From an uncultured delta proteobacterium (GTDB taxonomy: Bacteria; Desulfobacterota; Binatia; UBA9968), in assembly GCA_963737905.1 (NCBI GenBank), contig CAVTUQ010000019.1, forward strand, positions 183,584-247,583: a stretch of 64,000 nucleotides of DNA, written 5' to 3'. Shown piece after piece: positions 1-64,000 of the stretch. The position numbers and the translations under genes were made by a program. Below the pieces are notes generated by a model. It had not been told where the DNA came from. It saw only the letters and a program-made list of their open reading frames with translations, and searched no databases. Each line of letters begins with the position of its first letter. Positions within the stretch are counted from its first letter, which is position 1.

Positions 1-147
1 TCCGGCCGGGTCGACATCGCCGTCTACGCGGGTCACGTCGTGCTCGTCGGAGTCGTCGACTCCCGTGCAAATGTCCAGAGGTTTATTTCAGACGCAAGCT
101 CGGTTTCTGGTGTCGTGTCCGTGACGTCATACATCCAGACGGTCTAG
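1..147 (+). CDS. BON (OsmY-like) domain protein, 3' fragment truncated by the window edge
   Basis: Frame +1 reads SGRVDIAVYAGHVVLVGVVDSRANVQRFISDASSVSGVVSVTSYIQTV*, matching the BON pattern (V..G.V.L.G.V...A..V.GV..V). Confidence 0.7.
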   Translation, partial: SGRVDIAVYAGHVVLVGVVDSRANVQRFISDASSVSGVVSVTSYIQTV

Positions 148-219
148 GTGATTGTGTCCATTTTTACGGTTTCCGATTTCGACAATCGGAGTTTCGGACT
201 TCGTCTTCCTCTTCCCTCG

Positions 220-239
220 TATTGGACTAAAGTCCAATA
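220..239. promoter_or_regulatory. Palindromic operator, copy 1 (TATTGGACTAAAGTCCAATA)
   Basis: Near-perfect 20 bp palindrome about 85 bp upstream of the OmpA lipoprotein gene; three more copies in the window. Confidence 0.7.
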
Positions 240-325
240 GACAGGGTTTCAATTGTTTACTAGAAAGAACTCTAACGATTCCTCAATCGTGACGAGAAAA
301 TAAGCGAAGGGAGTTCAGAAATATT

Positions 326-1108
326 ATGGTTATGATTTCGAATATCGTTTTAAGAAAAGAGTTTGTGGCCCTGGTTGTAGCTTTGCCGGTGCTACTCCTC
401 CAAGGATGTCTTGCCACGCAGGATTGGGTGAGGGAACAACTAACACCGACTGAAAGTCGGGTCGGTACACTGGAAGGGCAGTTGAAACAGATGTCAACTC
501 AGCTATCCGCCACCGAGAATCGGCTCACCAGCGCGGAGGGTCGCATCAGTCAGGTGGATGCCAAAGTCGATGAGGTCAGCATGAAGGCCGACAAGGCTTT
601 AAATAGCGTGGCTAATCTTCGTTTGGAGCGGAAGCTCTTGCTGGATCTCAAAGATGGCGCGTTTTATCCCTCGAACTCAACGGTGCTAACGGCGGCGGGA
701 AAGCACAACATCGACGTATTTCTGAGCGATATCAAGACTGACTTTGCTGAGAATAGTAATGTCGTGCTTGTGGTTGCCGGTTATACCGACAACACCGGAA
801 CTGCGGAATATAATTACGAGTTGGGGCTTTTGCGAGCCAGGGGGATCATGAAGTATCTGACCCTTGAGAAAAATGTCAATCCGGCGCGGGTAAGCTCGGT
901 ATCTTATGGCGCCACTGCGCCGGTGGGGGACAATAGCACCGCCAAAGGGCGTGAACAGAACCGGCGCGTGGAGATTCGCGTCTACACCGAATCGATCACC
1001 ACCGCTTCTGCCACAACCGCGGCACAACCTGCCGCAGCTCCTACCGCTGCACAAGCTCCAAGAGCTGTGACAGTTCCAAAAACTGCAGCAGCTCCAAAAG
1101 CTCCATAG
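326..1108 (+). CDS. OmpA-family peptidoglycan-binding lipoprotein with N-terminal coiled coil
   Basis: Lipobox LLQGC; C-terminal GYTD..G...YN..LG..RA and NRRVEI OmpA_C motifs; Ala/Pro-rich tail. Confidence 0.9.
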   Translation: MVMISNIVLRKEFVALVVALPVLLLQGCLATQDWVREQLTPTESRVGTLEGQLKQMSTQLSATENRLTSAEGRISQVDAKVDEVSMKADKALNSVANLRLERKLLLDLKDGAFYPSNSTVLTAAGKHNIDVFLSDIKTDFAENSNVVLVVAGYTDNTGTAEYNYELGLLRARGIMKYLTLEKNVNPARVSSVSYGATAPVGDNSTAKGREQNRRVEIRVYTESITTASATTAAQPAAAPTAAQAPRAVTVPKTAAAPKAP

Positions 1109-1294
1109 CGCTGAGCTGCCAGAGTCTTCCCGGTTTGATGAGGTTACAATGAGAGGCTGAAAGTATTCGAAGCTCGAAATCCCAACTGCGAAAGTGTTTG
1201 GAAGGAGCAAACGGGCTTAACCGAGAGCTTTCCTAAAATTTCTGTTTCCTCTGCTGCCTGCTGTGAAGAAGCGGCGAATTTCCCCCCTCGCATC

Positions 1295-1933
1295 TCAACA
1301 TTTTTCGCCGCAGGCTTGCGAGCTATTGCGACCGGAAACCGCTTTTTCCTTCATGTTGCGGAGGAGCTCTTCGTAGGATGACTTGCTGATCACCCGGTTG
1401 AATTGGGAACGGTAGTTGTTCACGACGCTGATGTTCTCGATGACGACGTCGTAGACTTTCCAATCTTTACCTACAAGACGGAGCCGGTAGTTGATCGAGT
1501 AGCTGTCTTCGCCTCTGGTCGTTAGCGTGGTTTGCACTTCGGCGCTGTCTTGTTCTAGGAGCTCGCGGTTATAGGCGACCTTATCACCGCTATAGGATTC
1601 GATGGTCCCAATGTAATTGTCCTGCAACAAGTCGGTAAAGATATTAATAAACTCCTGCTGTTCTGCGGTGGTCCGACGGCGCCACTCGGGACCCAGGGAG
1701 CGCCGTGCCATCTCGGCAAAATCAAAGCGCGCAAAGATGACTCGCCGTAGTTGGTCGCGGCGTTCTTTCTGTTTGCCCTCCGTCTTGAGGGACGAGTCCT
1801 GCAAAATGGCGATAACCTGATCGACCGTGCTGCGAACCTGTTCCGTTGGAACGCCGGCGTTAGCGGCGGTCGCGCGAAAAATCGCCGCAAGACCAATAAT
1901 TATTAAACCCCTCTTGATCACATACTGAACCAA
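1295..1933 (-). CDS. mlaC: MlaC/Ttg2D-family phospholipid-binding protein
   Basis: Signal peptide; FDF.EMARRSLG..W and WKVYDVVIENIS...NYRSQF motifs. Confidence 0.85.
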   Translation of the reverse strand: MVQYVIKRGLIIIGLAAIFRATAANAGVPTEQVRSTVDQVIAILQDSSLKTEGKQKERRDQLRRVIFARFDFAEMARRSLGPEWRRRTTAEQQEFINIFTDLLQDNYIGTIESYSGDKVAYNRELLEQDSAEVQTTLTTRGEDSYSINYRLRLVGKDWKVYDVVIENISVVNNYRSQFNRVISKSSYEELLRNMKEKAVSGRNSSQACGEKC

Positions 1934-2253
1934 TGCTCTTCTCCCCTTACCGCGAGTTTCGTTGTGACGAATCGTAGCACACGAGTCAGAGTTCCGCCAT
2001 CATTCCGCCACCTCTGAGATTAAAAAAATTTAACCCAATGTCTCGAACATTCTTCGTGTCTGCAGGAAGAGTCGGTAACCCAACTACGGTTAACGGTTTA
2101 GTCCGAATGTCTGATGAACAGCCGGGCAAGCTCAGAGATCTCGCCCGGTACATGATTGAATCTCACCCGGATCGATCTTGGCGCGATCGGACCGGTTTCC
2201 GGCACTGCCGTCCTCGGTGAAGTTGCGGGCGGCCTCGTTATGCCGCTTGGCAA

Positions 2254-2676
2254 TTAAACTTTAGGAGCCAGACCAGCGGCTTTGATTCCTTCAATGGCGC
2301 AAACCTCATCCTCATCGGCAGTGCCGCCGCTGACTCCCACCGCACCGATAATTTCGTTTCCATCCATGATTAACACGCCGCCCGCAACCGGAACCACTTT
2401 ACCGCCGGACATGTCCGACAAGGATCCCAAAAAAGCCGGCCGCTCTTTCAAACGCTCGCTCAATTGCCGGCTGGATTCGCCCATCCCAACGGCTCCCCAG
2501 GCTTTGCCGATGGCGATGTTTGGTCGCAAAATGCTGGCGCCGTCTTCGCGCTTCAACGCCTTCACGTGCCCGCCGTCATCCAACACAGCGACGCACATCG
2601 GCCTGAACTTGGCTGCTCGCGCCTTGGCGAGGGCTTTATCGATAATCAACGATGCGCTTTCAAGTGTCAGCTTCAT
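2254..2676 (-). CDS. GlcG/HbpS-family heme-binding protein
   Basis: VAVLDDGG, AIGKAW and GGV.I....IIGAVGVSGG..DED motifs. Confidence 0.9.
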   Translation of the reverse strand: MKLTLESASLIIDKALAKARAAKFRPMCVAVLDDGGHVKALKREDGASILRPNIAIGKAWGAVGMGESSRQLSERLKERPAFLGSLSDMSGGKVVPVAGGVLIMDGNEIIGAVGVSGGTADEDEVCAIEGIKAAGLAPKV

Positions 2677-2997
2677 TTTCTATTCCTCCGATGTTTTTTT
2701 ACTTGAGTCGAAACTTTGAACCTGGAAATCGCCGACGTTAAGCGACTGGGTCATGGATGTCGTGCTTTTCAAAGGCGCATTTCTTTTCCTCGGCTCATCG
2801 TATCGCAGGACCTCGGCCTGTCTGTCAAGCGCGACATGGATTTACCCTGAGGAGTTTGGCGACAATGGCTATCAGTTCTTCCCGTCTCCGCAATCGGCAG
2901 CTACAAAAAGCGGCTGAAGCGCGAGTCATTAATTGTAGTACTGTCTCGCCGGTCCGTTCCTGAACCGTGCGAAAGTGTTGCGCGTGAAGTTATTGGA

Positions 2998-4233
2998 CTA
3001 CCTCTCCAAGGTTTCGTGACCCACGGCTGCGAGAAGAAGGGCGGATAACACAAGGAGCGGCGCGTAGGCAAGAAACGGCACACCCGGGCCGAAACTATCG
3101 GCGAGAAAGCCGCCGAGCAGCGGCGCGCTGACACCTCCCATTTCAGCCATCGTGCGCCGTGCGGCTTGCAGCCGCCCACGGGCGCTTGGCGGCACAACAT
3201 CATAGGTCGACGTGGCCAACGATCCCAGCGAAAGGCCGTTGGCAATGCCGAGAAAAGCAAGCAGCACGGCCAACTGGAGGAAAGTCCCAGAAAAAGGAAT
3301 GAGCAGAAAAGCCAGAGCAGGAATTCCGGTACTGGGAACGGTTGCCCATTTTCTTCCAACCTTGTCGATGACAAAGCCGGCGGGCAGGATCATGGCGAAA
3401 ACAGTGAAGCCGAAAATCGAAAACAAGAAGCCCACTTCTTTAGGCGTCAGGTTGAGCTGCGAACTGGCATAGAGCGGTACGATGCTCTGGGTTGTGACCC
3501 GGTGAACGAAACTGGTGAACGTGGCAAACACCAACACGACATAGGTTGCCCGCAGTTCCGGTTGAATCTGATGAAAAAGATCTCTCAGGCTGCGCAGCCG
3601 GTCGAGTACCGCCGAAAGCCCCCAGCCCTTTATGGAGTCCAGTGTAGAATGAGTTTCATAAGAGGATCGCGAGTTTTGAACCGAAAGTCCAATGAGCACG
3701 GATAGCGCCGCGCATACCGCGTAGGCAACGAATATCGCTCTGAAGCCCAGGTTTTCAGTGAGCACGCCTCCCAACAAGGGACCCAAAGCGAAACCCAAGT
3801 AATTAACGCCATGAAAACCGCTGAGAACTCTGCCGCGCTGGTCCGGCCGGGCGAGATCGATGCCGGCTACCTCGCGGGCGATAACCCAGACACTCTCTGC
3901 GACGCCGATCAAGAAGACCAACACCAGGATCAAGCCGAACCAGGGCATGCCGGCGGCCAATAGCCCCGCAATGCAACCTAATGCCGGCCCCGCTATCAGC
4001 GCGGAGCGCGTGCCCAGGCGATCGAGGACCATGCCGCTCACGGGCAAGCCGGCAAATCGACCGAACGCCAATGCCGTAATGATTTGCGCTGCGGTGCCGG
4101 CGGAAATGCCGAACGATTTTGCCACGACCGGAAGGGCGGGAACAATCATCGACCACATTCCTGCCAGCAGTGTGCTGGTGTAGAGCGTGACGAGCCCACG
4201 GACCGTGGGACTGGACTTTAGTGAAAAGATCAT
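2998..4233 (-). CDS. MFS transporter
   Basis: About 12 hydrophobic segments; G...DRLG.R and G...DKVGRK MFS motif A. Confidence 0.9.
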   Translation of the reverse strand: MIFSLKSSPTVRGLVTLYTSTLLAGMWSMIVPALPVVAKSFGISAGTAAQIITALAFGRFAGLPVSGMVLDRLGTRSALIAGPALGCIAGLLAAGMPWFGLILVLVFLIGVAESVWVIAREVAGIDLARPDQRGRVLSGFHGVNYLGFALGPLLGGVLTENLGFRAIFVAYAVCAALSVLIGLSVQNSRSSYETHSTLDSIKGWGLSAVLDRLRSLRDLFHQIQPELRATYVVLVFATFTSFVHRVTTQSIVPLYASSQLNLTPKEVGFLFSIFGFTVFAMILPAGFVIDKVGRKWATVPSTGIPALAFLLIPFSGTFLQLAVLLAFLGIANGLSLGSLATSTYDVVPPSARGRLQAARRTMAEMGGVSAPLLGGFLADSFGPGVPFLAYAPLLVLSALLLAAVGHETLER

Positions 4234-4325
4234 GCGTGGTTGTGTGTTTGAGAGCGGTCGCGCGTGGTCGGCTCTATATTCGAGGGCGGCTAGGGTAATA
4301 TTTCCCTGAATGCAATCGTGTTGTT

Positions 4326-5717
<1,392 letters not shown>

Positions 5718-5857
5718 GATTTGAAGTATCGAATAAAGCGTGAAGATGTCAACTCTTGTGGCCGACCGAGTCATGTAGATAAAATGCCTCCAGAAGTCAG
5801 GTCCAGGGTCCGCGATTACTGGCAATCCGAAAAGAACGGCATGCACACATCGTTAAA

Positions 5858-6181
5858 ATGACGATTCGGGTTGGAAATTTATTTGCGAATTTGCCGGAGC
5901 TTTCCAGGTCGGAGCAGTTGCTGAGCCTGTTTGAAAACCCCCTCGTCGAGATCCAGCGCATCATTTCGCAATCTCATAGCAGCCCGCCCGGCTTTTGGTA
6001 TGATCAAAACGAAGACGAGTGGGTCATGGTGGTACGCGGGGAAGCGACTCTGGAATTTGAAGGCGGAGAGCTCGTGCCCATGGCAGAGGGAGATTATGTG
6101 ACGATTCCGCGCCATGTAAAGCATCGAATTCAGCAGACTGGTCCTAAAACGATCTGGCTTGCTGTACATGTTCGCGGCTAG
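5858..6181 (+). CDS. Cupin domain protein
   Basis: WYDQ.EDEWV.V..G.A.L and GDYV.IP.HVKHR cupin motifs. Confidence 0.85.
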   Translation: MTIRVGNLFANLPELSRSEQLLSLFENPLVEIQRIISQSHSSPPGFWYDQNEDEWVMVVRGEATLEFEGGELVPMAEGDYVTIPRHVKHRIQQTGPKTIWLAVHVRG

Positions 6182-6204
6182 AGAAAGGCTGGAGGAACCT
6201 GTGG

Positions 6205-6681
6205 ATGACGCGCATTTACAATAGCATCCAAATCCGGCGATCCATCGAGCAGGTTTTCGATTTCATCACGACGCCGGCAAGCTGGCCGCAGTGGCATCCG
6301 GCTTCGGTGAGTGTTGGCGGCAACGCTGACCATTCTTTGCTGCCGGGCGAAGAGGTTATGGAAAACATTTCCGTGGCGGGTCGTGGTGGGAAGGTCACCT
6401 GGTTGGTGCGGGAACGGAGCGCACCTCATCGCTGGATCATCGACGGCACCGGGAAAGACGGCGGCCGCGCAACGATTACCTATACCTTGACTGAACAGTC
6501 GGGTGGGACAAACTTCGAGCGAGAGCTCGTCTACACGATGCCGAACCCGCTGCTGGCGGTCTTGGATTGGTTGATTATCCGTTCGCGCATGAAGGCGGAC
6601 TCCATGGAAGCATTAAAACGTTTGAAGCGTCGACTTGAATCCAGCGTCGTGAATCCAGTCTTTGTACGGCTCGAACCGTGA
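6205..6681 (+). CDS. SRPBCC (polyketide cyclase/START-like) family protein
   Basis: I.RSIEQVFDF.T.P..WPQW N-terminus and C-terminal L..LK..LE helix. Confidence 0.85.
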   Translation: MTRIYNSIQIRRSIEQVFDFITTPASWPQWHPASVSVGGNADHSLLPGEEVMENISVAGRGGKVTWLVRERSAPHRWIIDGTGKDGGRATITYTLTEQSGGTNFERELVYTMPNPLLAVLDWLIIRSRMKADSMEALKRLKRRLESSVVNPVFVRLEP

Positions 6682-6707
6682 CCTGTGATTTGATACCAAC
6701 GGTCATT

Positions 6708-7238
6708 TCACTTTCTTCTTTTTATATACTCCTTAACTTGAAACTCGTAGAGCGCGGAAATCGGGTATTCTTCCAAATTACGAACAGCCTCCTTTGTCTC
6801 GGACAAAATGACGACTTCTTGACCACGATTGGAAGCAAAGAGAAGTTTGATACCGGGCTTGCGGTCTAAAAACTCCCCAACGGCGCGAAGGGTATTGGAG
6901 AGACTATATGGATCAGGCATCGCATTGGGATCATCGCTCGGCTCCTTGCGTTCTTCATCCTGGCGGTCTAACTCTTCCAGGGAATATAAGAACTCCACAT
7001 TCATTGAAATGCCCTCGTTCGGCTTCTCGGCAACGCTCGGATTTTCTGGCTCCCTCCATAGCCGCAGAAACGCTGCGAATCCTCTAACCTTTTTTTCTTC
7101 CTCTTTCTTGCTCTGGCTGTCTTCCTTGACTCGGCACCGGACGAGGTAACAGTTGCCGTAACACACCACTTCGTATGTTTCAGGCCGTAACGGCTCTAGC
7201 TTCTGCCCAACAACCCTAAGGATTCTTGAATAACTCAT
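6708..7238 (-). CDS. Hypothetical protein
   Basis: 176 aa ORF with a GAGG RBS; internal repeat S..LR.VG..L; no recognised family. Confidence 0.6.
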   Translation of the reverse strand: MSYSRILRVVGQKLEPLRPETYEVVCYGNCYLVRCRVKEDSQSKKEEEKKVRGFAAFLRLWREPENPSVAEKPNEGISMNVEFLYSLEELDRQDEERKEPSDDPNAMPDPYSLSNTLRAVGEFLDRKPGIKLLFASNRGQEVVILSETKEAVRNLEEYPISALYEFQVKEYIKRRK

Positions 7239-7667
7239 TGCCTCTGATCAGATAGCTCGTTTACAATGAAGATGCGATTTTCCCTAGACCCGCGTCCGTG
7301 CCACCTCTTCTTTGATTCCGGTTTTTTCAAGAGACTGGCCGCTTCCCGGCCAATAGCGTTATTGTCCCCCCATGGGGTTAGAGCTGTCAACCCGAGATTC
7401 GGGTATCGAGATTCCAGTCGGCACAAATCAGTTGAGGAAGGTGATCTAAGGGCTTTCTTGTTGCGCATCCGTGTGGGAAAATCTAATTATCAAGGAAAAC
7501 AAGCCTAAACATCTGCACCGCCGGGCGACCTTAGCAATTCGAGCCACCTCGAACACAGCGGTGTCCAGACCGGCCCGGCGACGATAGGCAATCGCGTTCC
7601 TCGTTTCGAGCAATGTAAAGCTCGCGTAAAGTTCTCAATTCGAGTCGATCAGAAAAGAGGATCCATC

Positions 7668-8567
7668 ATGCCTTTTTCAGAAATTGTCAAGGCAATCCAA
7701 TACGGAATGCATTTCAGGCTTTTTGAGATCAACAGAACCGCGATCACGTTGTCTTCGCTCATCATGTTTTTCGCGGTGATCTTTGTATTTGCTTTGATCT
7801 CGAAATTGTTGCGCCGGATCGCGGCATCACGGATATTTGCCCATCTGATTGTTGATGAAGCTACGCAGTACACGCTAAACCGCATTAGCCACTATGTCAT
7901 CATGATCATCGGCGCTCTCGTTGCCTTTCAGTTCATCGGCATCGACTTGACCGGGCTCGCGGTGATTCTGGGCTTTCTCTCCGTCGGCATCGGTTTCGGT
8001 CTGCAAAATATCACATCCAATTTCGTGGCCGGCTTGATTCTGCTTTTCGAACGACCCATCAAGGTAGGAGACCGCGTCACCGTCGGCGATCAAGAGGGTG
8101 ATGTGATAGAAATCAAGATGCGGTCGACGACCATCCGAACCTTGAATAACATCGCGGTCATTGTTCCAAACTCCAATTTCATTTCGTCTACGGTTGTTAA
8201 TTGGTCCTATGGCGACCGCCGGGTCCGGCTCGAAATCGAAGTCGGAGTATCTTACGGTTCCGACCTGGAGAAGGTTCTGCGGGTCTTGAAGGAGGTTGGC
8301 GATGAGCACCCCGAGGTTCTTAAGAATCCACTATCCGAAGTCCTTCACGCCGGATTCGGGAATTCTGCGTGGAATATGAAACTGCGCGCTTGGATTGCTG
8401 AACCGCAACGACATCCGCAAATCAGCTCGGAACTCCACTGTGCGATTGTAAGAAAGTTTCGCGAGAACGGCATTGAAATCCCCTTTCCACAGAGAGACTT
8501 GAACTTGCGTTCCCCTTTGCCTGTACCCTTTATGTCAACTATGTCAACGGCTTCGGCCGAGTCATGA
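7668..8567 (+). CDS. Small-conductance mechanosensitive channel (MscS family)
   Basis: GIGFGLQ...NFVAG..LLFERPIKVGD, IVPNS and IEIPFPQRDL motifs. Confidence 0.93.
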   Translation: MPFSEIVKAIQYGMHFRLFEINRTAITLSSLIMFFAVIFVFALISKLLRRIAASRIFAHLIVDEATQYTLNRISHYVIMIIGALVAFQFIGIDLTGLAVILGFLSVGIGFGLQNITSNFVAGLILLFERPIKVGDRVTVGDQEGDVIEIKMRSTTIRTLNNIAVIVPNSNFISSTVVNWSYGDRRVRLEIEVGVSYGSDLEKVLRVLKEVGDEHPEVLKNPLSEVLHAGFGNSAWNMKLRAWIAEPQRHPQISSELHCAIVRKFRENGIEIPFPQRDLNLRSPLPVPFMSTMSTASAES

Positions 8568-8714
8568 GCGCTCAACCGTCTCTGATCTGCGAGAAAGAGG
8601 ACTGAAAAAAGCACCAACTATATAGTATAGTAATTGCGAGTCTTTATCGGCGGCAAAGATTATTATGAATAGAACCAGTCCGCGTTTAAAGCGAATGAGC
8701 GAGGGAGGCTCACG

Positions 8715-9278
8715 ATGACGAGACGTGCCCTGTTGCAGAGTGTGTTTGCATCCGCGATTTGGACCTTATTCAAGGATCTCGCTTTTGCGGCCCAGCCGCC
8801 ATCAATGAAGGACATCGAGAATTTGCAGAAAAACTGGAAGGCGCTATTGGCTGACGGGACCAAGTTGCCGTCGCCTTCCGATCCGCTCAAGCTGTCGAAA
8901 GAAGAATGGCGCAAGCGTCTGAACCCAACGCAATTCAATATCCTGCGCGAGGAAGGTACCGAGCCCCCCGGCACGAGCCCTCTGAACAACGAAAAGCGGC
9001 CCGGCGTATTCGTTTGCGTCGGCTGCAACCTGGCCCTTTTTACCTCCGATATGAAATACGAGAGCGGCACCGGCTGGCCGAGCTTCTTCACCACGATTCC
9101 GGGCGCCTTCGCCAACAAAACGGATTACAAACTGATTCTGCCGCGGAGCGAATACCACTGCATCCGTTGCGGCGGCCACCACGGCCATGTCTTCGACGAC
9201 GGCCCGCCGCCGACGGGGAAGCGCTGGTGCAACAACGGCGTGGCTTTAAAATTTATCCCCAAAAGCGGCAGCGCATAA
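8715..9278 (+). CDS. msrB: Peptide-methionine (R)-S-oxide reductase with a Tat-like leader
   Basis: GTE.P, two CxxC zinc motifs, SGTGWPSF, HHGHVFDDGP, RWCNNG; leader MTRRALL. Confidence 0.95.
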   Translation: MTRRALLQSVFASAIWTLFKDLAFAAQPPSMKDIENLQKNWKALLADGTKLPSPSDPLKLSKEEWRKRLNPTQFNILREEGTEPPGTSPLNNEKRPGVFVCVGCNLALFTSDMKYESGTGWPSFFTTIPGAFANKTDYKLILPRSEYHCIRCGGHHGHVFDDGPPPTGKRWCNNGVALKFIPKSGSA

Positions 9279-9285
9279 CCAGTAA

Positions 9286-9317
9286 GGATTGAGACGACTT
9301 CCGAGTCGTTTCAATCC
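9286..9317 (+). terminator. Hairpin after msrB (GGATTGAGACGACT-TCCG-AGTCGTTTCAATCC), 3 nt from the mobile element end
   Basis: 14 bp stem with one G-T pair; no U-tract, because GAT-GTTCAAG follows. Confidence 0.45.
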
Positions 9318-9614
9318 GATGTTCAAGAAGCCCGTGGTTGAGGCAGGCGGGATCAATATAAGGGAAATGGTTGTGGTGGGCGGTTTGCGCCGAAGGAAGA
9401 GAAGGTTAAATTACACGGTGGACTTCGGCTCGCGGTAGAAATGGGCGCGGTAGAGTTTGCTCGGGTTTAGTTTTTTCTCCTTGAATTCCCACAACAAGAG
9501 AGACTCGGAACGATACCATCGGTAACGTGAGCGCACTTCGGCGCCTGCGCTCTGATTTCAAAGCAATACAGCAGAGACAAACCGCGAGACGATTATCAGG
9601 TTGAGCGAACTTTT

Positions 9615-10706
9615 TTATCCCGAGCGGCGCAGAATTTTGAACGGCGGCAGCACCGAGCGTAGCTTCAGCAACCCGCCACAACTTGGGCAGGCAGTGCGTT
9701 TTGGAGGGTCGATCTCGGGGACCGGCAAATCGACAGCGAAACCGTAACTTAATTCGATCAGGCCACGAATCCGATCGAGCGGGATCTTGCAGTTGGGATT
9801 CATAAAGCCGTAGTAGCGGATTTTCATGAAGCCAGTGGGCAGCACATGCTGCAAGAAGCGGCGGATGAACTCCATAACATCAAGAGCCAAGATTCTGGAG
9901 CGCTGGCTGTGAGGCTTGCGATAGCGAATCAGCACGGTGCGGTCCTGGACGCCAAGGATGCGCGAGTTGGAGATGGCGACTTTGAAGACGTAGGGAGCGA
10001 GGTATTTGAGGCAGGCCTCACTGGAGGAGACCGCTTGGCAGTTGACGTTCCAGGCGATTTGCCAGACATCGTTGGGAATTTGATCGAACAATTTTGCTTG
10101 TTTCATCAGATCGCGGAACTTGGCCCTAAAGATGATCGAGAGCGCTTTGACCGGCAGAAAGAAATCGATTCGGGAAGGATGCCAAGAGCCATCCAATGAA
10201 CGCATAGCGCCACCCGAAACGATGTAGTGGATGTGGGGATGGTACTGAAGAGTTCGTCCCCAGGTGTGCAGCACACCGAAGAAGCCTGGGAGATCGGCAC
10301 CGATGTGTTTGGGATCAGTGGCGAGCTTTTTGATCGCCGCAGAAGAGGACTTGAACAGAGCCGAGTAACCGAGGCGCTGGTGTTGGCGGATGAAGGAACG
10401 CAATTTTTCTGGAACGGTAAACGTGATCAGGAAGTGATGGCCTGGGAGTTGGCGCTGGATCTGGGTTTGGAGCCACTGTTGGGATTTGTTGTACTGGCAG
10501 GTGGGACAGTGGCGATTGCCACAGGAAACGAAGAACTGTTGCGGCTCAGCACAGCCCTCGCACTGATAGAAAGCGATCCCGCAAGCCTCGGTGCGACAAG
10601 CGATGATGGCATCGATGACTTTACGATGGCTGCTGGGCATGGTCGTAGCATAGCGTTGGAGATACTCGGGGCCGAAGGTGGAAAAGATTTCACGAATGGA
10701 GGTCAT
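9615..10706 (-). CDS. IS91-family rolling-circle transposase (Y2 HUH)
   Basis: N-terminal Zn domain CRT..CG...C..C...SCGNRHCPTCQ; HUH motif HPHIH; YLAPY; FIRRFLQHVLP.GF.KIRYYG. Confidence 0.95.
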   Translation of the reverse strand: MTSIREIFSTFGPEYLQRYATTMPSSHRKVIDAIIACRTEACGIAFYQCEGCAEPQQFFVSCGNRHCPTCQYNKSQQWLQTQIQRQLPGHHFLITFTVPEKLRSFIRQHQRLGYSALFKSSSAAIKKLATDPKHIGADLPGFFGVLHTWGRTLQYHPHIHYIVSGGAMRSLDGSWHPSRIDFFLPVKALSIIFRAKFRDLMKQAKLFDQIPNDVWQIAWNVNCQAVSSSEACLKYLAPYVFKVAISNSRILGVQDRTVLIRYRKPHSQRSRILALDVMEFIRRFLQHVLPTGFMKIRYYGFMNPNCKIPLDRIRGLIELSYGFAVDLPVPEIDPPKRTACPSCGGLLKLRSVLPPFKILRRSG

Positions 10707-11577
10707 GATCGAGTCCCTCCATCACGTGATTGATCAACTGACAGGCATCTTCCTGACCCTTCTGGGTCAGGTGGAGATAGAGCATGGTGGTTTCGAGACG
10801 GGAGTGGCCCAGGTAGCGTTGGATGACGCGCAGGTTGACGCCGGCTTCGAGGAGATGGGTGGCGTAGGAGTGGCGCAGGGTGTGGACCGCAACGCCCTTT
10901 TTGTTCACGCCGGCGTCCCGCTTGGCTTGGCGAAAGGCGCTCTGGAGGGTGCTCTTGGCCATGGGTTGGGTAGCCTGATGGGCATCGGTTTTTTTGTGGC
11001 CGCGAGCGGGGAAAACAAGCCGAGGATGGCGATGAGTGAGCCAGTATTGGCGCAGCAGATGGAGTGTGGGCTGGGGCAGAGCGACGTAGCGGTCCTTGGC
11101 GCCCTTGCCGCGGTGGACATGGATCATCATGCGCTTACTGTCGATATCGGAGACTTCGAGGTGGCGGGCTTCGTCAAGGCGCAGGCCGCAGGAGTAGACG
11201 GTGGAGAGAAAGACGTGGTGGGGAGAGTTTTTAACCTGGGCCAGAAGGCTTCGGACTTCTTCGACGCTTAAGACAGCGGGCAGGCGGTGTTCGTTCTGGG
11301 CGCGCAGAATCGACAGGATGTGCCAGTCGCGCGCTAGCACATGGACGTAGAAAAAACGAATACCGCAGTAGCAGATGCGCATCGTCTTGGGCGCCCAGCG
11401 GTTGACGTTTTTGCGATGCAGAAAGTATTCTTGGAGCTCGGGTTCGGAGACGAGATCGGGCGTTTTCTCGTAAAACTCAGAGAGCATCCGTACCGCGCGG
11501 GTATAGGCTTTCTGGGTGGGTTCTCCTTTCCCATTGAGTTGCAGGATGGCGATCATCCGTGGATACCAATCGTTCAT
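10690..11577 (-). CDS. Tyrosine recombinase (phage integrase/XerD-like) associated with IS91
   Basis: GLR..E, GKG.KDR, HTLRHSYATHLLEAG, LGH...TT..Y catalytic residues; lacks the IntI-specific insertion; overlaps the transposase start by 17 bp. Confidence 0.95.
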   Translation of the reverse strand: MNDWYPRMIAILQLNGKGEPTQKAYTRAVRMLSEFYEKTPDLVSEPELQEYFLHRKNVNRWAPKTMRICYCGIRFFYVHVLARDWHILSILRAQNEHRLPAVLSVEEVRSLLAQVKNSPHHVFLSTVYSCGLRLDEARHLEVSDIDSKRMMIHVHRGKGAKDRYVALPQPTLHLLRQYWLTHRHPRLVFPARGHKKTDAHQATQPMAKSTLQSAFRQAKRDAGVNKKGVAVHTLRHSYATHLLEAGVNLRVIQRYLGHSRLETTMLYLHLTQKGQEDACQLINHVMEGLDHDLHS

Positions 11578-11682
11578 AAAGTTCTCCTTCCGAAATAAGA
11601 TAGGAGAGCTTATCGAACAACGATGGTGGTGGGACAGGAACGAATGTCAGGGCGAATTAACTGCCGCGGAGCGGCTTACTTG

Positions 11683-11738
11683 AACCATTGGGTTGAGACG
11701 GTCGCGGCAGACCGCGCCTCTCACCCACAACGTTAGAC
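11683..11738 (+). other. attC-like site 1, with the R'' box replaced by the IS end upstream of AAC
   Basis: AAC-CATTGGGTTGAGA...TCTCACCCACAAC-GTTAGAC; inner arms pair with one extra base; very similar to attC2. Confidence 0.8.
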
Positions 11739-11761
11739 AGCCGAAAGTCAGGAGAGCGCCG

Positions 11762-12625
11762 ATGATGGATCCGATCAGACGCAAAATCCTTCAAACAGGC
11801 GGCGCGGCAACGGTGATAATCGCAGCGCGGCGAGTGTTTGGTCAGCAAACTGCACAAGGAGGAGCTGCAATGTCGTTCTACAAAAAAGGCCCCGTTTGCA
11901 TTCAATATGAGGAGGCCGGTTCTGGCTTCCCGTTGTTGCTCGTTCCTGGCGGGGGATTGAACTCGACGATCGCCGGCTTGAAACGCGGCGGGCCTTTCAA
12001 TGCGATCGAAGAGTTCAAGGGAGAATACAGCTGCATCTTCTCGGACATGCGCAACGCCAATGGCGGTCAGTCCTACGGCCCACTTGAGATCGATCGGCCG
12101 TGGGATGCCTATACCGATGACCATATCGGTGTGATGGATCATTTAGGAATAGACAAGTTCATGGTCATGGGCTTCTGTATCGGCGGTCCGTTGATTTGGA
12201 ACCTTCTGAAGCGGGCACCCGATCGCATCGTCGCAGCCGTGCTGGCACAGCCCAGCGGATTCCGCCCGGAGCTGCCCAACCACTCGTACGACAACAACAT
12301 CAAGGGTTGGGGCCCCGAGCTGGTCAAGCGCCGGCCCGACATCACGATGGAGATGGTCGACAAATTTCTAACCAAGATGTACCGCACCAACCCCGACTTC
12401 GTCTGGACTGTGACACGCGATTTCGTGCGCAATTGCCGGACGCCGGTGCTGATCCTGCCGGATGATACCCCGCCGCATCCGTACGTCGTCGCCATGGAGG
12501 CCGCCATGCTTGCGCCGAAGGCAGAAGTGAGCATGTTCCCGTGGAAGGAGCCGAAGGAACGGATTCCCCTGGCGGTGCGCCAGATACGTTCCTTCCTCCG
12601 GGCGCACCGGCTCGCTTCTGTTTAG
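11762..12625 (+). CDS. Alpha/beta hydrolase (gene cassette 1)
   Basis: G.G.PLLLVPGGG; nucleophile elbow GFCIGG; Tat-like leader RRKIL; lies between attC1 and attC2. Confidence 0.85.
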   Translation: MMDPIRRKILQTGGAATVIIAARRVFGQQTAQGGAAMSFYKKGPVCIQYEEAGSGFPLLLVPGGGLNSTIAGLKRGGPFNAIEEFKGEYSCIFSDMRNANGGQSYGPLEIDRPWDAYTDDHIGVMDHLGIDKFMVMGFCIGGPLIWNLLKRAPDRIVAAVLAQPSGFRPELPNHSYDNNIKGWGPELVKRRPDITMEMVDKFLTKMYRTNPDFVWTVTRDFVRNCRTPVLILPDDTPPHPYVVAMEAAMLAPKAEVSMFPWKEPKERIPLAVRQIRSFLRAHRLASV

Positions 12626-12688
12626 ACGGAGGCGTCAGTACCAGAAGGCCGTCGACGCCAGGTGACCGCATGAAACCTTTCTTACGCC

Positions 12689-12748
12689 GTCTAACCATTG
12701 GGTTGAGAATGACGCGGCAGAGCGCCCCTCTCATCCATGGCGTCAGAC
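12689..12748 (+). other. attC-like site 2
   Basis: GTCTAAC-CATTGGGTTGAGA...TCTCATCCATGGC-GTCAGAC; R'' GTCTAAC is the complement of the cassette's 5' GTTAGAC; R' core is mutated GTT>GTC. Confidence 0.8.
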
Positions 12749-12781
12749 GTCAGTCTCAGTCAACAGGTTACGGAGGTGGCT

Positions 12782-13249
12782 ATGGAACCCAACTGCACAC
12801 CGATGCTGATAAGTACCAGGCCGGAATGGGAGGCGCGTCACAAAAAAGCGAGGACCTGTTGCAACTTGTGTATGGGATAACAGTGGAGGCTTGGAGTTAG
12901 CGGAAAGATTCTGGGACGCGGCTATTGCGGTTGATCCAGAAGCTAAACGAACTGGGGATAGCGTTATGGATCACCAAGTGCGCTTTCAGATTTGTGGACC
13001 GCCACTGGTTTTGCGAATGTTGAAACAAAGGCCCTGATTATTCCTATGGAGTTTACTTCCTTCGAGGATTTGTGGCGCATTGAGTCGAATGCCCAGGGAC
13101 CGCCTAAACTTTATATCAGTACTCTCTCTGAGCATCGCCAACAGGCATTGAAGGAGCGACTACGCACGGATATTCTTGGTAATCGCCCTGATGGATCGAT
13201 TATGCTTAGTGCCAAGGCTTGGGCAGTGCGCGGGGTGGTACCGGCATAG
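12782..13249 (+). pseudogene. Decayed class I SAM-dependent methyltransferase (gene cassette 2)
   Basis: Fragments DADKYQAGMG, VATCVWD..GG...FWDAA..VDP and F.SFEDLW...GP...L.A.AWAVRG lie in different frames; the SAM-binding core is deleted. Confidence 0.65.
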
Positions 13250-13285
13250 AATTTTTCCGCGGACTGGTTTTTCGCAAAACGGAGC

Positions 13286-13342
13286 GTCTAACTTGGCCTC
13301 AGACCGATCGCTTACAGCGCCGGCTGAGCGTGAACGTTGGCC
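13286..13342 (+). other. attC-like site 3
   Basis: GTCTAAC-TTGGCCTCAGACCG...CGGCTGAGCGTGAAC-GTTGGCC; 57 bp; inner arms CTCAG(A)CCG/CGGCTGAG. Confidence 0.75.
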
Positions 13343-13364
13343 TTCAAATTACCGAAGTTTGCTT

Positions 13365-14081
13365 ATGAAAATATTTCTGTCGCATCGCAGCCGAGATAAG
13401 GCGTTGGTCCGTGAGTTTAGGGACCTACTGCCAAGGTTCTTAGACGCTTGGCTCGACGAGGAAAGGCTTTCGTGGGGCGATTCCTTCCCAGGAGAGCTGA
13501 AGTCGAGCATTCAGTCGGGGGTCGATTTCTTAATCATATTCCTGGACAGGGAGGCGCTTAGTTCGGCATGGGTGAAACAGGAACTCCAATGGGCAATCGA
13601 ACGCGAAAAGGAATTGAAGAGGACGTTTATCCTGCCCATCCTGCTCGAAGAAGTTTCTCCTGAAAATCTGCCCACTGAGTTTTCCACGCGATTATACCTT
13701 CGACTGGACGATTTCAGCCGTGCGTCGGTTGAGGCATTGGCGACCAGAGCGACACTACAACTGTTTCGTTTGGTTGTCGAAAGTTTCTCAGCTGTCCAGC
13801 TCGAAATACCGCGTCGCGAATCGCTCAACGCAATCCGTGACGGGCTTAGTGCAGGGCAGGCTCGTCTGCTAGGGTATATAGTCCGACAATGCAGTGATGG
13901 CTCAGAGCTGACGCAACGCGAGATCGAGACTGCAATGGGACACGCCCATGGCTCAGCAGAACTCTTTTACCGACTGGAATCGCTGATCGCACAAGGTTTC
14001 CTATTGAAGCGGCGCATAGCGGCAGATGGACAGTTTTCATATCGACTAAGCAAGGACTTTGGGGAGTTACGAGAAGGCTAA
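13365..14081 (+). CDS. TIR-domain protein with a probable C-terminal winged helix (gene cassette 3)
   Basis: MKIFLSH...DK, WLDE..L.WGD, S.WV.QEL (catalytic Glu), ILPILLE; the TAA stop lies inside R'' of attC4, as is typical of cassettes. Confidence 0.85.
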   Translation: MKIFLSHRSRDKALVREFRDLLPRFLDAWLDEERLSWGDSFPGELKSSIQSGVDFLIIFLDREALSSAWVKQELQWAIEREKELKRTFILPILLEEVSPENLPTEFSTRLYLRLDDFSRASVEALATRATLQLFRLVVESFSAVQLEIPRRESLNAIRDGLSAGQARLLGYIVRQCSDGSELTQREIETAMGHAHGSAELFYRLESLIAQGFLLKRRIAADGQFSYRLSKDFGELREG

Positions 14082-14163
14082 CCAAGCGTTGGACCGAACG
14101 GTGAATAGCGGCGATCGTGATGGCAGCGATTTTTCGCGCCGCCGGTCAACTCGGCTGTTAAGC
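14076..14163 (+). other. attC-like site 4
   Basis: GGCTAAC-CAAGCGTTGGACCG...CGGTCAACTCGGCT-GTTAAGC; arms GTTG(G)ACCG/CGGTCAAC with an extrahelical G; 88 bp. Confidence 0.8.
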
Positions 14164-14223
14164 TGCCTGCACTATGCCACCTTGACACTTGTCAATTTCG
14201 TTCAGATACGCCAGATATGATCC

Positions 14224-15065
14224 ATGACAACCATCAACCAAAATCGCACGCGAATGAACGACGCTCTTGATCCCTCATCTATCCTCCAAACCGCTTTCGG
14301 TTTTTGGCATTCCAAAGTCCTGCTCACGGCCGTCGAGTTCGGTGTGTTCACGAAACTCGCCGGTCGCCGTCTCACCGGCGCCACCCAGCGGCGCATCGGA
14401 CGATTCGAGTTGGCGAACGGCGGTACGATCTTTCTCGACGAGGTTACCGAGTTGCCCATCGATACGCAGGTCAAGCTGTGCGCGTGCTGCAAGAAGGAGA
14501 GTTCGAACGAGTCGGAAGCAGCAGACGATCAAAGTCGATGTGCGCGCCATCGCCGCCACCAATCGAGCTCAATGAGGTTGTGAAGAACGGAACCTTTCGG
14601 TCGGATCTTTTTTACCGGCTCAACGTGTTTCCTCTGAGGGTGTCGGCGCTGCGCGAACGGAAAGATGATATTTCGCTCCTGGTCAATTTCTTTCTGAGCA
14701 AATTTGGCAAGAAATTGGGTAAAGAGGTGCGGGGTGTCTCTCAGAGATCGATGGATAGTTTGGTCAACTACGACTGGCCGGGAAACGTGCGTGAATTACA
14801 AAACATCATTGAGCGCGCGGTGGTGCTCGCCGCGGGTCCGATCGTCCAGATCGACGACTCGATGATGCGCTCCGGTGAAGCGGCGCAGGAGTCGGCCCTC
14901 GATACGCTTGAGAATGCTGAACGCAATCACGTCCTGCGGGCGTTGTACGAAACCCATTGGATTGTTCACGGCAAGAAGGGCGCGGCGGAGATCCTTGGGA
15001 TCAACCCCAGTACCTTGCGATCGCGGATGGAGAAGCTTGGAATAAGGCGGCCAGCGCAATCGTAA
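14224..15065 (+). pseudogene. Chimeric remnant: O-methyltransferase dimerisation N-terminus fused to a frameshifted sigma-54 activator (FhlA/NifA-like) C-terminal half
   Basis: [15 protein letters not shown], then [39 protein letters not shown] and a Fis-type HTH AAEILGI.PSTL; several frameshifts at about 14480-14575. Confidence 0.8.
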
Positions 15066-15110
15066 AAGTTCCAGTCGTTTCAATTGTTCCAGAAGTTCCA
15101 GCGGTTGAGG

Positions 15111-15776
15111 TCAACGGTCCGTTGGACGGTTCAACGACGACGACTTGAACGAATGGAACAACTGGAGCTTTTGGAACCTCGGCCATCGCGGCGCCCATAT
15201 GATGACCAACCGGTACCCGAGCAGCAGCGCCAATATCGCACCGTATTGAAACGGCCGGCGAATATCGGCTTTCACCAACCAGTAGAAATGAATGACGCCG
15301 GCGATTGCCGCGATATAAACCAAGCGGTGCAACCGCTGCCAGCGCTTGCCCAGCCTGCGAATCATAGCTGCCGTCGAGGTGATCGCCAGCGGGATCATAA
15401 GCACGAAGCCGGTAAATCCCGCGGTCACATAGGGGCGCTTGATGATGTCTTTGACGATCGCTTGAAAATCAAAGAAATGATCGAGCACCAGGTAAGTCGA
15501 GAAGTGCAGGCCCGCGTAGAAGAAGGCGAACAGTCCTAGCATCCGCCGGAACTTGATTATCTCGTTCCATCCAAAGATTTTGCGTAGCGGTGTCACGCTG
15601 AGTGTTGCCAGCAAGAAGATCAAAGTCCAATCGCCGGTAAAGTGCGTGATAAACTCGATCGGGTTTGCTGTCAGATCACCAGCCCATGCGTTGTACAGTA
15701 GCTGCCCCAACGGGATGAGACAGGCGATAAAGACAGCGAGTTTTAAGCGGGACAACATAGTCGGCATATAGCTCAT
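15111..15776 (-). CDS. msrQ: Sulfoxide reductase heme-binding subunit
   Basis: H.TG.W.L..L..TL..TPL, RRMLGL.AFFY..LH, W.RLHRLVY; adjacent to msrP. Confidence 0.95.
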   Translation of the reverse strand: MSYMPTMLSRLKLAVFIACLIPLGQLLYNAWAGDLTANPIEFITHFTGDWTLIFLLATLSVTPLRKIFGWNEIIKFRRMLGLFAFFYAGLHFSTYLVLDHFFDFQAIVKDIIKRPYVTAGFTGFVLMIPLAITSTAAMIRRLGKRWQRLHRLVYIAAIAGVIHFYWLVKADIRRPFQYGAILALLLGYRLVIIWAPRWPRFQKLQLFHSFKSSSLNRPTDR

Positions 15777-15868
15777 GGTTTATAGCATATGGCGCGGCCT
15801 ATGACTTATCGCAGCGTCTGCTCTCGATTGGTGCATAGCCGAGCCATACGCTATAGGCCATACGCCAT
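15767..15868. repeat. 7-nt periodic TATGGC/GCCATA inverted repeat
   Basis: TATAGCTCATGGTTTATAGCATATGGCG...GCCATACGCTATAGGCCATACGCCAT; related copies at about 20870, 21965 and 38110. Confidence 0.7.
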
Positions 15869-15876
15869 TTACTCTC

Positions 15877-16839
15877 CTAATAATACTTCTTCAAATCCAT
15901 CCCACGGTAAAGGTCCGCGACCTGTTCACCGTAGCCGTTGAACATCAAGGTCTTTCGCCTGAGGAATTCACCGATGCGCCGTTCCGTCGCCTGGCTCCAG
16001 CGCGGGTGGTCGACTTCGGGGTTTACGTTGGAATAAAAGCCGTATTCCTGCGGCTGCATCAGGTTCCAGGCGGTGGGTGGTTGTTTTTCGACGAAGCGGA
16101 TCTTGACGATGGATTTGATGCTCTTGAAGCCGTATTTCCACGGCACGACAAGCCGGATTGGCGCTCCGTTTTGCGAGGGTAGTGTTTCCCCATACAGGCC
16201 CACAGACAGTATCGTCAACGGGTGCATCGCTTCGTCCATCCGCAGTCCTTCGACATAGGGCCATTCCAGCACGGGGAATTTTTGCCCGGGCATGCGCTTT
16301 GGATCTTGTAGTGTGACAAACTGGATGTACTTTGCTTTGCCGGTGGGCTCCGCGAGCTTGACGAGCGAATTCAAAGGAAAGCCGACCCAGGGAATCACCA
16401 TCGACCAGGCCTCGACGCAACGCAAGCGATAGATTCTTTCTTCCAGCGGGGCGATCTTTATGAGCGTGTCAATGTCGTAGGTTTTTGGTTTATTAATTTC
16501 ACCCTCGACGGCGATCGTCCAGGGACGGGTCGTGAGATATTTGGCGTTTTCTGCCGGATCGCCTTTGTCGGTACCGAGTTCATAGAAGTTGTTGTAGGTT
16601 GTGATGTCTTTAAGTGAATTCAATTTTTCGCTGGTACTGAACGAGCTTTTGCGAAGGTCGCTCAATTTTTCTCCCGCGATGACTTGACGAGGCGAGAGAG
16701 ACGCACCGAACCCGCTGAGGACTGCGCCGGCGGATAGCGCCGTGGCGGACGCAGCGAGAATAAACTGACGCCGGTTCAAGTAAAGATCTTTGGGGGTGAT
16801 CTCAGATGACTTTATGTCGTTCGATTTCGTGATCAGCAT
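15877..16839 (-). CDS. msrP: Protein-methionine-sulfoxide reductase catalytic (molybdopterin) subunit
   Basis: [13 protein letters not shown] Tat leader, [44 protein letters not shown]. Confidence 0.97.
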
Positions 16840-16889
16840 TCGGTTTCCTCCTCACTGCTATTTACGCGCGACCCTTCGCGAAAGATTGG

Positions 16890-17462
16890 CTAGAGGTCCT
16901 TCTCTGCCAGGAGCTGCTTGATAAGCGCTTCAGTTTTCTCATAGGCGCCCTCGCCGACATGGCCGTACCGGATAATACCTTTTTTGTCGATCAAAATCGT
17001 TGTCGGCCACGCCCAGATCCCGTAACGCTTCCAAATATCGAAGCCGTTGTCCTGTACGACCGGGTAGCGGATCCCCAGTTGCTCTGTTGCCGTTTTCACC
17101 TTGTTCAGGGGTTTCTCCCAGAAAAATTCAGGCGAGTGGACTCCTACAATTGTAAAACCTTGCTTTTCGTACTTGTCGTACCAGCCCCGCAACTGCGGGA
17201 CAACGTTTTTGCAGTTAATTCAGCCGTAAGTCCAGAATTCGACCAGAACAACACGACCTTTCAAATCATTAATCGCAAGCGGCTCGCTATTAAGCCAAGG
17301 TCCGCCCGAAATGTCCGGAGCAGGCTTGCCGCTTGAAAAGGGTTGCGCCCGGCCCGGCCATAATAACCATGCGATCAGCGTAATGGCTAAAGCAAACGAG
17401 GAAACGGCTTGGCAACGAAAGATTTTACTCGCCCCTATAGTCGAACTGGTTTGTCTCCGCAT
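16890..17462 (-). CDS. Selenocysteine-containing TlpA/DipZ-like thioredoxin-fold oxidoreductase (UxxC)
   Basis: ORFs 17220..17525 and 16890..17192 are in one frame, separated only by TGA at 17220-17222: LKGRVVLVEFWTYG-U-INC...VGVHSPEF...AWPT; AAGGGG RBS before 17462. Confidence 0.85.
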
Positions 17463-17587
17463 TAGCAGCCCCTTGTTTATAGATGATAACTCGACGGGTA
17501 TCGGTGCAAGGAATCCCCCGTGCATTTAGAACGCGCCGAAGCCGCTGAAAGTTCCAGGACAAGTATGCCAGGGGTGGAATGAGAGGG

Positions 17588-17614
17588 AAATAGGGGAGCC
17601 AATCTCCCCTATTT
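17588..17614. terminator. Intrinsic terminator-like hairpin
   Basis: AAATAGGGGAG-CCAAT-CTCCCCTATTT just downstream of the small minus-strand gene. Confidence 0.6.
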
Positions 17615-17626
17615 TGTTTGTGGAGG

Positions 17627-17839
17627 TTAGTGAAGGTGGTGGCTTCTTATCGTTGGACTGTCAAATTCTTGATCGAGATCGATAGGATGTGAAGCTTTCT
17701 TGAGCATTTCGATCAGGGCCAGCCGTGCCAGCCGGTAGGCGTCTTTATCATTATCAGAGTATTCAAAGGCTACTTCGCTGGCTGCAGCGATCAGTTCGCC
17801 CAGGGTGGTGTCAATCTTTTTCGTGCTGCGGTTTTCCAT
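17627..17839 (-). CDS. Small hypothetical protein
   Basis: AAGGAG RBS; T.LGELIAA..E.A pattern; followed by a terminator. Confidence 0.6.
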   Translation of the reverse strand: MENRSTKKIDTTLGELIAAASEVAFEYSDNDKDAYRLARLALIEMLKKASHPIDLDQEFDSPTIRSHHLH

Positions 17840-18044
17840 CGCTTGAATTGCTCCTTTCATCCGGTGTCCTTGGATAAAACTGTTTTATTCAATCGCAACC
17901 TTCGGATTTTCAGGGTTCTCGACCTCGCGCACAGTTTATGGCCTCGTTATTTAGACGATCAGGAGGCGAAAAAGGTGCACACCGATCTGATGAAAATCTT
18001 GAAAAATGGAAAATACGCTGAGGAATGGCTGCCTTGGGGAAGGA

Positions 18045-18800
18045 CTACTCTGCGGACTGAAGAGGAACGTCGACCATTTTTTTGAAAATCGGGTCCTGTT
18101 TGACGCGGTTGAACTCCTCTGTGCTTACGTAACCGACCGCGGCCATTCGGCTCAAGATGAGATTTCTTCTGTTGGTGAGATTTCTTTCTCTGGCAGCGCG
18201 CGGGCTGGGGAGGAGGGCAGCGAGTGTGGCCGCTTCGACTATGTTGAGGTCGGCCGCGGGCTTGGCGAAATAATGGCGCGCCGCCGCCTCAGCGCCATAA
18301 ACGTTTGGTCCCCATTCCACGACGTTTAGGTAAATTTCGAAAATACGCTTTTTTGACAGAACTTGTTCGAGCTGCCAAGCGATGACAATTTCCTTAGCCT
18401 TTCGCAAGGGGTTCTTCGAGGGATTAAGATACAGATTCTTGGCGAGTTGCATAGTGATCGTGCTGCCGCCTCGCGCGAAGCTACCCGTTTCCCAGTCCTT
18501 CTTCAGGGCTTCCTGGAGCTCTTTGGCGTCCACTCCCGCGTGGCTAAAAAATGATGCATCTTCACTGATCAAAACGGCCTTTTTTAAGTGTTCGGATATC
18601 GCGCCGTAAGCGACCCAGATTTGCTGACGCGCGTTTGTCGTGCCCTTTTGTTTGTATTCATGATCCCGCAACTCTATGAGCGCAGTGGTTTTTGGATTTT
18701 TCGTTTGGAGAACCTTGACGTCGGGAAGGGTCCGGTAAAAATAAGCGATAGAAGCTACGACGGCGGTCAGAAAAAGGCTTTTAAGAAGAATTCTTTTCAT
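18045..18800 (-). CDS. mtgA: Monofunctional biosynthetic peptidoglycan transglycosylase
   Basis: SED..FF.H.G, RGGSTITMQLAKNL, RK.KE, IFEIYLN.VEWG GT51 motifs. Confidence 0.92.
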   Translation of the reverse strand: MKRILLKSLFLTAVVASIAYFYRTLPDVKVLQTKNPKTTALIELRDHEYKQKGTTNARQQIWVAYGAISEHLKKAVLISEDASFFSHAGVDAKELQEALKKDWETGSFARGGSTITMQLAKNLYLNPSKNPLRKAKEIVIAWQLEQVLSKKRIFEIYLNVVEWGPNVYGAEAAARHYFAKPAADLNIVEAATLAALLPSPRAARERNLTNRRNLILSRMAAVGYVSTEEFNRVKQDPIFKKMVDVPLQSAE

Positions 18801-19848
18801 GGTTCGCGAGAATCTCTGCGGCTTTGAAAGTCATGGATGACACGGGAAAATCCGAAAGGGAGGCAGGTGATAACCAGCGCCATCGCCGGTCAGGTAAACG
18901 GAGCTTCGTCCCTTTAGGCAAATCCATGAGATAGACAGGCGAACGAATTTTTCGATGGGTGATGCTGTGGCGGAACTCGCCGATGCGGCGCTTCCGGCGC
19001 GAGATTCTCGCCAATGCCGCCGGTTGGCCCGGCAGTGATTCTCGCGGCCCCTTGCGCGGGGTTTTCTCACCGCCGGGAAACTCCCACAAGCCGGCCAGAA
19101 TTCCTTTGTTCAGCCGTTGTCGCAGCAGAACTTTCCCGTCCCTTCGAAAGATTGCCAAGGGCCATTCAATCTCTTGGATCGGCGCGGATTTCTTAGTCGC
19201 AAGGCTCTCGGGTCGTTGATCCGTGGCGCGCGCCGCACAGTGGGCGGCAACAGGACAACGCGGGCAACGTGGATCTTTGGGAATACAAATCATCGCGCCA
19301 AGCTCCATCAAACCCTGGTTAAAATAACCGGGATGTGACTTCGATACGAGCCGCGTTGCGGCTTGCCGCAGCTCTCTAGCGTTCTTTGGAGTGAAGAGGC
19401 GATGCAAGACACGATGCGCGTTGCCGTCTATTGCCGGATAGGGTTTCTGAAAGGCGATGCTCATTAAAGCCCCGGCGGTGTAGTCACCGACGCCAGGCAG
19501 CGAAAGGAGGGCATCATAATCGACGGGAAGATGACCGCTGTATTTACGCACGATCTCACGGGCGCTTTTCTTAAGATTCTCCGCGCGGCGATAGTAGCCG
19601 AGCCCGGACCAGAGCGCTAAGACTTTTCCCAGCGGCGCTCGGTGCAGGTCGTGCACGGTCGGCAGCTCGCGCAGAAAGCGTTCATAATACGGCGTGACGG
19701 TGGCGACCTGGGTCTGCTGGAGCATCGTCTCGGCAATCCAGAGTGCATAAGGATCGCGGGTTCTGCGCCACGGAAGGTCTCGCCGATGCTTGTCATACCA
19801 GCGGAGCAGCTTGTGGCGAATCGCCGAAAGATTCTTAAGCGGCATCAA
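18781..19848 (-). CDS. mutY: A/G-specific adenine glycosylase
   Basis: R.LPWR...DPY..W..E.MLQQT, W.GLGYYRRA, HhH LPGVG.YTA, CxxxxPxCxxCPxxxxC, NUDIX-like C-terminus. Confidence 0.95.
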   Translation of the reverse strand: MMPLKNLSAIRHKLLRWYDKHRRDLPWRRTRDPYALWIAETMLQQTQVATVTPYYERFLRELPTVHDLHRAPLGKVLALWSGLGYYRRAENLKKSAREIVRKYSGHLPVDYDALLSLPGVGDYTAGALMSIAFQKPYPAIDGNAHRVLHRLFTPKNARELRQAATRLVSKSHPGYFNQGLMELGAMICIPKDPRCPRCPVAAHCAARATDQRPESLATKKSAPIQEIEWPLAIFRRDGKVLLRQRLNKGILAGLWEFPGGEKTPRKGPRESLPGQPAALARISRRKRRIGEFRHSITHRKIRSPVYLMDLPKGTKLRLPDRRWRWLSPASLSDFPVSSMTFKAAEILANHEKNSS

Positions 19849-19921
19849 TGCAATCGTGGAGGAATTTTAGTATTGAATTAGATTAAACGAAAAATCTCCG
19901 GAAAGAAAACCACCGGCCCCT

Positions 19922-20785
19922 ATGCTCGCCGTCGCGTTCGGCATCTTAGCTTCGCTTTGTTTCGCAGCTGCGAGTCTGCTCGCTCAGCGCGGCCTGTCCA
20001 TCGTGGCCACTCCGTGGGGCGCTTGGGTTACACTTGTTGCCAACACTATTTTTTTGTTGGCGTTTCATTTTGTCCTCTATCCAAAGGCACCGATTTTCGT
20101 ATTTGAGAATCTCACGTTTGTGGCGGTGGGACTTTTCGTTCCTGGAATGACTCGTGTCTTGACGTTCCGCGGAATTCGAACCATGGGCAGCGCGGTTACG
20201 TCGACCGTGGTCAACACGACTCCGATGTTTTCGACGGCGCTGGCGATGCTCGTACTGGAGGAGCGTCCCGGCCCTTGGGTGCTTGCCGGAGTGGCTTTCA
20301 TCGTCGGCGGGTTGGTTGTCCTCTCCTGGGAGGGATCCTCGCGATCGTGGAGAAGGACGGAGCTGATTTTTCCCTTTCTTGCCGCCTTACTGTTCTCCAT
20401 GAAGGATGTCACGGTGCGGTGGGGGCTAGGAGGAAGTGATTCGCCGGTCTTGGCCGCCGCCATTGCCGCGGTTACGTCAACCGTCGAGATCTTCTTGATC
20501 AACCACTACATCTACAAAGAAGAATTTACTCTCCCGCCGCAGCATGTGCTCCATTGGTTTGTGAGTTCCGGCTTGTTCACGGGAGGTTCGTTCCTCTTCA
20601 TGTTTCTCGCTTTCAGTATGGAGCGCGTCTCGATTATCGCTCCACTGATCAACAGCTATGCGGTATTCGTCCTGGTTTTGGCGCCGCTCATAGCAAAGCA
20701 GATCGAAAGAGTGACATTGCCCAAAGCGGCAGGAGCGGTGCTCGTCGTTGCGGGAATTTTCTTGATTTCAGTGGGAAGAAATTAG
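19922..20785 (+). CDS. DMT/EamA-family transporter
   Basis: Two repeats of five transmembrane helices, each ending in L.ER-type motifs. Confidence 0.85.
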   Translation: MLAVAFGILASLCFAAASLLAQRGLSIVATPWGAWVTLVANTIFLLAFHFVLYPKAPIFVFENLTFVAVGLFVPGMTRVLTFRGIRTMGSAVTSTVVNTTPMFSTALAMLVLEERPGPWVLAGVAFIVGGLVVLSWEGSSRSWRRTELIFPFLAALLFSMKDVTVRWGLGGSDSPVLAAAIAAVTSTVEIFLINHYIYKEEFTLPPQHVLHWFVSSGLFTGGSFLFMFLAFSMERVSIIAPLINSYAVFVLVLAPLIAKQIERVTLPKAAGAVLVVAGIFLISVGRN

Positions 20786-20825
20786 CACGCAGCTTCGGGT
20801 GTGGTGTGCCTGAAAAATACTGATT

Positions 20826-20999
20826 GCAGGCTGCTCAAAAAGATCTCAGAGGCGAGGCGCGCGTATTTCGCATATGGCTGATAGCCTATGGCATATAGCT
20901 GGAACATACGAACCATACGCTATAGGCCATACGCCATAAGCGAAGTGAAGCGAGGCGATCGAGCGCAACGAAGCATATGAGTCTTTTTCAGCAGCCTGC
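20826..20999. mobile_element. MITE-like element with terminal inverted repeats and an internal TATGGC array
   Basis: Ends GCAGGCTGCTCAAAAAGA / TCTTTTTCAGCAGCCTGC; no ORF; partial copies at 21954-22040 and 38110-38226. Confidence 0.6.
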
Positions 21000-21475
21000 T
21001 AGTCTTTCTTGATGATTTGTTGCGCCAGGTAGTTTTGATATCCGACTTCATTGATCTGATGAAGCTGCGCTTCGATCCAATCGATGTGTTTCTCCTCATC
21101 CACTACAATGTGTTCCAAGAGTTCTCTTGATGAATCGTCGCCGGTTTCAACGCAAGTTTTTATCCCCGGATGAAGAACCGTGAGCGCCGCGCTCTCCAGG
21201 GAAAGGTCGTTTTCTAGCTGTTGCTTCGCGTTCGAACCGACTAAAATCTTGTCATAGGCCGAGATATTGGGGACTCCCTCGAGGAAGAGGATCCGTTCGA
21301 TGATCTCGTCCGCATGTTTCATTTCACCTATGGATTCGTCCCAGAGGGCTTTGTAAAGTCTATCGTAGCCCCAATTTTTGCACATTTTGGCATGGATAAA
21401 GTACTGGTTGATGCCGGTCAACTCCTTGCGCAACACTTGGTTCAAGACGGCGATCACCTGTTCGTTCCCCTTCAT
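20999..21475 (-). CDS. bfr: Bacterioferritin
   Basis: MKG...VI..LN..L..ELT.INQYF.H, ESI.EMKHAD.IIERILFLEG.P, DEE.HIDW.E. Confidence 0.95.
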   Translation of the reverse strand: MKGNEQVIAVLNQVLRKELTGINQYFIHAKMCKNWGYDRLYKALWDESIGEMKHADEIIERILFLEGVPNISAYDKILVGSNAKQQLENDLSLESAALTVLHPGIKTCVETGDDSSRELLEHIVVDEEKHIDWIEAQLHQINEVGYQNYLAQQIIKKD

Positions 21476-21530
21476 AATAAGTTCCCTTTCTTTCTGTCAA
21501 ATCCACAGAGTCGTAGGCGGCGATCAAGGA

Positions 21531-21800
21531 TCAGCGCTGGGTCCCACCGGCGATGATCGACATGCTCGTGCCGCTGTCGGTTTTTCCTACAATGACGATC
21601 ACTGTCGTACTCTCATTTACGTAACTTAGCATACCTCCCTTAGACAGCAATCCTAGACTGGGCTTCCATCCATGCGACGGCATTTCTTTCTTGTAGAACT
21701 CGATGACCTTCTCCGGATCTACTTTGCCTTCATACGTGGCTTGAGCGCCGCCGAAGCCCGGCAAGGACAACTCCACGCCCTTGCCTTCGGATTTCGTCAT
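21531..21800 (-). CDS. Small hypothetical protein
   Basis: AAGGTGG RBS; V.EFYK.EM...GW motif; possibly N-terminally truncated. Confidence 0.55.
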   Translation of the reverse strand: MTKSEGKGVELSLPGFGGAQATYEGKVDPEKVIEFYKKEMPSHGWKPSLGLLSKGGMLSYVNESTTVIVIVGKTDSGTSMSIIAGGTQR

Positions 21801-22092
21801 TCCACCTTCTCATTTCGGGTTCTTATTATATGTCTTTTTATTGGTTCGTACATCAGCGTTCTGGTCCGTTCAGTCCAAATTCAGTGAATATGGAGCGGAG
21901 ATTGAAGCTTACCCAAAAACTTCCCTTGAGCCCGGTTCAAAGGTCGCAGTACAGGGCGCGCGTATTGCGCATATGGCTGATAGCTTATGGCATATAGTAG
22001 AAGATACGAACCATACGCTATGAGCCATAGGCTATAAACCAGCTTGCTTCGCTCCATTACTCCATCACTCCACTACTCCAGTCCCCTATAAA

Positions 22093-23313
22093 CTAGGAGA
22101 TGGAATCGGGTCGACTGGGCAGGCCGAGGAAATACCAGATCACCAAGAACACGACACCGACGAACTCCGGAAGAGACGGGGAGATATGAAGGAGCCCGCC
22201 TCCTAACATGCCGCCGAGCGAAGATCCGATAAACCCAAAAAAGGTGTAGACACCGGTGGCGGTACCGCGACCGCCGGGTGGTATTCGCTGTGTCAGAAAC
22301 GCCGGCAAAATGGGTTGGTAAAGGCTATAGCCAAAGAAGAAGGCGGCGCCGCTCACATAGAGTAAGAAGTCATGCTGGGCGCCGACCAGATAGAGCGCAT
22401 AACCAAAAGTCGCGGTCAACCAGCCGATAAAAATCGGCAGGCGGAAACGTCCTCGTTTCTCCGCGCGGCGCATGTAAGGAAAAACCAGGAGGACGCTGGG
22501 GAGAAAAATGATCAGATAAACTTTCCAAAGCTCGGCTTTTTCGAGACCGAGATCCGTCCAGCTGAGCGGATAAGTGAAGAAAAAGAGATTCAACGCGAAT
22601 GACAGAACAAACGTGGCGATGAATATAGGCCGTAAGTCGCCGTGTAAGAGAATTGGTTTAAAGGCCATCGGCGGCCGTTGTTCGAGCCGACGTTCTTGGG
22701 GAAACGAAGTGGCGGCGAAAATCATCGCTAAAAAACCAAGCGCGGCCAAAACATAAAAAAGCCCGCTCAAGCCGATGCTTGCCGCCAATAGCGGCCCCCC
22801 TAGGACGCCGATCATAAACGCCGATCCGATGGCGATTCCAGTGATCGTGAAGGCTTGCGCGCGAACCGTTGGCCGAGTGAGGTCGGCTAAAGCGGCTAAG
22901 GCGACGGAACCCACCGCACCGGTTCCTTGAATCATACGGGCGAGGATTAACTGAAAAATGTTCTGGGCAAGTCCGCAACCGACGCTGCCCAAGCCGAAGA
23001 GTGCCAGTCCGATAATTAATACCGGTTTGCGTCCCCAGCGATCACTGGCCCAGCCTAAAGGAATCTGGAAGATGCTCTGCGTAAGCGCATAAATTCCAAA
23101 GGCAATGCCTGTGAGGCCAAGGCTCGCTCCCGGGTAGCGAAGAGCATAGACGCTAAAAATGGGCAGCATAAAAAAAATGCCCAACAACCGAAGCGCCGAG
23201 ATGAGGCTGACGATTATGACAGGACCGATTTCAGCCCGAGTAAAAGAATAATGGCTGTCAACCAAAGGGAAGTGTGCTTTCCATCGATGTTTAGGTTGCC
23301 AAAAGGAATTCAT
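22093..23313 (-). CDS. MFS transporter (YajR-like)
   Basis: LRLLG.F..LP.F, GIYALTQ..FQIP.G..SDRWGRKP; start uncertain. Confidence 0.88.
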   Translation of the reverse strand: MNSFWQPKHRWKAHFPLVDSHYSFTRAEIGPVIIVSLISALRLLGIFFMLPIFSVYALRYPGASLGLTGIAFGIYALTQSIFQIPLGWASDRWGRKPVLIIGLALFGLGSVGCGLAQNIFQLILARMIQGTGAVGSVALAALADLTRPTVRAQAFTITGIAIGSAFMIGVLGGPLLAASIGLSGLFYVLAALGFLAMIFAATSFPQERRLEQRPPMAFKPILLHGDLRPIFIATFVLSFALNLFFFTYPLSWTDLGLEKAELWKVYLIIFLPSVLLVFPYMRRAEKRGRFRLPIFIGWLTATFGYALYLVGAQHDFLLYVSGAAFFFGYSLYQPILPAFLTQRIPPGGRGTATGVYTFFGFIGSSLGGMLGGGLLHISPSLPEFVGVVFLVIWYFLGLPSRPDSIS

Positions 23314-23374
23314 GCTAATTTACACGCTTCACCCAAAATGGGAAGAGCCGCAGGATCTTCCAACCCAGATCCAT

Positions 23375-24307
23375 TTAGTTGCTTCTCGGCGAACGCCCTT
23401 CCATCGATTCCATGACGACTTTGAACGCCGCGCTGGCTTCTCCCATGTAAAGTGTTCTGTGTGGGAAGGGAATCTCGATTCGCTCTGCATCGAAGGCTTT
23501 TTTCAATCGGCGCCGGTATTCCCGACCGATGCTGAATTGTTGCAGGGGCAAGGTCTTTAACCTGGCCTTGATGTTTACCGCCGAATCGGCGAAGGCATCA
23601 ACGCCGAGGATCTCAATGGGGTTCAGCATCACTGCTTTATGATTGGGTTCCGCGTACATTTCTTCGGCCACCCGACGCATCACGTCGACAACACGATCGG
23701 TTTCTTCTTTATAGGCGACGCCTATGTTGAGAACATAGGCGGACCAGTCTTTGGTCATGTTCGATAACGTTGTGATGGCGCCATTGGGAAAGACGTGGAC
23801 GACTGCGGCTTCGTCACGCAAAACGATAGTGCGAAACGAGATGGCTTCCACCAACCCTCCGGTGCCATTGATAACGGCGACATCGCCGACACGGACTTGA
23901 TTTTCCAGGATTAAAAAAAAACCGCTAACGAGATCACGCACAAGATTCTGAGCTCCAAAGCCAACGGCCAGACCGACCACGCCGGCGCCGGCAAGAACAG
24001 GAGCGACGTTAACTCCGATCTGTCCAAGCGTGGTGAGAACAACGACAAACCAGATCAGCCCGACCACGATGGTCCATAGAACGCTCATCAGCGTGCGGAC
24101 TCTCTTTTGGGTCGCGTCCGGAACGATTTCCGTGGCCTCCCCGGCACGGACCAGGATTGTCTCCAGCCGGTTGAACCCAAGACGCAGAAACCTCACGCCT
24201 ACGTAGGCTGCGGCAATGATCAAAACAATGCGCAGCGATGTTTTGGTAAAGTCCAGTCCGACATCGATAAGTTTGGGCAAAAACCTCTCTATCGAGTTAC
24301 TCAACAT
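23375..24307 (-). CDS. MscS-family mechanosensitive channel (YbiO-like)
   Basis: AGAGVVGLAVGFGAQ.LVRD..SGFF..LENQ.RVGD, IEIPFP; AAGGAGG RBS. Confidence 0.92.
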   Translation of the reverse strand: MLSNSIERFLPKLIDVGLDFTKTSLRIVLIIAAAYVGVRFLRLGFNRLETILVRAGEATEIVPDATQKRVRTLMSVLWTIVVGLIWFVVVLTTLGQIGVNVAPVLAGAGVVGLAVGFGAQNLVRDLVSGFFLILENQVRVGDVAVINGTGGLVEAISFRTIVLRDEAAVVHVFPNGAITTLSNMTKDWSAYVLNIGVAYKEETDRVVDVMRRVAEEMYAEPNHKAVMLNPIEILGVDAFADSAVNIKARLKTLPLQQFSIGREYRRRLKKAFDAERIEIPFPHRTLYMGEASAAFKVVMESMEGRSPRSN

Positions 24308-24518
24308 AGCTGACTCCTCCTTTACTGGGCCTTGGAATATTGCCGATAACTGCATGTAAACGGCTACCTGCATGCAGGCCGATTCCGGATGGTTTCCTCA
24401 TACACGTCAAAACCTAAAGTGTGAAGCCATTGTAGATCTTTTCGTCGGTGAATTTTACCCTTGACAACGCCGTCGAACGCGCTAAGTTCCGGCCAGTCAT
24501 GGAACCGGAGGTCACCTC

Positions 24519-25526
24519 ATGAAGCATTACGGAAAAGCTCTTTCTATATTCTTTTTGGCGTCGACACTACTTGGGCTCAGCAAAGGCGAGGCGGCGACCT
24601 TGGAAAAAATCAGGTTTCCGTATTCGCCCATCGCATGGAATAGTTTGCCCTGGTGGATGGCCAAGGAGGCCGGGCTTTTTGAAAAATACGGTCTCGACGT
24701 TGAGCTGAGTTACGAAGGAGCGTCTTCAGTCATAGTTCAGGCGATGCTGGCCGGGGAAGCTAATTTCGCCGGCTTGGCGGGGCCCGCCGTGGTGTCAAAT
24801 GTTTTAAACGGCGGCGATGTTATTCAGGTGGCCGCCGTGGTGAAGACCTTTACGATTCCGATGTATTCCCAGGCTTCCATCAAGGAAATTGCCCAGTTAA
24901 AGGGACAGAAAGTCGGTGTGAGCCGATTTAACTCGATTTCCCATATTGCCGCGCTCAATATCTTTCAAAAGGCAGGCGTTACGGGCGCAACCATCATCCA
25001 GACAGGTGGTATTCCCGAGTCTGCCGCGGCGCTGATGTCGGGCAACGTTGCGGCTGCCATGGTCCCACCGCCGCAAAGCGTCATGCTGAGAGATAAGGGA
25101 TTTCGTGAACTGGTCAGCGTGAAGCAGTTTCGGGAATGGAATATTCCGGTCGTTGAGAACGGAGTCGCGGCATGCCGCTCCTACGCGGAGAAAAACCCGA
25201 ATGTGGTCAAGCGATTTATCCGAGCGGCGTTTGAAGGCATTCGGCAAATTTACGACAACAAAGAGTTGGCCAGGAAGACCCTGGCCAAGTACACCAAGCT
25301 TACGGATGACAAGCTGTTGGACGAGAGTTACCGATTTTCCGTGGAAGCCCTTTCAAAAGACGCGTCCATGCCTTCTGAGGCCTTTTCGGCCCTGGTGGAG
25401 CAGATGATAAGCCAGAAATCCATCGATGCCGCGGCCGCGAAAAAACTTCCAGTGTCGGCCTACTACGACAACCGTTACGTGGATGAACTCGAAAAGGAAG
25501 GGTTCTTTAAGAAGCTTTGGCAGTGA
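24519..25526 (+). CDS. NitT/TauT-family ABC transporter substrate-binding protein
   Basis: Signal peptide; A.EAG.F.KYGLDVEL, LKG.KVGV, C-terminal ELEKEGF. Confidence 0.88.
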   Translation: MKHYGKALSIFFLASTLLGLSKGEAATLEKIRFPYSPIAWNSLPWWMAKEAGLFEKYGLDVELSYEGASSVIVQAMLAGEANFAGLAGPAVVSNVLNGGDVIQVAAVVKTFTIPMYSQASIKEIAQLKGQKVGVSRFNSISHIAALNIFQKAGVTGATIIQTGGIPESAAALMSGNVAAAMVPPPQSVMLRDKGFRELVSVKQFREWNIPVVENGVAACRSYAEKNPNVVKRFIRAAFEGIRQIYDNKELARKTLAKYTKLTDDKLLDESYRFSVEALSKDASMPSEAFSALVEQMISQKSIDAAAAKKLPVSAYYDNRYVDELEKEGFFKKLWQ

Positions 25527-25597
25527 TTAATAAATGCCGGGTTTCGAGTTTCGAGTTCCGAATCACGGGTGGACACCCAATTCAATGCAGGCCGAAG

Positions 25598-26383
25598 TCA
25601 AGTCTCCGATGGCGATAGAACGGTGCGCAAATCTTTAAGCCAGGGGTCGGCGTCGATCAGGCGCAGGAAGTTCTGATGGATGGTTTGAGCCAGCAACTCA
25701 GGGGACAAATTTCGCACCCGGGCAGTCACGTCGATAACGTTCTGTACCTCCTTGGGCATGCCGGCGACGCCTTTTAGCCATTTAAGCCCGCCAGGGTTGT
25801 CGGTCTCCGTGAGCAGTAGGTGATTCGGAATCTCGCTGGCGATTGCTTGTATCGTGTCGGAATAGGACACTTCCACACCGACGGTGAAGTAGGCGCCGAA
25901 TTGAATCAGAGCGCGAAGGATATCCAACGGTCCTGAATACCAGTGAACAATCGCGCGCTGAATATCGTAGCGCTCCAGCAGGTTGAGGATTTGTTTCTCG
26001 GCGCCTTTCGTATGCAGATTGACCATCTTTTTCTGCTCGCGCGCCGACGCGAGAAAATACTCCAGCACTTTCAGTTGCGCCGGGTACTGGGAACTATCTT
26101 TTACCCAGTGAAAATCCAGGCCGATCTCGCCGATGGCGGGACTCTGGTCGATGAGCGAGCTCAACTCGCTCAGACGATCCGCGTATTCCGGCGCTCGTCT
26201 GGGGTGGATACCGAACGTTGCCAACACTAGGTCACACTCGTCGCCGATTTCGAGACTGCGCTGATACGACGGCACGTCCATCGCCACCGCGATGGTAAAA
26301 ACATCGTGGGTTCGAATCTCTTGTAACGCCTGTTTTAGGTCTGCCCCATATTTGTCAATATGCACGTGAGCGTCAATGAGCAT
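25598..26383 (-). CDS. TatD-family hydrolase
   Basis: IDAHVH, GIHP, AIGEIGLD, LH, HW, ETD.P. Confidence 0.92.
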   Translation of the reverse strand: MLIDAHVHIDKYGADLKQALQEIRTHDVFTIAVAMDVPSYQRSLEIGDECDLVLATFGIHPRRAPEYADRLSELSSLIDQSPAIGEIGLDFHWVKDSSQYPAQLKVLEYFLASAREQKKMVNLHTKGAEKQILNLLERYDIQRAIVHWYSGPLDILRALIQFGAYFTVGVEVSYSDTIQAIASEIPNHLLLTETDNPGGLKWLKGVAGMPKEVQNVIDVTARVRNLSPELLAQTIHQNFLRLIDADPWLKDLRTVLSPSET

Positions 26384-26607
26384 AATTAGCCCATACCAAC
26401 CGAGAGTTATGCATGTCAATGTGAGTGCCTAGATGGTGCATAGATCGGTACAAGCAAGGCGTATCACAGTCGTCGTGTTTTTCAGGAAGGACATCGTTGA
26501 CATATTCCTCTCAAGCTATAGCGTGTAGTTGGAGAGATCAGCTTGTTCCTTTTTGGTCAATGCACCGGTAGGGCAGGTTAAAGATAGTTTTTGTGCAGGA
26601 GGGTCTC

Positions 26608-27531
26608 ATGCGTTTCGGATTTGCACTTCCACAGGTAGGCTCGGCAGTCGGACCGGAAGGGTTGGTTACAGTGGCGAAACGAGCCGAAGATTTAGGTTTC
26701 CACAGCCTTTGGGTGCTTGACCGGATACTCTGGCCGGTCAATCCCCGGACGCCTTATCCCATCGGTGACGGCTCTCTGCCGGTCAAATACAAAAGCGTGC
26801 TGGACCCGTTGGAGACATTGACGTTTGCCGCCGCGCACACACGCCGTATCGCGCTGGGGACAAGCGTCCTCAACCTTCCTTGGTACACCCCCGTATTGCT
26901 TGCGCGACGGCTGACGACACTCGACATTCTGTCTGCCGGACGACTCAAAGTCGGGTTTGGTATCGGATGGTCGCCGGACGAATACGAGGCCGCCGGCGCG
27001 TCGTGGCAAGAGCGCGGCAAACGCGCCGACGAATTGATCCAAGCCCTAAAGAAAATCTGGACTACCGATCCGGTAGAATTTCAGGGGAAGTATTATCGCA
27101 TCCCCAAATCCGTCATCGGTCCAAAGCCCGTGCAGAAACCTCATCCGCCGGTTTACATGGCGGCCTATACGCCTTCAGCCATGAAGCGCGTTGCAACCGA
27201 GGCGAATGGCTGGTTTCCCGTTGGCATCCCGCTCAGCGGCGTTGGGCCGATGTTCGAGGAGATCAAGGGCATGGTGAAAGAAGCCGGCCGCGATCCCACC
27301 GCGCTAGAGCTCATCGTCCGTGCCAACGTCGAAATTCATAACACTCCCGTCCAGAAAGACCGCGTCGACTTTACCGGCACCCTCGAGCAGATTGCCGAAG
27401 ACGTGAAAACAACGCAAAAGCTGAGCGCAGCGGAAATCGTTCTAGACGCGCAGTTCTCTCATGGCGTCGAAACGGCCGGAGATCTCGTTGGACGAATGGA
27501 AGAGCTCTGGCGGGTAGTGAAGCAGTCCTGA
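26608..27531 (+). CDS. LLM-class (probably F420-dependent) oxidoreductase
   Basis: AEDLGF.SLWV.D, LDP...L.FAAA.T.RI.LGTSV, PKPVQKPHPP. Confidence 0.9.
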   Translation: MRFGFALPQVGSAVGPEGLVTVAKRAEDLGFHSLWVLDRILWPVNPRTPYPIGDGSLPVKYKSVLDPLETLTFAAAHTRRIALGTSVLNLPWYTPVLLARRLTTLDILSAGRLKVGFGIGWSPDEYEAAGASWQERGKRADELIQALKKIWTTDPVEFQGKYYRIPKSVIGPKPVQKPHPPVYMAAYTPSAMKRVATEANGWFPVGIPLSGVGPMFEEIKGMVKEAGRDPTALELIVRANVEIHNTPVQKDRVDFTGTLEQIAEDVKTTQKLSAAEIVLDAQFSHGVETAGDLVGRMEELWRVVKQS

Positions 27532-27603
27532 TAGTTTGGCGATGGGGATGAAAAAAACCAAACCTCCCACAGTTTGTGTTATCTTTTTGCGTGGTAGAAC
27601 CAC

Positions 27604-27663
27604 AGTTTTCGAAAACAGAAGTTTTCGAAAACTCTTGACGTCCTCGATGCAAGCCGCTAGCTT
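27604..27663 (+). promoter_or_regulatory. Sigma-70-like promoter preceded by two tandem palindromes
   Basis: AGTTTTCGAAAAC twice (27604 and 27620), then TTGACG (27635) - 17 bp - TAGCTT (27658), upstream of the ABC operon. Confidence 0.55.
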
Positions 27664-27705
27664 TGGGCCAAAATTTGAAGCGGTTCTGATTGCAGGGGGT
27701 GCGAC

Positions 27706-28671
27706 ATGGGTATCACGCGGCGCAATTTCGTCACTCAATTAATAACCGTCGGCCTTGCCGGCTTGCCAATCGTGCGCGGGTACAGTTGGGCTCAAGCGAA
27801 GGGCAAGCTCGGCTACATGAAAATCGTGGATAACGCAGCCATGTTCGTGGCGATGGAGAAAGGGTTTTTCAAGGCGGAAGGCTTAGAACTGGAAACCGTC
27901 CCGATGGCCGGCGGCGCATTGATCGCGCAAGGGGTGACATCCGGCGATCTGCAGATCGGTTGGGCCAACGTGATTTCGCTTTATCAGGCGCACGTCGAGG
28001 GATTCGATTTCAAACTAATCGCCGGCGGTGCGACGAACGTCAAAGGCAAGAACGAGAGCCACGCGATCCAAGTGTTAAAAACTTCCCCGATCAAGGGCGC
28101 GAAGGATCTTGAAGGGAAGACCGTCGCAGTCAACACGTTGAACAACATTGTTCACTTAATGGCGATGGCATGGATCGACAAGAATGGCGCAAGCTCCGGC
28201 AAAGTGAAATTCGTCGAGGTGCCGTTTCCTCAGATGGAGGCGGCGTTAGTCGGTGGAAAGATCGACGCCATCAGCGTCCATGAACCGTTTGCGACGGCGG
28301 CGCTGGCGAAGGGCCAGACGCGTGTGCTAGCACATCCATGGGGAGACGTGCTTCCGAAGTTTTTGATCGCCAGTTGGTTCGCTTCGGACAAGTGGATTCA
28401 GAAGAACAAACCGATGGCCGAGGCGTTCGTGCGGGCCATCAATCGGGGCGTTGACGCGATTCACGCGGATCCGGAAGGGAGTCGAGTTGCGATGATAAAG
28501 TGGGCCGGCTTAAATCCAGATTTGGCCGGAAAGATCGGGTTGCCGGTCTTTGAAAAGGGGATTTCGGACAAAGATCTCCAGGCGACTATCGACTTGACGC
28601 AAAAATACAAGCTCATCTCGCGGTCATTCAAAGCTCGGGATGTTATCAGCGACTTGGTGCCGAAGGGCTGA
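27706..28671 (+). CDS. NitT/TauT ABC transporter substrate-binding protein
   Basis: Tat leader TRRNF; KGFF..EGL, DL.GK.VAVN, VE.PFP.M. Confidence 0.9.
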   Translation: MGITRRNFVTQLITVGLAGLPIVRGYSWAQAKGKLGYMKIVDNAAMFVAMEKGFFKAEGLELETVPMAGGALIAQGVTSGDLQIGWANVISLYQAHVEGFDFKLIAGGATNVKGKNESHAIQVLKTSPIKGAKDLEGKTVAVNTLNNIVHLMAMAWIDKNGASSGKVKFVEVPFPQMEAALVGGKIDAISVHEPFATAALAKGQTRVLAHPWGDVLPKFLIASWFASDKWIQKNKPMAEAFVRAINRGVDAIHADPEGSRVAMIKWAGLNPDLAGKIGLPVFEKGISDKDLQATIDLTQKYKLISRSFKARDVISDLVPKG

Positions 28672-28720
28672 TGGAGGAATGGAGTGCCAAAATTCCGTCT
28701 AGCCTGTTGCTTAGCCATTC

Positions 28721-29494
28721 ATGCCCATTCTCGAAGTCCAAGGTCTTTCCAAGAGCTATCGCCAGATGGGCGGCGAAGCGACGGTGGCGATCGGTAATAT
28801 CTCTTGCCGGGTCGAGGCGGGGGAGTTTGTTTCTTTTGTCGGGCCCTCGGGTTGCGGCAAGACTACCTTGCTCATGTCCATCGCCGGACTCATCGCGCCC
28901 ACCGAGGGGAAAATTCTGGTGAAGGGGCGTGAGGTCAACGGCCCGCCCCCCAATCTCGTCCTGGTTTTCCAAGAATTCAACAAATCCCTCTTTGCCTGGC
29001 GCTCCGTGCTCGGCAATGTCCTTTTTGGTTTGGATGCCCGAGGAAAAATTCGCGAATCCGAAGGAAAAGCCAAATCCCTTATTGAGCTTGTCGGTCTCAA
29101 AGGATTTGAAAACCATTATCCGTGGGAACTCTCCGGCGGCATGCAGCAGCGCGTCGCGATTGCGCGGGCGCTGGCCTACGAACCGGAGGTCCTTTTGATG
29201 GATGAGCCGTTTGGCTCGTTGGATGCTTTAACCCGCCTGGAGCTCGAAGACACGCTACTAAGGCTCTGGGAAGAACTCGGAACGACCATTCTTTTCATCA
29301 CCCATGACATCGAGGAAGCCATCTATCTTTCGGATCGGATCTGGGTCTTAAGCCGCCGGCCTTCGCAAATCATTGAAGAGCTCAGGATCGAATTTCCCAG
29401 ACCGCGCGATCAAGTGACGACGCGCGCCGAAGGACGCTTCATGGAAATCAGAAACCAGATTTATAAACAGATTAGCAATGAGAGCGCGGCGTGA
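28721..29494 (+). CDS. NitT/TauT ABC transporter ATP-binding protein
   Basis: [28 protein letters not shown]. Confidence 0.95.
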
Positions 29495-30270
29495 ACCCGT
29501 CAGGCAAATTCAACAGGGCCGGCTGGCTGGTGTTCCTCCTGCTCCTGTTACTTTGGGAATGCGGCTCTCGCTCGAGCCCGAAGCTGCAACTCTATATACC
29601 TCCGGTTAGCCGGGTTGTCTTATCCCTCGGCCAATTGATTGTTTCCGGGCAAGTGACCGCGCATCTTTTAACGACTTTGCGCCGCTTCATGGAGGGCTAT
29701 CTTCTCGCGTCGACAATCGCCGTAACTCTTGGAGTTGTTCTTGGTTACTTTCGTCTTGTTCATAGCCTGCTGGAAACCTTGATTGAGTTCTTGCGGCCTA
29801 TGCCCTCCGTGGCGATTGTTCCCGTGGCGATCCTGCTGCTCGGCATCGGCGATTCGATGATCGTGGCGGTAACGGTCTACGCGAGCACCTGGCCCATTCT
29901 GATCAATACCATCGACGGCGTGAGGCATATCGAACGTACTCTGATCGATACCGCCCGGACCTTCGGCTTGGCCCGCCGGCGCATTCTTTGGCAGATCGTC
30001 TTGCCTGCCGCCTCGCCCTATATCGTCACGGGTCTGCGGGTGAGTTTGTCAATCGCTTTAATCCTTGTCACGACGGCGGAAATGATCGCGGGCAGCAAGG
30101 GTCTTGGTTTTTTCATTCTCGACCAAGAGCGCTCGTTACAGAGCAGCAACATGTACGCCGGGATCATTCTGGTGGCGGTGCTGGGCTACCTGCTCAATCG
30201 CCTGTTCGTGGTTTTAGAGGGAAAGGCGATGAAATGGCGTCGCGGCATGGTGGCGCGCGAAGCAATTTAA
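29491..30270 (+). CDS. NitT/TauT ABC transporter permease
   Basis: LRP.P..A, N...GV.......ARTFG......I.LPAA.P.I..GLR. Confidence 0.93.
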
Positions 30271-30272
30271 AT

Positions 30273-31040
30273 ATGCGTGAGTCCAAGCTGAACGGGGTTT
30301 TGTTTCTGCTTGCTTTGCTGCTGGTTTGGGAGCTGGCGGCGCAAGCGGAATGGGTCAACCCACTGATCATACCGGCCGTCAGCAAGATCCTGCGAACGTT
30401 TTTGGAGCTGGTTGGGTCGGGGCAGATACCTTTGCAGATTGTTGCGAGTCTGAAGAGAGCGGCCGTAGGTTACGCTTTGGCGGCGGCGGTATTCATCCCG
30501 CTGGGAATCTTCATGGGGCTGTTTGACACGATCCGTCGCGCGCTGGAAGTCACCGTCGAAATGCTGCGGCCGATTCCCCCGCCCGTGGTCATCCCCGCCG
30601 CGATGTTATTTTTCGGACTGGAAGACGAGATGAAGATCTTTGTCATTTTCTTTTCCTGTGCCTGGCCGATCCTGCTCAACACCCTCGATGGGGTTAGAAA
30701 CATCGACCGGGTTCTCTTGCATACGGCCAGGACGTTTGGCTTGCCTCAACGAAAGATCATCTGGCAGGTGATCTTGCCCGCCACCTCGCCGCAAATCATG
30801 ACCGGTTTAAGAGTCAGTCTGCCGATCATGCTCATTCTTGTAGTGATTTCAGAGATGGTGGGAAGCACCGACGGGATCGGCTACTTCATTTTGGATGCAC
30901 AGAGAAGATTTCGAGTTTCGCAGATGTATGCCGGGATGCTGGCTCTGGCGATTTTAGGCTACGTTTTAAACCAACTCTTCAACCTGGTGCACCGCTCGCT
31001 GCTCGCCTGGCATTGGGGGATGACGAAAAGGATGGAGTAG
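30273..31040 (+). CDS. NitT/TauT ABC transporter permease, second subunit
   Basis: Same permease motifs; real start MRESKL 2 nt after the previous stop. Confidence 0.92.
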   Translation: MRESKLNGVLFLLALLLVWELAAQAEWVNPLIIPAVSKILRTFLELVGSGQIPLQIVASLKRAAVGYALAAAVFIPLGIFMGLFDTIRRALEVTVEMLRPIPPPVVIPAAMLFFGLEDEMKIFVIFFSCAWPILLNTLDGVRNIDRVLLHTARTFGLPQRKIIWQVILPATSPQIMTGLRVSLPIMLILVVISEMVGSTDGIGYFILDAQRRFRVSQMYAGMLALAILGYVLNQLFNLVHRSLLAWHWGMTKRME

Positions 31041-31116
31041 TGGAGTGATGGAGTACCGGAGTGTTGGATTCCGGGAAACCCATTATTCCACTACTCCAAT
31101 ATTCCATTACTCCATT
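31031..31116. repeat. 8-nt periodic TGGAGTA(N)/TACTCCA inverted repeat
   Basis: GATGGAGTAGTGGAGTGATGGAGTACCGGAG...TTCCACTACTCCAATATTCCATTACTCCA between convergent genes; half copy at 22052-22080. Confidence 0.7.
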
Positions 31117-31120
31117 CGGT

Positions 31121-32032
31121 TTAGACCCGGTGCATTCCACCGCCTTCAGGAGGTTTAGGCTGATCTCGTCCGGGCAGCCAATCAGCGTCTTTGCGCGGGC
31201 TGTTACCTGCCACCAGGAATTTCGCTCTCCCCATATTCTCGAACTCAATCTCAATGGTGTCTCCGGGATTCATGGGTCGAAGCCCCTCATGAAAAGTGCC
31301 GGTGGCGATGATGTCTCCAGGATTGAGACGTAGGACTTTCGTTAACCAGGCGATCTGCTCAGGAATTTTGTGGGCCATGTATTTGGTGTTGTAGTTTTGC
31401 CTTGGCTCTCCGCTGGTCCACGACTTCACAACGACGTTGTGCGGATCCGGAATCTCGTCTCTAGTAATGATCCACGGACCGCAGGCGCCATGGCTATCCT
31501 GACCCTTCCCAATGAACTGGGTGCGCCGCGCCATCCCGCGCGTTGAAACGTCAAAAAACGGGACATAACCGAAGACGTAATCCAAGGCTTTGGATTCTGG
31601 AACATTTTTGGCCGTCTTGCCCATGACGAAAGCAAACTCCGCTTCCGGCTGGTAGACCACCGCTGCCGGGATATCTCTCAGTTCGATGGTTCCGCCGGGT
31701 CCCACGAGATCGGGGGACTTGTAGAAGTATTCATTGGGCAGACTGTCAGGACTGCGATCGGGCCGATCGACATAATTCACAAAAGCGGCAAGACACTTGC
31801 TCGGTCTGGGAAGCGGACAGAGAAGCTGGACGCTGCTCAACGACACGCCCTCTTGTTCGGCCAAGATCTTTTCAAACCGGCGCCGGTATTTGCGCCAACC
31901 CTCGATGATTTCTTCCATCACTCTCTGCGGGCCTTTGGCTTTGCGCGAGCTGATGGTGTCACTCACATCCACCACCATATTGTCGTTTTTAATGACGCCG
32001 ACTCGGTCGTCGTTGAAGCGAAGAATCTTCAA
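31121..32032 (-). CDS. Fumarylacetoacetate hydrolase family protein
   Basis: PSK......NY, EAE...V.GK, D.S.R, GK..D....GPWI, L.PGDIIATGT; TTG start after GGAGG. Confidence 0.9.
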   Translation of the reverse strand: MKILRFNDDRVGVIKNDNMVVDVSDTISSRKAKGPQRVMEEIIEGWRKYRRRFEKILAEQEGVSLSSVQLLCPLPRPSKCLAAFVNYVDRPDRSPDSLPNEYFYKSPDLVGPGGTIELRDIPAAVVYQPEAEFAFVMGKTAKNVPESKALDYVFGYVPFFDVSTRGMARRTQFIGKGQDSHGACGPWIITRDEIPDPHNVVVKSWTSGEPRQNYNTKYMAHKIPEQIAWLTKVLRLNPGDIIATGTFHEGLRPMNPGDTIEIEFENMGRAKFLVAGNSPRKDADWLPGRDQPKPPEGGGMHRV

Positions 32033-32463
32033 TGTTATGTCCTCCCGTCGTCGAAATTTGCGCCTATCTTTGCGACAATAAAGGGGTAATGTCAAATCAC
32101 AGGCGTTAGCATTTTTGAGCCCTACCACATTTATGGTCCACAACTCACGACGATTTCTGTTGGACAGAGTTCATTGGAATGTGGAGGTCATAGTGGAAGT
32201 GTCGAGGCCATCTATGTCCGTTTCTGGAATCAAACAACAAGCAGAGATTATGTTGAACTCTTCCAGCTGGAACTACTCTTAAAATCTGGAAGGTGATAAA
32301 ATTTTTACATGTAAGTCGCAGGAAGCCGCAAAGAATAGGTTGACCGCAAGACAACAAGCTTTACGTGAAGACCCATTTTGTTAGCGATGGTTTAGGCATT
32401 CTAAGAGGGAAAAAGCTGGGTATCAATTCACAAACTAAAAAAGGAGAAGCAGGGAAAAGAAAA

Positions 32464-33095
32464 ATGAAAAAGACGATTTTGGTGTTTTTTGTCCTTTGCT
32501 TTACAGCAGAGCACTTGCCTGGAATGAGCCGGATGATTTTCGCGGCTTAAAATTTGGAGAGGGGTTAACCAAAATGATCCCTGAATGCCCTATCGACGAT
32601 CTGTCTAGAAGAGGATTGGACGAGTGGGTGCGGCTGTTACCTGAGAGGATCAGTGGTCCCTGTTGGCTAAGGAAAGAACCATTGACGAGCCGTCTTCTTT
32701 TTCCCGACATAGAAGGCTGGCTTAATGTATATCGGATCTTTAATATCGGTCCAATCGGAAACGTTCCCGTTAGAACTTATGCTCGCCTTTTAGATGAAAA
32801 ACTGGCCTATATTAGCGTCGTTTTCAACAGTGCATCCGCCGGAAATTTGTTAAGCATACTGAAAGAAAGATACGGTCTACCGACAGAGCAAAAAACTGAA
32901 CATTGGAAATCACGGGCTGGGGCGACATTCACGAATCTCACTGCTGATTGGGTTGGGAAGCGTGTTTCGATACGCTTCCAAGAGCGTGGAAGAGAGATTG
33001 ATCGCGGTACTATCTCCTATATGACTGAACTCTGGCTAGCCCATCAATCAGAAGAAAGGGAGAAAGCGATCAAAAAAGGAGCGAAGGACCTCTAA
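32464..33095 (+). pseudogene. Secreted hypothetical protein with a frameshift in the signal peptide
   Basis: MKKTILVFFVLCF in one frame continues as RALAWNEPDDFRGLKFG in another (shift near 32505). Confidence 0.55.
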
Positions 33096-33153
33096 ATTGT
33101 ACCGCAATGGCTCACTCCGGGAGGAACTAGTTCCGGAATAGTGGGAGGAAACA

Positions 33154-33410
33154 ATGCTACCGAGTGCACAAACTTTTGAGGATCAGTTAGTTGCTATTTT
33201 TGATGCTGCGCAACAAAAGAGCAAGTCTCACGTGGACGTCAAATCAGGCGAACTGCACAAAAAAATTGCGGTTACCCTAGTCAAAATCACAGGATGCCGC
33301 TTTGCTGTGAGGTAATGAGGAGAAAAATGCGGTCAGGAGACCGGATTCTTGAGAAGCCACCAAGCGGACAGGGAGCAACATTGATCATTCGGTACATGCT
33401 GCCCAGGTAG
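33154..33410 (+). pseudogene. Small conserved protein (SGELH..GYP..NHRMP.CC.VM motif), frameshifted
   Basis: GGAGG RBS; MLPSAQTFEDQL...SGELHKKI / GYPSQNHRMPLCCEVM...TLIIRYMLPR*; 1 nt missing near 33269; absent from the ORF track. Confidence 0.6.
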
Positions 33411-33474
33411 TTCACTTTTTTGCCATTCGGTTTGTGGCAGTGATACCGTTTCGGAGTACTAAAGAAGTCTGCTA

Positions 33475-34113
33475 CTAAGGCCTGTGTTTTTGAAGAACCT
33501 GCACGGCCTTTGAACTGAAAAATGTTTTCATCTCTTTCGGATCAATTGGGGTTAGAAGGTTAACCTTTAGCCGGGAGGGGTCGTCCAGGATTTTGTCCGA
33601 CTGCTCAAACGCGATGGCCAAATAGTACTCGTCAAGCCCTGGGTCTTTCGTCTTGGCGAGTTCAATCATCCTTTCGAGAGAGATTTTGCCGTCTCTCACG
33701 ATGCAATAGATGTCTACAAAATCTCTTTCCTCTGCGCGACCGTATAGAGCGAGGAGTTTACCCGCCGCTATATCTTCGAAACTGTGGATCCTCAACCCCT
33801 CCTTCTCGGTGAGCGCAGAAAGCATAAAGGGACTATCGTAGGCGAGCTGTATCTTGATGCTCTCAGCTCCCTGTCCAGCCACCGCCTCCCAGAAACTCGA
33901 GAAATTCCTGATCTCGTCAACATGGATCAATGAATTTTCCAGCGCCAGTTTGAGCTTTTGCGCCATGATAGGGATCAGGGGTTCTTCGGGCGTGAAGAGG
34001 TCAAAGTCCTCAGAAAGACGGTGAGCAAGGTAAAAGGCCTTGCTTTCTTCGATTTTCGTGAAGGCTTTAAGGACTTTCTTCTGGAAGGGGGTTAGAAGTT
34101 CTCCGCTTAACAA
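33475..34113 (-). CDS. AbiEii/AbiGii-family nucleotidyltransferase toxin, apparently internally deleted
   Basis: HR.SED.DLF, DIAA.KL.A...R...RDFVD.Y; the expected GGTAL motif is missing. Confidence 0.8.
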   Translation of the reverse strand: MLSGELLTPFQKKVLKAFTKIEESKAFYLAHRLSEDFDLFTPEEPLIPIMAQKLKLALENSLIHVDEIRNFSSFWEAVAGQGAESIKIQLAYDSPFMLSALTEKEGLRIHSFEDIAAGKLLALYGRAEERDFVDIYCIVRDGKISLERMIELAKTKDPGLDEYYLAIAFEQSDKILDDPSRLKVNLLTPIDPKEMKTFFSSKAVQVLQKHRP

Positions 34114-34339
34114 AGTAATCGCTCCAAAGCTTTTTTATCGGTTTTGGGAGATAAAGTTCGGGCAGGGTTCTTTCCACTTCGTCCAGATCGAGCGAAAGGA
34201 TATCCTCCATTCGGCCATTCATTAACACTTGTTTGATCCACCACCGTCTGTTTTCGGGATCATCGAGATTGAGGTCCTCTGCCTTATCGCTTGACCAGAC
34301 AATATGCCGGGGGATTTTCATGTTGCTAAGGGTATCCAA
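34067..34339 (-). CDS. Small putative antitoxin/partner of the AbiEii-like protein
   Basis: Overlaps the toxin start; W.......L.L.....W.I.QVL..G..EDI..L.L pattern. Confidence 0.65.
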   Translation of the reverse strand: MDTLSNMKIPRHIVWSSDKAEDLNLDDPENRRWWIKQVLMNGRMEDILSLDLDEVERTLPELYLPKPIKKLWSDYFVKRRTSNPLPEESP

Positions 34340-34442
34340 TTCCGGATGCTATATCAATTGCGCGATTCAATTACACGAATCGCCTGTCCCTTATCTTTCA
34401 AAATCCTTCGTATTGGTGTAAGCGAATCATAGGAGGACAACC

Positions 34443-35531
34443 ATGCTGCTCATCAACAACCAGGAAGTGGAAAAGCTTTTCGATATGAAATCTTGTCTGG
34501 AGGCGTTGGAAGACGCTTATGACGACCTGCTCAAAGGCGACGCGGTTTATCGCCCCCGGCTCGATCTTTGGATGCCTTGCGATCAGCCCGACGGTTACTA
34601 CCGCTGGGGCACGATGGAAGGGGCGAGCCGGAAGATCGGCGTGTTTGCGATTCGGATGAAGTCCGACATTGTTCACTGGCCCAACGGCGACACCGAGGAG
34701 AAGTATTGCATGCAGCCGGGAACCTGGTGCGGCTTGGTGATGGTTTTCAGTGTGCGTAATGGTGAGCCGCTCGCGATCATCAACGATGGGCTTATCCAGC
34801 ACATGCGCGTGGGCGCCTGCGCCGGATTGGGCGCCAAATACCTCGCGCGGCAAGATGCTGCCATCGTCGGTGTGTTCGGGTCGGGGGGGATGGCGCGGAC
34901 TTATTTGGAAGCCTTTACTGAAGTGCGTAGTATCAAGAAGGTCAAAGTGTATAGCCCTACGAAAGCTAACCGAGAAGCGTACGCCAGGGAAATGACCGGT
35001 AAATTAGATTTGGAAGTCGTCCCCGTGGATAAGCCCGAGTTGGTCGTGCATGAGGCGGATATTGTCGCGACCTGCACGGATTCCACCCGGACGGTTTTTG
35101 ATGAACCGAATTGGCTGAAGGAGGGGGCGCATATTACCTGCGTGCGCGCGTGCGAGGTAGGCCCGAGAGTGCTGAAGCGTTGCGATCTTTCCTTGAAGCT
35201 CGGCAAAAATACGATTGAAGCGATGGACGAGGGAATGGTGCGGCTGCACGGCAACGTCGGTTATATTGCCGGCCAGCCGGAGGAAAGGAGCCGGATTCCC
35301 AACCCCGTGGTGGACAACTACAGAGGCGACCACTTTAAATACTTTATGGACTTCAGAGCCGGCAAGGTTCCGGGACGAACCAGTGACAAGCAAATTACTT
35401 TTTTTATCAATGCCGGCACGCAGGGACTTCAGTTCGCCGCATGCGCCGGAAAAGTTTACCAGTTGGCCAAAGAGAAAGGCGTGGGTCGGAAGCTGCCGAC
35501 AGAGTGGTTTTTACAGGACATCAGGGATTGA
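34443..35531 (+). CDS. Ornithine cyclodeaminase/mu-crystallin family protein
   Basis: GEPLAI......H.RVGA..GL...YLAR, G.FGSG.MA, ADIV.TCT, G.QG.QFAA. Confidence 0.9.
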   Translation: MLLINNQEVEKLFDMKSCLEALEDAYDDLLKGDAVYRPRLDLWMPCDQPDGYYRWGTMEGASRKIGVFAIRMKSDIVHWPNGDTEEKYCMQPGTWCGLVMVFSVRNGEPLAIINDGLIQHMRVGACAGLGAKYLARQDAAIVGVFGSGGMARTYLEAFTEVRSIKKVKVYSPTKANREAYAREMTGKLDLEVVPVDKPELVVHEADIVATCTDSTRTVFDEPNWLKEGAHITCVRACEVGPRVLKRCDLSLKLGKNTIEAMDEGMVRLHGNVGYIAGQPEERSRIPNPVVDNYRGDHFKYFMDFRAGKVPGRTSDKQITFFINAGTQGLQFAACAGKVYQLAKEKGVGRKLPTEWFLQDIRD

Positions 35532-35609
35532 ATGAGTCTCGGGTTTCGAGTCTCAGGTCTCGAGTTTGGGCGAAAAACGCGAGACTCTAGACGCAAGACC
35601 CGAGACTGG

Positions 35610-35978
35610 TCAGTACCCCAGCTTGTCGATTTCGTCATCGTCAAACCCGAAGTAGTGGGCGATTTCATGCAACACGGTGGTCCGAATTTGTTCGCGCAAC
35701 TCGTCCGGATCGGGAAAGTCGCGCAGCAGGGGTTCCGAGAAAATTGTAATTTTGTCTGGTAAAATAGGCGGGTAGAGGCTGGAGCGATTGGGCAGTGGGA
35801 TGCCTTGGTAAAGTCCGTAAAGTGTGTCTTGTTCAGGGTCGAGTCCGGCCTCGAGAAAAAGCTCTTCTCCGGGCCTTTCCTCGATCACGACTTCGACGTT
35901 GTGCAGCCGCTTACGAAACTGCCTGGGGAGCTTGTCGAGAACGCGGGCCACTTCTTTCTTGAGTTCGTTCTTGTCCAC
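35610..35978 (-). CDS. Zincin_1-like minimal metallopeptidase
   Basis: LYGLYQG.PL..R, PD.ITIF, TV.HEIAHYFG. Confidence 0.9.
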   Translation of the reverse strand: MDKNELKKEVARVLDKLPRQFRKRLHNVEVVIEERPGEELFLEAGLDPEQDTLYGLYQGIPLPNRSSLYPPILPDKITIFSEPLLRDFPDPDELREQIRTTVLHEIAHYFGFDDDEIDKLGY

Positions 35979-35980
35979 CG

Positions 35981-37144
35981 GTGAAGAGTTTGTATCAAGT
36001 AGAGAATCGGTGCAAGCGATGCAGGGCGTCGCTTCAAAAGTTGGCCGTGGTCCTCTACTTTGCGCTTACCTTCACTGCATGCACCTCCGCGCGGACAGTA
36101 GCTCCGCCCATGCCGGCGTTGACCGACGACCTTGACCGGGAATCACTTCACGCGGCGCTACGCCGCAGCGTCTCTTATCTGGAGAAATTGCCGCCGGATC
36201 GGATTGTCGGGGAGCAACCCCGGCGCTTTACGGCTGGCGAAGTTTTGGACTCGCTTCTGGCTTTTGAGAAATCACTTGATAACTGGGATTGCCGAGAGTG
36301 TTGGATGCGAGACTTCAACACTCGATTTGACCTCATTCCGTCGTCCGGCGATGTTGAATTGGAGACGGTCTTGTTCACCGGCTATTACCAACCGGTGATA
36401 GAAGGAAGCTTGGCGCCAACGCCGGAGTACGCCTATCCGATTTACGGCATGCCGGCAGATTTGATCGGCAATCTCGTACCTTATTATTCCCGGCGTGAGA
36501 TCGATGAATTGGGCTCTTTGCGGGGTCGCGGTTACGAGATTGCCTGGGTGAAAAATCCCATCGATCTTTTTTTCCTGCACATTCAAGGATCCGGCATCCT
36601 GCAGTTAGAAGATGGCCGCCGCCTTCTGGTCGGCTATGCCGGCGCCAACGGCAGACCCTATCGAAGCATCGGACGACTGCTGATCGACCAAGGCAAGATC
36701 CCGCAAGAAGAGATGTCGATGCAACGTTTGCGGCGATATCTAATAGATTATCCGGACGAGCGAAACGAAATTTTTTCGTATAACGAAAGCTACGTCTTTT
36801 TCCGCTTCTTAGAAGAAGGTCCCCTGGGGAATATCGAGGTACCGCTTACCCCCGGTAGATCCATCGCCTCCGATGCGCGGCTCTTTCCCAAAGGCGCGCT
36901 GGCTTTCATCGTTACGGAAAGGCCCGTTCTCGATGCCGCAGGTCAGCTTGTTGGTTGGCAACCCTTTTCTCGTTTTGTTTTGAATCAGGATACCGGTGGC
37001 GCGATCCGCGGTCCGCAGCGCGCGGATCTCTATTTTGGCACCGGCTTCGAGGCCGAAGCCGGTGCCGGTTATATGAATAGACCGGGGAAGCTTTATTTCC
37101 TGGCGTTAAAAAATCCGTCCGCGGCGCCTTCTATAGAGAGATAG
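35981..37144 (+). CDS. mltA: Membrane-bound lytic murein transglycosylase A
   Basis: Lipobox FTAC; FTGYY.P, FF.HIQGSG, N.SYVFF, QDTGGAIRG..RAD.YFG.G. Confidence 0.92.
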   Translation: MKSLYQVENRCKRCRASLQKLAVVLYFALTFTACTSARTVAPPMPALTDDLDRESLHAALRRSVSYLEKLPPDRIVGEQPRRFTAGEVLDSLLAFEKSLDNWDCRECWMRDFNTRFDLIPSSGDVELETVLFTGYYQPVIEGSLAPTPEYAYPIYGMPADLIGNLVPYYSRREIDELGSLRGRGYEIAWVKNPIDLFFLHIQGSGILQLEDGRRLLVGYAGANGRPYRSIGRLLIDQGKIPQEEMSMQRLRRYLIDYPDERNEIFSYNESYVFFRFLEEGPLGNIEVPLTPGRSIASDARLFPKGALAFIVTERPVLDAAGQLVGWQPFSRFVLNQDTGGAIRGPQRADLYFGTGFEAEAGAGYMNRPGKLYFLALKNPSAAPSIER

Positions 37145-37208
37145 CCCTCAAATATCGGCGACCCTGACCTCTTGAGCGAATCCCTCGGGGAGAGTAACCT
37201 TTGCAATC

Positions 37209-38081
37209 GTGGAGCGGCATACCGAAACCCGAGGACTAAAACTCGCGCTGGCCATCAGCTGCATTTATTTTTTTGCCGAGCTGATTGGCGGATTTTTAAC
37301 CAATAGCCTGGCGCTGTTATCGGATGCCGGGCACATGCTATCCGACATCGCGGCTTTGGCATTGAGCCTGTGTGCGTTCCGGATAGCCAAACGGCCGGCA
37401 ACCGTGAGCAGCACCTATGGCTATCATCGCGTCGAAATATTGGCGGCGCTCTTTAACGGACTGACCTTATGGTTGATTGTCGGAGTCATTTTCGCCGCCG
37501 CCTATAACCGCTTCCTGAATCCACCCGCAGTTGAAAGCTATGGCATGATGATCGTCGCGTCGCTGGGCTTGCTCGTGAATATCGTTGCGGGGGCCGTGCT
37601 GTACGGGTCACACCACCATAATCTCAATCTCCGCGGGGCTTTCCTGCACGTCGTGAGTGACGCCTTGGGTTCCGTGGGAGCCATCGCTGCGAGTTTGGTC
37701 ATGCTCTACACGGGTTGGTACGTTGCCGATCCCGTGATCAGCATTCTGATCGGGCTTTTGATTCTCCATTCTTCCTGGAGTCTGATCAAAGAATCCTTTA
37801 GCGTGCTCATGCAGGCCGTTCCGAAAGGTATCCGGCTTGAAGACGTTCAACACGCGCTCGAAGAGGTGGAAGGAGTCAGTAAGGTCCATGATCTCCATGT
37901 CTGGGCGGTAACCTCCGACATCTTTACTCTAAGCGCTCACGCGGTGGTAGAAAACGGCGGCGATTTTCACCAGGTACTCAACGGCATCGAGGACACACTC
38001 AAGGATCGCTTCAACATCGAGCACACCACGATTCAATTGGAAATCGAAAGCCGCGAGGACAAAGAATTCAAAGCGTTCTAA
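37209..38081 (+). CDS. Cation diffusion facilitator (ZitB/CzcD-like)
   Basis: SLALLSDAGHMLSD, N.RGAFLHV.SD.LGS, VHDLHVW, H.TIQ.E. Confidence 0.93.
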   Translation: MERHTETRGLKLALAISCIYFFAELIGGFLTNSLALLSDAGHMLSDIAALALSLCAFRIAKRPATVSSTYGYHRVEILAALFNGLTLWLIVGVIFAAAYNRFLNPPAVESYGMMIVASLGLLVNIVAGAVLYGSHHHNLNLRGAFLHVVSDALGSVGAIAASLVMLYTGWYVADPVISILIGLLILHSSWSLIKESFSVLMQAVPKGIRLEDVQHALEEVEGVSKVHDLHVWAVTSDIFTLSAHAVVENGGDFHQVLNGIEDTLKDRFNIEHTTIQLEIESREDKEFKAF

Positions 38082-38226
38082 ACGATGGATCCGAAATGGT
38101 ACAAGGTCGATCGCTTATGGCATGTAGTTGGAACATACGAACCATACGCTATAAGCCATAGGCCATAAGCCAACGGAAGCGAGGCGATGGAGCGGAAGAA
38201 AGCGGTGAGGCTTTTTCAGCAGCGCG

Positions 38227-39420
38227 TTAGGATACAGTTGGGCTGGAGACGACTGGCTTGGGTTTGGGTTTTGGCAATAGACAAGCCATTAAACCGACAC
38301 TGATAAACGAAAGAATTCCCAGAAACCAAAAAATCGTGGACAGATTGGCTGATACGAGCAGTAAACCCACGATGGAGGTCGACGTTGTTTTAGAGACCTG
38401 CTGAATCAGTCGATCAAAAGAAATGATGCCGCCCCGCATCTCTGCCGGCGCGTTTTGGGTCAACAGACTTTTCTGCATCGGTGAAATCACGCCGTTCGCC
38501 AGCCCGTAAAAGAACAGCGCGCCACCCACCAACCAAAGGCCGGGCACGGTCGGAACGAGCGCTACGGCTGCGCCGCTGACAACGAAGGCAATGAAGAGAA
38601 TATTTGCTTTATCCCGCCCGGCGGCGATGCGGCCCGCCTGGCTGGCGGTGATCATCGCGCCGATAGAGAAGAAGACGTAAAGGATCCCCGCCCTCGCAGT
38701 CGAGATGCCATGGGTCCGTACCAGAAAAAGCGGAAAGTAAGTTAAAAAACCGTAATCGAGAAAGAAGCGCAGAAATCCGGCCGAAAAAGCGATGACGAGA
38801 CGGGGATGGCGGGTTAACCGTAACATGTCGCCGAGATACGCCAATGTGCCATCGCTGTTCTCTTTGCCCTTGGTTTCCGGCATCCAAAGTAGCGCGGCAA
38901 ACCCCACCGGGATTGTTAGAATGTAGAAAACAAACGGCCAGAACCAAGCGATGGTGGCAAGCAACCCGCCGAGCGGTGGAAAAACCATATAGCCAATGCG
39001 ATCGAGAAAAACCTTCAGCCCTTGACCGCCGATCTCTTGCTCTCCTTCAAGAAGGTCGCCGATGAGCACAATGGTGAGGGGAATGACAGCGCTGAAGCCG
39101 ACTCCTTGCAGCGTTCGAAAGGCGAGGAGCCAACCGAAGCTCGGCGCGAAAGCCATGGCTGTTCCAAAAATCCCGAAGATGATGAGACCGCCTGCGAGAA
39201 GCAAGCGCCGGCCATAAAGATCGGCAATGACGCCAAAGATCGGTGACAGCACAATCGCCGGGGCAGTGAACAGGGTCATGATCAAAGATAATGCCGAATC
39301 GCTGACGCCGAAGGGTCCGGTGAGTGCCGGCAGCGCGGGTTGAATGAAATTCACCCCCATCATGAGGGAGATGCTTGTCGCATAAACGATGCTGAGCGCG
39401 CGACTACGCTCACGCGACAT
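38227..39420 (-). CDS. MFS transporter
   Basis: About 12 transmembrane segments, G.IADLYGRR motif A; start uncertain (the ORF extends to 39498). Confidence 0.88.
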   Translation of the reverse strand: MSRERSRALSIVYATSISLMMGVNFIQPALPALTGPFGVSDSALSLIMTLFTAPAIVLSPIFGVIADLYGRRLLLAGGLIIFGIFGTAMAFAPSFGWLLAFRTLQGVGFSAVIPLTIVLIGDLLEGEQEIGGQGLKVFLDRIGYMVFPPLGGLLATIAWFWPFVFYILTIPVGFAALLWMPETKGKENSDGTLAYLGDMLRLTRHPRLVIAFSAGFLRFFLDYGFLTYFPLFLVRTHGISTARAGILYVFFSIGAMITASQAGRIAAGRDKANILFIAFVVSGAAVALVPTVPGLWLVGGALFFYGLANGVISPMQKSLLTQNAPAEMRGGIISFDRLIQQVSKTTSTSIVGLLLVSANLSTIFWFLGILSFISVGLMACLLPKPKPKPVVSSPTVS

Positions 39421-39595
39421 CTCCCCGAGGCCGAACATAGAGGATATGTTGAGCGTGCGCATGTGCGAGAGGTTAAGGGAAAGGCTGCTTTGAGTCAACG
39501 GTTTAGCGGGAAGCGTGTGTAGCCCAGTGGTGGGAACAAGCGCTCCATGATATGGGGAGACATGAGTAACTACGCCAACTTTGGAGGGAACGGAA

Positions 39596-41032
39596 ATGGC
39601 TCAAGATATGCGCTCGTGGATCAACCAGTTGGAGGAAGCCGGAGCGTTGGCGCGAATAAAGAAGCCGGTGGATCCACGCACGCAGATGGGAGCTTTGCTC
39701 TGGCAGGCGAGGGATCGGGCGCTGCTCTTTGAGAATCTTCCAGGGTTTTCAAATTGGCGTTGTTTGGGTCAAGCGCCCGGTGATGTGTCTTTGGCTCCGG
39801 TGGCCTTCGGCACGCATCGCGACGAGATGGTACCGGAGTTTGTGCGCCGAACCGAGCGGCTCGGCACTACCCGCTTGGTGAATTCGGGTCCGGTCAAAGA
39901 GAAGATCATCATTGGCGATAGAGTTGACGTGACAAAAATGCCGATCCATCAAGCCGGCATCCGCGATGGCGGCCCTTACATCGGTTCCGGGCTGATGATC
40001 ACCAAAAATCCGGAGACGGGCCGGCGCAACTTGAGCTTTCATCGCTTGCAGATGAAGGATTCCAAGAAATTTGGGATTCTGCTCTACCCGCGTCACGCCT
40101 GGGCCAACTACCAGATGTACGAGGCCCAGGATAAAGCGATGCCTGTGGCTATCATGATCGGCCACCATCCCATGTATTACTTTGCTGCGGCGACGACGAC
40201 CCAATACGGTGTGGACGAGCTTGAGATCGCTTCCGCGCTGCTGCGGGAAGAGGTCGAATTGGTGAAGTGTGAGACCGTCGATCTCGAAGTTCCCGCCCAC
40301 GCGGAAATCATTCTCGAAGGAGAGATCCCGCCCAAGGTGCGCGAACCGGAAGGTCCATTTAGTGAGTTTCAGGATTATTACCTCACCGGCGCTGGGATGA
40401 ACCCAATCGTAAATATCAAAGCGGTTACCATGCGCCACGACGCAATCTTCAAAAACGTCCAGAACGGGACTGAAGTCGAGGGTTGTGTGTATCACAAAGT
40501 TCCCATGTCGGCGCAAATCTTACGCCGCATCAGAACGGTGGGCGGCTTTGCCGACGTGAAGAACGTTCTGGTGTTGCCGGGAATTTTCGGCGTCGTGGTG
40601 CAGATGAATCCGCGCTACTACGGCGAGGCGAGAAACGTTCTGTTATCGGTCCTCTCCAGCGAATATCAACATCCGAAAGTCGCCATCGCGGTCGATGAGG
40701 ACGTGGATATCTTCAACTATGCGGAGGTTTTGTGGGCCATTTCTACGCGGGTGAATCCTGAACAGGACATCATCGTCATCCCTGGGGCCAAGATCCACGC
40801 GATGGATCCCTCGTGTCCCGAATTCGGCGCCCCGGGCGCGCCGGGTTGGCATCGAATCGGCGGCAAAGTTATCATCGATGCGACCAAACCGCCGGAGTGC
40901 GATCCCAAGCGTCGCTTCGAATTTGAACGCCTGCGGCCGGTAGGCTGGGAGACGATGCAGTTGGAGGACTATCTGCCCGAGGGCTCGCCGGCGTTACGTT
41001 ACAAACCGAAAATTCCTGGATTAAAGAGTTGA
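39596..41032 (+). CDS. UbiD-family decarboxylase
   Basis: DGGPY, N.S.HR.Q, VPA.AEI.LEG, EGPF.EF, VD.DVD......V.WA..TR, K.IIDAT. Confidence 0.93.
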   Translation: MAQDMRSWINQLEEAGALARIKKPVDPRTQMGALLWQARDRALLFENLPGFSNWRCLGQAPGDVSLAPVAFGTHRDEMVPEFVRRTERLGTTRLVNSGPVKEKIIIGDRVDVTKMPIHQAGIRDGGPYIGSGLMITKNPETGRRNLSFHRLQMKDSKKFGILLYPRHAWANYQMYEAQDKAMPVAIMIGHHPMYYFAAATTTQYGVDELEIASALLREEVELVKCETVDLEVPAHAEIILEGEIPPKVREPEGPFSEFQDYYLTGAGMNPIVNIKAVTMRHDAIFKNVQNGTEVEGCVYHKVPMSAQILRRIRTVGGFADVKNVLVLPGIFGVVVQMNPRYYGEARNVLLSVLSSEYQHPKVAIAVDEDVDIFNYAEVLWAISTRVNPEQDIIVIPGAKIHAMDPSCPEFGAPGAPGWHRIGGKVIIDATKPPECDPKRRFEFERLRPVGWETMQLEDYLPEGSPALRYKPKIPGLKS

Positions 41033-41059
41033 AGGATTGGGAGCTGAAATAATGGCCTA

Positions 41060-41305
41060 CTATTCATCGGTTTCACCGAAGTAATCTCTGAGAATTCGTT
41101 CTTTAATGTATTCCAGGGCTCCCAGGTCCTGGATGATGTCACCGCCGGTGTCGTAAAAGAAAATGTCACCTTTATGGTTGCGGCCGATGGCCACGAGCCA
41201 GTCCAATTCATCGCGATCCTCCAAAAGATAATTGATCGCCTGATTGGCCCCCTTGCTCGCGATAATGGTGACTTTGGGGTTTGTTGACTTTTTGGGTTGT
41301 GACAT
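41060..41305 (-). CDS. Small hypothetical protein
   Basis: GGAGG RBS before MSQPKK; 81 aa. Confidence 0.6.
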   Translation of the reverse strand: MSQPKKSTNPKVTIIASKGANQAINYLLEDRDELDWLVAIGRNHKGDIFFYDTGGDIIQDLGALEYIKERILRDYFGETDE

Positions 41306-41437
41306 GAAGGTTCCTCCCGGTACGTGGCGAATTCTATAACAGAAGGAAGGCTTCCACAACTTGGTGGAAGGAAATTGACGGCTGACGCCGTTGACTTGCC
41401 CGGCGGCTTACTATCCGTCGGGAGCAAATCGAGGGGC

Positions 41438-41715
41438 TCAGGACAAGCTTGTCGAAGGGTGAAAGCAGAGTTTTCTCAGCACCCTGCTAGAGGAATATCT
41501 AAAGGCTGTCGTTATATAGTTAAGGAAATGATCAATTCCCTTCATGCCGTGTTCGATATGTCCTAGCGCTGCCTGGCGGTCTTGCCAGGCGAGCTTCCGC
41601 AAGGCCAAGGTAAAGCAGCGCGAGATTGTCGCTTGGGCATTGTACAAGCTCTTTGCGCAAAGTCTGGCGCGCCTCTGCATAGTTCCCGGTGAGGTATTGG
41701 GTTTGGCCCACATCG
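41438..41715 (-). pseudogene. Remnant of a TPR lipoprotein paralogous to 45007..45603
   Basis: QYLTGNYAEARQTLRK...DNLALLYLGLAEARL and AALGHIEHGMKGI..FLNY in different frames align with the intact paralog. Confidence 0.7.
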
Positions 41716-41799
41716 GTCACTATCAAGAAAATCCGAATTCCGAATATCGAAATCCGAAACTTCAAACCTGACACCTGAAACCCAAAACCCGATCATTGT

Positions 41800-42672
41800 T
41801 TATCGGTCCCTGCTAACTGTTTCCTGGTCACCGCTCACTTTTCTGAACCGCAGCAAGTATACCAAGACGGCGGCACAGGCGGCTACGCTCAGCACGAATA
41901 GCAATGGGCGGTGCCGGTGAAAAAAAGTCGCAATGACGTGGATGTCCCGACCCAAATAGTAGGTTCCAAGACCCCAACTGCACGTCCACAGAAGTGCGCC
42001 GGCGACGTTGTACGCCGTGAAGGTCCGCCACGGCATCTGCAAAACCCCGGCGACGATGCCGTTCAACTGTCTCAAGCCGTCGATGAAGCGGGCCAGTAGG
42101 ATAACAACTCCGCCGCGGCGCTTGAACAGGTCATCGAGGTGTTGCTGTCGCTCTGGGTTGACCTTGAGCTTGTTCAATACTGCCCGGCCGCCCCAGCGGC
42201 CGATTGCGTAACCGATACTATTCCCGAGCGTGGCTGCCACCGTTACGAGAAACAGGATCAAGGTAATATTCATCCGCCCCTCAGCGGCCTCTAGAGCGCT
42301 CGCCATAAGCAGGGTTTGCCCTGGCGTGGGGATCCCTATTCCTTCCGCCATCACGGCTACGAACGCGCCGCCGGAACCGTAGCGCACCAACAGCGGTTGT
42401 ACTCTCGCAAGTGAGCGTTCGAACTCTCGTACTGCCGCGCCTTGCTGATGGTCCGCAGCGGCGGCTCCAGCCTCACTGAGAGATGAACCAACCGCAGAGG
42501 ACGCAAAGGGCGCATAGAATATTTCTTTAAGTTCTGTGTGTTCTTTGCGGTGGTGAACCAAATCCGTTGGAGCCCCGTCGGTACCGGCCGCCACCGCTGG
42601 CAGCCAGAGCAGCAGAACTAAGAATTGACCCACGGTAAAATATAGATTGCGCGAGCGATTTCCTTTCGACAC
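41800..42672 (-). CDS. DedA-family membrane protein with N-terminal extension
   Basis: E..GIP.PG.T, G.SIGY.IGR.GG, ARFI.GLR....VAG...M.W..F..YN. Confidence 0.88.
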   Translation of the reverse strand: MSKGNRSRNLYFTVGQFLVLLLWLPAVAAGTDGAPTDLVHHRKEHTELKEIFYAPFASSAVGSSLSEAGAAAADHQQGAAVREFERSLARVQPLLVRYGSGGAFVAVMAEGIGIPTPGQTLLMASALEAAEGRMNITLILFLVTVAATLGNSIGYAIGRWGGRAVLNKLKVNPERQQHLDDLFKRRGGVVILLARFIDGLRQLNGIVAGVLQMPWRTFTAYNVAGALLWTCSWGLGTYYLGRDIHVIATFFHRHRPLLFVLSVAACAAVLVYLLRFRKVSGDQETVSRDR

Positions 42673-42702
42673 CCGACCCTCGACCCTCGCTTATTTCGCA
42701 AG

Positions 42703-44910
42703 TTACTTCGTCGCGAATATCTTGGGAAGAAGAATCGATATCAGCTTATACACGGATTCATCGATGCGGTCGAGGCGAGCCTCGGATTCGTCGATTGTGC
42801 TGCCACCCAGGGTTTGGTCAGAGATGACAAACAACGCCGCCATTGTGAGATCGTTACGGCTTCTCGCAAATTTCGCGAGATAAAAACCTTCTACATCCAA
42901 AGCGGCAATCGATTTTGTCCTCCAATGATCCAACAAAGCTAGAGTTTCATGGTAGATCGTCGGCACCCGGCCGTGCTTGGTCTGATCGTGAACGGTAACC
43001 TGCTTGGACAGTTCCGCGTGATAGGCGTGAGCCAGATTTTTCCGAAACAGAACGGAGACATTGTTATTATCTATAAACTCATGGGGAGTCACCACATCGC
43101 CAACTTGATAATCCGCTATCGCGCCTGCGGTTCCCAAATAAACAACCTGGCGAATGCCCTTTTTATAGAAAGTCTCCATAATGATATTCGCGTCATCACC
43201 GTAGACATTGCGCGCGATTACGAGCCTTCGCTTGATTGTCGGATGGGTGAACAGATCGATATCTAATCCTTCCTTTACCAGAGGATGGCGCTGCCAATTT
43301 TGCTCGAGCAATACTTTTTCCCATTTCCCTTTGAAACCAAAAAGCAACCAATCTTTGTCGTTGAGGTTTAGAGACATCCCGCCCGGATTGAATACGAACA
43401 ATGGCAGTTCCCGTGGGGAGTGAACCCAGCGCATACCTGAAAAAGTGCCTGAATGGGAAATTTGACAATAGACATCGGCTTCCTGGTCGAGGCCTCTGAG
43501 ATTGGTGAAAACCACCCGATAGCTGTGCGGATTCGTTCTCGCCGCAAGATAAATATTGCGATGGAGCTGACCACGGCGAGTTTGCAAAAAGTAAAAAGTG
43601 CTGTAGCCATCACGCCGATGAAATTCATAAGCATCTTCGACAGTCTGGTTATGCGCGTAGAGGTCGGTAGGTGAGATTGAGCGTGTGGAAAACTGTTCTT
43701 TCAAGAAGACTGCAAAAGCCTCCGGAAAACGATCGTCGGTATACTGAACGATGTTCATATTATATTTACCGGGAGGGGCTGAACAGGCCACGGGCTTTTG
43801 GCTGACTTTTAGAGATTCCCTCGATGGGTGTTGCTTCTGAACGAAAATCTTCCTCAGATGAAAAAGCTTTCCTTCAGGATAGCCCAGATATGTTTTCGAG
43901 CTCATGGCCGTCGCCACGGGTTTGAGTTTCCCGTAGCTCGCGGAGCCTTGTAAAGATCGTAGCGCCGTGTCGGTAAATTTCTCTGCCCAACGGTCCTCGG
44001 ATTGCGCTCTTTTATAAACCAGAAAATTGGCTGACGCGTTCTTTTGAACCGTTGGGTTTATCTGGTCGGAGTTTATAATAGAAACTGTCTCCCAGCTTGA
44101 TGCTAGCCCGGCGCAGTCTTTGTCGATTAATGTGCCGGGGCAAGCGGATTTGAGATCCTTGAGAAACCCTCTCCAACTTTCTTCAAACAACGACCTTTGC
44201 AGCTTTGCCAACTCCTCGCTGACCTCCTGGTACAGGCTCAGCCTCTCTATGACCGCTTTCACGGCAGGATCGATGAGACCCGCCGTCGCGCCGCCGGATT
44301 GGATAACCTTCCGGACCGCGCTTTCAGAGCTGCCCGGCTGTTCTTCGATCTCGACAAACAATTTCGCGTTAGCGGAGCCGGTCTTCGAATCGAGCGCCGG
44401 AGCTGGACTCCCCGGCTGCTTCAGAGAAAATACCATCCATAGCAGCCTTGGATCTTGCGCAACTGGCGAAGCTTTCAGCGCCTTATAGGAATCGCTGTCA
44501 ATGAACTGGATCAGCTGCTCGATGTTTCGATCCTGCAGCAGCGCGCGCGTTTTCTCCTCGCGGTTTCCTGGTACGGTGACAACCTCAACCCGATCGCCGT
44601 ATTTTTGTAGCGCTTTCTGCACCATCAAAGCGCGCTCTCTTGTCGAAGCCAGAGTATCCTCGTCATGGCTTTGATTTACCGACACCACCAAGCGAGCAAT
44701 TGTTTTGCCGATTCCTGCGCATTCCTTCCACACGCCGGCATCTCCTAAAGCGCAGCGCAGCATGCCGATCTCTAACTGCGTCGGTGGATCAAAAGTGCCG
44801 GCATAAAAACCTACGGAGGCAGCCGTGACCGGCGCGGGAAACAAAACCGACGCCAAGGCAAACGCCACCAGAAAAACCTCCCGGGAAGAATGCTTTGCAA
44901 ATACAATCAT
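42703..44910 (-). CDS. Secreted multidomain protein: CoaD/NadD-like nucleotidyltransferase fold N-terminus plus purine/uridine nucleoside phosphorylase-like C-terminus
   Basis: Signal peptide ending VTAA; GFYAGTFDPPT...ER..MV..AL...SS.SAVR...V...I....LY; C-terminal YLGTAGA....VGDVV.P, ET, DVE, LFVISD. Confidence 0.6.
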   Translation of the reverse strand: MIVFAKHSSREVFLVAFALASVLFPAPVTAASVGFYAGTFDPPTQLEIGMLRCALGDAGVWKECAGIGKTIARLVVSVNQSHDEDTLASTRERALMVQKALQKYGDRVEVVTVPGNREEKTRALLQDRNIEQLIQFIDSDSYKALKASPVAQDPRLLWMVFSLKQPGSPAPALDSKTGSANAKLFVEIEEQPGSSESAVRKVIQSGGATAGLIDPAVKAVIERLSLYQEVSEELAKLQRSLFEESWRGFLKDLKSACPGTLIDKDCAGLASSWETVSIINSDQINPTVQKNASANFLVYKRAQSEDRWAEKFTDTALRSLQGSASYGKLKPVATAMSSKTYLGYPEGKLFHLRKIFVQKQHPSRESLKVSQKPVACSAPPGKYNMNIVQYTDDRFPEAFAVFLKEQFSTRSISPTDLYAHNQTVEDAYEFHRRDGYSTFYFLQTRRGQLHRNIYLAARTNPHSYRVVFTNLRGLDQEADVYCQISHSGTFSGMRWVHSPRELPLFVFNPGGMSLNLNDKDWLLFGFKGKWEKVLLEQNWQRHPLVKEGLDIDLFTHPTIKRRLVIARNVYGDDANIIMETFYKKGIRQVVYLGTAGAIADYQVGDVVTPHEFIDNNNVSVLFRKNLAHAYHAELSKQVTVHDQTKHGRVPTIYHETLALLDHWRTKSIAALDVEGFYLAKFARSRNDLTMAALFVISDQTLGGSTIDESEARLDRIDESVYKLISILLPKIFATK

Positions 44911-45006
44911 GCGAAGATCCTCCGTTAGAATATCGAAATAGGCATAAACATCTGCCAAGAGACAAGTAACGCTAAGAAAACCATGACACGCGCAATGGCG
45001 AGTGCT

Positions 45007-45603
45007 CTAGGTTGAGTTAATAAGCAATTGACGAAATGTTTCTTGCTGTTGTGCCACTCCCAGGCCTACCGACTCGCCATCGGCAATGAGCCTGGGCCAC
45101 TCAACCTTGCCGCTGGAAATCATGGCGAGAGCGGCTTTGATGCGGCTTTGGATCGCTCCGCCCGGGTCCCAGCCTTCGCCGGGAAAATTCCCGTTTAAGT
45201 AATTGAGCCAGCCATTCAGTTGTTTCATGCTGGCTTCAATATTCTTCAGCGCCGCCTGATTGTCCCCTAGACGAGCCTGAGTGAGTCCAAGATAGAGCCG
45301 TGCAAGATTGTCGTCGGTGTTTTGCGCAAGCGCTTTCTCCAAAGTCTGGCGCGCTTGCGGATAGCTTCCGGTGAGGTATTGGGCTCTACCCAGATAACTC
45401 AAAACTCCGAGGTTTAGTTGTGCATTGTATATGAAGGTGGGGTCTTGTTCGGCGGCGGCTTGAAGATAGCTGAGGGCAGTTTGATTGTTGCCAGCAAGCA
45501 ACGCCTGCACTCCTGACTGAGCATAGCCACCGGCTTGATAGTTAGCGCATCCAAAGAGCGCCACACTCAACGAGAACATCGCCAATAGATCGGTTGCCTT
45601 CAT
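45007..45603 (-). CDS. TPR-repeat lipoprotein
   Basis: Lipobox LFGC; YLGRAQYL.G.Y..A...LEKAL and ARLYLGL..AR.GD TPR repeats. Confidence 0.8.
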   Translation of the reverse strand: MKATDLLAMFSLSVALFGCANYQAGGYAQSGVQALLAGNNQTALSYLQAAAEQDPTFIYNAQLNLGVLSYLGRAQYLTGSYPQARQTLEKALAQNTDDNLARLYLGLTQARLGDNQAALKNIEASMKQLNGWLNYLNGNFPGEGWDPGGAIQSRIKAALAMISSGKVEWPRLIADGESVGLGVAQQQETFRQLLINST

Positions 45604-45660
45604 GTTCCTCCCTTCTCTAGCCCAGGTCCTCAGTGCATCGCCGTAGTACACCAATCTTTA

Positions 45661-47823
45661 CTAGTTCACCCAGTGCAGCACATTCCGAATCACCGACCAG
45701 CGCGGCTGCTTGGGGCGCGCATCGCGTCCCAGAATCCAGTGGTCGTAAAGCGCCTGAATCGTGCCGTTTTTTCGCTGGAGGTCGATCCAGATCCCGAGAA
45801 ATCGCGCAAACTCCAGGTCGCGGCGCGCCACGGGGTAGGCGAGCGGGAAACGAATCGCCAGCGGGTGCGGCACTGCGACCGAAAAGGCCGGATAGAGTAG
45901 CGTGTAATAGGAGCCCCGTTCGGCAGGGAAAACGACTCCGTCGACGCGCTCGCCGCGTCCGGCAAAGAAGTCGACCACCCGCTCGACCGATATCGGCACG
46001 ATCTCCACGCGCGGAAATTCGCGCCGAACGATTTCCTCGAGATAGGGCAGGTTGGGAACGGCAACCCGGAGGCCGGGAGTAGCACGGACCCACTCCGCGC
46101 TGGAAAAATCGGCCCGCCGGTGGTCCGGAACCACGAAACTCAGCGTCTCGTCGACATATGCCGGCGAGAAAACCATTTCGTCGGCGCGGCTCGTCGTAAC
46201 CGCGATGCCGCCTATGATGAGGTCGCAAAGGCCGGCATTGATGACCTCGGCCAGGCGGTCACGCGGCACCGGCACGAACTCAATTGCCAACCCGAGCTCC
46301 GCCGCCAGGGTGTAGGCCATTTCGACATCGAAACCCACCAACTCGCCCCGACTGTTGAAGTAGCTGTAGGGCAGCGCGCCATCCACATAACCCACCCGCA
46401 TGCGCCCTCGCGCCCGGATCGCTTCGAGCACCGACGGACTGTCTTTCGGGAGGGGCAGGGGCTCGGTCGGCGCCTGACGCAGCACGGAAGCTTTCACCAT
46501 GGCCGGTCGAAGTAGTTTCATTCCCTCAACCACACGGTCCTCATCGTAGGTGCCAGCGCCCAGGATTCGCAGCAGCCCGCCTGTCGCGGTCAAAGTGGCC
46601 ACTGTCAAGCCAGCGGTCACGAGCACGTAGCGCAGAATCCGCACCGGGGACAGGCGTAAATTCCCAGCCAGGGCGTAGCTCCCGGCAAGGGCCAAGGTGA
46701 CCATGTACATCGCGGAGGTCAAGGTGCCGAAGCGCGCGTTGATCACGCCAGTAGTGAGATACAGCTGAAACGTGTCCGCTGGAATTTGCACAACGTCGAG
46801 CAGAAAGGGAAGAGCAACGTTGATGCTACCGAACAAGCTGACGATCCCTGCAAGGATCAGCATTGTGTAATCGGTCAGGCTAAGCACTGTCTGCGAGTAC
46901 CAAGCCGCGAATAGCACGAAACTTAGCGAGAGCAGCTTGGCCGCGTGGGGAAAATTGTAGAAGGCGGGAACGATGACATCGGGTGGCGATCCTTCCTGAG
47001 ATTCCGGCAATCCGTGGGCGATCAGCAGCTCCTTCGAACGGTCTATCAGCATCGGCAGAACGATGAAGAGCTGGCCGGTCATGAACGCGGTGATCAGACC
47101 ATCCCTTGTCTTCTTAAGGATCTCGCGAGCTGGGATCGGGGTAAGGCAGGCAACCAGCCCCGGCAGGACCCAGAGCGCGAGGAGTAGTGCCATCACCCCG
47201 TAGCTGATCAGGTAAACTCGCACCTGGGCAAACTCGGCCGCATCGACCGTGCCCACTATATGCGCGGCGATAGCGAAGAGCCCGATGGGCGTCAACGCGA
47301 CTGCAAACCCGTTCGCCCGCTTGAGCCCGCGTTCAATGAGCACCAGGTTTTCAAGGAGACCCTGTTTCCGCTCGATACCGATGAGCGCCACGCCCAGAAA
47401 GATGCTGAAGAGGACTACGGCGGGCACGATATTATTGGCAAGCGAGTGGAATGGGTTTGACGGAATATAGAGCGCGACGAAGTCCAGGGGCGGCCGGGCT
47501 TCGACCAGAGTTGTGCTGAAGAAAGACGCGCTCTCGACCTCCGGAAAGACGAACGGCATCAGCATTACGGCCCCTAACGCCAGCACCCATAAGACAAGAC
47601 TGACTGTTCCCACCCGGACAAAGAGGCGCCGCGCCCGGGCGCCATCCAAGCTGCCGATTCCACCGATGAGGGAAACCATGAGGTAGGGTAACACCGTCAT
47701 CTGGAGGAGCCGGAGGTACCCCTCCGCTACGAGCTCCAACACCCCCGCTTTCTCCCCGAAGAAGAGCCCGGTGGCGACTCCGAGCGCAAGACCAATAAGA
47801 ATATTGCGTGTAGTGGAGGTCAT
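45661..47823 (-). CDS. Cation:dicarboxylate/amino-acid symporter (DAACS) fused to a periplasmic substrate-binding (SBP family 3) domain
   Basis: Y.RLLQMTVLPY, IP.NPF.SL; C-terminal RG..RVG....LPYSY....G.LVGFDVE.A..LA. Confidence 0.85.
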   Translation of the reverse strand: MTSTTRNILIGLALGVATGLFFGEKAGVLELVAEGYLRLLQMTVLPYLMVSLIGGIGSLDGARARRLFVRVGTVSLVLWVLALGAVMLMPFVFPEVESASFFSTTLVEARPPLDFVALYIPSNPFHSLANNIVPAVVLFSIFLGVALIGIERKQGLLENLVLIERGLKRANGFAVALTPIGLFAIAAHIVGTVDAAEFAQVRVYLISYGVMALLLALWVLPGLVACLTPIPAREILKKTRDGLITAFMTGQLFIVLPMLIDRSKELLIAHGLPESQEGSPPDVIVPAFYNFPHAAKLLSLSFVLFAAWYSQTVLSLTDYTMLILAGIVSLFGSINVALPFLLDVVQIPADTFQLYLTTGVINARFGTLTSAMYMVTLALAGSYALAGNLRLSPVRILRYVLVTAGLTVATLTATGGLLRILGAGTYDEDRVVEGMKLLRPAMVKASVLRQAPTEPLPLPKDSPSVLEAIRARGRMRVGYVDGALPYSYFNSRGELVGFDVEMAYTLAAELGLAIEFVPVPRDRLAEVINAGLCDLIIGGIAVTTSRADEMVFSPAYVDETLSFVVPDHRRADFSSAEWVRATPGLRVAVPNLPYLEEIVRREFPRVEIVPISVERVVDFFAGRGERVDGVVFPAERGSYYTLLYPAFSVAVPHPLAIRFPLAYPVARRDLEFARFLGIWIDLQRKNGTIQALYDHWILGRDARPKQPRWSVIRNVLHWVN

Positions 47824-48004
47824 CGAAATACGCAGTAAGAATCCGAAATCCGAAACAAGGTCCGACAATAGCTCATCGGTCAACACCTTAACAGTGCGTC
47901 ATTGCCGAATCCTTTTGGCGAATCGAGGGATGTGCGGACTGAACCCAGCCAGAGGCACGCGGCGTGACGATGACCATTCCTATCGAAGAGCTAAAAAACT
48001 GTAA

Positions 48005-48022
48005 ATTGGACTTTGGTCCAAT
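48005..48022. promoter_or_regulatory. Palindromic operator, copy 2 (ATTGGACTTTGGTCCAAT)
   Basis: About 180 bp upstream of the symporter gene; matches copies 1, 3 and 4. Confidence 0.65.
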
Positions 48023-48040
48023 AGAGAGGAGTGGCTTACC

Positions 48041-49789
48041 TCACGCCGGCAGTGGTGCGCCGTCAGCGATCATCCGCACCGTTCCATCACCGTCACCTTT
48101 CAGCTCCCACAGCTTCCCGTGGACGTCGGTAAGTGCTGAGCGGTGGGCGATGCTGATGATGGTTGCGTCTTTCAACCATTCAGTCAACAACTCGTACATG
48201 TGCTCCTGGCTCGGTTCGTCCAGGGCGGAGGTGGCCTCGTCCAGAAACAACCAGGCAGGCTTTTGCAGCAGTGCCCGGGCGATCGCCACCCGTTGCTGTT
48301 CGCCGCCGGATAGTTGCTGCGCCCAGTTTTGCTGTTCATCAAGTCGGTCCACAAAAGCAGCCAGCCCGGCGGCGCTTAGCGCATCACGCAACTGCGCATC
48401 ACTGAAGGTTTCAGCGGCCGCAGGATAGCTTACCACCTGACGCAACGTGCCGATGGGAAAGTAAGGACGCTGCGGCAAGAAGAGCGCGTGGAAATCGCGA
48501 GGCTCCCTGACTTGCCCCCGGCCGAAGGGCCAGATTCCGGCGATAGCGCGAAAGAGCGTGCTCTTCCCCGAACCGGAAGGGCCCTTGATGAGCACACGCT
48601 CGCCAGGTTCGATGCGCGCATTGATTCCGGAGACCAGCACACGTCCCGTGGGTAGCACCAAGTCCAGGTTGCGCAACTCCAGGTCGTCGATAGTAGGGTC
48701 GGCAACGACCGCCGGCCCCGCCCCGGTGCGGCTCTCTTCCTGGGTAGAGAAGATCGCCTTGTGAAAGCCGCTAAGACGGTCCACCGTAGCCTTCCAAGCA
48801 GCGAAGTCGGTGTAGGCTCCGATGAACCAGGAGAGCGCCCCTTGCACCTGGCCGAAGGCATTGGAGATCTGCACTAGGCCGCCAAGTTGGATGGCGCCCG
48901 AGAAATAGCGCGGCGCGCCGACGACGAAGGGAAACACTACCGCTGCCTGGCTGTAGCCTACGGTGAAGAAGGTCAAGAGCTTTTGTCGCTTCATGATCGC
49001 CCACCAGTTCTCCACCACCGACGCGAAGCGAGTGCGGAACCCGCGCAGCTCGTCTTCTTCGCCCCGATACAAGGCCACTCCTTCGCTGTTTTCGCGAAAG
49101 CGCACGAGGTTAAAGCGGAAGTCTGCTTCGTATCTCTGCTGATTGAAGTTGAGCGGGATGAGCGGTTTGCCAATCTTGTGAGTGAGCCAGGTTCCCACGA
49201 TGGCGTAGCCGATGGCCACCCAGACCATGTAACCATAGATGACATAGGTGGCACCGGCTAGAGGAATCTCGAGGGGTCCGGACAGCGACCAGAGAATCCC
49301 GATGAAAGAGCCCAAGGTGACCGCGGCGTTGAGAAAGCCCAACCCCAGCGAGAGACTCTCATCGACGAATAGCCTGAAGTCTTCGGCGATCCGCTGATCG
49401 GGGTTGTCGGTGTCGTTGCCCTTGAGCTGCATCCGGTAATAGTTGCGGTCTGCAAGCCAGTCCGTGAGATAGTGGTCCGTAAGCCAGCGGCGCCAGCGGA
49501 TCTGCAGCATCTGGTTCAGGTAGATCCTATACACCGCGATCACGATATAGATCGCGGCAAGCACGCAAAAGCGCCCAATCTGGTGGAAGAACTCGTCCTG
49601 GGCCTTGTCCTGGAGCGTGTTGTAGAAGAGGTTGTACCACTGGTTGAACAACACGGTCATATAAACCATGGCCAGAGTAAGCACGATATTGACGATGAGC
49701 AGCAGCCACGCGCTGCGCCGCTCCTCCGACCTCCAGTAGGGGCGCAGCAACGCCCAAAGATCACGGATGAAGTTTATCGTATTGACCAT
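48041..49789 (-). CDS. ABC transporter permease/ATP-binding fusion (YddA/ABCD-like)
   Basis: DNPDQRIAED, EADFR..LVR.REN.E, GPSGSGKS, LSGGEQQR, LDEATSALD. Confidence 0.93.
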   Translation of the reverse strand: MVNTINFIRDLWALLRPYWRSEERRSAWLLLIVNIVLTLAMVYMTVLFNQWYNLFYNTLQDKAQDEFFHQIGRFCVLAAIYIVIAVYRIYLNQMLQIRWRRWLTDHYLTDWLADRNYYRMQLKGNDTDNPDQRIAEDFRLFVDESLSLGLGFLNAAVTLGSFIGILWSLSGPLEIPLAGATYVIYGYMVWVAIGYAIVGTWLTHKIGKPLIPLNFNQQRYEADFRFNLVRFRENSEGVALYRGEEDELRGFRTRFASVVENWWAIMKRQKLLTFFTVGYSQAAVVFPFVVGAPRYFSGAIQLGGLVQISNAFGQVQGALSWFIGAYTDFAAWKATVDRLSGFHKAIFSTQEESRTGAGPAVVADPTIDDLELRNLDLVLPTGRVLVSGINARIEPGERVLIKGPSGSGKSTLFRAIAGIWPFGRGQVREPRDFHALFLPQRPYFPIGTLRQVVSYPAAAETFSDAQLRDALSAAGLAAFVDRLDEQQNWAQQLSGGEQQRVAIARALLQKPAWLFLDEATSALDEPSQEHMYELLTEWLKDATIISIAHRSALTDVHGKLWELKGDGDGTVRMIADGAPLPA

Positions 49790-50093
49790 GCGTTTACTCC
49801 AGAATGAGTTGATATGTTGGCCGTGACGAATTCTCTTGGTTTGCAGGGCGACTTATCGAGTATTGTCATCGGCACGGCGAACCAAGAAGGTGAAGAGTCA
49901 GATTATCGCGCCAAGCATGTCCTGAGCAAAGCCGAAGGGGCGCCAGGATCGCAAAGGGACGCGCTTCCTATTTGTCCGAACTTCGCGCCCGTTGCGCCTT
50001 TGCGTGAGACGAGTTCCGAGGGGCAAGAGCGAGGGTCGGGTGTCGAGGGGAGAATCCTTGTCATTCGGCACTCATCAGTCGACTTTTATTCGT

Positions 50094-50684
50094 CTACTGC
50101 CCGGAACGATCGAGTAATTGCACCGCGTCCGCGATGTCTCGGCTCAGGCGTGCGAGTCCTCGGCTGTGGGCTGCGGCGAGCGCGTCGTAGCTCTTGTCCG
50201 ATGCCACTTCGCGCACGGTGGTGCGGCCAGTCTGTGACTTGCCAGCCGTGACGCGGCTTACCGTCCAGACGGCATCCAGTGTTGCCGCCTCGCCGGGCGC
50301 CGATTCGAAGCGTTGCACTTCGATGGCGGCGCGATAGTCGGCGTCCACGCCCAGGGTCTGAGAAAATAAAATTACACGGGGAGTGCCCAGCATCGCGACG
50401 AGATTCTCGGCGACCAGGCGGGCAATACTATTCTGCAGCGGCGCGGCCCAGCGATTAAATTCTTCGGGGCGAACCTGGTTGGGGCCCGTGGTGACGACAA
50501 TCTGGGGACGGTCGACTACCGCCGGAATCGACACCGGACCAACGGCGACCGAGAGATTCGATGACGTCGCCGCAGGCGCAGCCCCCGCGCTCAAGGTGTA
50601 GAAGCGCGATGGCGGCGTCGACCCGCAGCCGGCGTCGAGGCCGACGAAGATACAGACGGCAACGATAGCAGTGAGGCGGTGCAT
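50094..50684 (-). CDS. pqiC: PqiC-family lipoprotein
   Basis: Lipobox AGC; FYTL, VGPV.IP..VDRPQIV, RWA.PL; downstream of pqiB; start reset to 50684. Confidence 0.85.
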   Translation of the reverse strand: MHRLTAIVAVCIFVGLDAGCGSTPPSRFYTLSAGAAPAATSSNLSVAVGPVSIPAVVDRPQIVVTTGPNQVRPEEFNRWAAPLQNSIARLVAENLVAMLGTPRVILFSQTLGVDADYRAAIEVQRFESAPGEAATLDAVWTVSRVTAGKSQTGRTTVREVASDKSYDALAAAHSRGLARLSRDIADAVQLLDRSGQ

Positions 50685-50714
50685 TTGATCTCCCAAATTT
50701 TTCAACAGATTTAT

Positions 50715-50965
50715 GGCACTGGATATCCGACGAAGCAAAATCCGAATTTCGAATAGCGAAAATCCGAATAAAACCCAATAGGAACACGTGATCCGAGATG
50801 CGAGATCCGAGATATCCCGCATCCCGAATCGCGTATTCCGATTAGCACCTGACACCCGAAACCGATTACTCCTCGCTGCTAACCGATCACTGATGACCCA
50901 CACTCGACACTGGTACTCTTTACCTCGACACTCGCCACTCATCCCTCGACCCTCGACCCTCGTCA
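50715..50965. repeat. Compound tract of 7-8 nt periodic repeats (ATCCGAA, ACCTGAC/ACCCGAA, CTCGACC)
   Basis: Visible periodic runs; similar tracts at about 41728, 42667, 50018, 53290, 54225, 56520 and 60840. Confidence 0.7.
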
Positions 50966-52624
50966 CTCGTCTGTTTTCCCCCGGATCAGCGATTCGGGGT
51001 GACGTTCGAGGTAGTCTGCCAAAACGCGCAGCGATCGCGCGGCGCGAGTGATTTCTTGCAGGGCATCGCGCAGTTCCTGCTGGGCGGGAGCGTCCTTACC
51101 AACGAGGGTCGCGTCCGTGTTATTGAGCACCCGGTCAACCACGCCAATCGTGCCCCGCAGATCGTCGAGGGTCGTCTTTAATCCGGGGGTGACGTCTGCA
51201 TCGAGGCGGTTTACTGCCTTGCCCGCATCCTTTAGCGTCTGGTCGAGGGAGACGAGCGCCTTTCTCAGATCGTCACCGATCGCTTCAAGCGGCAATTTGT
51301 CAAGCTTCGCGACAATGTTGGTGAGCTTGTCCTCGATGTCCTGGACGGTGCTCGGGACCACCGGCAGCACCGTCGGGTCCTGGTTCCAGTCGATCTTCGC
51401 CTTGGGCGCGTTTGGGAAGGAGGCGAAGGCGATGTAGAGCTGACCGGTGAGGAGGTTCCCGCTCCGGAGCTGCGCGCGCATCCCCCGCTGCTCGACCATG
51501 CGCTGAACGAAGGCGTGGCGCTGTTGTAGGCTTCGCTCAAGGGTTTCGCCGACGGCCGCTTCCTTTTGGCTCAAGCGCGCGACGAGGCGTTCGGGGAAGA
51601 ACACGAGCTCCACCCGTCCTCGAAGTCTCATAGTCTTCGGCTCGATGTCGATACCGACGTCGGTGACCTCGCCTGCCGGCAGACCGAGGACGGTAACCGG
51701 CGCGCCCACAGAGAGCCCGCGCATCGATTCGTTGAAATAGAGCACATAGCGCACCGAGATGGAGTCCGGCTGCTTCATCGCAGTGGACTGGTCACTGTAG
51801 AGAGTGAAAACCGCGTTCACAGCAGCGGGCTCGGCCTTGGCGGCGGAGGGCGGCGTATCGAACGCGAGGCCACCTGCGAGCAGTGCGACGAGAGATTGCG
51901 TGCGTACGTCCACTCCGCCCGCGCCGACCGAGACGTCGATGCCGCTGGCGTTCCAGAAGCGTGTGCCGGGATTGACGTACTTGTCGTAGGGCGCGTTGAC
52001 GAAGATCTTGATGTCCATCGCCGTGCCATCGCTCGACAGATCGTACGCGATGACCTGGCCCACCTGCAGGCGGCGGTAGTAGATCGGCGAGCCGATCCCC
52101 AACGACCCCAGGTCTTTGGCCTTGAGCACGAACTGCCTGCCCGGCTGGCCGCTGGTGATGATCGGCGGTACCTCGAGCCCGGTGAACTTGCGCTGGCTCT
52201 TGTCCGATTTGCCGACCTCAAAACCAATGAAGTTGCCCGAGAGCAGGGTGCTGAGGCCGGATACCCCGCTCAGAGTGACGCGCGGCTCGACGACCCAGAA
52301 CTTCGCGTCTTCAACCATCAGGTCGCCCGCGCTTTTGTCGATCTTCGCCGTTACCTCTACCTTCGAGTGGTCGGAGGAAAGCTGCACCGCCGTCACTTGG
52401 CCGATGTTCACGTCCTTGTACTTGATGAAGGTCTTGCCGGCTTCGACTCCTTGGGCGGCTTTGAAGACAATGGTAATGGTCGGGCCTTCGCTCATGATGC
52501 GCTGGATCGCAATCCCGATGGCCACCACGGCGGCGAGGATCGGGATGATCCAGACGACCGAGATCCGCTGGCGCCGCCTTGGCACGACGGTGGCTCGCGG
52601 CAGGTTGTCGGGGCTTTCAGCCAT
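50963..52624 (-). CDS. pqiB: MCE-domain intermembrane transport protein PqiB
   Basis: VWIIP..A, three MCE domains (G.EAGKT.IKYKDV.IG.V; LGSL.IGSP.YYR.LQVG.V; S.RGL.VGAPV), LE.HPESLIRG. Confidence 0.93.
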   Translation of the reverse strand: MAESPDNLPRATVVPRRRQRISVVWIIPILAAVVAIGIAIQRIMSEGPTITIVFKAAQGVEAGKTFIKYKDVNIGQVTAVQLSSDHSKVEVTAKIDKSAGDLMVEDAKFWVVEPRVTLSGVSGLSTLLSGNFIGFEVGKSDKSQRKFTGLEVPPIITSGQPGRQFVLKAKDLGSLGIGSPIYYRRLQVGQVIAYDLSSDGTAMDIKIFVNAPYDKYVNPGTRFWNASGIDVSVGAGGVDVRTQSLVALLAGGLAFDTPPSAAKAEPAAVNAVFTLYSDQSTAMKQPDSISVRYVLYFNESMRGLSVGAPVTVLGLPAGEVTDVGIDIEPKTMRLRGRVELVFFPERLVARLSQKEAAVGETLERSLQQRHAFVQRMVEQRGMRAQLRSGNLLTGQLYIAFASFPNAPKAKIDWNQDPTVLPVVPSTVQDIEDKLTNIVAKLDKLPLEAIGDDLRKALVSLDQTLKDAGKAVNRLDADVTPGLKTTLDDLRGTIGVVDRVLNNTDATLVGKDAPAQQELRDALQEITRAARSLRVLADYLERHPESLIRGKTDE

Positions 52625-53273
52625 GGTGCTCCGGTCTGCTCGTTTCCGAATCCCAAATCAGACGTGGATCAAAGGACTCCGCAGCGATCATTGTTAGCAC
52701 GACTACCGCCGCGAAAAACAGCACTCCCGGGCCAGGCTCCACCGACATCAGCGGCGAGAGCTGCACGAGGGCGACGGTGAACGTGTCGACGAACACGTCG
52801 AGCATCGACCACCGCCCGATAAATACGACCATGCGATAGAGCCGGGTGCGCTCGCGGTTGCCGCCGAGAGTACCGCGCTGCACCGTGATCAGCAGATAAA
52901 CGAGCGCCACCAGCTTGCCCAGCGGCACCATCACGCTGGCGATCAGCACGATGAGCGCGAGCGGCCACGATCCCGACGTGTAAAGAAACACGACCCCGCC
53001 CATGATGGTGTCGGAATCGGTGGATCCGAGCGTGGTCGTATTGAGCACCGGCAACATGTTTGCGGGGATGTAGCAGATCGCCGCGGCGATGACGAGCGCC
53101 CAAGTGTACTGGATGGAATTGTGGCGCCGCCACACGAGCTCCGCGCCGCAGCGCGGGCAATAGCCCGGCTCGGCCGGGTCAGCCGGCCGCGAAAGCAAAC
53201 TGCACATCTCGCAGGAAACCAGTCCCGCCTGGGCGGCGGTCAGTGGAACAGCGCTCATCGTATTACTTGCCAT
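52617..53273 (-). CDS. pqiA: Paraquat-inducible protein A (C-terminal half type)
   Basis: C..C...CPRCG, YIPAN.LP, IGRWSMLDVFV, FDPRLIWD. Confidence 0.92.
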   Translation of the reverse strand: MASNTMSAVPLTAAQAGLVSCEMCSLLSRPADPAEPGYCPRCGAELVWRRHNSIQYTWALVIAAAICYIPANMLPVLNTTTLGSTDSDTIMGGVVFLYTSGSWPLALIVLIASVMVPLGKLVALVYLLITVQRGTLGGNRERTRLYRMVVFIGRWSMLDVFVDTFTVALVQLSPLMSVEPGPGVLFFAAVVVLTMIAAESFDPRLIWDSETSRPEHHG

Positions 53274-53422
53274 GTAGAATACCTAAACATACGAGGGTCG
53301 AGGGTCGGGTGTCGGAGGGGAAATTCCTTCGTCTTTCTCGCCAGTGCTCCCTATCACCCGAAACCGATCACTGTTTACTGATCACGGATCAGTACTCTTC
53401 AACCCTTGTCACTTGACACTCG

Positions 53423-54049
53423 TCACTCGACACTCTTTCGCGGTGGTCTGCCGTCGGCCCACTCAACTCTCTGCCAGATTTCGTCTTCATCGAATGTCAC
53501 CATGATCGCAGGAAAGAGGATCACCAGCGCCCCACCGCGTACATGCCGATGCCGGCTTCCACCGAGGCTAGCTCGGCGATCTTGATGAGCGCAACGAGAA
53601 TGCCGAGCATCATCACCTCGTTCATCGACCAGGGCTTCATTATCTCGGCCCCGCGCAGCATCTCGTTGACCCACGCCGGCGCCGGGGGCCGCCGCGCCGC
53701 GAGCAGACACCGTCAACATGAACAGGATATAGCCCGCAGGAGCAATCACCGCGCAGAACGCGACGATCATGGCGGTGATTGCTTCGCCCTGAAACAACAT
53801 CTCCTTGGCGCCGCCACCGATGGTCGTGCTCGCATGACGCCCGACGGCTGAAAGGCTCATCAGGGGCGCGGTATTGGCGATAATGAATGCGATGGCCGCC
53901 GTAACCGTAAGGGCGAGCGGCAAATCGATCGGTTCAGCCAACCGGCTCGCAACCGTACAGGCGCAGCGCGGGCAGCGCGCCTTGGCGCCGGGCGGCAGTT
54001 CCGGCAACTCCTGCAGCAGGTCGCAATCAGGACAAGCGATGGTTTCCAT
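53423..54049 (-). pseudogene. pqiA: Paraquat-inducible protein A (N-terminal half type) with compensating frameshifts
   Basis: ACPDCDLL...A.CPRC; the middle (PWSMNEVMMLGILVALIKIAELA) is read in another frame between about 53705 and 53540. Confidence 0.8.
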
Positions 54050-54113
54050 AAGTGATTAGCGGCTTTGACAAGGATTCTATGATGACTTCTTAGCGAAGAA
54101 TTGAAAGCTTGTA

Positions 54114-54133
54114 TATTGGACTTTAGTCCAATA
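54114..54133. promoter_or_regulatory. Palindromic operator, copy 3 (TATTGGACTTTAGTCCAATA)
   Basis: 65 bp upstream of the pqiA start; exact reverse complement of copy 1. Confidence 0.7.
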
Positions 54134-54450
54134 CGCGCGAACGGAAGAATGGAACGTTGGAGTAATAGAATGACTGACATTTTTCCATAATTCCGCTATC
54201 CATCATTGCAGTCTTCCGACCGAATCTGAAACCTGAAACCAGAAACCGGACACCCATTTCACACCGATCACTGTATTTCAGTTCGTCCTCTCCCCTCGCC
54301 ATTCGTTCCCTGACTGATTACCGATTATTGATTACTAGTCTTCTCCCACTTGTCCCTCAGGACTTTGCGCCGATCGCGGCGGCTTCGATAACCCGTGTCT
54401 GGAGGTCCTCTTCACTGAAACTCATCCCGGCATCTCCACTCTTAGGATCA

Positions 54451-56496
54451 TCACGTTTTTTCTGCCCGCCCGTCGGACTCGTTTAGCGGCTGGGTTTGAG
54501 GCTTCTTTTTTTCGCTCGTAGCTTCATTGGATCCTGGCGGCGGGTAGATCACGGACCCACGGATCTGGCGCACTTCATCCGGTGAGAAGTTGGGGAACGG
54601 GAGACGGTCTTCCTCCCGCCACTCGCGCACCTGGTTTTCCGCGGCCCGTGCTTTCCCGTCGTCCAGACCGCCATCGCGTGAAAAATACAGTGTCTGCGAA
54701 GGAAAAGCGATCGCCGCGCCGCTCTGCTCGATGATGTCGATGACACGCAGGAACACGTCCTCCCGGATACTCAGGAACTCCGGCAGGTTCCGAGTCATCG
54801 CATACGCGAACACCTCGATATCCAATGAACTGGCGCCGAATCCGACGAACCGCACGCGCGCCGATTCCGGGTCAATGCGCGGGTGACTCAGGAGCATCTT
54901 TCGGAGCGTGGCGAGGACATAACGCAGCTGATCCGAGCTCGTCTCGTAGCGAACACCGATGACAGTCTGGATCAGGATCCGGTCCCGCCGAGCGAAGTTC
55001 ACGATAGGCATCTTCGAGAGCGCCGCGTTGGGAATCGTCGTGAGCGTGCGATCGACGCCTCGAATTCGCGTCGAGCGAAGGCCGATTGCTTCCACGGTGC
55101 CGAGACTATCGCCGTATCTGCCGAGGTCGCCGACCGCTATGGGCTTGTCGGCGAACAGGCTAAGGCCGCCGATCAGGTTCTCAATCGTCGGTTGTGCAGA
55201 AAGAGCGAGGGCCAGCCCGCCGACGCCGAGTCCCGCGACGATCCCATACAGCGGGACCCCAAGCCCATCGGCGCCCATGGCCAATAAGCCCGCGCCAACC
55301 AAGATGCCCAGCAGGCGGGCGCAAATTCGAATGAGGTGTGCGTCGATGCTCTCGGGAGCGATACGAGGGGAAGCGATGATCGCTTCGGCGACTACCGGTG
55401 CGATGCGCCAGGATATCCAAGTGCCCGCAAGATATATCGTCGCGGTTGCTATAAGCACGATCGCGGCCGCCACTTCACCGATGAAGTTGATTTGAGCGAG
55501 CGCAAGGTAGGCGACGGCCGGCGCCGCCGCAAGGATGATCACGGGTAGCGCCAACCGCGCCAGCGCCTGCAGGACCGGGCGCTCGCCACTACCCCGCCAC
55601 GACAACCAATATGCGTATCGCAGGATCAACGCAAAGAGCGCGATGACGACGGCTAGAGCAAACCACTTCCAAACGGCCTGACCAATTATCGGCATGCGAA
55701 GCCACTCCGGCATCGCCTGGACCCAGGAGAAGGGAATTAGCCAGCCGCCACCCTCTACTACAAGCTCGCGCGGATTCTTGAGCGGAACCGGACGGATATA
55801 GGGGAGCCCACGCACCCGCTGGTAGAACTCATCCGATTTTGCAACGGTGCCCGCGCTGAAGAGAAACTCACCCGCGCGCGGCCCGCTTTGCATGCGAACC
55901 AGGGTGATCTCTGTATTCGGGATGACCCAGCGCGGAGGATCGGTCCCCGCAAGCAGTTTTAGTTGATCGGCGCCAGGAATCTGGTCAAAAGGGGGGATTT
56001 CGATCCTGCTGAGAATCTCATAGAGGGTCATCGCAGCATACGGCCCGAGTTTGACGCGAGCGGCCGGGGGAATCTCGCTGAGATCAAGGCATTCCAGCGG
56101 CACTTGAGCCAGGGATCGCATGCGGTTGAACCCTTCACGCGTGGGAGCCGAGATATATTCGCTGGCTACGAAAACGGTGACCGCATCCGCGGACTGAAGG
56201 AAAGTTCGTAGCGTGGCGCGGGGACTCGATCGGTCGGGTGGCTTGAGAGGATAAACCGCCTGAAGCGCGCCGGTCTGCTGCGCCCGCGTCTCGTCCTGAT
56301 AGGCTTGAAGACCGTTGTCCTCGTGGATGATGCTCTGGGCAAAGGCCTTATCCACAGTGAGGACGCATGACAGAAGGAACAGGAATAAAATGATAGCCCT
56401 GGTGGCTACGGTCATGTGCCGGTCTTTTTTCATCGCTTGTTGGTTCATGGCTGGTCGCATGGTTGGCGCTCCTTCTAAGTTTATTTTCCCGGGCAT
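54451..56496 (-). CDS. Large MscS-family channel with periplasmic N-terminal domain
   Basis: D.SSPRATL..F, FLFS..TV, GLGVGGLA.AL.AQ.T.EN.IGG..LFAD.P..VGD, AFPSQT; start uncertain. Confidence 0.9.
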   Translation of the reverse strand: MPGKINLEGAPTMRPAMNQQAMKKDRHMTVATRAIILFLFLLSCVLTVDKAFAQSIIHEDNGLQAYQDETRAQQTGALQAVYPLKPPDRSSPRATLRTFLQSADAVTVFVASEYISAPTREGFNRMRSLAQVPLECLDLSEIPPAARVKLGPYAAMTLYEILSRIEIPPFDQIPGADQLKLLAGTDPPRWVIPNTEITLVRMQSGPRAGEFLFSAGTVAKSDEFYQRVRGLPYIRPVPLKNPRELVVEGGGWLIPFSWVQAMPEWLRMPIIGQAVWKWFALAVVIALFALILRYAYWLSWRGSGERPVLQALARLALPVIILAAAPAVAYLALAQINFIGEVAAAIVLIATATIYLAGTWISWRIAPVVAEAIIASPRIAPESIDAHLIRICARLLGILVGAGLLAMGADGLGVPLYGIVAGLGVGGLALALSAQPTIENLIGGLSLFADKPIAVGDLGRYGDSLGTVEAIGLRSTRIRGVDRTLTTIPNAALSKMPIVNFARRDRILIQTVIGVRYETSSDQLRYVLATLRKMLLSHPRIDPESARVRFVGFGASSLDIEVFAYAMTRNLPEFLSIREDVFLRVIDIIEQSGAAIAFPSQTLYFSRDGGLDDGKARAAENQVREWREEDRLPFPNFSPDEVRQIRGSVIYPPPGSNEATSEKKKPQTQPLNESDGRAEKT

Positions 56497-56590
56497 ACCG
56501 AATGGAAGCCTATGACTTGCCTAACCTCGCCACTTAACACTCGTCACTCGCCACCCGGATTTGCCACTCCCCGATTCCGATTAGTTATAT

Positions 56591-57562
56591 CTACAGCCCC
56601 CCACCCCAGCGGAATTGCCAGGCAACCCCGGTCGCCCAAAAATTGTCGCCGCTGCGGCTGTAGACACCGTTGCTGCCGTAGAATTTGATTGAGTGGTTGC
56701 GGCTCACGGACAACGCCACGGTCGCGCCCAGGCGCGCGTGTCCCAGTTGCTCGCTCTTCTCGCCGTCGATGGTCGTGCGCCCGCCGCCGTAATAGGTGGC
56801 GTCCAGCGCCCCCCAGAGAGCGGGGAAGAACTCGTAGATGAGGTGCCCCTGCACGGAATAGATGGGAGCCTGCGCGAGTGTCTGTCCACCGAGGAAATCG
56901 TTATTGTTAGTGAACAACGTGACCGCGGGAATCAGCTCCAGTGTGACCGGGCCCCAGGCCTTGGACACGCCGAGCTCAGGCTTGATGGACCAGCGGTTGG
57001 TTCCGACGTTCAAGAGCTTGGTCGAGTCGTACTGACCAAGCGGCGGGGTCACCTGCAGGCTGGCGCCGACGATGAGGTCCTGGTGGTACGCCGGATATTC
57101 GTTCATCGAGAGCGCTGGGGCTCCGAAGAAGTTGACGGAGAGCCGAAGTATCGGATCGCCGAGTCCGGTCACTACTCGCCTCCGTTCTTCCCCGGCGAGC
57201 TTGGCGCTGCCCGCTACGTCGGCGACGGGCAACACCACGGCGAATTTCCCGGACAGGCCCCACACATCGAGGGACCGCGCGTAGGCGAGGTTGCCGCTTT
57301 GGACGTTGACCTTGGCATCTTTGATCGGCAACGAGGCCTCGAAGGCGACGTTGCCTTGTGTGTAACCATAGCCGGCGAGCAAGAAATTGATCCCGACCGG
57401 GGTATTCACGTAGGATCTGGGTTCGAGCGACTGCGCATAAACGCCGCGTTCCGGTACCACCATGGCGATCACGACTATTGCTGTCCACACCCAACCCACG
57501 AACGGCGCCACACATGACGCAAGGGTCACCCGTCCCGCATTTCCATCCAGTCCAAAACTCAC
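56591..57562 (-). CDS. Outer-membrane beta-barrel transporter (phenol degradation MetA-pathway-like)
   Basis: EPRSY.N.PVG.NF, G.GD...R.S.N..GAPAL, P.GQYD..KL.N.GTNRW, terminal WQFRW; start uncertain. Confidence 0.8.
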   Translation of the reverse strand: MSFGLDGNAGRVTLASCVAPFVGWVWTAIVVIAMVVPERGVYAQSLEPRSYVNTPVGINFLLAGYGYTQGNVAFEASLPIKDAKVNVQSGNLAYARSLDVWGLSGKFAVVLPVADVAGSAKLAGEERRRVVTGLGDPILRLSVNFFGAPALSMNEYPAYHQDLIVGASLQVTPPLGQYDSTKLLNVGTNRWSIKPELGVSKAWGPVTLELIPAVTLFTNNNDFLGGQTLAQAPIYSVQGHLIYEFFPALWGALDATYYGGGRTTIDGEKSEQLGHARLGATVALSVSRNHSIKFYGSNGVYSRSGDNFWATGVAWQFRWGGGL

Positions 57563-57564
57563 CG

Positions 57565-57773
57565 CTACTTGCTCGCCGGCGATGAAGTCTTCGGCATGAC
57601 CTGCATGACGATGAACCCTTTGCCGGTCGAGAAGTACACACGGCCCCCGTAGCCCGGCGTGATGAGCGAGCCGAAGGTCATCGGCTCGAAGAAGTCGGAC
57701 TCGGCGATGATCCGGCCGGTGGCGGCCTCGCGCCAGGTGAACTGCTCCTTGTAGTGAACAGCGCGTCGGTCAT
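57565..57773 (-). pseudogene. C-terminal remnant paralogous to the 61029 gene
   Basis: YKEQFTWREAATGRIIAESDFFEPMTFGSLITPGYGGRVYFSTGKGF...PASK* versus YKDQLTWRDAATGKILAESDFFEPLTINSLTPPGFGGRVYF. Confidence 0.8.
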
Positions 57774-57867
57774 CGCCTCCTTTTTAGCTGTTGTTCTACG
57801 TGCAAGCTAAGCGCACTTACCTCACGCGCTGGTGAATGCCAATCTAGGTCTGGGCGACGGGTCGCTC

Positions 57868-58225
57868 TCATCCTTTTCTAAGGTACAGCTCCCGCAGGGA
57901 TTTCTGGCCAGCGGCGTCGATGCCCAGAGCTTCTGCGAAATCGCCCTAGATTGTCCCGTGTCGCTTCTCCATTTCGTCGAACAACGCATCGAGATACTCC
58001 GCCTTCATGTAGAAGATGGCGAGGGCAATTGACCGGTCGCCGCCCGCCGCGACAAACGCATCAATCTCCTGATGGTATGCGGGAAGTCGGCCATGACCGT
58101 TTCCTTCGGCACGCCGAGCAACGTAAGCAGCACCGCCGCTCCCCAGCCGGTCCGATCCTTGCCGGTCGTGCAATGGTTACGGTTCGTAGCTCACTTCCGC
58201 CGTGACCTGGTCGAAGGCGACGCCC
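57868..58225 (-). pseudogene. Tyrosine-protein phosphatase (Y_phosphatase3-like) remnant
   Basis: HCTTGKDRTGW P-loop, AAVLLTLLG, EYLDA.FDEM..R.GTI and LGIDAAGQ in several frames. Confidence 0.75.
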
Positions 58226-58227
58226 TT

Positions 58228-60603
58228 TTACTGCCTCATCATTGCTAAATTCAAGCGCTCTTCGTGCGAAATGAGATGGTCAAAGTCTTCCTTACCCACG
58301 TCAATCTGCACCCAGGTCACTTCACCGTTGAAGGCGTTGCCGTGAACGCCGTAATCTTGCGATACCGGCAAACCGGTATCCCGGCCGACATCGCACCCAT
58401 CGTCAAAAGAAAAGATAAACGGCACCGTCTGATCAACGCGCCCTTCGCCTGCTTTTTGGCCGTCGACATAGAGCGAGACGTTACCGCCTTTGGCAATCCC
58501 GCCGCCATCATAGGCAAACTCCATGCGTACCTGGTGTGTTCCGGCGGGCAAGGTGTTGGCGCTTTCGATGTAGAAATATTGGCGGCCAACGAGGTTGTAG
58601 CAGTACTTCAATTTGCCCTTGTGCGCATAGAGCGACCACCCGCCGCCGCCGACTGCGCCGCCTTGCGCAATGATTACACCCTGCGCGCCGCTTGCCGGAA
58701 TTTCCACCTCGGCGGTTACCGAGTGGGATTTGTTCTTGATGTTGATGACCGAGTTCTCCGTCAGCCGTCCCATACCGCCAAAGAGCAACTGCGAATCTCC
58801 CCGAATCAACTGCGGGCGGCCGGCCATATCGGAATTCATTCGCTCCAAGAGGCGGTCGTCGAGCGGGAGAACGTTGTATTTGGTGGCCTCAATCAGCCAC
58901 AAACGTTGCAGTTCGTGCAGTTTTTCCGGCATCTCTTTTGACAGGTCGCGCGCTTGTGTCCAGTCCTTGTTGGTGTCGTAAAGTTCCCATACGTCGTCGT
59001 CAAAGGCCGCCAAACCTCCCGAGCCGAAAGCCCAGGGAGTCCTGTGCTTGGTCACCGCGGTCCAGCCTTTGTGATAAATGCCGCGATTGCAAAACATTTC
59101 AAAGTACTGGGTCTCGTGCCGCTCGGACGCCTTGGCGTCGTTGAACGAGTACAGCATGCTCATGCCCTCGATGGGCTTTTGCTGAATGCCGTGCACGAAC
59201 GCGGGTTGGGGAATGCCCGCGGCTTCCAGGATGGTCGGCGCTACATCGATCACATGCGCGAACTGGCTGCGGAGACCACCTTTCTCCTTGATCCCGTTGG
59301 GCCAATGGATGATGGTCCCGTTACGCGTGCCACCCCAGTGCGAGGCGACCTGCTTGGTCCATTGATACGGTGTGTCCATGGCATGCGCCCAGCCAACCGC
59401 AAAGTGGTTGTAACCCAAGGGACCGCCCAGATCATCAATGATGGACATCAGATACTCGGGCGTCTCGAGCGCCGCGAAACCGTTCGGGCTCAGGAGTTCG
59501 TTAAAGGTGCCGTTGAGCGTGCCTTCTGCGGAAGCGCCGTTATCGCCGACGATGACATAGACCAGCGTATCGTCGAGGACACCTAGATCCTGAATCGCAT
59601 CCACCAGCCGACCGACGTGATGGTCGGTATGTTCCAGAAAGCCGGCGTACACTTCCATTTGGCGCACAAGGACGGGTTTGAGCGCCTCAGGCATATCCCC
59701 CCAGGCGGGAATCTCCTTGTGCCGGACGGTCAGCGCCGCCTCCTGAGGAATGACGCCGAGTGTCTTTTGTCGCGCGAAGGTCTCTTCACGCAGCTTGTCC
59801 CAGCCCTGATCGAACTTGCCCTTGTACTTGTCCGCCCATTCCTTCGGCACGTGGTGCGGGGCATGGGTCGCGCCCGGCGCAAAGTACATGAAGAACGGCT
59901 TGTCGGACATCAGCGCCTTCTGTTGGCGAACCCACTTGATGGCCTTGGTGGTCATGTCATCCGTGAAGTGATATCCCTGCTCTGGAGTTTTTTCGGGCTC
60001 GATCGGAGTCGTGCCTTCATAAATAGCGGGATAGTACTGATGGGTGTCGCCGCCGATGAAGCCATAGAAGTACTCGAACCCGCCGCCGCCGCTGGGCCAA
60101 GCATCAAACGGTCCCATCGGGCTGGTTTGCCACGGAGGCACCTCATGGCATTTGCCGAACTGGGCGGTGCTGTATCCGTTGAGCTTCAACGTCTCGGCCA
60201 GGGGCGCAGCACTTTTCGGACGCAGTGAGTTGTAGCCGGGGGCCGATGTCGCCATTTCGGTAACAGTGCCATAACCGACCGAGTGATGGTTCCGCCCGGT
60301 GAGCAGGGCAGCGCGCGTGGGCGAGCAAAGGGCAGTGGTGTGGAACCGGTTGTACTTGAGCCCGTTGGCGGCGAGCTTCTCGAAGTTCGGCGTGTAGCAG
60401 GGGCCACCAAAGGCGCTCGATGCGCCGAAGCCGACGTCGTCCAAGAGAATAATTAAAACGTTTGGCGCGCCTTTCGGCGGGCGCAACTGCTCGATCGGCG
60501 GATACTTTGTATCCGGATGCTTGGCATCATAGGTGGTCAGCCCGGTACGAGGCGGATCCGGAATCGGGAGAATTGATCGTTGTTGGTCGTTTTGATCAGC
60601 CAT
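58228..60603 (-). CDS. Arylsulfatase (formylglycine-dependent, AtsA-like)
   Basis: PNVLIILLDDVG, CSPTRAALLTGR, FGKCH, GDNGAS.EG; C-terminal LamG-like domain. Confidence 0.95.
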   Translation of the reverse strand: MADQNDQQRSILPIPDPPRTGLTTYDAKHPDTKYPPIEQLRPPKGAPNVLIILLDDVGFGASSAFGGPCYTPNFEKLAANGLKYNRFHTTALCSPTRAALLTGRNHHSVGYGTVTEMATSAPGYNSLRPKSAAPLAETLKLNGYSTAQFGKCHEVPPWQTSPMGPFDAWPSGGGGFEYFYGFIGGDTHQYYPAIYEGTTPIEPEKTPEQGYHFTDDMTTKAIKWVRQQKALMSDKPFFMYFAPGATHAPHHVPKEWADKYKGKFDQGWDKLREETFARQKTLGVIPQEAALTVRHKEIPAWGDMPEALKPVLVRQMEVYAGFLEHTDHHVGRLVDAIQDLGVLDDTLVYVIVGDNGASAEGTLNGTFNELLSPNGFAALETPEYLMSIIDDLGGPLGYNHFAVGWAHAMDTPYQWTKQVASHWGGTRNGTIIHWPNGIKEKGGLRSQFAHVIDVAPTILEAAGIPQPAFVHGIQQKPIEGMSMLYSFNDAKASERHETQYFEMFCNRGIYHKGWTAVTKHRTPWAFGSGGLAAFDDDVWELYDTNKDWTQARDLSKEMPEKLHELQRLWLIEATKYNVLPLDDRLLERMNSDMAGRPQLIRGDSQLLFGGMGRLTENSVINIKNKSHSVTAEVEIPASGAQGVIIAQGGAVGGGGWSLYAHKGKLKYCYNLVGRQYFYIESANTLPAGTHQVRMEFAYDGGGIAKGGNVSLYVDGQKAGEGRVDQTVPFIFSFDDGCDVGRDTGLPVSQDYGVHGNAFNGEVTWVQIDVGKEDFDHLISHEERLNLAMMRQ

Positions 60604-60812
60604 ATAAGGCTCCTTTTTTGGGTTTTGTCAGTTGTTTAGTTGGTCCGGTTTTTAGTCGCATTCCGCATCTGCACGCTGGTTGCTTCGCCTGCACGGTAGA
60701 AACGTCGTGCGGGCATGTTTCAGCCTCTTGCAGAATTCATTGATTTTTTTATAGCGCGCTCTCCTCTTATTTAGTGTTCTTTCACATTAACCAAACTCCG
60801 CAAATGCTGTCC

Positions 60813-60830
60813 ATTGGACTTTGGTCCAAT
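60813..60830. promoter_or_regulatory. Palindromic operator, copy 4 (ATTGGACTTTGGTCCAAT)
   Basis: About 210 bp upstream of the arylsulfatase; identical to copy 2. Confidence 0.65.
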
Positions 60831-61028
60831 AGCTTGGGAGTTCCTGAACCTGAAACCTGAAACCAATTTGACATGGGTTTCGGATCCAGGCGTCAGGTGT
60901 CAGGTTTCGGGGATAACGATCTGATACTGAATACCGAAACCTGAAACCTGTTTTTCCCCACCCGTCGCTCGATATTTTTTCGCTACTCGCTCACCTTGTT
61001 ATCCTGCTGCGCCTGCAAACAACCGCAG

Positions 61029-62664
61029 CTACTTGCTCGCCGGCGCAGCCGCCTTCGGTATGACCTGCAGCACGTAGAAGCCCTTGCCGGCGGCCGTCGG
61101 GAAGTAGACCCGGCCGCCGAAGCCCGGCGGGGTCAGCGAATTAATCGTCAGCGGCTCGAAGAAATCGGACTCGGCGAGGATCTTGCCGGTCGCGGCGTCG
61201 CGCCAGGTCAGCTGATCCTTGTAGTTGTTGGTGAAGATCGCCGCCATCAGCGGCTCCTTCTCGACGTTCTGCTTCGCGTTGGTCAGCAGCAGCACGCGCT
61301 TGTCCTTCGGCCCGATCACCGGTTGGAAGGTGCTGGTCACGTCGTCGACGACGAAGGCCGTCTTCATCTCGCCGCTGGCCTGGTCGAGCTTGATGCCGGC
61401 GACCTTGCCCATGCCCATGTCGGCCGAATAGACCATGCCGTTCTCGGGATCGGCGCCCGCCTTCGGCGGCGCGAAGCTGAATCCGCCGGGCTTGAGCTGG
61501 CCGAAGGGGAAGATCACGTTCTGCTTCTTCGCGTCGTCGCGGTGGATCGCCGCGATGCTCGACGCAACCTCCTTGCTGCCGGCGCCGTTGAGCTGGGTCA
61601 CGATCCAGTCGCCGATCGCGGTCGGCGCGGTGGCAGCGGTCTGGCCCTTCTGGATCGGGAACACGGCCCAGGACTCGTCGGCCGACAGCTTCTTCGCCAC
61701 CGGGTCCCAGAAGTAGCGCCGGATGCTCTCGGCCAAGCCGACGTAGATCGCGATCTTGTCGTGGAACTTCGTGATGATGAACGGCGACGGCGCCGGCTCG
61801 GGTAGTTGCAGCTTGTCCAGCACCTCGAGCGTGTCGGGGTCGACCGCAACCAGCACCGAGTTCGGCATCTTCATGCCGTCCTGGATGCATTTGATGATGC
61901 CCAGCGTGCCCTGCCCGTTGCAGCCGATGGGCCGCGTCTGGTTCTTGTAGATTAGCGTTCGATCGGGCGCGATCGTCAGGTGCTTGAAGTTGGACGAAGC
62001 CGGTGGCGCTTCGCCGGAGGGCAGCGCGGTGATCTTCAGGATCAGGCCGGTTTCGCCGTCGACGAGCATGCATTGTTCGACCAGGACAGTGCGAGGTTGC
62101 CGTTGTCGAGGATGTTCAGGTTGGTGTTGCCGATGTACCAACCCGACGCGCTGGCGTTGTCGAAGTAGGTCCGCCAGATCTCCTTGCCGGTGGTGGCGTC
62201 GGCCTTGGCCAGGTACGGCCCAGCCGGCATCGGGTCACCGGGCGAGGGCACCTCGCCGCCGATGATGTACAGCTCGCCTGGCTTGCGGCTGTTGATGTAG
62301 GCGATGCCCGGGATAGTCGTCGCGCTGCGCCAGGCGTACACCGCGTTCGGGCCGTCGATACGAGCCGAGGAAGGTCGCGCAGGGGAAGTGCCGCTGCGCT
62401 CGCTATCGGAGATCTCGGCGCCGTTGAGCGACGAGTAATAGCCCGGCGTCGGGATCTTCTGCTGGCAGGCAAGCTCCTTCGCGTACAAGCTCACGTCACC
62501 GGGCAACGGGCCGTTGGCGGCGATCTGGTTCGGCGTCAAGCCGACCTTGGCCAGGCGCTGCTCAATCTTCGCGCCGATGACCGACCCGGCCAGCCTGTAA
62601 ACCGCATCGCGCCAGCGCAATGCCGACCTCCAGGTCGCTCCCCTTCATAGAGTTTCGTTGCCAT
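61029..62664 (-). pseudogene. Frameshifted hypothetical protein, probably a beta-propeller
   Basis: Coding-like GC3 bias continues across ORFs 62042..62620 and 61029..62141; DATTGKEIW, DGETG.I and DAATGKI PQQ-like repeats; AAGGAGG RBS upstream of 62664. Confidence 0.6.
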
Positions 62665-62694
62665 TCCTGATTCGTCCTCCTTCGCCGTTGCGCG

Positions 62695-64000
62695 CTACTT
62701 CTTCGGGCCCTTGGCCTCGAACTCCGCCTTGGTCGTGTATTAGCCGCGCGGGTAGTAGGGTCCCATCACGGCTCCTCCATGCCGGGCTTGGTCACGTAGT
62801 CGGGCTCTGTTTCCAGCTCGGGCCGTTGGCGATGAAGCGCAGCATCAGCATGCCGAAGTCGGCGCGGTTCTTCGGCCCGTCGACACCCTCGCCGCGCGGG
62901 CTCCACTCGATCCACGCCACATTGTTCTCGGCGGTCGCATTCGCCGGCCGGTCTTCCTTGCGGCTGTAAACGATCGTGTAATTGCGGTCCTTATCCAGCG
63001 GCACCTGCATGTCGGTGAGCGCGTCGGCGATCTGGCCCGAGGGCATGGACTCGCACTGACCAGCGACCAGTACTGGGTCTGCGCCGCCGGCATCACCTCC
63101 AGCCCCTTGCCGCCGGCACCGGCGTACGTGTTCGGGAAGGTCGGCATTTTGCCGCGCATCACGTATACCGGGCCGAACTTGCGCGAGAGCTGGAGAGCAT
63201 GTACTCGGTCTCGGGATCGCCGCCACCGTCGATCGCGCTCTCATACTTGATCTTGGCCCGCTCAGCGGGCGTCTTGAACGAGCCGAGGATCGAGTACTGG
63301 ATGTTCCAGTACTTCTCCCACCTCGGACCGGGCGCGCCGGCGCGGTGGCCGGTTCAGCGCCGGGTCGTTGCCCTTGGCATGAGCGAGTTGCTCCCACTGC
63401 TCGGCGGTGACCGGCGGCTTGGGAGCCGGCATGGGCCGGCCGAACTGCTTGACGACCTCGGCGGACGAGAGCTTGGTGCCGTCGGCGAGCGTGCCGGTGT
63501 AGGCCGGCAGGCCGGCGCCGTGGCAGGCGTATCCGCCGGGCCCCAGCCCGCGCCGTCGCTGCCCTGGTCGGCGAGATAGGCGCGGTTGACGAACATCAGG
63601 TTGCCGCCGCCGCGGCCGACATACAGCGTGTTGGCCACGCGCTGGACTTCGTCCGCTGGCGGGTTCTCGGCGAGGATGCTTGAGCGTGAAGTTGCGCTTG
63701 TCCGCCAGCCGGTTGGCGCCGATGCGGAAGGGGTTAGTCGATCCCGGATCGGGCTCGATCCGCGCGCCCGACAGGTCCTCGCCGATCGAGACGAAGGTGT
63801 TGTTCTCCTCCTTGTACAGCGCGAACTGGAAATAGCGCGTGTGCGGGAACGCATAATTCAACGTCAGGCTCGCGCCCGCCGGGAGCGCGAGCATGCCGAT
63901 GAAGTAGGTCGACTGCATGTCGGGCCACAGGTTCGGGTTCTGGATCGGCCGCGGGTACTCGAGGTAGTCCCAGTAGCCCCAGCCACGCGGACCGTGGAAC
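62695..64000 (-). pseudogene. Frameshifted hypothetical protein, 5' end beyond the window
   Basis: Coding fragments in alternating frames (LPAGASLTLNYAFPHTRYFQFALY, MRGKMPTFP, QYWSL, VPLDKDRNYTIVYSR..DRPANAT); stop at 62695. Confidence 0.55.

What the first reader, a model, noticed from the sequence alone, without database searches (positions are those of the whole stretch)
9321..14163. IS91 transposase/tyrosine recombinase element heading an integron-type cassette array without IntI: a candidate cassette-capture system
Seen: a two-gene element (tyrosine recombinase plus IS91 HUH transposase, both minus strand) whose end ...CTGCCGCGGAGCGGCTTACTTG-AAC runs directly into an attC site. That site (AAC-CATTGGGTTGAGA...) nearly matches attC2 (GTCT-AAC-CATTGGGTTGAGA), so the junction is exactly at the conserved AAC/GTT triplet. 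Three complete cassettes follow, transcribed away from the recombinase, which is the intI-attI-array geometry. The other end also begins with GTT (GTTCAAGAAGCC, an inverted match to GTTCAAGTAAGCC). Known: integron integrases recombine single-stranded folded attC sites at G/TT and need an extra I2 domain that this recombinase lacks; IS91 moves by rolling circle through ssDNA and prefers GTTC/CTTG; IS1111-attC elements and group IIC introns target attC. Inference: either the element targets attC hairpins, or the HUH enzyme supplies ssDNA while the recombinase uses the element end as an attI-like site to collect or mobilise cassettes.
Basis: partly seen in the sequence, partly recalled or inferred. 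Interest (0 to 1): 0.88.

Follow-up and report, generated by a model that had tools for sequence, protein, structure and literature searches.

The report
attC-targeting IS91 element with recombinase
A 2.4-kb jumping gene of the IS91 family that also carries an integron-integrase-like recombinase sits exactly at the conserved core of an integron cassette recombination site, and its relatives in many other bacteria do the same, so it appears to be a previously undescribed kind of cassette-site-seeking insertion sequence rather than a cassette-capturing platform.

Summary
The two-gene element and its junction with an attC site at the AAC triplet are real. The left end is not. The element runs 9280-11685, not 9321-11685, because a conserved 32-nt hairpin belongs to it.

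It has the canonical IS91 layout:
- a terIS end with 5'-GTTC plus a small palindrome upstream of the genes;
- an oriIS hairpin downstream, abutting a target tetranucleotide, here 5'-GTTA;
- no target duplication.

Relatives in 78 loci from many phyla keep the same ends. A covariance model trained only on attC sites not adjacent to any element places an attC ending exactly at the element's recombinase-side end in 19 of 64 distinct ends at >=24 bits (27 of 64 at >=13 bits). About 0.02 would be expected by chance. Of 77 attC sites in these loci, 72 share the element's strand. Some elements have attCs on both sides, and 4 loci carry a true intI. This genome also has an intI on another contig.

So the family targets the R'' core of attC, antisense to the cassettes. 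It does not head or build arrays. The most likely mechanism is IS91-type rolling-circle transposition, with an attC-like oriIS explaining target choice. The recombinase's role is open. The msrB flank on the ori side is unexplained.

The parts
8715..9278 (+). msrB (SelR domain), the neighbour on the oriIS side. Its TAA stop (9276-9278) lies inside the target tetranucleotide.
   Evidence: Pfam SelR at E 1.8e-41. Homologues at 77-81% nt identity in related genomes have no attC behind them.
9276..9279 (.). Target tetranucleotide: TAAC on the + strand, which is 5'-GTTA on the transposase strand. It abuts oriIS. If the insertion was simple, it is the remnant of the attC R'' box.
   Evidence: Homology with other copies begins here. 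The base after GTT is A in 41 of 49 relatives.
9280..11685 (-). The mobile element, 2406 bp: an IS91-family IS carrying a tyrosine recombinase.
   Evidence: Ends defined by comparison with 10 copies in one chromosome, 78 loci and contigs of other samples.
9280..9327 (-). oriIS region, in four parts: a 6-nt spacer (9280-9285), an imperfect hairpin (9286-9317), 3 nt, then GTTCAAG (9321-9327). GTTCAAG is the inverted copy of the last 7 nt of the other end.
   Evidence: DNA fold -14.1 kcal/mol, z -4.47. The stem shows covariation across 27 family members, and an internal mismatch is unpaired in 21 of 27.
9615..10706 (-). IS91-family HUH/Y2 transposase, 363 aa.
   Evidence: NF033538 at 361.6 bits (cut-off 125); Y2_Tnp; Zn_Tnp_IS91.
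10690..11577 (-). Tyrosine recombinase, 295 aa. It is IntI/Xer-like, lacks the IntI-specific insertion, and overlaps the transposase start by 17 nt.
   Evidence: Phage_integrase plus SAM_4. TIGR02249 at 168.8 bits, below the 265 cut-off, in two stretches. Alignment with the genome's IntI. The catalytic R, K, HxxR, H and Y motifs were read by eye from the translation.
11663..11685 (-). terIS: a small palindrome (11663-11675) and the terminal tetranucleotide (GAAC on +, 5'-GTTC on the transposase strand; 11682-11685).
   Evidence: The same 13-nt end occurs in 67 ends in related loci. The layout matches the terIS of IS801 and IS1294 as described in PMC13181058.
11679..11738 (+). attC1. Its R'' box is now supplied by the last 7 nt of the element.
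   Evidence: R2 at 44.7 bits, E 1.8e-8. Bottom-strand fold -15.8 kcal/mol, z -3.63.
11762..12625 (+). Cassette 1: alpha/beta hydrolase.
   Evidence: Abhydrolase_1 at E 3.6e-9.
12689..12748 (+). attC2.
   Evidence: R1 at 20 bits, E 0.0078, where it was not a seed. It was a seed of R2.
12992..13249 (+). Cassette 2: an 85-aa ORF with no family match.
   Evidence: No Pfam or NCBIfam hit.
13286..13342 (+). attC3 (weak).
   Evidence: R2 at 14.6 bits, E 2.3; R1 at 11 bits. Its position and orientation fit the array.
13365..14081 (+). Cassette 3: TIR-domain protein.
   Evidence: TIR_2 at E 4.4e-17.
14076..14163 (+). attC4.
   Evidence: R2 at 29.2 bits, E 2.6e-4; R1 at 26.7 bits.
14224..15065 (+). Distal edge of the array: a short N-terminal gene fragment runs into a frameshifted C-terminal part of a sigma-54 activator.
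   Evidence: Read by eye from the ORF translations. No family search was run on it.

Best explanation
The feature is an intact 2406-bp insertion sequence of the IS91 family (9280-11685, genes on the minus strand). Its accessory upstream gene is an IntI/Xer-like tyrosine recombinase.

Its recombinase-side end (terIS: 5'-GTTC plus a small palindrome) abuts an attC exactly where that site's R'' triplet stands. Its transposase-side end (oriIS: an imperfect hairpin plus a 6-nt spacer) abuts a 5'-GTTA tetranucleotide. The whole clade inserts preferentially at this position of attC sites, always antisense to the cassettes. Because its own last 7 nt replace the R'' box, the attC remains structurally complete.

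Shown: the anatomy, the family-wide site preference and orientation, and the conserved ends.

Inferred: the HUH transposase moves the strand antisense to its gene by rolling-circle transposition and joins it 3' of xAAC on the cassette top strand. attC sites would be preferred because they look like the element's own oriIS: a 7-nt box, a spacer, an imperfect stem with a variable loop, a spacer, then GTT.

The recombinase's role is not shown. It may recognise the folded sites, or control termination or resolution.

How the ori side came to lie against the core gene msrB is unresolved. The candidates are simple insertion, one-ended transposition carrying the cassettes, adjacent deletion, or an assembly join.
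For: - Families.
- Ends: 10 copies of 2484 bp in one chromosome share both ends but have different flanks.
- End motifs: the 13-nt ter motif is found in 62 of 78 loci and the ori motif in 71 of 78.
- Junction sites share an attC-type structure: 79.1% of cells paired against 64.4% in shuffles, 0 of 500 shuffles as high, and slid controls <=52.6%.
- Model R1 was built from 13 junction sites. It finds the window's own non-junction attC4 and attC2 and 97 sites in the loci, 93 of them on the element's strand.
- Model R2 was built from 21 attCs that are not at any junction. It ends exactly at the ter end in 19 of 64 distinct ends at >=24 bits, 24 of 64 at >=19 bits and 27 of 64 at >=13 bits. My arithmetic gives a chance expectation of about 0.02.
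- Orientation: 72 of 77 attC sites are on the same strand as the element.
- The 60 nt upstream fold to a median of -12.5 kcal/mol at attC junctions, against -5.0 at control GTTs, p 6e-11.
- A follows GTT in 41 of 49 insertions but in only 10 of 21 free attCs, p 0.003. This is a tetranucleotide preference of the IS91 type.
- The canonical IS91 layout comes from passages of PMC13181058.
- The ori hairpin is conserved with covariation and a conserved mismatch.
- Contigs of other samples hold the element with other flanks, breaking at 9276 and 11687.
Against: - Between 37 of 64 and 36 of 62 ends have no R2 hit. About nine of these look like long attCs by eye. The remaining 20 or so show no more folding than controls (p 0.82). 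The preference is therefore not absolute.
- A pure fold-energy test was only weakly discriminating: 8 of 47 sites fell below the control 5th percentile and 0 below the 1st.
- The attC models are my own, not the published one.
- Many loci come from a few genomes, 11 from one chromosome.
- In the window, the ori-side flank is a core gene whose homologues have no attC. A simple insertion is therefore not established here, and no read from the source sample was seen across either junction.
- Nothing here shows which enzyme chooses or cuts the target. The models R1 and R2 do not score the element's own hairpin as an attC.
Confidence: 0.6

Rival explanations
1. Integration is done by the tyrosine recombinase. 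The HUH transposase only makes a single-stranded circle. In that circle the two ends form an attC-like folded site: a 7-bp box, spacers, an imperfect stem and a variable loop. The recombinase then recombines this site with a folded attC at the AAC/GTT triplet, as IntI does, but on the R'' arm of the cassette top strand.
For: - The recombinase belongs with IntI. TIGR02249 gives E 1.8e-49. A passage of bioRxiv 10.1101/542381 puts IS91-borne recombinases in the integron-like subgroup, without the IntI insertion.
- The last 7 nt of one end are the exact inverted copy of 7 nt beside the hairpin at the other end.
- The stem carries a conserved imperfection, unpaired in 21 of 27, and loops of very different length, as attC sites do.
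- GTT stands on both sides of the element, so a crossover inside it fits the sequence as well as a cut beside it.
- attC preference is seen in this recombinase-bearing clade. Canonical IS91 is reported to need only a tetranucleotide.
Against: - Every end feature is already explained by canonical IS91 terIS and oriIS.
- About a third of insertions are at places with no attC-like fold. The strong preference for A after GTT looks like tetranucleotide recognition by the HUH enzyme.
- The recombinase lacks the IntI insertion that reads the extrahelical bases.
- No circle junction was seen (contigs only).
Confidence: 0.22
2. One reading: the element is a cassette-capture platform. Its end would act as an attI-like site, and the recombinase would build the array next to it without IntI.
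For: In the window, the array lies only on the recombinase side and is transcribed away from it. The recombinase is IntI-like.
Against: - Of 9 related elements at an attC junction with >=3 kb held on both sides, further attCs lie on both sides in 2, on the ter side only in 3, on the ori side only in 2, and on neither side in 2.
- 4 of 78 loci have a true intI within 6 kb.
- This genome has an intI and several other attC clusters.
- The junction attC is one more member of an attC type found elsewhere in the genome.
Confidence: 0.03
3. Chance: an ordinary IS91 insertion at a GAAC-like tetranucleotide that merely happens to lie in an attC.
For: IS91 targets are four bases long and common. About a third of the family's insertions are not at attC sites.
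Against: 19 to 27 of 64 ends fall at the same nucleotide of an attC, against about 0.02 expected. The orientation is fixed.
Confidence: 0.01

Closest known systems
IS91 family insertion sequences (IS91, IS801, IS1294) and the ISCR elements
   Same: - HUH/Y2 transposase.
- terIS upstream, with a cleavage tetranucleotide (5'-GTTC in IS801 and IS1294) and a subterminal palindrome.
- oriIS palindrome downstream, abutting a target tetranucleotide with T in second place.
- No target duplication.
- An accessory ORF that overlaps the transposase start, as orf121 does in IS91 (PMC13181058 passages).
   Different: - The accessory gene is a tyrosine recombinase.
- The target tetranucleotide is mostly GTTA.
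- Insertions concentrate at the R'' core of attC sites in one orientation.
- The 7 nt beside the ori hairpin mirror the 7 nt of the ter end.
IS91-family members with an extra integrase gene (for example ISShvi3)
   Same: The same two-gene layout. [quoted passage not shown] That such ISs are listed in ISfinder is my recollection and comes from no call.
   Different: I could not compare sequences with ISShvi3. Neither passage describes systematic attC targeting, the exact insertion point or an attC-like oriIS. The nearest transposase in the plasmid collection is only 40.6% identical.
IS1111-attC insertion sequences and group IIC-attC introns
   Same: Mobile elements that invade attC sites of gene cassettes (mentioned in PMC9229058). 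The introns insert opposite to cassette transcription, as this element does.
   Different: The enzymes are different. According to my recollection, IS1111-attC uses an IS110-type transposase and the introns use a ribozyme plus reverse transcriptase. No group II intron was found in 9000-15000.
Integron integrase IntI with attC and attI
   Same: A recombinase of the same subgroup. Folded, imperfect hairpin sites with AAC/GTT boxes. The junction lies at the conserved triplet.
   Different: The recombinase has no IntI insertion and falls below the family cut-off. The junction is at R'', not at R', where (by my recollection of the integron literature) IntI exchanges strands. No attI was identified.

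Membership tests
IS91 family (insertion sequence) | HUH/Y2 transposase with an N-terminal zinc-binding domain | tested here: met
   NF033538 at 361.6 bits (cut-off 125); PF04986 at E 7.9e-55; PF14319 at E 1.6e-26.
IS91 family (insertion sequence) | terIS upstream of the genes, with a cleavage tetranucleotide and a subterminal palindrome | tested here: met
   5'-GTTC plus a 13-nt palindrome at 11663-11685, conserved in 67 ends. Definition taken from PMC13181058.
IS91 family (insertion sequence) | oriIS palindrome downstream, abutting a target tetranucleotide; no target duplication | tested here: met
   Hairpin at 9286-9317, then 6 nt, then GTTA. Flanks differ among 10 copies and show no duplication beyond GTT.
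IS91 family (insertion sequence) | Rolling-circle transposition with circular intermediates | not testable with these tools
   Only assembled contigs could be laid. No circle junction was seen.
Integron (IntI + attI + cassettes) | Integrase with the IntI-specific insertion, scoring above the family cut-off | tested here: not met
   TIGR02249 at 168.8 bits, below 265, in two stretches. About 30 residues are missing relative to the genome's IntI. A true intI lies on another contig.
Integron (IntI + attI + cassettes) | Array of attC sites separated by cassette-sized ORFs in one orientation | tested here: met
   Four sites at 11679-14163. Three are supported by models not trained on them and one is weak.
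CALIN (cluster of attC sites lacking an integrase nearby) | Two or more attC sites with no intI nearby | tested here: met
   There are no other attC hits and no IntI-grade match in the 64-kb window. The numeric thresholds of the published definition are recalled, not checked.
IS1111-attC group | IS110-family transposase | tested here: not met
   The only transposase present is IS91-type.
Group IIC-attC intron | Group II ribozyme and reverse transcriptase | tested here: not met
   No Rfam intron match in 9000-15000 at E <= 5. No RT domain.

The most novel reading that the evidence does not exclude
This clade moves by a two-enzyme, single-strand pathway. The HUH transposase peels off a single-stranded circle whose joined ends fold into an attC-like site. 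The IntI-like recombinase then recognises that fold and the folded top strand of a target attC and integrates the circle at the R'' triplet. If so, these recombinases would be insertion-less relatives of IntI that already work on folded attC-type DNA, a possible link to the origin of integron integrases. By one-ended transposition the same elements would carry neighbouring cassettes to new places and so seed integrase-less attC clusters like the one in this window.
Probability: 0.2. Interest if true: 0.88.

Novelty: new variant of a known kind. Interest (0 to 1): 0.68.

Why it matters
The text I read names only two kinds of elements that invade attC sites: IS1111-type ISs and group IIC introns. 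This would be a third, with a different chemistry (HUH rolling circle). It is widespread in environmental bacteria of several phyla.

Four points give it weight:
- Its accessory gene is among the closest relatives of the integron integrase.
- Its origin of transposition is built like an attC.
- It inserts without destroying the attC, so it can ride along as part of a mobile cassette.
- IS91-type read-through could move neighbouring cassettes without IntI.

That makes two open questions testable. One is how recognition of folded attC DNA arose. The other is how integrase-less cassette clusters spread.

For annotation, it also explains why such recombinases are mistaken for integron integrases next to attC arrays.

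Tried and rejected
- My first home-made attC scanner missed the known sites. A second, fold-based one was noisy and found few sites near the genome's intI. Both were dropped in favour of covariance models.
- The fold-energy comparison of reconstructed sites with random GTTs separated the groups only weakly.
- RNAalifold gave no consensus structure on alignment A2, so I wrote the structure by hand and checked it.
- The first alignments, A1 and A3, held misaligned or junction rows and were replaced.
- Rfam returned no attC match. The only hit in 9000-15000 was a chance snoRNA match.
- A genome-wide scan for the end motifs with 1-2 mismatches was far too permissive and told nothing.
- Synteny around msrB in 30 relatives did not give an empty site. 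Only the msrB ORF is conserved, and the held flanks are 1.5 kb.
- I tested whether arrays lie only on the ter side, as one-ended transposition would predict. The result was inconclusive: 3 ter only, 2 ori only, 2 both and 2 neither, of 9.
- The plasmid collection holds no close relative.
- Among the Logan contigs, one joint (12692 back to 11683, one contig of X1) probably reflects the likeness of attC1 and attC2, and I set it aside. Parts of the stretch without cover, and the absence of a contig spanning the window's own junctions, are not used as evidence.
- In one search I used a miscounted control (8 of 21). The correct count is 10 of 21, p 0.003.
- Nine of the R2-negative junctions were called attC-like by eye only. 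They are not included in the k-of-n counts.
- Literature: seven searches found no description of attC targeting by IS91-type elements. I saw only listings and the passages cited. Subscription journals, ISfinder/TnPedia and supplementary files were not seen and may hold such a description.

Full report
WHAT IS THERE

The two ORFs on the minus strand are a tyrosine recombinase and an IS91-family transposase.
- The recombinase (10690-11577, 295 aa) matches Phage_integrase at E 2.5e-35 and the SAM-like N-terminal domain.
- The transposase (9615-10706, 363 aa) matches Y2_Tnp at E 7.9e-55 and the IS91 zinc domain. NF033538 scores 361.6 bits against a cut-off of 125.
- The recombinase scores about equally with the archaeal XerA model (172.2 bits) and the integron-integrase model (168.8 bits). 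Both are below their cut-offs.
- The integrase model is matched in two stretches. In the genome search these are model positions 16-176 and 232-306.
- Aligned with the genome's own IntI, the recombinase lacks about 30 residues between the GKG..R strand and the VFPA motif.
- The two genes overlap by 17 nt.

THE ARRAY

Downstream on the plus strand lie an alpha/beta hydrolase, an 85-aa ORF and a TIR-domain protein. The claimed attC sites fold as imperfect hairpins on the bottom strand. The z-scores are -3.63, -2.32, -1.42 and -1.02 for sites 1 to 4.

Rfam returned no attC match, so I built two covariance models.
- R1 came from 13 sites that abut related elements in other genomes (A2, structure checked, built).
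- R2 came from 21 attC sites that abut no element. Twenty were from other genomes, plus attC2 of the window (A4).

Scores in the window:

| Site | Coordinates | R2 | R1 |
|---|---|---|---|
| attC1 | 11679-11738 | 44.7 bits, E 1.8e-8 | seed |
| attC2 | 12689-12748 | seed | 20 bits |
| attC3 | 13286-13342 | 14.6 bits | 11 bits |
| attC4 | 14076-14163 | 29.2 bits | 26.7 bits |

With filters off, R1 found nothing else above E 0.8 in the 64 kb. The array is therefore real, with one weak site. The element's right end joins attC1 exactly at the AAC of its R'' box.

THE LEFT END IS ELSEWHERE

- Partial copies in the same genome (C25:349339-350109 at 81% identity; C7:230928-230992 at 89%) share sequence with the window from about 9274.
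- Ten full copies of a relative (transposase 61% identical) in one Desulfobacterium chromosome are 2484 bp long. All begin with the same 13 nt as the window's right end. All end with CTTGAAC, 3 nt, a hairpin, 5-6 nt and GTT, after which the flanks differ.
- In contigs of other metagenomes the match to the window starts at 9276 with other sequence before it. In one contig it stops at 11687 with other sequence behind it.
- The element is therefore 9280-11685, abutting TAAC (9276-9279), which contains the msrB stop codon.

FIT TO CANONICAL IS91

Passages of PMC13181058 describe the following:
- terIS upstream of the genes, with a cleavage tetranucleotide (5'-GTTC in IS801 and IS1294) beside a subterminal palindrome;
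- oriIS downstream, with one or two palindromes and an adjacent, essential target tetranucleotide (5'-CTTG or GTTC, T always second);
- no target duplication;
- in IS91 itself, an accessory orf121 overlapping the transposase start, which sharpens termination.

The window's element has each of these. Its terIS is 5'-GTTC plus a 13-nt palindrome. Its ori hairpin is followed by a spacer and 5'-GTTA. Its accessory gene overlaps the transposase gene. The second copy, however, lies inside the element, next to the hairpin.

THE FAMILY TARGETS attC

The search for related loci returned 78 loci with transposases 52-90% identical. They come from Desulfobacterota, Rokubacteria, Anaerolineales, Beta- and Gammaproteobacteria, SAR324, Sulfurovum and others.
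- The ter motif was found in 62 of 78 loci and the ori motif in 71 of 78. The misses are mostly loci whose contig ends near or inside the element, which I did not check one by one.
- Across all loci there are 67 ter ends, all on the transposase strand, and 64 are distinct with >=50 nt of flank.
- R2, which never saw a junction site, places an attC whose GTT coincides (within 1 nt) with the first three bases of the element in 19 of 64 ends at >=24 bits, 24 of 64 at >=19 bits and 27 of 64 at >=13 bits.
- There are 72 same-strand sites in 600 kb. By my arithmetic, the chance expectation for 64 ends is about 0.02.
- After merging opposite-strand duplicates, 72 of 77 attC sites at >=24 bits lie on the transposase strand. 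The five exceptions are in two loci whose own junction is not an attC.
- The junction sites share the attC architecture: an AAC/GTT box, a spacer, and a stem with two bulged positions six pairs apart. Of the stem pairs, 9 of 11 show compensatory changes.
- The four bases that follow the element on the ori side look like the rest of an R'' box (AGGC, ATGC, GGGC and the like). In several reconstructed sites they pair with the four bases before the AAC on the far side of the element.

LIMITS OF THAT CLAIM

- 37 of 64 ends have no R2 hit.
- Among the 36 R2-negative ends, about nine show the typical 3' arm of a long attC by eye. R1 picks up three of these junctions (L036, L087, L049).
- The remaining 20 or so fold no better than control GTTs (median -4.6 against -5.0 kcal/mol, p 0.82).
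- An energy-only test was weak.
- The models are mine, and the loci are not independent genomes, although each copy has its own flanks.

NOT THE HEAD OF AN ARRAY, AND NOT WITHOUT IntI

- Of 51 elements with both ends held, 21 have at least one further attC in the held flanks: 5 on both sides, 7 on the ter side only and 9 on the ori side only.
- Among 9 junction-attC elements with >=3 kb held on both sides, the split is 2 both, 3 ter only, 2 ori only and 2 neither.
- Four of 78 loci (L053, L031, L052, L018) encode a full-length IntI, 52-64% identical to this genome's, within 6 kb.
- This genome has an intI on contig C7 (456 bits against a cut-off of 265), a fragment on C26, and at least 24 R2 hits on 11 contigs. 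These include two beside the intI and four around the partial element copy on C25 (only 150 of 2962 candidates were scored).

THE WINDOW'S OWN ODDITY

On the ori side the element abuts msrB. Homologues of msrB (77-81% nt identity over the ORF only) occur in six loci of related genera. None is followed by an attC: R2 with filters off gave only one hit (13.8 bits, E 0.14), upstream of the gene in L094. One of the six loci is from an unpublished genome, and the statement holds without it.

So msrB is a core gene, not a cassette. An attC standing directly on its stop codon therefore needs explaining. At the far end the array stops in a short gene fragment fused to a frameshifted sigma-54 activator fragment (by eye).

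Four readings remain open:
- a simple insertion into an attC that already stood there;
- read-through of terIS (one-ended transposition, well known for IS91), which would have carried attC1 to about 14370 from a donor array into TAAC at the msrB stop;
- an adjacent deletion;
- an assembly join across a repeated IS.

I could not decide among them.

MECHANISM

Shown: the ends, the target and the orientation.

Inferred from the IS91 model: the transferred strand is the one antisense to the transposase. It is cut 3' of the tetranucleotide next to oriIS and is joined 3' of xAAC in the target. Here that is the cassette top strand at RYYYAAC.

The excess of A after GTT supports tetranucleotide reading by the HUH enzyme: 41 of 49 insertions against 10 of 21 free attCs, p 0.003.

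The likely reason for the attC preference is that oriIS and attC are built alike. Each has a 7-nt box, a short spacer, an imperfect stem, a spacer and GTT.
- The stem's loop varies from 4 to more than 40 nt among relatives.
- A mismatch is conserved eight pairs from the stem's base, unpaired in 21 of 27.
- In this genome the 3' arm of the ori hairpin even resembles that of attC1 and attC2 (by eye).

The rival reading has the IntI-like recombinase perform the integration on folded DNA. It fits the same sequences and cannot be excluded here.

A consequence that follows directly from the sequence is that the element's last 7 nt replace R'', so attC1 still scores as a full attC (44.7 bits, against 44.5 for attC2). 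A cassette with this IS inside should therefore remain recognisable to IntI, whose crossover point (by my recollection of the integron literature) lies at the other end of the site.

KNOWN AND NEW

Known:
- IS91-borne recombinases group with IntI and lack its insertion (bioRxiv 10.1101/542381, one passage).
- An IS91-like ISShvi3 was noted 'adjacent to an attC site' in one Shewanella integron (PMC9229058, one passage).
- IS1111 elements and group IIC introns invade attC sites (same passage).

Seven full-text searches found no description of systematic attC targeting by IS91-type elements, of the insertion point, or of an attC-like oriIS. Subscription journals, ISfinder/TnPedia and supplements were not searchable.

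I therefore file the element as a new variant of known kinds: an IS91 family member and an attC-invading element.

VERDICT

| Item | Verdict or score |
|---|---|
| Observation | partly confirmed |
| Confidence in anatomy and targeting | about 0.9 |
| Confidence in the HUH-with-mimicry mechanism | about 0.5 |
| Confidence in the combined statement | 0.6 |
| Interest | 0.68 |

Noticed in passing
G000:C7:226498-227442 (L001:1501-2445): The genome's only full-length integron integrase reads ...TTMVCTHV... where, by my recollection, IntI proteins carry the catalytic tyrosine. A cysteine stands there, so this IntI may be inactive, unless it is a sequencing error.
   Followed up: no
G000:C25:342380-345250; C1:58550-61000; C22:19800-22400: A second clade of recombinase+IS91 pairs, about 35% identical to the window's proteins, has analogous ends. 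It starts with GAAC plus a small palindrome. It ends with a long hairpin, 7 nt and GTTAGGC in the two copies where the end is held. Their ter-side flanks did not look like attC by eye.
   Followed up: partly
L019, L021, L023, L043, L055 (ori ends); L027 and L058: Some relatives carry two tandem copies of the whole ori module (GAAC, spacer, hairpin, spacer, GTT). Others carry short repeats of the last 5-7 nt at the ori end. The origin is unexplained. Repeated cutting or joining at the ori site is one idea.
   Followed up: no
window 14224-15065: After attC4, a roughly 50-aa N-terminal fragment that looks like a methyltransferase dimerisation domain runs into a frameshifted C-terminal half of a sigma-54 activator. 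This was read by eye only. It marks a truncated distal edge of the array.
   Followed up: no
G000:C25:349339-350109; C7:230928-231211; C9:97486-97727: Decayed pieces of the same element occur elsewhere in the genome. Two lie inside or beside attC clusters, and one is about 4 kb from the intI.
   Followed up: partly
window 13365-14081: Cassette 3 encodes a TIR-domain protein with weak matches to anti-phage TIR families and a weak winged-helix (MarR_2) match in its C-terminal part. It is a defence-like cassette.
   Followed up: no
window 15111-16839: Just beyond the array lie genes that look, by eye, like MsrQ and MsrP. msrB may therefore once have been closer to them, with the IS-plus-cassette block lying in between.
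   Followed up: no
G000:C19:183425-183482: A weak attC-model hit (22.8 bits, E 0.15) lies about 100 nt before the start of the window.
   Followed up: no
window 6170-8715 versus L094 and L096: In two relatives msrB lies about 100-250 nt from a homologue of window 6002-6171. In this genome about 2.5 kb lies between them, holding an unknown ORF and an MscS-type channel gene. One of the two relatives (G012) is an unpublished genome.
   Followed up: no
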